DNA of 62,017 nucleotides from an uncultured Clostridia bacterium. Its GTDB lineage: Bacteria; Bacillota; Clostridia; TANB77; CAG-508. The position numbers and the translations under genes are program-made. Below the pieces are notes generated by a model. That model was not told where the DNA came from, did no database searches, and saw only the letters and a program-made list of their open reading frames with translations. Shown here piece by piece: positions 1-62,017 of the stretch (position 1 is the first letter of the stretch; every line of letters starts with the position of its first letter). The stretch lies in contig CALXZZ010000001.1 in assembly GCA_944393365.1 (NCBI GenBank), positions 1 to 62,017 on the forward strand, read 5' to 3'.

Positions 1-18015: not shown

Positions 18016-19764
18016 ATGAGCAAAAAAAATCAATTATTAGAAAAAGAATTGCCTTCTGAAACATCTGAAAACAAAGAATTTATTGAAAATAAAGAAAATT
18101 TAACAACCGAAAATACTTTACAAAATTCAGAAGGAAAAAATACAACTGATGAAATAATTGAAGAAAATAATCAAATAGAAGAAATAGTTGAAAATGTTGA
18201 AAATCATGAAAACGCCGACAATTCGGATACTAATTCTTCTAATGAAGTTTCTTCAGATAATTCTGATACAAAATTCAAAAAAGTAAAAAAACCTAAAAAA
18301 GAAAAAAGTGAAAAAGTTAACAAAGCTTTAAGCATATTAAAAATAGCACTAATTTCAATTGTTACCATTATTTTACTTGCTTTTGTAATTTTTACAATTT
18401 TTAATATGTTTAACTCAAACATTGTATCAGGTATACAAATTCAAGGTTTAGATGTTTCTGGAATGAGTAAATCAGATGCAAAATATCAATTAGATAATTA
18501 CATTACAGAAAAGTTACCAGAAGAAATTAAAGTAAAACATGGTGATTTTGAGGCAACAATTTCTTTGTCACAAATAGAAGCAAATATTGATACAAAAACC
18601 GCTTCTGAAAACGCATTCAAAGTAGGACGAGAAGGAAATCCATTCCAAAATGATTATCAAGTATTAAAAACATTATTTAATAATGTAAATATACCACTAA
18701 CAGCAAGTGTAAATACAGATCAACTAACACAAAACTTACAAGAAATTTCTGCACAATTACCAGATGGAGTTGTACAAAGTAGCTATTTTCAAGAAGATAA
18801 TAATCTAATTGTTACACCGGGTAAAGCCGGATTTGTAATTGATACTGAAGCAACAATTGAAGCTATAAAGAACTCTATATCAAGTTTTTCTTGTATTGAT
18901 ACACCTGTTGAACTAATTGTTAAAGAGGAAGAACCAGAAGCAATAGATATTGAAAAAATACATAATGAAATATACAAAGAACCTGTAAATGCGTATTATA
19001 CAACAAATCCTTTTACAGTTTATCCTTCTGAAAATGGATTAGATTTTAAAATTTCTGTTGAAGAAGCAAAAAATCTAATTACTTCTGAGGTAAAAGAAGA
19101 ATATACAATTCCGTTAAAGACATTATATCCAAGTGTTACTACAAGCATGATTGGAACAGAAGCATTTCCAGACCAGTTATCTAGTTTTTCAACTAATTAT
19201 TCTACTCGAGATGCTGATAGAACTACAAATTTAAGATTGGCAGCAAATAAAGTCAACGGAACTGTCTTAATGCCTGGCGAAACTTTTTCATATAATAAAG
19301 TAGTAGGTAGAAGAACTTATGCAGCTGGATTTAAAGATGCTGCTGTTTATGAAAATGGTCAGGTAGTAGATGGTATAGGTGGTGGTATTTGTCAAATTTC
19401 ATCTACAATATATAATGCCGCTATATATGCTAATTTAGATATAGTAACTAGAAGCAACCATCAATTTGTACCATCATATGTTACCGCTAGTAGAGATGCA
19501 ACCGTTGTTTATGGATCTATTGACTTTCAATTTAAAAATAACAGAAATTATCCAATAAAAATCATGTGCTCAGTATCTGGTGGAGTTGCTACTGTTCGAA
19601 TTTTTGGATTAAAACAAGATGATGATTATGATGTGGAAATTTCTTCTTATGTAACAGGTCAAACTTCAACAGCAACCTATTCAGAAGCTTATAAAATTTT
19701 GAAGAAAAACGGAAAAGTTGTAAGCAAAGTATTACTATCAAAAGACACTTACAAAAGACATTAG
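18016..19764 (+). CDS. VanW domain protein with N-terminal acidic region and TM anchor
   Basis: C-terminal VanW block (FSYNKVVGRRTYAAGFKDA...GGGICQISSTIYNAA...RSNHQFVPSYV). Single TM helix around residue 110. Confidence 0.85.
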   Translation: MSKKNQLLEKELPSETSENKEFIENKENLTTENTLQNSEGKNTTDEIIEENNQIEEIVENVENHENADNSDTNSSNEVSSDNSDTKFKKVKKPKKEKSEKVNKALSILKIALISIVTIILLAFVIFTIFNMFNSNIVSGIQIQGLDVSGMSKSDAKYQLDNYITEKLPEEIKVKHGDFEATISLSQIEANIDTKTASENAFKVGREGNPFQNDYQVLKTLFNNVNIPLTASVNTDQLTQNLQEISAQLPDGVVQSSYFQEDNNLIVTPGKAGFVIDTEATIEAIKNSISSFSCIDTPVELIVKEEEPEAIDIEKIHNEIYKEPVNAYYTTNPFTVYPSENGLDFKISVEEAKNLITSEVKEEYTIPLKTLYPSVTTSMIGTEAFPDQLSSFSTNYSTRDADRTTNLRLAANKVNGTVLMPGETFSYNKVVGRRTYAAGFKDAAVYENGQVVDGIGGGICQISSTIYNAAIYANLDIVTRSNHQFVPSYVTASRDATVVYGSIDFQFKNNRNYPIKIMCSVSGGVATVRIFGLKQDDDYDVEISSYVTGQTSTATYSEAYKILKKNGKVVSKVLLSKDTYKRH

Positions 19765-19780
19765 TAAATTAGTATTTTAA

Positions 19781-19966
19781 GCAAAAAAAGTATTATAAAT
19801 TTTATGAAATTACGAATGCGAATGGAATCATTTTAGAAAATATTAAATTGCCCAATAGGAGAATCTCAAACTTGCTTTGAGAGGTGCCTATTGGGTAATT
19901 TTAAATTTTCTTAATGATGTAATGTTAGCCGAGTAATAAATAAAATTTATAATACTTTTTTTGCTT
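19781..19966. repeat. 186-bp near-perfect palindrome between convergent vanW and ypeB
   Basis: Perfect 24-bp termini (gcaaaaaaagtattataaatttta / taaaatttataatactttttttgc). Inner arms also pair (ttgcccaatagg.../...cctattgggtaa, tctcaaa/tttgaga). Confidence 0.8.
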
Positions 19967-19973
19967 ATCAAAT

Positions 19974-21347
19974 TTACATTGCTAAAGTCCCATTAGGTGT
20001 ATCAGTAATAATCAATATATCTTCTTCTCTACCATTTTCAACATTAATATAAACCAAAAATTCTTTATCATCTACTTTTCCTTTAAACTCATAGCAAAGT
20101 ATCTCTGTTTTCCATTCAGTTGGAATCATTGCAAGTCCTTCACTTTCAATTTCCAAATTCTTATTCAAACTAGACTTTGCTTCCTCAACTGTAATTTTAG
20201 GTTCATTCACAGTTCTAATAGTATGGTTATTTAAATATCCTGTTGTTTCTACTCCTAGTATTTCTCCATTATCTAAAGCAACTTTTACTTTAATTAAATC
20301 TGGATACAGAATAACATCATCTTGAGTTGCAGCATAATTAATAGTAACTATCCCTTCTTGTTTCAAATAATATGTTTCTTTCATATTTTCAAAACCTCTT
20401 GAAGCTAAAAACTCTTTGCCTATATTATTTGCTTCATCTTGTGAAATAATTTCTGCTGAAACATCTCTATTAGTATTCATATTCACTATATGTCCACCTT
20501 TTTTAGAAACAGATATATTAATAGTATTATCTTCTTGATTTGTTATTGAAAAATCATAAACTGGAATCGTAGCATTTTCAGATAATCCTAAATTTGTTAC
20601 TTCCTTGCATTTATCCTGTCCAACAAATTCAATAGCTTTTTGCTTTGCATCTTCTTCTGATATATCCTCTCCTGTAAGTCCTTTAGGCTCTGAACTAGTT
20701 AGATGTTCAGAAAAAGCACCATCATATATTAATCCAGAATATTCATGAAAATTTTCCTCTAAATTACTAAAACTTTCTTGAGAAATATTATCGACTTGTT
20801 GTGCAAAAGCTACTGTTCCTTTTTCAGTCAATTCATCCCATTTAAATCTACCTTGATTTAAGTCCTCAGATAACTGATTTAGTGTATTTTCCAATTCTAC
20901 ACTATATCCATGTAATTCTTGCAAATTATCTAAATCCTCTTGTGTTAAAGCCTCATCGTATATATTTTTTCTTGATAATGAATAACTATAATCACTAACT
21001 TGATTTAAAAACTTTTCTGTATTTTGTAGTTCTTGACTTTCAATTGGTAATCTTGCTAAATAACTTTGTGCAAGATTTGCCTCTCTCCAAAGATTTGTTA
21101 AAGTTTCAGCTCCATGTTCAGGTGTTGAAGATATCAAAGATTTAGCAAGATATGTCTCAACATTTTGTACATAATCAACTAATTCATAAAATGCCATATT
21201 ATATGAATTTTCAGATGCCTGTCTATATTCTCTTTGCTTACGGTAAAGCAAAAATCCTAATATTGCAACAATAACCAACAATACCATAATAACACTAAAC
21301 ATATGCCCTTTTTTTAATCGATTTTTCCATTCTACTAATTTATTCAT
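19974..21347 (-). CDS. ypeB: Germination protein YpeB (PepSY domains)
   Basis: 457 aa with an N-terminal TM helix, the conserved YpeB N-domain (NSYNMAFYELVDYVQNVETYLAKSL) and C-terminal PepSY repeats. Located downstream of sleB. Confidence 0.85.
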   Translation of the reverse strand: MNKLVEWKNRLKKGHMFSVIMVLLVIVAILGFLLYRKQREYRQASENSYNMAFYELVDYVQNVETYLAKSLISSTPEHGAETLTNLWREANLAQSYLARLPIESQELQNTEKFLNQVSDYSYSLSRKNIYDEALTQEDLDNLQELHGYSVELENTLNQLSEDLNQGRFKWDELTEKGTVAFAQQVDNISQESFSNLEENFHEYSGLIYDGAFSEHLTSSEPKGLTGEDISEEDAKQKAIEFVGQDKCKEVTNLGLSENATIPVYDFSITNQEDNTINISVSKKGGHIVNMNTNRDVSAEIISQDEANNIGKEFLASRGFENMKETYYLKQEGIVTINYAATQDDVILYPDLIKVKVALDNGEILGVETTGYLNNHTIRTVNEPKITVEEAKSSLNKNLEIESEGLAMIPTEWKTEILCYEFKGKVDDKEFLVYINVENGREEDILIITDTPNGTLAM

Positions 21348-21362
21348 CTATAAACCTCCTTC

Positions 21363-21392
21363 AGGGATTATGGGACAGACCTAAAAATCCCT
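21363..21392. repeat. Single GGGAC-core unit (family 1 variant) between the sleB stop and the ypeB RBS
   Basis: Sequence agggattatgggacagacctaaaaatccct. It has AGGGATT/AATCCCT termini and a GGGACAGACC core. Confidence 0.6.
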
Positions 21393-21890
21393 TTATTTAC
21401 AAAATCTATGTTTTCCTATTGTTTTTACTACTGGCCTTGACCATATCCATTTATTAGTTGCAGTAGCTGGATTGAAATAATAAATACATCCACCAGTTGG
21501 ATCCCATCCATTCATCGCATCTTGCGCTGCTTTATATACTGTAGAATTTTCATCAATTGGTGCATTTATTTGACCATCTGCAACAGCCGTGAAGGCTCCA
21601 CTTTGATATATAACTCCTGCTATTGTATTTGGGAATTGTGAACTTTTAACACGATTTAATATGACTGCACCAACTGCAACTTGTCCTTCATATGGCTCTC
21701 CTCTTGCTTCTCCATTTATTGCTCTTGCCATTAATTGCAAATCAGATGCACTGCTACTACTTGCCGCATAACTAACATCTTCTTTAACAATTCCTTCATC
21801 TATAAAAAAAATAAAAAATAATAACACCATTAAAAATACAAAAACCATAATTATTTTAAAAAAACTTCTTACTTTTAAAAAAATCTTCAC
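21393..21890 (-). CDS. sleB: Spore cortex-lytic enzyme SleB/CwlJ family (Hydrolase_2)
   Basis: Contains LMARAINGEARGEPYEGQVAVGAVILNRV...FPNTIAGVIYQ...FTAV. Has a signal/TM N-terminus and pairs with ypeB. Confidence 0.85.
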   Translation of the reverse strand: MKIFLKVRSFFKIIMVFVFLMVLLFFIFFIDEGIVKEDVSYAASSSSASDLQLMARAINGEARGEPYEGQVAVGAVILNRVKSSQFPNTIAGVIYQSGAFTAVADGQINAPIDENSTVYKAAQDAMNGWDPTGGCIYYFNPATATNKWIWSRPVVKTIGKHRFCK

Positions 21891-22083
21891 TTTAAATTTC
21901 CTTTCTTTTAAGTTATTTTTATATCAAAACAATTAATTTTCTTAAAAAATTGCAACTAAAAATTGTAATCTTCTTTATTATTTTGTACCTTTTGAAAAAA
22001 AATATTCCATTTTTTGAATTTTTATCTGTTTTATGTTAGAATATTGAAAAACATTTGTTATAAAATTTGAAGGGAATGTTAAT

Positions 22084-23208
22084 ATGAAAAAAATTTTAAT
22101 TTTTTATGCATCATATGGAGGAGGACATCTAAATGCCGCAAAATCAATTTATGAATATATTACGAATAATTACAAGCAATATGATATAGAAATGATAGAT
22201 TGCATGAAATACGTTAATAAAACTATTGAAAAAATAACTACAGCTGCATATAGAGAAGCTGCAAAAAAAATGCCTTGGGTTTGGGGACGAATTTATAATG
22301 ATTCTCAAAAAGGTCCTTTGGCACATTTATCTTCAAGGTCAAATAAAATAATGGCAATCAAATTATTAAAATTATTACGTGAGAAACAACCTGATTTGAT
22401 TATTTCTACACATCCTTTTGGAAGTCAAATGTGTAGCTATTTAAAACGAAAAAGAAAAATCCATGCAAAAATCGCAACAGTTATGACTGATTTTGCTCCT
22501 CATGACCAATGGTTAATTGGAAGTGATTTTACTGATTATTATTTTGTCGCTCATGATAAAATGAAACAATATTTAATTAGTAAAAATATTCCTGAGCAAC
22601 ATATATTTGCAACTGGAATTCCTTTATCAAAAAGATTTTTAGAAAAACATGATAAAAATAAAATATTAAAAGACTTTTCTTTGTCTGAAAATAAGAAAAC
22701 CATACTATTTTTTGGTGGCGGAGAATTTGGACTTGGAAAAAGTAAAACCGTTGAAATTTTCGAAAGTTTTGTTTCTTTTAATCATGATTTACAGATAATT
22801 GGTATTGCTGGAAAAAATGAGAAAATGAAATTGGCTTTTGAAAATATAGTAGACAAATATAATGCAAAAGATAGAGTTAGAGTTCTACCTTTTACAGATA
22901 AAGTTCCTGAACTTATGTCTGTGTCAACTTTAGTTGTCACTAAACCTGGTGGAATGACTACTACTGAAAGTTTGGCTTCTCATTTGCCTATGATTATAAT
23001 AAATCCAATTCCTGGGCAGGAAGAGGAAAATGCTGAATTTCTTGAAAGTAAAGGTATTGGTATTTGGATTAAAAAAGATACTAATGTCTCTTCTTTATTA
23101 AATGATTTGTTTTCAAATTCAAATAAGTTAGAAATAATGAAAGAGAATACGAAACTTCTTGCTAAACCTAATTCTACTAAAGATATTTGTGAAATTCTTC
23201 TAAACTAA
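22084..23208 (+). CDS. Diacylglycerol glycosyltransferase (MGDG synthase / UgtP-like, GT28)
   Basis: N-terminal ILIFYASYGGGHLNAAKSI (MGDG_synth domain) and C-terminal GT28 motif (VTKPGGMTTTESLA...PGQEEENA). Confidence 0.8.
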   Translation: MKKILIFYASYGGGHLNAAKSIYEYITNNYKQYDIEMIDCMKYVNKTIEKITTAAYREAAKKMPWVWGRIYNDSQKGPLAHLSSRSNKIMAIKLLKLLREKQPDLIISTHPFGSQMCSYLKRKRKIHAKIATVMTDFAPHDQWLIGSDFTDYYFVAHDKMKQYLISKNIPEQHIFATGIPLSKRFLEKHDKNKILKDFSLSENKKTILFFGGGEFGLGKSKTVEIFESFVSFNHDLQIIGIAGKNEKMKLAFENIVDKYNAKDRVRVLPFTDKVPELMSVSTLVVTKPGGMTTTESLASHLPMIIINPIPGQEEENAEFLESKGIGIWIKKDTNVSSLLNDLFSNSNKLEIMKENTKLLAKPNSTKDICEILLN

Positions 23209-23235
23209 AAGAGCACCTATTTTGGTGCTTCTTTT
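23209..23235 (+). terminator. Terminator after the glycosyltransferase gene
   Basis: AGAGCACC tatttt GGTGCTTCT hairpin followed by TTTT. It overlaps the 3' end of the convergent ORF. Confidence 0.5.
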
Positions 23236-23516
23236 AGTATAAGGTCTCCATTTAACAAAAAAATTTCAAAATTTAGTGTTTTTTGACGAATTTCAACAGG
23301 TATTATGATTCTATTTTTATCATCCATTTTCAGAAAAGAAATTACTTTCTGATTTTTCAATTCATCTTCAACCTTCGGTTTTAATCGAATCATCGAATTT
23401 CCCATTGAACATAGCGCAATCTCTTTACAATCTTTAATTTTAGAAAATTTGACTAATTCAACTGGTAATTGCAATCTCCCCTGTTTGTCTAATGTCCGTA
23501 TCACCTTATTAATCAT
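23217..23516 (-). CDS. SpoVT/AbrB-domain protein (two swapped-hairpin repeats)
   Basis: VIRTLDKQGRLQLPVEL and MDDKNRIIIPVEIR match the AbrB/MazE/MraZ-type motif. Codon 7 is an in-frame CGG that encodes the conserved Arg. Confidence 0.6.
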   Translation of the reverse strand: MINKVIRTLDKQGRLQLPVELVKFSKIKDCKEIALCSMGNSMIRLKPKVEDELKNQKVISFLKMDDKNRIIIPVEIRQKTLNFEIFLLNGDLILKEAPK

Positions 23517-23617
23517 ATGCTTTCCCTCCTATGAATCAGGGTTTATTTGTTATGTAAAACATTTTATCATATAATAATACATTTTTCAATAGTTTACCAA
23601 TCATTCTCTTGAGAATT

Positions 23618-24217
23618 TTACAATTCTCTTCTTCCTTCTAAAGCCTTAGTTAAAGTAATCTCGTCAGTATACTCTAAATCTCCACCAACAGGAATACCAT
23701 GTGCTATCCTTGTAACTTTAATTCCTAAAGGCTTAATCAACTTAGATAAATACATAGCAGTTGCTTCACCTTCAACTCGTGGATTTGTTGCTAAAATTAC
23801 CTCTTTTACTTGTCCATCCATAAGCCTTGATAACAATTCCTTTATTTTTATATCATCTGGTCCAACTCCATTCATAGGAGAAATTGAACCATGTAAAACA
23901 TGATAAACTCCTTTAAACTCGTGCGTTTTTTCCATTGCAATAATATCTCTAACATCTTCTACTACACATATTACACTCGTATCTCTTTTTGGATTTGCAC
24001 ATATCTCACATGGATCTGTATCAGAAATGTTAAAACATTTGCTACAATATTTTAAATTTTTCTTTGCATTGATAATAGAAGAAACAAATTCGTTTGTTTC
24101 TTCTTCTGAACAATTTAATATATAAAAAGCAAGTCTTGCAGCTGTCTTATGACCAATGCTTGGCAATCGCTCAAAACTTTCTATTAATTTTTCAATAGAT
24201 GGTGAATAAAGTGACAT
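23618..24217 (-). CDS. recR: Recombination protein RecR
   Basis: 199 aa with HhH ([14 protein letters not shown]), C4 zinc finger (CSKC...CEIC) and Toprim domain. Confidence 0.95.
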
Positions 24218-24248
24218 AGTTTCCTCCTAAAAGCCATTTTTCAACAAA

Positions 24249-24311
24249 GGTCCGTCCCTAAATCCCTAAAAACAGGGATTTTTAGGACCGTCCCTAAAAT
24301 CCCCCTAATCC
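24249..24311. repeat. GGGAC-core palindromic repeat, family 1 (dimer), in the ybaB-recR spacer. Includes the ybaB TAG stop.
   Basis: Sequence ggtccgtccctaaatccct-aaaaac-agggatttttaggaccgtccctaaaatccccctaatcc. Confidence 0.75.
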
Positions 24312-24644
24312 AGGTATGTTAAATTTTCCAAGTTGATCTGCTTGTGCTGAATCTACTTTTCTTAATGCCTCATTAACACATGTTAAAATTAAGTCCTCTA
24401 GCATTTCTACGTCATCTGGATCAACTACTTCTGGTTTTATTTTTATTTCTTTTATAATTTTTTCTCCTGATACTTTTACACTTATTGCTCCTCCACCTGC
24501 TGTCGCATCAAATTCTTTTGTAGCTAATTCTGCTTGTGATTTTTCCATATCTGCTTGCATTTTTTTAGCTTCTTTCATTAAGTTATTTAGATTCATTCCT
24601 CCGAATCCTCCCATTCCACCTGGGAAACCTCCTCTTTTACCCAT
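24294..24644 (-). CDS. YbaB/EbfC family nucleoid-associated protein
   Basis: Contains [15 protein letters not shown]...[37 protein letters not shown]. The AAAGGAGA RBS favours the ATG at 24644. Sits between dnaX and recR as in other Firmicutes. Confidence 0.9.
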
Positions 24645-24745
24645 TCTAAATTCTCCTTTCTTCATTCATTATTTATATATTTTTTTCTTCATTATTTATA
24701 TATAATTTTTACCTTTAATTTTTTTGTCATATCTCAAAACAGTTA

Positions 24746-26488
24746 TTAATCTATTATATTGAAAGGTATATCTGACTCATTTGCAAGATTTTGCAAATTT
24801 TCTTCTCTTGTTACTTTATGTGTATTTTGCTCTGGTACAATATACTTTATTTGCATTTCTTTACCACATGCCATTGAAACTAGATTTGAGATTTCTCTCA
24901 TATTTTCTTGCTTATCTAAAACTAACTTTCCAAATGATGTCATACCATTTGGAAATTCTATTCCAACTGTCATATCATTTATTTCTTTTGCATTTGTTCC
25001 CATTAAATTAGTGTATAAAACTCTTTTTCCTCTTTGCTTTAAATCATTTAATATTTGTGGCCAATATTCCTCTGAATTTCTAGAAAATTTCGTTGTGGTC
25101 GCAGTAGTATTATTAGAATTTGATCTTGTTTTTGTTTGTTTTACTGCACTATTTAAATTACTCGAATTACCTGAATTATTCAAATTATTTGAAACGCTTT
25201 TTTCTGCTATATTTGTGGTTGTATTCATATTTGTAATACCATTTTGAAACACAGAATTTCCTTCTTGCATATTTCCTTGATGTACTACTTGACCCACATT
25301 CCTATTATTTCTCAAATAGTTTTCGATTTTAGCAACTCTTGCCTCAAGATTTGAACTAGAATTTTGACCATTTTGTATTCCGTTACTTTGAACATTATTT
25401 TCATTCATAGTTCTAGGTTGGCACAATTTTATCATACCAGCTTGAAACATTATAGTTTTTTGAGTAGTTCTCTTTATATCATTTTCCATCTCTGACAATT
25501 CATATATTATATTAATAAGTTGTTCCTTAGTTGTTTTGTCCGCAATATTTTTTATCTTAGCTTTTTCCTCGTCATTATACATTTCTAATTTTCCAGCCGT
25601 CTTATAAACAAGAACATCCTTACAATATTTAATCATTTCCCACAATAAATTTACTATATCTTTTCCTTCATTTAGAATAACATCTACCGCTTCTAATGTT
25701 TTATCAATATCATATGAAAAAACTGAATCAATAACATCATGTACTAAAGCTGTACTTGGAATTCCTACCAAATCTCTTATCTTATTTTCGTCAATTTTAT
25801 TATCCCCATCTTGAACACATCTTTCCAAAATAGAAAGTGCATCCCTCATTGCTCCCTCTGAAAGAATAGCAATTATATTTAATGCTTCTTCTGTTATTTC
25901 TATTTTACTTTCTTCACATACTATTTTTAAACGTTTTATTATATCTTCATTTGATATTCTTTTAAAATCAAACCTTTGACATCTTGAAAGAATTGTTGCT
26001 GGTAATTTTTGAGGTTCTGTTGTTGCCAATATAAATTTAACATGCTCTGGTGGTTCTTCCAATGTTTTTAACAAAGCATTAAAAGCTCCTGTTGAAAGCA
26101 TATGCACCTCATCTATAATATATACTCTGTATTTTGCCTTTGTTGGTAAAAAATTAACCTCTTCTCTTATACTTCTAATATCTTCCACACTATTATTTGA
26201 TGCAGCATCCATTTCAACTATATCTGTTAAAGCTCCTGCCAAAGCTTCTTTACATATCTCACATTCATTGCAAGGCTCTCCATCTTTTGGATTTAAACAA
26301 TTTACCGCTCTAGCTAAAATTTTAGCTGCTGATGTTTTACCTGTTCCTCTTCCACCATTAAAAAGATATGCATGTCCTACTCTATTTGCTATTATTTGAT
26401 TTTTTAATGTTCTTGTAATTGCCTCTTGCCCAACCATTTCCCCAAATGTTAATGGTCTAAATTTTCTATAAAGTGCTGTGTATCCCAT
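24746..26488 (-). CDS. dnaX: DNA polymerase III subunit gamma/tau
   Basis: 580 aa with HAYLFNGGRGTGKTS Walker A, a zinc module (CNECEIC), DEVHMLS and SRCQRFDF. N/S/T-rich linker. Confidence 0.95.
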   Translation of the reverse strand: MGYTALYRKFRPLTFGEMVGQEAITRTLKNQIIANRVGHAYLFNGGRGTGKTSAAKILARAVNCLNPKDGEPCNECEICKEALAGALTDIVEMDAASNNSVEDIRSIREEVNFLPTKAKYRVYIIDEVHMLSTGAFNALLKTLEEPPEHVKFILATTEPQKLPATILSRCQRFDFKRISNEDIIKRLKIVCEESKIEITEEALNIIAILSEGAMRDALSILERCVQDGDNKIDENKIRDLVGIPSTALVHDVIDSVFSYDIDKTLEAVDVILNEGKDIVNLLWEMIKYCKDVLVYKTAGKLEMYNDEEKAKIKNIADKTTKEQLINIIYELSEMENDIKRTTQKTIMFQAGMIKLCQPRTMNENNVQSNGIQNGQNSSSNLEARVAKIENYLRNNRNVGQVVHQGNMQEGNSVFQNGITNMNTTTNIAEKSVSNNLNNSGNSSNLNSAVKQTKTRSNSNNTTATTTKFSRNSEEYWPQILNDLKQRGKRVLYTNLMGTNAKEINDMTVGIEFPNGMTSFGKLVLDKQENMREISNLVSMACGKEMQIKYIVPEQNTHKVTREENLQNLANESDIPFNIID

Positions 26489-26520
26489 ATTACCACATCC
26501 TATAAATCAATCCTTTAAAA

Positions 26521-26655
26521 AATGGCTGATACTCAATCTCTCTATGGAAAGATTCCACATAAAGATTACTACTTATTGCTGCTCCCTTCCGGGCCTGACA
26601 AGATTCATAGGTCTTTATCGGACTCTCTCCATACAAAGATTAAGTTCAAACCATT
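26521..26655 (-). ncRNA. ffs: Signal recognition particle RNA (short, 4.5S-like form; ends approximate)
   Basis: Minus strand contains GTCAGGCCCGGAAGGGAGCAGCAATAAG, which is the domain IV GGAA tetraloop with symmetric-loop motifs. The 5' AATGGTTTGA and 3' TATCAGCCATT ends pair, followed by a T run. It occupies the conserved tadA-ffs-dnaX position. Confidence 0.75.
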
Positions 26656-26658
26656 TGT

Positions 26659-26693
26659 ATTATATAATGAAATTTAGTATTTTACAAGTCAAA
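26659..26693 (-). promoter_or_regulatory. Putative sigma-A promoter of the SRP RNA
   Basis: Minus strand reads TTGACT ... TATAAT-like (ttgacttgtaaaatactaaatttcattatataat), just upstream of the predicted RNA 5' end. Confidence 0.4.
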
Positions 26694-26711
26694 TTCAAAA
26701 TTTTTTAAGAA

Positions 26712-27464
26712 TCAATTTTGAATTCTTTTAAATATAAAATCACTCATATCTGTAATTTCTTGAGAAGTTGTACCTTGTCCCACTACATCACCTATTGGAA
26801 TATCTAAAGAAATATTCGTCTGATATTCCTTTCCACTTTGTGTACTTATAGTAAAATCAAATGTCAATTGTGCTTGTAACTGCTCATTTGTTATTCCTGC
26901 TTTTGATAATAACTGTTGATTGTTAATTTCTAAATCATCTGTTGCGTATTCCATCAAATTATCATATGAACAACGAAAACTAACTAATCCACCTTGATTT
27001 GAAATCTCTAGATTTTTTAAATTTGACTCCATCCCTCCTGTATAAACAATTTCCTGCACAACATTATCTTCTTCATTTTTAAATATTTGCTGTTCTTCTT
27101 CACCATCTGGTTTATATATTTTTACTTTATCACTGTTCTGTCCTTCAACTACAATATTATTAATTGATACAGATGTTATAGTTTCAGTACCGTTATAATC
27201 GTTATTTTTATCAATATACAAATAAATATCATTATATTGATATAAATCAAAATTCCATCTAGTGTCTACAGCTTCTTTACTTATTCCATCTGATGAACTG
27301 ATAACTGAAATTTTAGTTAATTCAAAAGGCATATTAGTCTCACCTTCTACATTATAACGTAAAATTAAAATTCCAACTATAAAAAAAATAATTGCAATTA
27401 TTGTTATAATCATAACTATATGGAATGATTTTCTATGTGTTAAATACTTAAATTTTTCTATCAT
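26712..27464 (-). CDS. Hypothetical membrane-anchored protein (about 250 aa)
   Basis: Start moved to MIEKFKYLTHRK... (GGAGG RBS upstream). The first 25 residues of the track ORF are translated repeat sequence. Single TM helix. Confidence 0.5.
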   Translation of the reverse strand: MIEKFKYLTHRKSFHIVMIITIIAIIFFIVGILILRYNVEGETNMPFELTKISVISSSDGISKEAVDTRWNFDLYQYNDIYLYIDKNNDYNGTETITSVSINNIVVEGQNSDKVKIYKPDGEEEQQIFKNEEDNVVQEIVYTGGMESNLKNLEISNQGGLVSFRCSYDNLMEYATDDLEINNQQLLSKAGITNEQLQAQLTFDFTISTQSGKEYQTNISLDIPIGDVVGQGTTSQEITDMSDFIFKRIQN

Positions 27465-27481
27465 CTTTAACCTCCAAAAGA

Positions 27482-36564: not shown

Positions 36565-36872
36565 AAAAAAACATCATCCTTTCAATCTTTTGTGAAAATT
36601 CATACTGCAGATTGAAAATTTTATTCCCCCTTTTTGCAAAAACAAAACTTATAAAATGTACTTTTTCATAACGTAAAATGACCTGAAACATACGGAAATT
36701 TAAATTTTCTTATTTCTTTCTTCTGGTAAATTTTACCATTTCTTTACAAATATGTCAAGAATATTTCAAATAAATTTCATCGACTTTTTTCGCAAAATGT
36801 ATAAAAAATCCTAAATTGTCAATAATGAATTATATAGAAGATTTTTCAAAAAAAGTTTTTAGGAGGTAACTT

Positions 36873-37538
36873 ATGAAAAAGATATTAAATTTTATTAAAA
36901 ATCCCAAGGTAAAAATGGTAACAATTTTAAGTTTTCTATTATTTGCTTATACATCAATTTGTGCAATCTCATATGCACAAAGTGTATCGATAGATTTAGC
37001 AGACAGTGTTTTTCGTCTACATGTAATCGCAAATAGTGATAGTGAGGAAGACCAAAATTTAAAATATATAGTAAGAGACAATTTACTTTCTTATATGAAA
37101 GAAATTTGCTCTGATTGTACAAATAAAGAAGAATCTATAAAAATAGTTCAAGAACATTCAGAGGATTTTGAACAAATTGCTAAAAATACAATCAATGAAC
37201 AAGGTTATTCTTATGATGTAAAAATAAATATTGGAAATTTTGAATTTCCTACAAAAACTTACGGAGATATATCTTTACCAGCAGGATATTATGATGCATT
37301 ACGTGTTGAAATAGGTGAAGCAAAAGGTCAAAACTGGTGGTGTGTAATGTTTCCTCCTCTATGTTTCGTAGATGTTACTTCTGGTGTAGTTCCAGATGAA
37401 TCTAAAGAAATTATGGAAGAAAATATGAACGAAGAAGAATATGCTCTTATATCAGATGACTCTAATGATGAACTTCAATTTAAGTTTAAATTAATTGAGT
37501 TATTCCAAGAATTTGGAATACTTACTGCAAAAAAATAA
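36873..37538 (+). CDS. spoIIR: Stage II sporulation protein R
   Basis: Contains FRLHVIANSDSEEDQNLKYIVRD and GQNWWCVMFPPLCF, which are hallmark SpoIIR blocks. N-terminal signal/TM. Confidence 0.85.
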   Translation: MKKILNFIKNPKVKMVTILSFLLFAYTSICAISYAQSVSIDLADSVFRLHVIANSDSEEDQNLKYIVRDNLLSYMKEICSDCTNKEESIKIVQEHSEDFEQIAKNTINEQGYSYDVKINIGNFEFPTKTYGDISLPAGYYDALRVEIGEAKGQNWWCVMFPPLCFVDVTSGVVPDESKEIMEENMNEEEYALISDDSNDELQFKFKLIELFQEFGILTAKK

Positions 37539-37616
37539 AACTTCTAAATATAATAATGTAAAGATGTGAAAAAATAGTTGCAATAATCTTAAGTTTATGT
37601 TATATTTTATAGGTAG

Positions 37617-37648
37617 TAGAGTGTTATGCAAAAATACACTCTATTTTT
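37617..37648 (+). terminator. Terminator after spoIIR
   Basis: TAGAGTGT / ACACTCTA stem followed by TTTTT. Confidence 0.55.
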
Positions 37649-37745
37649 AAGCTTAAAACATTTAATTATAATATTTACAAATATTCTTTAAAAATATATA
37701 TTTTAGAAATCAAACAATAATTTAGAATTAATGGGGGTAATTTAA

Positions 37746-39005
37746 TTGGAAAAATTAGTAATAAAAGGTCCTACTCCTTTAAAAGGTGAAGTAACAATAA
37801 GCGGAGCAAAAAATGCAGCAGTTGCAATTTTACCTGCCACATTATTAATTGATGGAGTTTGTACAATTGAAAATTTGCCAAATATTAGTGATATAAAAAT
37901 TTCTTGTGAAATATTAGAACAATTAGGAGCAAAAATAACTTGGAATAATGAACATAGCATAACTATTGATACAACAAATATTACAACTACAAAAGCTCCA
38001 TTAGATTTAACAAGCAAATTTAGGGCTTCTTATTATATAATAGGAGCTATGCTTGGTAGAAAAGGAGAAATTGAAGTTGGTATGCCTGGTGGTTGCAAAC
38101 TAGGTGCAAGACCAATTGATCAACATATAAAAGGGTTTGAAATGCTTGGTGCTACAGTTAATTTGGAAAAAGGAACAATTTATGCTAAAGCAAAAAAATT
38201 AAAAGCAGCTCCAATTTATATGGATATTGTATCTGTTGGTGCTACAATTAATGTAATGCTTGCAAGTGTACTAGCAAAAGGAACAACTACAATTGATAAT
38301 GCTGCAAAAGAACCTCATATAGTAGATGTTGCAAACTTTTTAAATACAATGGGAGCTGACATTAGAGGTGCTGGTACAGATGTAATAAAAATTAATGGAG
38401 TAGAAAAATTAAATGGTGGCTGTACATATAGTGTTGTTCCAGACCAAATAGAAGCTGGTACATTCATGCTTGCAGCAGTTGCAACAAGAGGTGATTTAAC
38501 ATTAAAAAATTGTATTACAAAGCACTTAGAATCAATTACAGCCAAAATTGTTGAGGTTGGCGGAAATGTTGAAGATAATGGAGATAGTATCCGTATTTGG
38601 TGTAACAAAAGACCAAATAACGCTAATATTAAAACATTACCTTATCCAGGATTTCCAACTGATTTACAACCACAAATGGGAGTTGTATTAGCTCTTGCAA
38701 ATGGGACAAGTGTAATAAATGAAAGTATTTGGGAATCTAGATTTCAATATACAGAAGAATTAAATAAAATGGGAGCAAAAATTACAGCTCAAGGAAAAAC
38801 AGCATTTTTTGAAGGTGTAAAAAAATTATATGGTGCACCTGTTTACTCTAGTGATTTAAGAGCTGGAGCAGCACTTGTAATTGCTGGAACTGCAGCAGAA
38901 GGTGAAACTGAAATATATAATCTTGAACATATTGATAGAGGATATGAAAATATAGAAGAAAAATTCAGAAAAATTGGTGCTAAAATCGAAAGAGTAAAAG
39001 AATAG
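37746..39005 (+). CDS. murA: UDP-N-acetylglucosamine 1-carboxyvinyltransferase
   Basis: 419 aa with a TTG start. Contains GEVTISGAKNAA, the active-site loop GGCKLGARPIDQH and FPTDLQPQ. Confidence 0.95.
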   Translation: MEKLVIKGPTPLKGEVTISGAKNAAVAILPATLLIDGVCTIENLPNISDIKISCEILEQLGAKITWNNEHSITIDTTNITTTKAPLDLTSKFRASYYIIGAMLGRKGEIEVGMPGGCKLGARPIDQHIKGFEMLGATVNLEKGTIYAKAKKLKAAPIYMDIVSVGATINVMLASVLAKGTTTIDNAAKEPHIVDVANFLNTMGADIRGAGTDVIKINGVEKLNGGCTYSVVPDQIEAGTFMLAAVATRGDLTLKNCITKHLESITAKIVEVGGNVEDNGDSIRIWCNKRPNNANIKTLPYPGFPTDLQPQMGVVLALANGTSVINESIWESRFQYTEELNKMGAKITAQGKTAFFEGVKKLYGAPVYSSDLRAGAALVIAGTAAEGETEIYNLEHIDRGYENIEEKFRKIGAKIERVKE

Positions 39006-39096
39006 CCAATAAAACATTAATAAGAAAAAATATAATAATTAACAAAGGAAAAATTAGTTTAACTAACTAATTTATGCCTTAAGGAAGGTATAAAAA

Positions 39097-39885
39097 ATGT
39101 TTAAGTTTTGTAGTTTATATAGTGGAAGTAGCGGAAATAGTTTATTTATAGAAACACAAAATACTAAATTACTAATTGATGCAGGTGTTAGTAGCAAGAA
39201 AATTGAAAATGCTTTAAATGATATTAACATTGATCCATCTACACTTGATGGAATTTTAGTAACACATGAACATGTAGACCATGTACAGGGTCTTGGAACA
39301 TTATCTAAGAAGTTTGACTTACCTGTTTTCGTAAATCAAGAAACATTAGATGCAATGCCAAAACAAAAAGATAAAATTTCAGAAAAAAATGTTAAAACAT
39401 TTAAAGTTTCAGATAAATTTGAAATTGGAGATTTAGAAATCAAGCCTTTTTCAATTCCACATGATGCTGCTAACCCATGTGGTTTCAACATTTGGAAAGA
39501 TAATAAAAAGATAAGTATTGCAACAGATATTGGACATATGACAAATCCTATTTTAAAAAGTTTAGAGGAAAGCCTATTTATAATGTTAGAAGCAAATTAC
39601 GACCCAGAAGTATTGCGTTGTTCTCCATATCCTTTTACACTAAAATCAAGGATTGCTGGTCCAACAGGACATTTGCCAAATGAGATGGCTGGAAAGACAA
39701 TTTCTCATTTATTAAAGTCTGGACTCAAAAATGCTATGTTAGGCCACTTAAGTAAACAAAGTAATTTTCCAGAACTTGCTTATAAAACTGTTGTAGACGA
39801 ATTGATTTCTAACAATTATAACGAAGATTGTATTTCTCTTAGTGTTGCAAGTAGAGATAATCATAGTAAAATTATTACAATTTAA
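39097..39885 (+). CDS. MBL-fold metallo-hydrolase (YycJ/WalJ-like)
   Basis: HEHVDH motif. 262 aa, directly upstream of rlmH as in Bacillus. Confidence 0.85.
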   Translation: MFKFCSLYSGSSGNSLFIETQNTKLLIDAGVSSKKIENALNDINIDPSTLDGILVTHEHVDHVQGLGTLSKKFDLPVFVNQETLDAMPKQKDKISEKNVKTFKVSDKFEIGDLEIKPFSIPHDAANPCGFNIWKDNKKISIATDIGHMTNPILKSLEESLFIMLEANYDPEVLRCSPYPFTLKSRIAGPTGHLPNEMAGKTISHLLKSGLKNAMLGHLSKQSNFPELAYKTVVDELISNNYNEDCISLSVASRDNHSKIITI

Positions 39886-39899
39886 AATAGGAGATTATA

Positions 39900-40379
39900 A
39901 TGTTAAATATTCAAATAATTTGTATTGGGAAAATTAAAGAAGATTATTTAAAAAGCGCCATAAACGAATATAGTAAAAGACTTTCAAAATATTGCAAACT
40001 TGAAATTTTAGAACTTCCAGATGAGAAAATCCCTGATAAATTAAATACAAGTTTAGCTAATGAAATAAAACAAAAGGAATGTTCTAATATAATTAAACAT
40101 TTAAAAAAATCTTCTTATAATATTGCTCTTGACCTAAGTGGAAAACAATTAACTTCTGAACAATTTTCAGAAAAAATAGAAAGTCTTTCTATGACAAATA
40201 GTAATATCACATTTATTATTGGTGGTTCACTTGGATTAACAAATGAGCTTTTAAACTACTGCCAAGAAAAATTATGCTTTTCAAAAATGACATTTCCTCA
40301 TCAATTAATAAGAGTTTTCTTATTAGAACAAATTTTTAGAGGATTTAAAATTGCACACAATGAAACATACCACAGATAA
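39900..40379 (+). CDS. rlmH: 23S rRNA (pseudouridine1915-N3)-methyltransferase
   Basis: 159-aa SPOUT protein with ITFIIGGSLGL and a C-terminal FPHQLIRVFLLEQIFRGFKI. Confidence 0.9.
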   Translation: MLNIQIICIGKIKEDYLKSAINEYSKRLSKYCKLEILELPDEKIPDKLNTSLANEIKQKECSNIIKHLKKSSYNIALDLSGKQLTSEQFSEKIESLSMTNSNITFIIGGSLGLTNELLNYCQEKLCFSKMTFPHQLIRVFLLEQIFRGFKIAHNETYHR

Positions 40380-40818
40380 TTTTTATATTTAAAAAATTTA
40401 AGTATATACATATATATAGTTTTGTAGAGAAAATAAAATATAGACAAATTGTAGGGGCCAAACTTAAAACCTTATGCATATATTTAAAAATGGGGGAATT
40501 TTCTCTACAAAATAAAAAACAGAATTAAATCTCACTTTTTATCAATTAGTATTGAAATAATTTACATTCAAAAAAATATTTTTTATTAGTTTTTAATATT
40601 CTCTATTTCTTTCAATAATTTTTTTGATAAAATACGAATTATAATTTTCCTGATTGTAAAAAATAAGAATATAAATAACAAAATTTTATAAATCATAACT
40701 TGTCCTTTTGAATTGAATTTTAATGATTATATATCAAATGGAAATATTTGTCAACAAAAACTTTTCGACAAATTACAACATATTTTTTAATAAAATTATA
40801 AAATTATTTTCATTAATT

Positions 40819-41346
40819 CTACACAAAAAATTGACAAACTATTATACTTGTAATAATTCCAACAATATCTGCTGTTAATGCTGCAAGTAAGATATATCTT
40901 GTCTTTTTAATCTTCACACAACTTGTATAAACTGCAATAGTATATAGAGTAGTTTCTGTTGAACCCATGATAACAGAAGCCATCATTCCTAAAGGTGTAT
41001 CTGTACCGTAATTTCTCATAATATCTGTCGCAATGGCAATCGAACTACTACCAGAAATTGGCCTTAACATTGCAAGCGGCATAAGTTCAGTAGGAAATTT
41101 TACTATTGATAACAAAGGATTTAAAATATTTATTATAAGGTCTAAAATCCCTGAACTTCTTAAAGCTCCAATTGCAACAAATAAACCAATTAAAGTAGGC
41201 AAAATGTTAATAACGATTCCTAATCCCTCTTTTGCACCATCTAAAAAATCATCAAAAACATTTTTCTTTTCTTTTAAACCATATATAACAATAATTAAAA
41301 TAATCAATGGCATAGCCAAATTTGAAATAAAATTTACTAATTTCAT
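40819..41346 (-). CDS. spmB: Spore maturation protein B
   Basis: Multi-TM nucleoside-recognition-type protein downstream of spmA. ATG at 41346 is preferred over the GTG at 41355. Confidence 0.8.
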   Translation of the reverse strand: MKLVNFISNLAMPLIILIIVIYGLKEKKNVFDDFLDGAKEGLGIVINILPTLIGLFVAIGALRSSGILDLIINILNPLLSIVKFPTELMPLAMLRPISGSSSIAIATDIMRNYGTDTPLGMMASVIMGSTETTLYTIAVYTSCVKIKKTRYILLAALTADIVGIITSIIVCQFFV

Positions 41347-41414
41347 TATTAGCACATTCCTTTCTAAAGGTGCAACTTTTCTTAATTTAAAATATTAAAA
41401 ATTATACTTATTTA

Positions 41415-42002
41415 TTACTTGTCATTTTGAGTTACTTTAATCAATATTTTAACTGCAATAATTCCGCAAATTGCTGCACAAATAGTAGCAATCCAAACTG
41501 GAAAAACAATTGCTGTTGGATTTTCAGAACCTAGTGAATTTCTAATTGCTATAACTGTAGTAGGAATAATTTGAATAGAAGCTGTATTTATAACAATAAA
41601 CATTGCCATAGAATCTGTTAACCTATCCTTTTGTGGGTTTTCCTCCTGCATTGATTTCATTGCTTTTAATCCTAATGGAGTTGCAGCATTTCCTAAACCT
41701 AAAATATTTGCAATCATATTCATAGAAATTTCTTTTTGAATTTTAGGTTTTGTTCTTAATTCAGGAAATAAATATCTTATAATAGGCTTTAAAAATCCAG
41801 TCAATTTGTCTATTACAGAAGTTTTACTTGCAACTTGCATTATTCCATTCCAAAGACAAATTGTCCCTAACAAATTAATTGAAAGATTTATTGCATCTTC
41901 TGTGCTTTTAAATATTTCTGAATTTAATAAATTAATATCTCCAAAAAAAATTGCATAAGAGAATGATAATATTATAAAAATTGGCCAAACTATATTTAAC
42001 AT
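41415..42002 (-). CDS. spmA: Spore maturation protein A
   Basis: Gate/nucleoside-recognition domain membrane protein (NLLGTICLWNGIMQVA). The AGGTGA RBS favours the ATG at 42002. Confidence 0.8.
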   Translation of the reverse strand: MLNIVWPIFIILSFSYAIFFGDINLLNSEIFKSTEDAINLSINLLGTICLWNGIMQVASKTSVIDKLTGFLKPIIRYLFPELRTKPKIQKEISMNMIANILGLGNAATPLGLKAMKSMQEENPQKDRLTDSMAMFIVINTASIQIIPTTVIAIRNSLGSENPTAIVFPVWIATICAAICGIIAVKILIKVTQNDK

Positions 42003-42130
42003 GGTTATCACCTAAATAATTTTATGCAAAACTTGACTTTTTATTACATTTTAATTGACCTTATGTCTTAATTGTGATATATTAATATTGCATAGGATTG
42101 TAAACTAAAACTTTTAAGGAGGATACGTTT

Positions 42131-42403
42131 ATGAAGTCAACTGGAATTATAAGAAGAGTAGATGAACTTGGACGTGTTGTTATACCTATAGAAATCAGAA
42201 ATCAATTTAATATAGTTGAAAAAGACCCTATCGAAATATATGTTGAGGGATCATCTATCATCTTAAAAAAGTTTGAACCAAATTGCATTTTCTGCGGTAA
42301 TACAAAAAATTTATTAAAATATCATGATAAATTAATTTGTAAAAATTGTTCTAAAAAAATTGGACAATTAGAAGAAAATCAAGAAAATGAAGTAAAAGAA
42401 TAA
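42131..42403 (+). CDS. abrB: Transition state regulator AbrB
   Basis: MKSTGIIRRVDELGRVVIPIEIR swapped-hairpin N-domain. AGGAGG RBS. Adjacent to rsmI/yabB as in Bacillus. Confidence 0.85.
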   Translation: MKSTGIIRRVDELGRVVIPIEIRNQFNIVEKDPIEIYVEGSSIILKKFEPNCIFCGNTKNLLKYHDKLICKNCSKKIGQLEENQENEVKE

Positions 42404-42421
42404 GGGCAAATAGCCCTTTTC
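42402..42421 (+). terminator. Terminator after abrB
   Basis: AAGGGC aaata GCCCTT followed by TTTT. Confidence 0.5.
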
Positions 42422-42447
42422 TCATGCAAAGAAATATATCTGATTTA

Positions 42448-43272
42448 TTATGTATCTATAAACTTTTGATAAATTTCATTTTTATTAACTTTTCTATCTT
42501 TAGCAATTCTTTTTATTATTTCTTTTTTATCTAACCCCTGACTTTCATACATTTTATAATGTTCTTCTAAACTAATATTGGTAAAATCTTCATTATCATT
42601 TTTAATACACTCATTTTTTTCAATCATAATTACTATTTCACCTTTTATATTATCAGCAATATTTATAATATCATCTATCTTTCCTCTCACAAATTCTTCA
42701 TGAATCTTAGTTATTTCTCTTGCCAAAACTATTTTTCTATCTTCAATAATTTCTTTTAAGTCTTGTAAAGTTACTTTTAATTTATGTGGCGCTTCATAAA
42801 GAATAATTGTATCTTTAGCATTTTGTATTTCCTTCAATTTCTCTTTTCTAGATTTTTTATTTAATGGCAAAAAACCTATAAAAGTAAATTCACTTGTATC
42901 TAATCCAGAACAAATCAATGCATTAATCATTGCACATGCTCCTGGTATAGGTATAATTTCAATATTTCTGTCTATACATTCTTTTATAATTTCATGTCCT
43001 GGATCACAAATTCCAGGTGTTCCCGCATCAGATACTAATGCAATATTTTGTCCTTCTTCTAATTTTTCAATTAATACTTTTGACTTTACATCTTCATTAT
43101 GCCTATGATAGCTTATTAGTGGCTTTGAAATTTCTAAATGATTTAATAATTTTAAAGTGTGTCTTGTATCTTCAGCAGCAATTATATCAACATTTTTTAA
43201 TACATCAATTGCTCTTAAAGTAATGTCTCCTAAATTTCCAATAGGTGTTGCAACTATATATAATTTTCCCAT
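42448..43272 (-). CDS. rsmI: 16S rRNA (cytidine1402-2'-O)-methyltransferase
   Basis: Contains GKLYIVATPIGNLGDITLRA...AAEDTRHT...SDAGTPGICDPG, the tetrapyrrole-methylase fold signature of RsmI. Confidence 0.9.
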   Translation of the reverse strand: MGKLYIVATPIGNLGDITLRAIDVLKNVDIIAAEDTRHTLKLLNHLEISKPLISYHRHNEDVKSKVLIEKLEEGQNIALVSDAGTPGICDPGHEIIKECIDRNIEIIPIPGACAMINALICSGLDTSEFTFIGFLPLNKKSRKEKLKEIQNAKDTIILYEAPHKLKVTLQDLKEIIEDRKIVLAREITKIHEEFVRGKIDDIINIADNIKGEIVIMIEKNECIKNDNEDFTNISLEEHYKMYESQGLDKKEIIKRIAKDRKVNKNEIYQKFIDT

Positions 43273-43306
43273 TTAAATTCTCCTTTTTTTATTTTACAAT
43301 TTAAAT

Positions 43307-44056
43307 TTAATTATTATAAATTTTTTTAATTTCTTCAGTATAATTATTTTTCTCATCATAAATATATAAATTATTTTGAATTTTTAAAAATGGCTTTGCA
43401 TTTCTAATACCTTTAATTAAAACTAATTTAGGTGGTTTATTATAATTAGAACAAACCATTCTCATCAATTTAGGCTCAATTTTATATTTTCTCATTAAAT
43501 CTAAAATATCTACTAATCTTTCAGGTCTATGTACTATATAAAATTCGCCCTTATCTTTTAACAAATTACTTGATACTTTAATAAAATCTTCTAAATCGGC
43601 TGTAATTTCATGTCTTGAAATTAATTTTTCTTCTTTTTCGTTTATAACTCCTTCTCCTTTTTTCTTATAAGGTGGATTTGTTATAATAACATCAAATTTA
43701 TTTTCTAAACCTTTTTCAATAAAAAAATTATTATTTAAATTTAAAATATTACTACAAATAATTTCTATTTTATTTTGTAAATTATTTAATTCTACACTTC
43801 TTTTTGCCATATCAGCGACATTTTCTTGTATTTCAATACCAACTGCTTTTTTTATATTTATTTTTCCAGATAATAAAATTGGTATAATTCCTGTACCTGT
43901 GCCTAAATCTAATATTGTAGAATTTTCTTTTATATTTTTTGCAAAATTTACTAATAATACACTATCTATTCCAAAGCAAAACCAATTTTTATTTTGTATT
44001 ATTTTTAAATTATTACAACCTAAATCATCAATTCTTTCATTTTCCTTCAAATTCAT
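43307..44056 (-). CDS. SAM-dependent methyltransferase, tRNA (adenine37-N6) TrmN6/YabB-like
   Basis: DLGTGTGIIPILL SAM motif and an NPPY motif (ITNPPYKKKGEG). Confidence 0.8.
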   Translation of the reverse strand: MNLKENERIDDLGCNNLKIIQNKNWFCFGIDSVLLVNFAKNIKENSTILDLGTGTGIIPILLSGKINIKKAVGIEIQENVADMAKRSVELNNLQNKIEIICSNILNLNNNFFIEKGLENKFDVIITNPPYKKKGEGVINEKEEKLISRHEITADLEDFIKVSSNLLKDKGEFYIVHRPERLVDILDLMRKYKIEPKLMRMVCSNYNKPPKLVLIKGIRNAKPFLKIQNNLYIYDEKNNYTEEIKKIYNN

Positions 44057-44564
44057 TTTCTATTAACTCTCCTCGCTCATTTTTAATGTATTTTCTTTTT
44101 ATTTTGATTTTTTACTATTTTATTTAATTTTTTTCTATTTTTTTTATTTTATAAATTATTTAATATTATTTTTTTAATTATTTTTTTATTTTTAATATTA
44201 TTTTTTATTATTTTCTTAATTATTTTTTTATTAATTTTTTAATTTTTTATTTCTATTAAAATATTTAATATTTATTAAATTTAATTTAAAATCTAATTTT
44301 CTTATTTATCTCTTTTTTTCTAATTTATTCTATTTTTTACGATTTAATTCTAATTTATTTAAAATAAAAAATTTCTAACCTTTATTTTCATAGCATTTCC
44401 TATTTTTAAGAATTTTTTTCTAATTTATTCTAATTTATTCTAATTTTTTTAAAATTAAATTTTATTAACAAATAAATTAATTTATCATATTATATAACAA
44501 AAATGTAAAATTAGCAAAAAATAAAATTTTTCAAATTGGATTTATAACAAATAAAATAGAAAAG

Positions 44565-44789
44565 GTGAAAATGATGAATAACTTTCCATCAGAAAATCTT
44601 GAAAATAATTTAAATAAAGAAATAAATAATGAAAACAATAGAGGAGGAAAAAATCCCCCTCCTAAAAAACATTTTGATTTTAAATGTTGTAAAGATAATA
44701 CAATTAAATCCCTACATGATGTAGAACACTTTTTGAATAATTTTCAACATTATTTTAAATATTTCAAATTATATAAACTATTAAAATAA
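44565..44789 (+). CDS. Hypothetical small protein (about 72 aa)
   Basis: ORF after the AT-rich spacer. Asn-rich, no family recognised. Confidence 0.3.
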   Translation: MKMMNNFPSENLENNLNKEINNENNRGGKNPPPKKHFDFKCCKDNTIKSLHDVEHFLNNFQHYFKYFKLYKLLK

Positions 44790-44847
44790 CTCTATTTTTT
44801 AACTCATTATTTTTCAATATTTAGCTGTTAAAAAAGAATTAAATTTT

Positions 44848-45396
44848 TCAACCTATTCTAGTATATACCTCATTAAATTCCGGATTTTCCTGTCCATTTA
44901 TTAATATCTTAACTTCATTAATTTCTGTTAATTCTGTTAATGTGTTTACAATACTATTAATTAAATTTTCTTTTCCATTTTCTGATTCTTTACCATAATT
45001 CAAAAATTCAGCTGAAAAATCTAAAACTATGCAATCTCCTTCTAAATAATTTTGAAGCAACTGTGTATTTTCTGGCATCAATTTTTTATTTTTTTCATTT
45101 TTAGGTCCTTCAATTAATAAATTAACTAATTTTTCATATGGGTTAGCCATCATATCTTTTATATCTAATAACCTTGCTTCTGGAACTAATTCATTTGTTT
45201 GACTATCTAGAAAATATAAACTTACAATTGTTTGTCTTAATTGTTCTTCTGTTATTTCTTCTTCTGGTACATATTCTTCTACTATTGTTTCTTCATTTTT
45301 ACTTTTTACATATTTTATTGCAAAATATCCTCCTATTAAAAGTAATACCAAAAGACAAACAAATATTATTAGTATTTTTTTATTCTTCATATGCAT
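44848..45396 (-). CDS. GerMN domain (germination protein M-like) lipoprotein or membrane-anchored protein
   Basis: N-terminal TM/signal, then VSLYFLDSQTNELVPEARL...LIEGP...VLDFSAEF, typical of GerMN. Confidence 0.7.
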   Translation of the reverse strand: MHMKNKKILIIFVCLLVLLLIGGYFAIKYVKSKNEETIVEEYVPEEEITEEQLRQTIVSLYFLDSQTNELVPEARLLDIKDMMANPYEKLVNLLIEGPKNEKNKKLMPENTQLLQNYLEGDCIVLDFSAEFLNYGKESENGKENLINSIVNTLTELTEINEVKILINGQENPEFNEVYTRIG

Positions 45397-45458
45397 ATCC
45401 TCCTCTTCAAATTAACTACTAAATATTTATTATTTGTTTGTCCAATTTAGAACTTTTT

Positions 45459-46733
45459 TTAATTTTTTAATGCTGTTATTGGAACAACATATACTCCATC
45501 TGGTCTTTTGTATGCTGCATTTGCTAATCCACATATTACACATAATATCTTTGGAACTTTCCCATTTTCTTTTTTTATCTCATCTTTAATTTTTAACAAA
45601 TTTTCACTTGCCTCATCTATTTGATTTGCGCCTAATTTTATTTCAAATGCACACCACTCTCCATTTTCTAATTCAACTACTGCATCAATTTCTCTATCTT
45701 TATAATCTTGATAATGATATAAATTGGCCCTAAATGATTCTGCATAAATTTTTAAATCCCTTTCACATAACGCTTCAAATAAAAATCCCAAAGTATTTAA
45801 GTCATTTAATAATTTTTCAGGAGTTGCTTTAAGCAAACTACATGGAAGTGATGGATCAACAAAATGTCTTTTTTCACTTTGTTTGACTTTAACAGAAGAT
45901 CTAATGTTTTCTGCAAAAGGTTTTTGATTGTCAAGTATAAATAATCTAGTAAATATATCTAAATAAGAAGCAACAGTGTCTATATCTATATCTTCATCAT
46001 CTATTTCTTTAATATCTCTTTTTAAAGTTTTATTTGTTACAGTTGTGCTCTCATTTCTAGCTAAAGAACGTAACAATAGTTTCATTTTATTAATATCTCT
46101 TTTTACACCATCTATTCTATATACATCATCATCTAGTATTGCATCTATATATGATTCAGGTAAAAGACCAGCCCTCTCAATAGGTACATTTAAATTACCT
46201 GGCCAACCTCCTCTTATAATAAATTCTATAATTTTTCTTAAATCAACCTCTCCCGTTAATTTTTCTTTCATATTTCCATTGCATAAATCTTGTAATGATA
46301 TATCTCCTGTTGAATCCCCTGATTCATATAATGACATTGGCCTCATTCTTAATTTTCCAATTCTTCCAGCACCACTATGCAATATCCCCTTATGATTTGG
46401 AGTAGCTGAACCAGTTAAAATGAATTGCCCTTTTTCTGCAGTTTTATCAACTTCATATCTTACTGCATCCCAAAGTCTAGGAACTTCTTGCCATTCATCA
46501 ATCAATCTTGGTTTTTCACCTTCTAGTACTATATTAGGTGCTGTTTCAGCTAACTTTTTGTTTTGAAAATTACCTTCTGGATTACCTATCATAATAGAGC
46601 TATTACTATGATAAATTGATGACCAAGTCTTTCCACACCATTTCGCTCCTTCTATACATACAGCTCCAAAAGTTTTTAAATATTCATCTATCATATTATC
46701 AATTATTCTTGGTTTATAATTTTTAATTTCCAT
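45459..46733 (-). CDS. AAA+ ATPase with DUF4143 (AAA_14 family)
   Basis: GAKWCGKT Walker A, a FILTGS Walker B-like segment, and a C-terminal REIDAVVE...WCAFEIK restriction-endonuclease-like DUF4143 signature. Confidence 0.8.
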   Translation of the reverse strand: MEIKNYKPRIIDNMIDEYLKTFGAVCIEGAKWCGKTWSSIYHSNSSIMIGNPEGNFQNKKLAETAPNIVLEGEKPRLIDEWQEVPRLWDAVRYEVDKTAEKGQFILTGSATPNHKGILHSGAGRIGKLRMRPMSLYESGDSTGDISLQDLCNGNMKEKLTGEVDLRKIIEFIIRGGWPGNLNVPIERAGLLPESYIDAILDDDVYRIDGVKRDINKMKLLLRSLARNESTTVTNKTLKRDIKEIDDEDIDIDTVASYLDIFTRLFILDNQKPFAENIRSSVKVKQSEKRHFVDPSLPCSLLKATPEKLLNDLNTLGFLFEALCERDLKIYAESFRANLYHYQDYKDREIDAVVELENGEWCAFEIKLGANQIDEASENLLKIKDEIKKENGKVPKILCVICGLANAAYKRPDGVYVVPITALKN

Positions 46734-46764
46734 ACTAAATCACTCCTAAATATATTATACACCA

Positions 46765-46879
46765 TTCCGTGCATTTTTGCAATATCAATCCGTGAGTTTT
46801 TTAATTTTCATTCCGTGTATTTTTATAATTTCGTTCCGTGCATTTTTCAAACTACATTCCGTGATTTTTTCACAACTTA
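46765..46879. repeat. Five perfectly phased 23-bp direct repeats with a TTCCGTG core (iteron-like or operator array)
   Basis: (T/A)TCCGTG starts at 46765, 46788, 46811, 46834 and 46857. Each is followed by a T tract, and the unit tails are degenerate. Confidence 0.85.
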
Positions 46880-47089
46880 TAAATATATTCTATACAAACA
46901 AAGCAAAATTATTCCCCTTTCAATTTATTACATTAATATTACGTATTTTTTCTTCAAAAATAGCATATTTCATTATAATAAAGTAAGTTTTTTCCATTTG
47001 ACAAAATTCGGTTTTCCGTATACAATTATAGATGTTACAATAAAGAAAGTTTTAAGACAAAAACTAACTTTTTTTGTAGAAAAGAAAGG

Positions 47090-62017: not shown

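Follow-up and report, generated by a model that had tools for sequence, protein, structure and literature searches.

An array of five 23-bp direct repeats precedes a DUF4143 ATPase-nuclease gene in the window (the whole stretch of 62,017 nucleotides analyzed here), and this array is probably (roughly 65%) a private autoregulatory operator of that DUF4143/PDC-S01 gene, with the ATPase itself, assembled into a head-to-tail oligomer, as its proposed reader. Direct reading of the sequence showed that the units follow one another head to tail on the + strand over positions 46763-46877 (Table 1), and Tandem Repeats Finder assigned the array a period of 23, with 4.7 copies and a score of 104. The conserved part of the unit is TCCGTG-NN-TTTTT on the + strand and, on the strand of the leftward ATPase gene, the unit is xAAAAA-nn-CACGGAATG-nnnnnn; in the numbering of this ATPase-sense strand, which is used throughout, A2-A6, C9-A14 and G17 are identical across 5/5 units. 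A 13-mer pattern (TCCGTGNNTTTTT) had five matches, all in the array, allowing one mismatch added one extra site in 62 kb, and six matches were reached by 0/100 shuffles. The five exactly phased repeats described in an earlier sequence-only reading were thus borne out, as was the start of the array, with its proximal core, 32 bp upstream of the ATPase start codon (46733); the core given there, TTCCGTG, is right for the array as a whole, except that the second core is ATCCGTG. In the assembly that was scanned (1.6 Mb, 27.5% G+C, 130 contigs), TCCGTG occurs 80 times on both strands and the array is the sole place with at least three copies per 120 bp, so that a genome-wide check for further arrays of the TTCCGTG type, proposed in the same reading, returned only the array in the window. 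No Rfam family matched at E ≤ 1 over 46600-47150.

Table 1. Coordinates of the repeat array, the ATPase gene with its predicted domains and promoter, and the surrounding features.
Feature	Position	Strand	Remarks
Germane-domain gene	44848-45396		tblastn on congener loci
Host block	45428-45453		TATTATTTGTTTGTCCnnTTTAGAAC; flanks cassette; conserved in spacer of array-less congeners
Inserted one-gene cassette	45454-46989		missing from at least 11 same-genus genomes
AAA_14 + DUF4143 ATPase-nuclease gene, 424 aa	45459-46733	-	Pfam, PADLOC, AlphaFold2 model
C-terminal PD-(D/E)xK-like nuclease fold (predicted)	45480-45800	-	residues ~312-418
Winged helix-turn-helix (predicted)	45864-46094	-	residues ~214-290: H214-226, H234-245, H251-263, beta wing
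Recognition helix (predicted)	45945-45983	-	residues 251-263; Asp252 goes with G12 of the unit
Shine-Dalgarno AGGAG	46743-46747	-	9 nt before ATPase ATG; read from sequence
ATPase promoter, -10 hexamer TATAAT (predicted)	46754-46759	-	consensus promoter scan
Five-repeat array	46757-46877	-	ATPase-sense unit xAAAAAnnCACGGAATGnnnnnn
Repeat unit 1	start 46763	+	CATTCCGTGCATTTTTGCAATAT
Proximal core	46764-46771	-	CACGGAAT; inside 17-nt spacer of predicted ATPase promoter
ATPase promoter, -35 hexamer TTGCAA (predicted)	46777-46782	-	consensus promoter scan
Repeat unit 2	start 46786	+	CAATCCGTGAGTTTTTTAATTTT
Repeat unit 3	start 46809	+	CATTCCGTGTATTTTTATAATTT
Repeat unit 4	start 46832	+	CGTTCCGTGCATTTTTCAAACTA
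Repeat unit 5	start 46855	+	CATTCCGTGATTTTTTCACAACT
Host block	46990-47006		TTTTCCATTTGACAAAA; flanks cassette; conserved in spacer of array-less congeners
Activase promoter (predicted)	TTGACA 46998-47003, TACAAT 47021-47026	+	17-nt spacer
Activase gene, 1454 aa	47090-51454	+	BcrAD_BadFG x2 + DUF2229 (Pfam)

The array is situated within the 356-bp space that separates the ATPase gene from the activase gene, a position that would also suit an operator for some other regulator, controlling the divergent activase gene or both genes. A TTCCGTA at 47014-47020, in the spacer of the predicted activase promoter, points the same way, and a sister genome has ACGGAAT at this place. We compared the locus with those of related genomes by tblastn. 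At least 11 congeners have the Germane-domain gene immediately next to the activase gene and diverging from it, with neither the ATPase nor the array in between. Since the host blocks TATTATTTGTTTGTCCnnTTTAGAAC and TTTTCCATTTGACAAAA bound the short spacer of these congeners, whose conserved ends are TATTATTTGTTTGTCCnnTTTAGAAC and TTTTCCATTTGACAAAA-n6-TTTTCCGTATACAAT, the stretch 45454-46989 is an insertion, comprising the ATPase ORF (its stop codon 5 nt from the host block), the promoter with the array, and a further, unassigned 112 bp (46878-46989). A DNA search across 40 relatives revealed that many same-genus genomes keep only 46988-47063, which holds the activase promoter, and that the array region was matched only in G006 (93% identity) and G002, beside another DUF4143 gene. 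These comparisons argue that the array belongs to the ATPase gene and not to the activase, and on the best reading the gene entered the lineage together with its repeats as a one-gene cassette.

Because the congeners retain the activase promoter, TTCCGTA included, without the array, the array is seemingly not needed for activase expression. A control region shared by both genes, within the divergent promoter region named in the sequence-only reading, is not upheld, and the array would serve the ATPase promoter. Likewise, the TTCCGTA at 47014 does exist as noted there, but we rejected it as a sixth site and regard it as a part of the activase promoter since the at least 11 congeners without the cassette conserve it; it also comes without the A-tract and without T16, the latter being invariant in the 75 genome-set arrays scored. 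Moreover, about 120 bp separate the end of the array from the activase -35, its sequence tracks a helix of the ATPase and not a host factor, and homologous cassettes have arrays regardless of their neighbor genes. Control of the activase through this array, alone or jointly with the ATPase gene, is in our estimate highly improbable.

Arrays of this kind were found upstream of most orthologous DUF4143 genes. For this check, which the sequence-only reading had recommended, 80 loci coding for proteins 67-99% identical were taken from species-representative genomes, with labels that include Clostridia, Bacilli, Prevotella, Synergistota, Eggerthellaceae, Oxalobacter and others. Over the 140 nt upstream, autocorrelation was best at a period of exactly 23 in 77/79 genome loci, in comparison to 3/79 for an in-gene control, and an independent set of metagenome loci gave a period of 23 in 68/74. 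The same period was present in 6/6 distant plasmid homologues (26-42% identity, four phyla), each with its own core, carried by Collinsella aerofaciens ATCC 25986, Bacteroides ovatus, Bacteroides uniformis, Prosthecochloris aestuarii DSM 271, Lentilactobacillus hilgardii and Actinomyces oris. When 75 loci were placed in register, they contained two to seven units per locus, with A3-A5, C11, G13 and T16 invariant and positions 9, 10, 12, 14 and 15 varying between loci; the core is CACGGAAT in the window and GACTGAAT, GACCGATT, ATCGGATT or CACGGGTT at other loci. A homologue in another context (G002:C55; 65% identity) has three CACGGAAT repeats and keeps Ile251-Asp252.

The genome of the window has eight DUF4143 genes, and their upstream regions differ: in a paralogue (C49; 56% identity) the array is 4 x 23 bp and the core another one (TTGCACAA), two genes (C63 and C37) are preceded by repeats with a spacing of 32-33 bp, and another (C51) has two TTGAATnnATTCAA palindromes 32 bp apart. 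A wider sample of DUF4143 genes across the phylum was similarly mixed, with 23-bp arrays, 33-bp arrays, repeated GTGAT motifs and palindromes over the -10, indicating that the 23-bp spacing is a character of the subfamily. Within this ATPase subfamily, the 23-bp array is the rule. Promoters in Bacteroides are built differently, which makes the protein a likelier source of the 23-bp period than the geometry of the -35 and -10 elements.

Pfam identified AAA_14 (52.4 bits; cut-off 27) and DUF4143 (109.4 bits; cut-off 28.1) in the ATPase, and the PADLOC profile PDLC04790 (PDC-S01) matched its residues 5-422 (E 7e-60), which by profile similarity assigns the protein to PDC-S01. In a set of 82 sequences, the Walker A and B residues (G29-K35-T36 and D79-E80) are invariant, as are E320, E348, E364 and K366, with D350 nearly so, and the E..D...ExK pattern is retained in homologues at 26-42% identity. 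An AlphaFold2 model built from these 82 sequences (pLDDT 92, pTM 0.92) consists of an AAA+ module, followed by a winged-helix topology and a C-terminal nuclease-like fold with the topology alpha-beta-beta-beta-alpha-beta that bears E348/D350 ... E364-x-K366. DUF4143 was included in a survey of PD-(D/E)XK proteins (PMC3424549). In a Foldseek search with the full-length model, the archaeal AAA+/wHTH ATPases 2fna and 2qen came out on top, and Orc1/Cdc6 on origin DNA (2qby) followed with an E of 5e-6 and a TM of only 0.24-0.27. The winged-helix domain in isolation folded at pLDDT 69, and in a fold search with it all hits had E > 0.5 and were mostly winged helices (Fur, PadR, F93, KAT6A); a PDB sequence-profile search with the ATPase gave no match, and Pfam reported DUF4143 and no separate DNA-binding family for residues 204-293. 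Residues ~214-290 are predicted from the model to form a winged helix-turn-helix.

One base of the repeat changes together with one residue of this predicted winged helix. In a mutual information analysis of repeat bases against protein columns, residues 252 and 251 were at the top, and residues 256, 243 and 238/239 were also high. We then merged both locus sets (135 distinct proteins), built a tree without the helix columns, and compared 67 non-overlapping sister pairs. Base 12 differs in 11/67 pairs; residue 252, the second residue of the predicted recognition helix, differs in 10/11 of these and in 3/56 of the others (Fisher 1.2e-8), ranking 1st of 220 variable columns with the next column at 5e-6. 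The smaller first locus set gave the same ranking in sister-pair contrasts. Since pairs that differ in the repeat are also more divergent, and many columns reach p ~1e-5 for this reason, the argument rests on the rank and the location of residue 252 and not on the raw p value. A stricter independent-pair test (treekit; starred branches) had only four usable pairs and was underpowered, with about 3.3 concordant and 0 discordant (p ~0.25, not significant). By locus, T12 occurs with Asn252 in 54/56 and C12 with Asp252 in 21/25, and G12 is accompanied by Glu or Asp at residue 252, the window having Asp252 and G12. A clean contrast signal was obtained at 1/5 variable repeat positions, namely position 12; at positions 9, 10, 14 and 15, helix residues were not first in the independent contrasts, and it was the mutual information that pointed to 251, 256, 243 and 238/239. 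These results suggest that the repeats are most likely a docking site through which the ATPase regulates its own gene. The covariation supports, at the level of sequence, the earlier suggestion of a multi-site operator for an oligomerizing regulator. It also makes the DUF4143 ATPase a likely binder of the array, as had been proposed, with the difference that the reader would be the central winged-helix domain and not the C-terminal nuclease-like domain.

The proximal core of the array lies between the predicted -35 and -10 of the ATPase gene. This promoter, TTGCAA-17-TATAAT, has 10/12 consensus matches, in a scan that overall performs at chance level in AT-rich DNA, so both the promoter and the transcription start are to be read as predictions. 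In 46/75 homologous loci, a TATAAT-like hexamer (at least 5/6) has its first base exactly at position 21 of the last unit, and the same layout, with the proximal core in the -35/-10 spacer, recurs in most of the 75, suggesting that the proximal site usually overlaps the predicted promoter of the ATPase gene itself. We infer binding, oligomerization, repression as the direction of control and the transcription start from this layout and the comparisons above, and propose the following mechanism. The central winged-helix domain would read the core (the A-tract, two nucleotides and CACGGAAT), and residue 252, where the recognition helix begins, would contact unit position 12. The AAA+ protein would most likely assemble head to tail along the array, because all sites share one orientation and the spacing is exactly 23 bp in nearly every relative. 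Occupancy of the proximal site, which fills the TTGCAA/TATAAT spacer, should exclude RNA polymerase, and the resulting cooperative autorepression would keep a potentially harmful nuclease low and steady.

Could the repeats instead be a functionless tandem duplication, arisen by replication slippage in AT-rich intergenic DNA? Tandem Repeats Finder did detect many low-complexity AT-rich tandem repeats elsewhere in the window. In comparison to a relative with a 99% identical protein in the same genomic context (L028), the array of the window differs at 12/115 bases and the ORF at 2.9%, and all 12 array changes are at unit positions 1, 7, 8, 16, 17, 21 or 22. None falls in A2-A6 or in positions 9-15, for which the chance is (55/115)^12, or about 1e-4. 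This pattern agrees with the earlier proposal of selection on the core as opposed to a recent duplication, and we take the cores to be under selection on the strength of this comparison. Cores that are conserved while tails drift, a 23-bp period that recurs with different cores at ~150 loci and in distant phyla, and a repeat that co-varies with a protein all speak against neutral slippage, to which we give practically no credence. G006 and the window have the same three proximal units, and the two distal cores of G006 have decayed, which argues that the constraint is strongest near the promoter; not all five sites would seem indispensable.

Tandem direct repeats of iteron-like length (5 x 23 bp, within the range of ~17-23 bp) beside the gene of a DNA-binding AAA+ protein could also be iterons or origin-recognition boxes, with the AAA+/winged-helix protein as the initiator of a replicon. 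Plasmid Rep initiators with iterons include pPS10 RepA, R6K pi and P1 RepA. The array of the window resembles these systems in having tandem same-orientation repeats of ~20 bp beside the gene of a winged-helix reader (here predicted), in its lineage-private sequences, and in that binding, if it occurs as proposed, would also autoregulate the gene. The Foldseek match to 2qby and the presence of family members on 205 plasmid records lend this explanation some further support. However, Pfam found no Rep_3, RepA or Cdc6 family domain in the ATPase, and the predicted reader combines an AAA+ ATPase module with a nuclease domain. Two conserved chromosomal genes flank the unit, whose contig is longer than 62 kb, and the unit is missing from the at least 11 congeners; eight DUF4143 genes in a 1.6-Mb genome, and 21 DUF4143 matches in another sampled genome, are implausible for initiators. 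The array is tied to a predicted promoter at almost every locus, in the window lying on the promoter itself and not in an origin, and an informal look at the region brought up no DnaA boxes and no separate AT-rich unwinding element. In classical Rep systems, autorepression usually acts through an inverted repeat. The likeness to plasmid or phage iterons noted from the sequence alone thus fails for want of a Rep-type protein and because of the chromosomal insertion, and we rejected such iterons on these two grounds; a replicon initiator of any kind seems to us a very poor prospect.

The best structural matches to the ATPase are Orc1/Cdc6, which acts with ORB sites, SSO1545 (2fna) and PAB2304 (2qen). 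Orc1/Cdc6-ORB and the window have in common an AAA+ module with a winged helix, a predicted one in the window, and arrayed sites beside the protein's own gene. The match to this group is weak, however (TM 0.24-0.47, 12-16% identity), the protein of the window has an additional C-terminal PD-(D/E)xK domain and no Cdc6-type Pfam match, and its sites, unlike ORB, are strictly phased direct repeats on a promoter. DnaA, an AAA+ protein whose DNA-binding domain is separate, represses dnaA by binding to several oriented sites in the dnaA promoter, and its oligomerization along arrayed sites is ATP-linked. The array of the window can be likened to this autoregulation, as it would place an oligomerizing AAA+ protein on its own promoter, although the protein family differs, and DnaA boxes are one universal 9-mer whereas the cores here are private to each cassette and phased at exactly 23 bp. 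By analogy, the arrangement may work like the Rep-iteron, DnaA-box or Orc1-ORB systems, and it stands outside them because of the absence of a Rep or Cdc6 domain, the chromosomal insertion and the multiple copies per genome. The best reading is an autoregulatory operator made of direct repeats and linked to a family that is very abundant and uncharacterized.

PDC-S01 (COG1373), in which an ATPase is joined to a PD-(D/E)xK domain, ranks fourth by abundance among the defense candidates of prokaryotes and is unvalidated, and its (DUF4143) genes number tens of thousands (PMC12988326). The ATPase of the window shares with it the AAA_14 + DUF4143 pair and a profile match over the whole length. One PDC-S01 gene was tested in E. 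coli B and was not among the 4/8 candidates that protected against T4, T5 or T7 (PMC12881386). In the literature that we found on DUF4143, PDC-S01 and COG1373, the protein alone is described, with no upstream repeat array and no autoregulation, and we found no published mechanism, ligand or regulatory logic for PDC-S01 genes. If each gene carries its own 23-bp-spaced DNA address, read by its own winged helix, the family would have a defined DNA ligand and a simple recognition rule, residue 252 versus base 12, and expression in heterologous tests may depend on whether the array is cloned along with the gene. For annotation, DUF4143 arrays resemble iterons or origins and could be mistaken for either.

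The unit also appears to move. Three cassettes that are 97% mutually identical (L125, L126 and L127, the last with its group) occupy three unrelated contexts; the stretch that they share starts 116 bp before the ATG, at a point 14 bp beyond the distal repeat, and runs to ~30 bp after the stop codon. These limits argue that a mobile one-gene unit has the array at its 5' end, and in other lineages the homology breaks at or inside the distal array edge. The protein may then bind the array as proposed, with the array acting as a cis site for assembly or identity, nucleating or parking the oligomer, or as the end of a mobile cassette, an explanation that we consider unlikely. It fits with the insertion of the unit in the lineage of the window, the near-identical cassettes in three contexts, the several phyla given as labels to relatives at 67-79% identity, the intact PD-(D/E)xK motif, and an architecture like that of Orc1/Cdc6, which assembles on arrayed origin boxes. 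On the other side, the constant place of the last site in the -35/-10 spacer is explained by autoregulation and not by an assembly or identity site, inspection of the cassette junctions by eye revealed no terminal inverted repeats or target duplications, and there is no second array 3' of the ATPase gene within the window. Own-core 7-mers are not enriched in the ~131 kb of flanks either (20 found versus 19.5 expected), a count on which we also rejected insertion targeted beside operator-like sequences. Autoregulation remains our preferred reading, and within a self-contained, horizontally mobile one-gene module the array may in addition, at a low probability, be a cis site where the protein recognizes its own DNA, be it for parking the nuclease, for telling self from invader or for cassette movement. 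If so, this would be a new kind of selfish or defense unit with a specificity code legible in the sequence itself, such as Asn252 with T12 and Asp252 with C12 or G12. In the same flanks, an apparent excess of inverted upstream 7-mer hits was traced to one context sampled eight times.

The ATPase gene, together with the array of five 23-bp repeats on its predicted promoter, behaves as a mobile one-gene cassette. At the site between the Germane-domain gene and the activase gene, both the ATPase gene and the array were missing in at least 11 congeners (same-genus genomes). At other sites, three contexts hold cassettes 97% identical to one another (L125, L126, and L127). Their shared homology starts 14 bp beyond the outer edge of the distal repeat (the unit farthest from the ATPase start codon) and stops ~30 bp after the stop codon. 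Neither terminal repeats nor target duplications were seen at the cassette junctions. Record titles of the loci whose proteins are 67–79% identical to the window ATPase (L028–L107) name Clostridia, Bacilli, Prevotella, Aminobacteriaceae, Eggerthellaceae, Oxalobacter, Riflebacteria, Fretibacterium, and Limimorpha, a spread that means either that the gene has moved widely between gut organisms by horizontal transfer or that some of the MAG contigs were mis-binned.

The cassette is flanked by conserved host blocks. The block on the Germane side, upstream of that gene, was kept in all congeners examined and is probably the promoter of the Germane-domain gene or a regulator site. The activase promoter block is near-invariant across the genus; since this extends to its spacer, a conserved regulator site, unrelated to the ATPase, is suggested there. 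A dispersed, MITE/REP-like palindromic element recurs at variable intergenic spots. Among its occurrences is a palindromic insert of ~500 bp in the Germane-activase spacer of genome G001 (locus L012), and because this insert occupies the same spacer as the ATPase cassette, the spacer is an insertion hot spot in the genus.

The 1.6-Mb genome of the window's own organism (G000) contains eight DUF4143 matches with differing upstream elements (contigs C63, C37, C49, C51, C62, C5, and C13; loci L006, L007, and L212). No repeat element was seen upstream of the genes on C62 and C5, and the C13 match is a fragment.

Tandem Repeats Finder also reported other repeats in the window, among them long, degenerate, extremely AT-rich intergenic tracts and a 12-bp array whose score ranks second among the short-period arrays of the window.

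Coordinates and sequences of the cassette, its flanking blocks, and the repeat elements (window positions unless a locus or contig is named)
Feature	Location	Sequence	Details
ATPase-array cassette	45454-46989; L125, L126, L127 (also L122, L133)		
Germane-side block	45428-45453	TATTATTTGTTTGTCCnnTTTAGAAC	
Activase promoter block	46990-47031	TTTTCCATTTGACAAAA-n6-TTTTCCGTATACAAT	
Dispersed palindromic element	595-666; L007 ~3000-3075; spacers of L011, L012, L018, L026	GGGACGG(T/A)CC or GGACCGTCCC	
DUF4143 upstream element	C49	core TTGCACAA	4 x 23 bp
DUF4143 upstream element	C63	AAGTTGCAAAArTGTGAT	2 x 32 bp
DUF4143 upstream element	C37	AAAACGTGAT	repeat of ~33 bp
DUF4143 upstream element	C51	TTGAATnnATTCAA	two palindromes, 32 bp apart
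AT-rich tandem-repeat tracts	44079-44480; 9143-9900		periods 12-105 bp
12-bp array	32856-32968	AAGGCATGCAAA	6.3 copies, 90% matches
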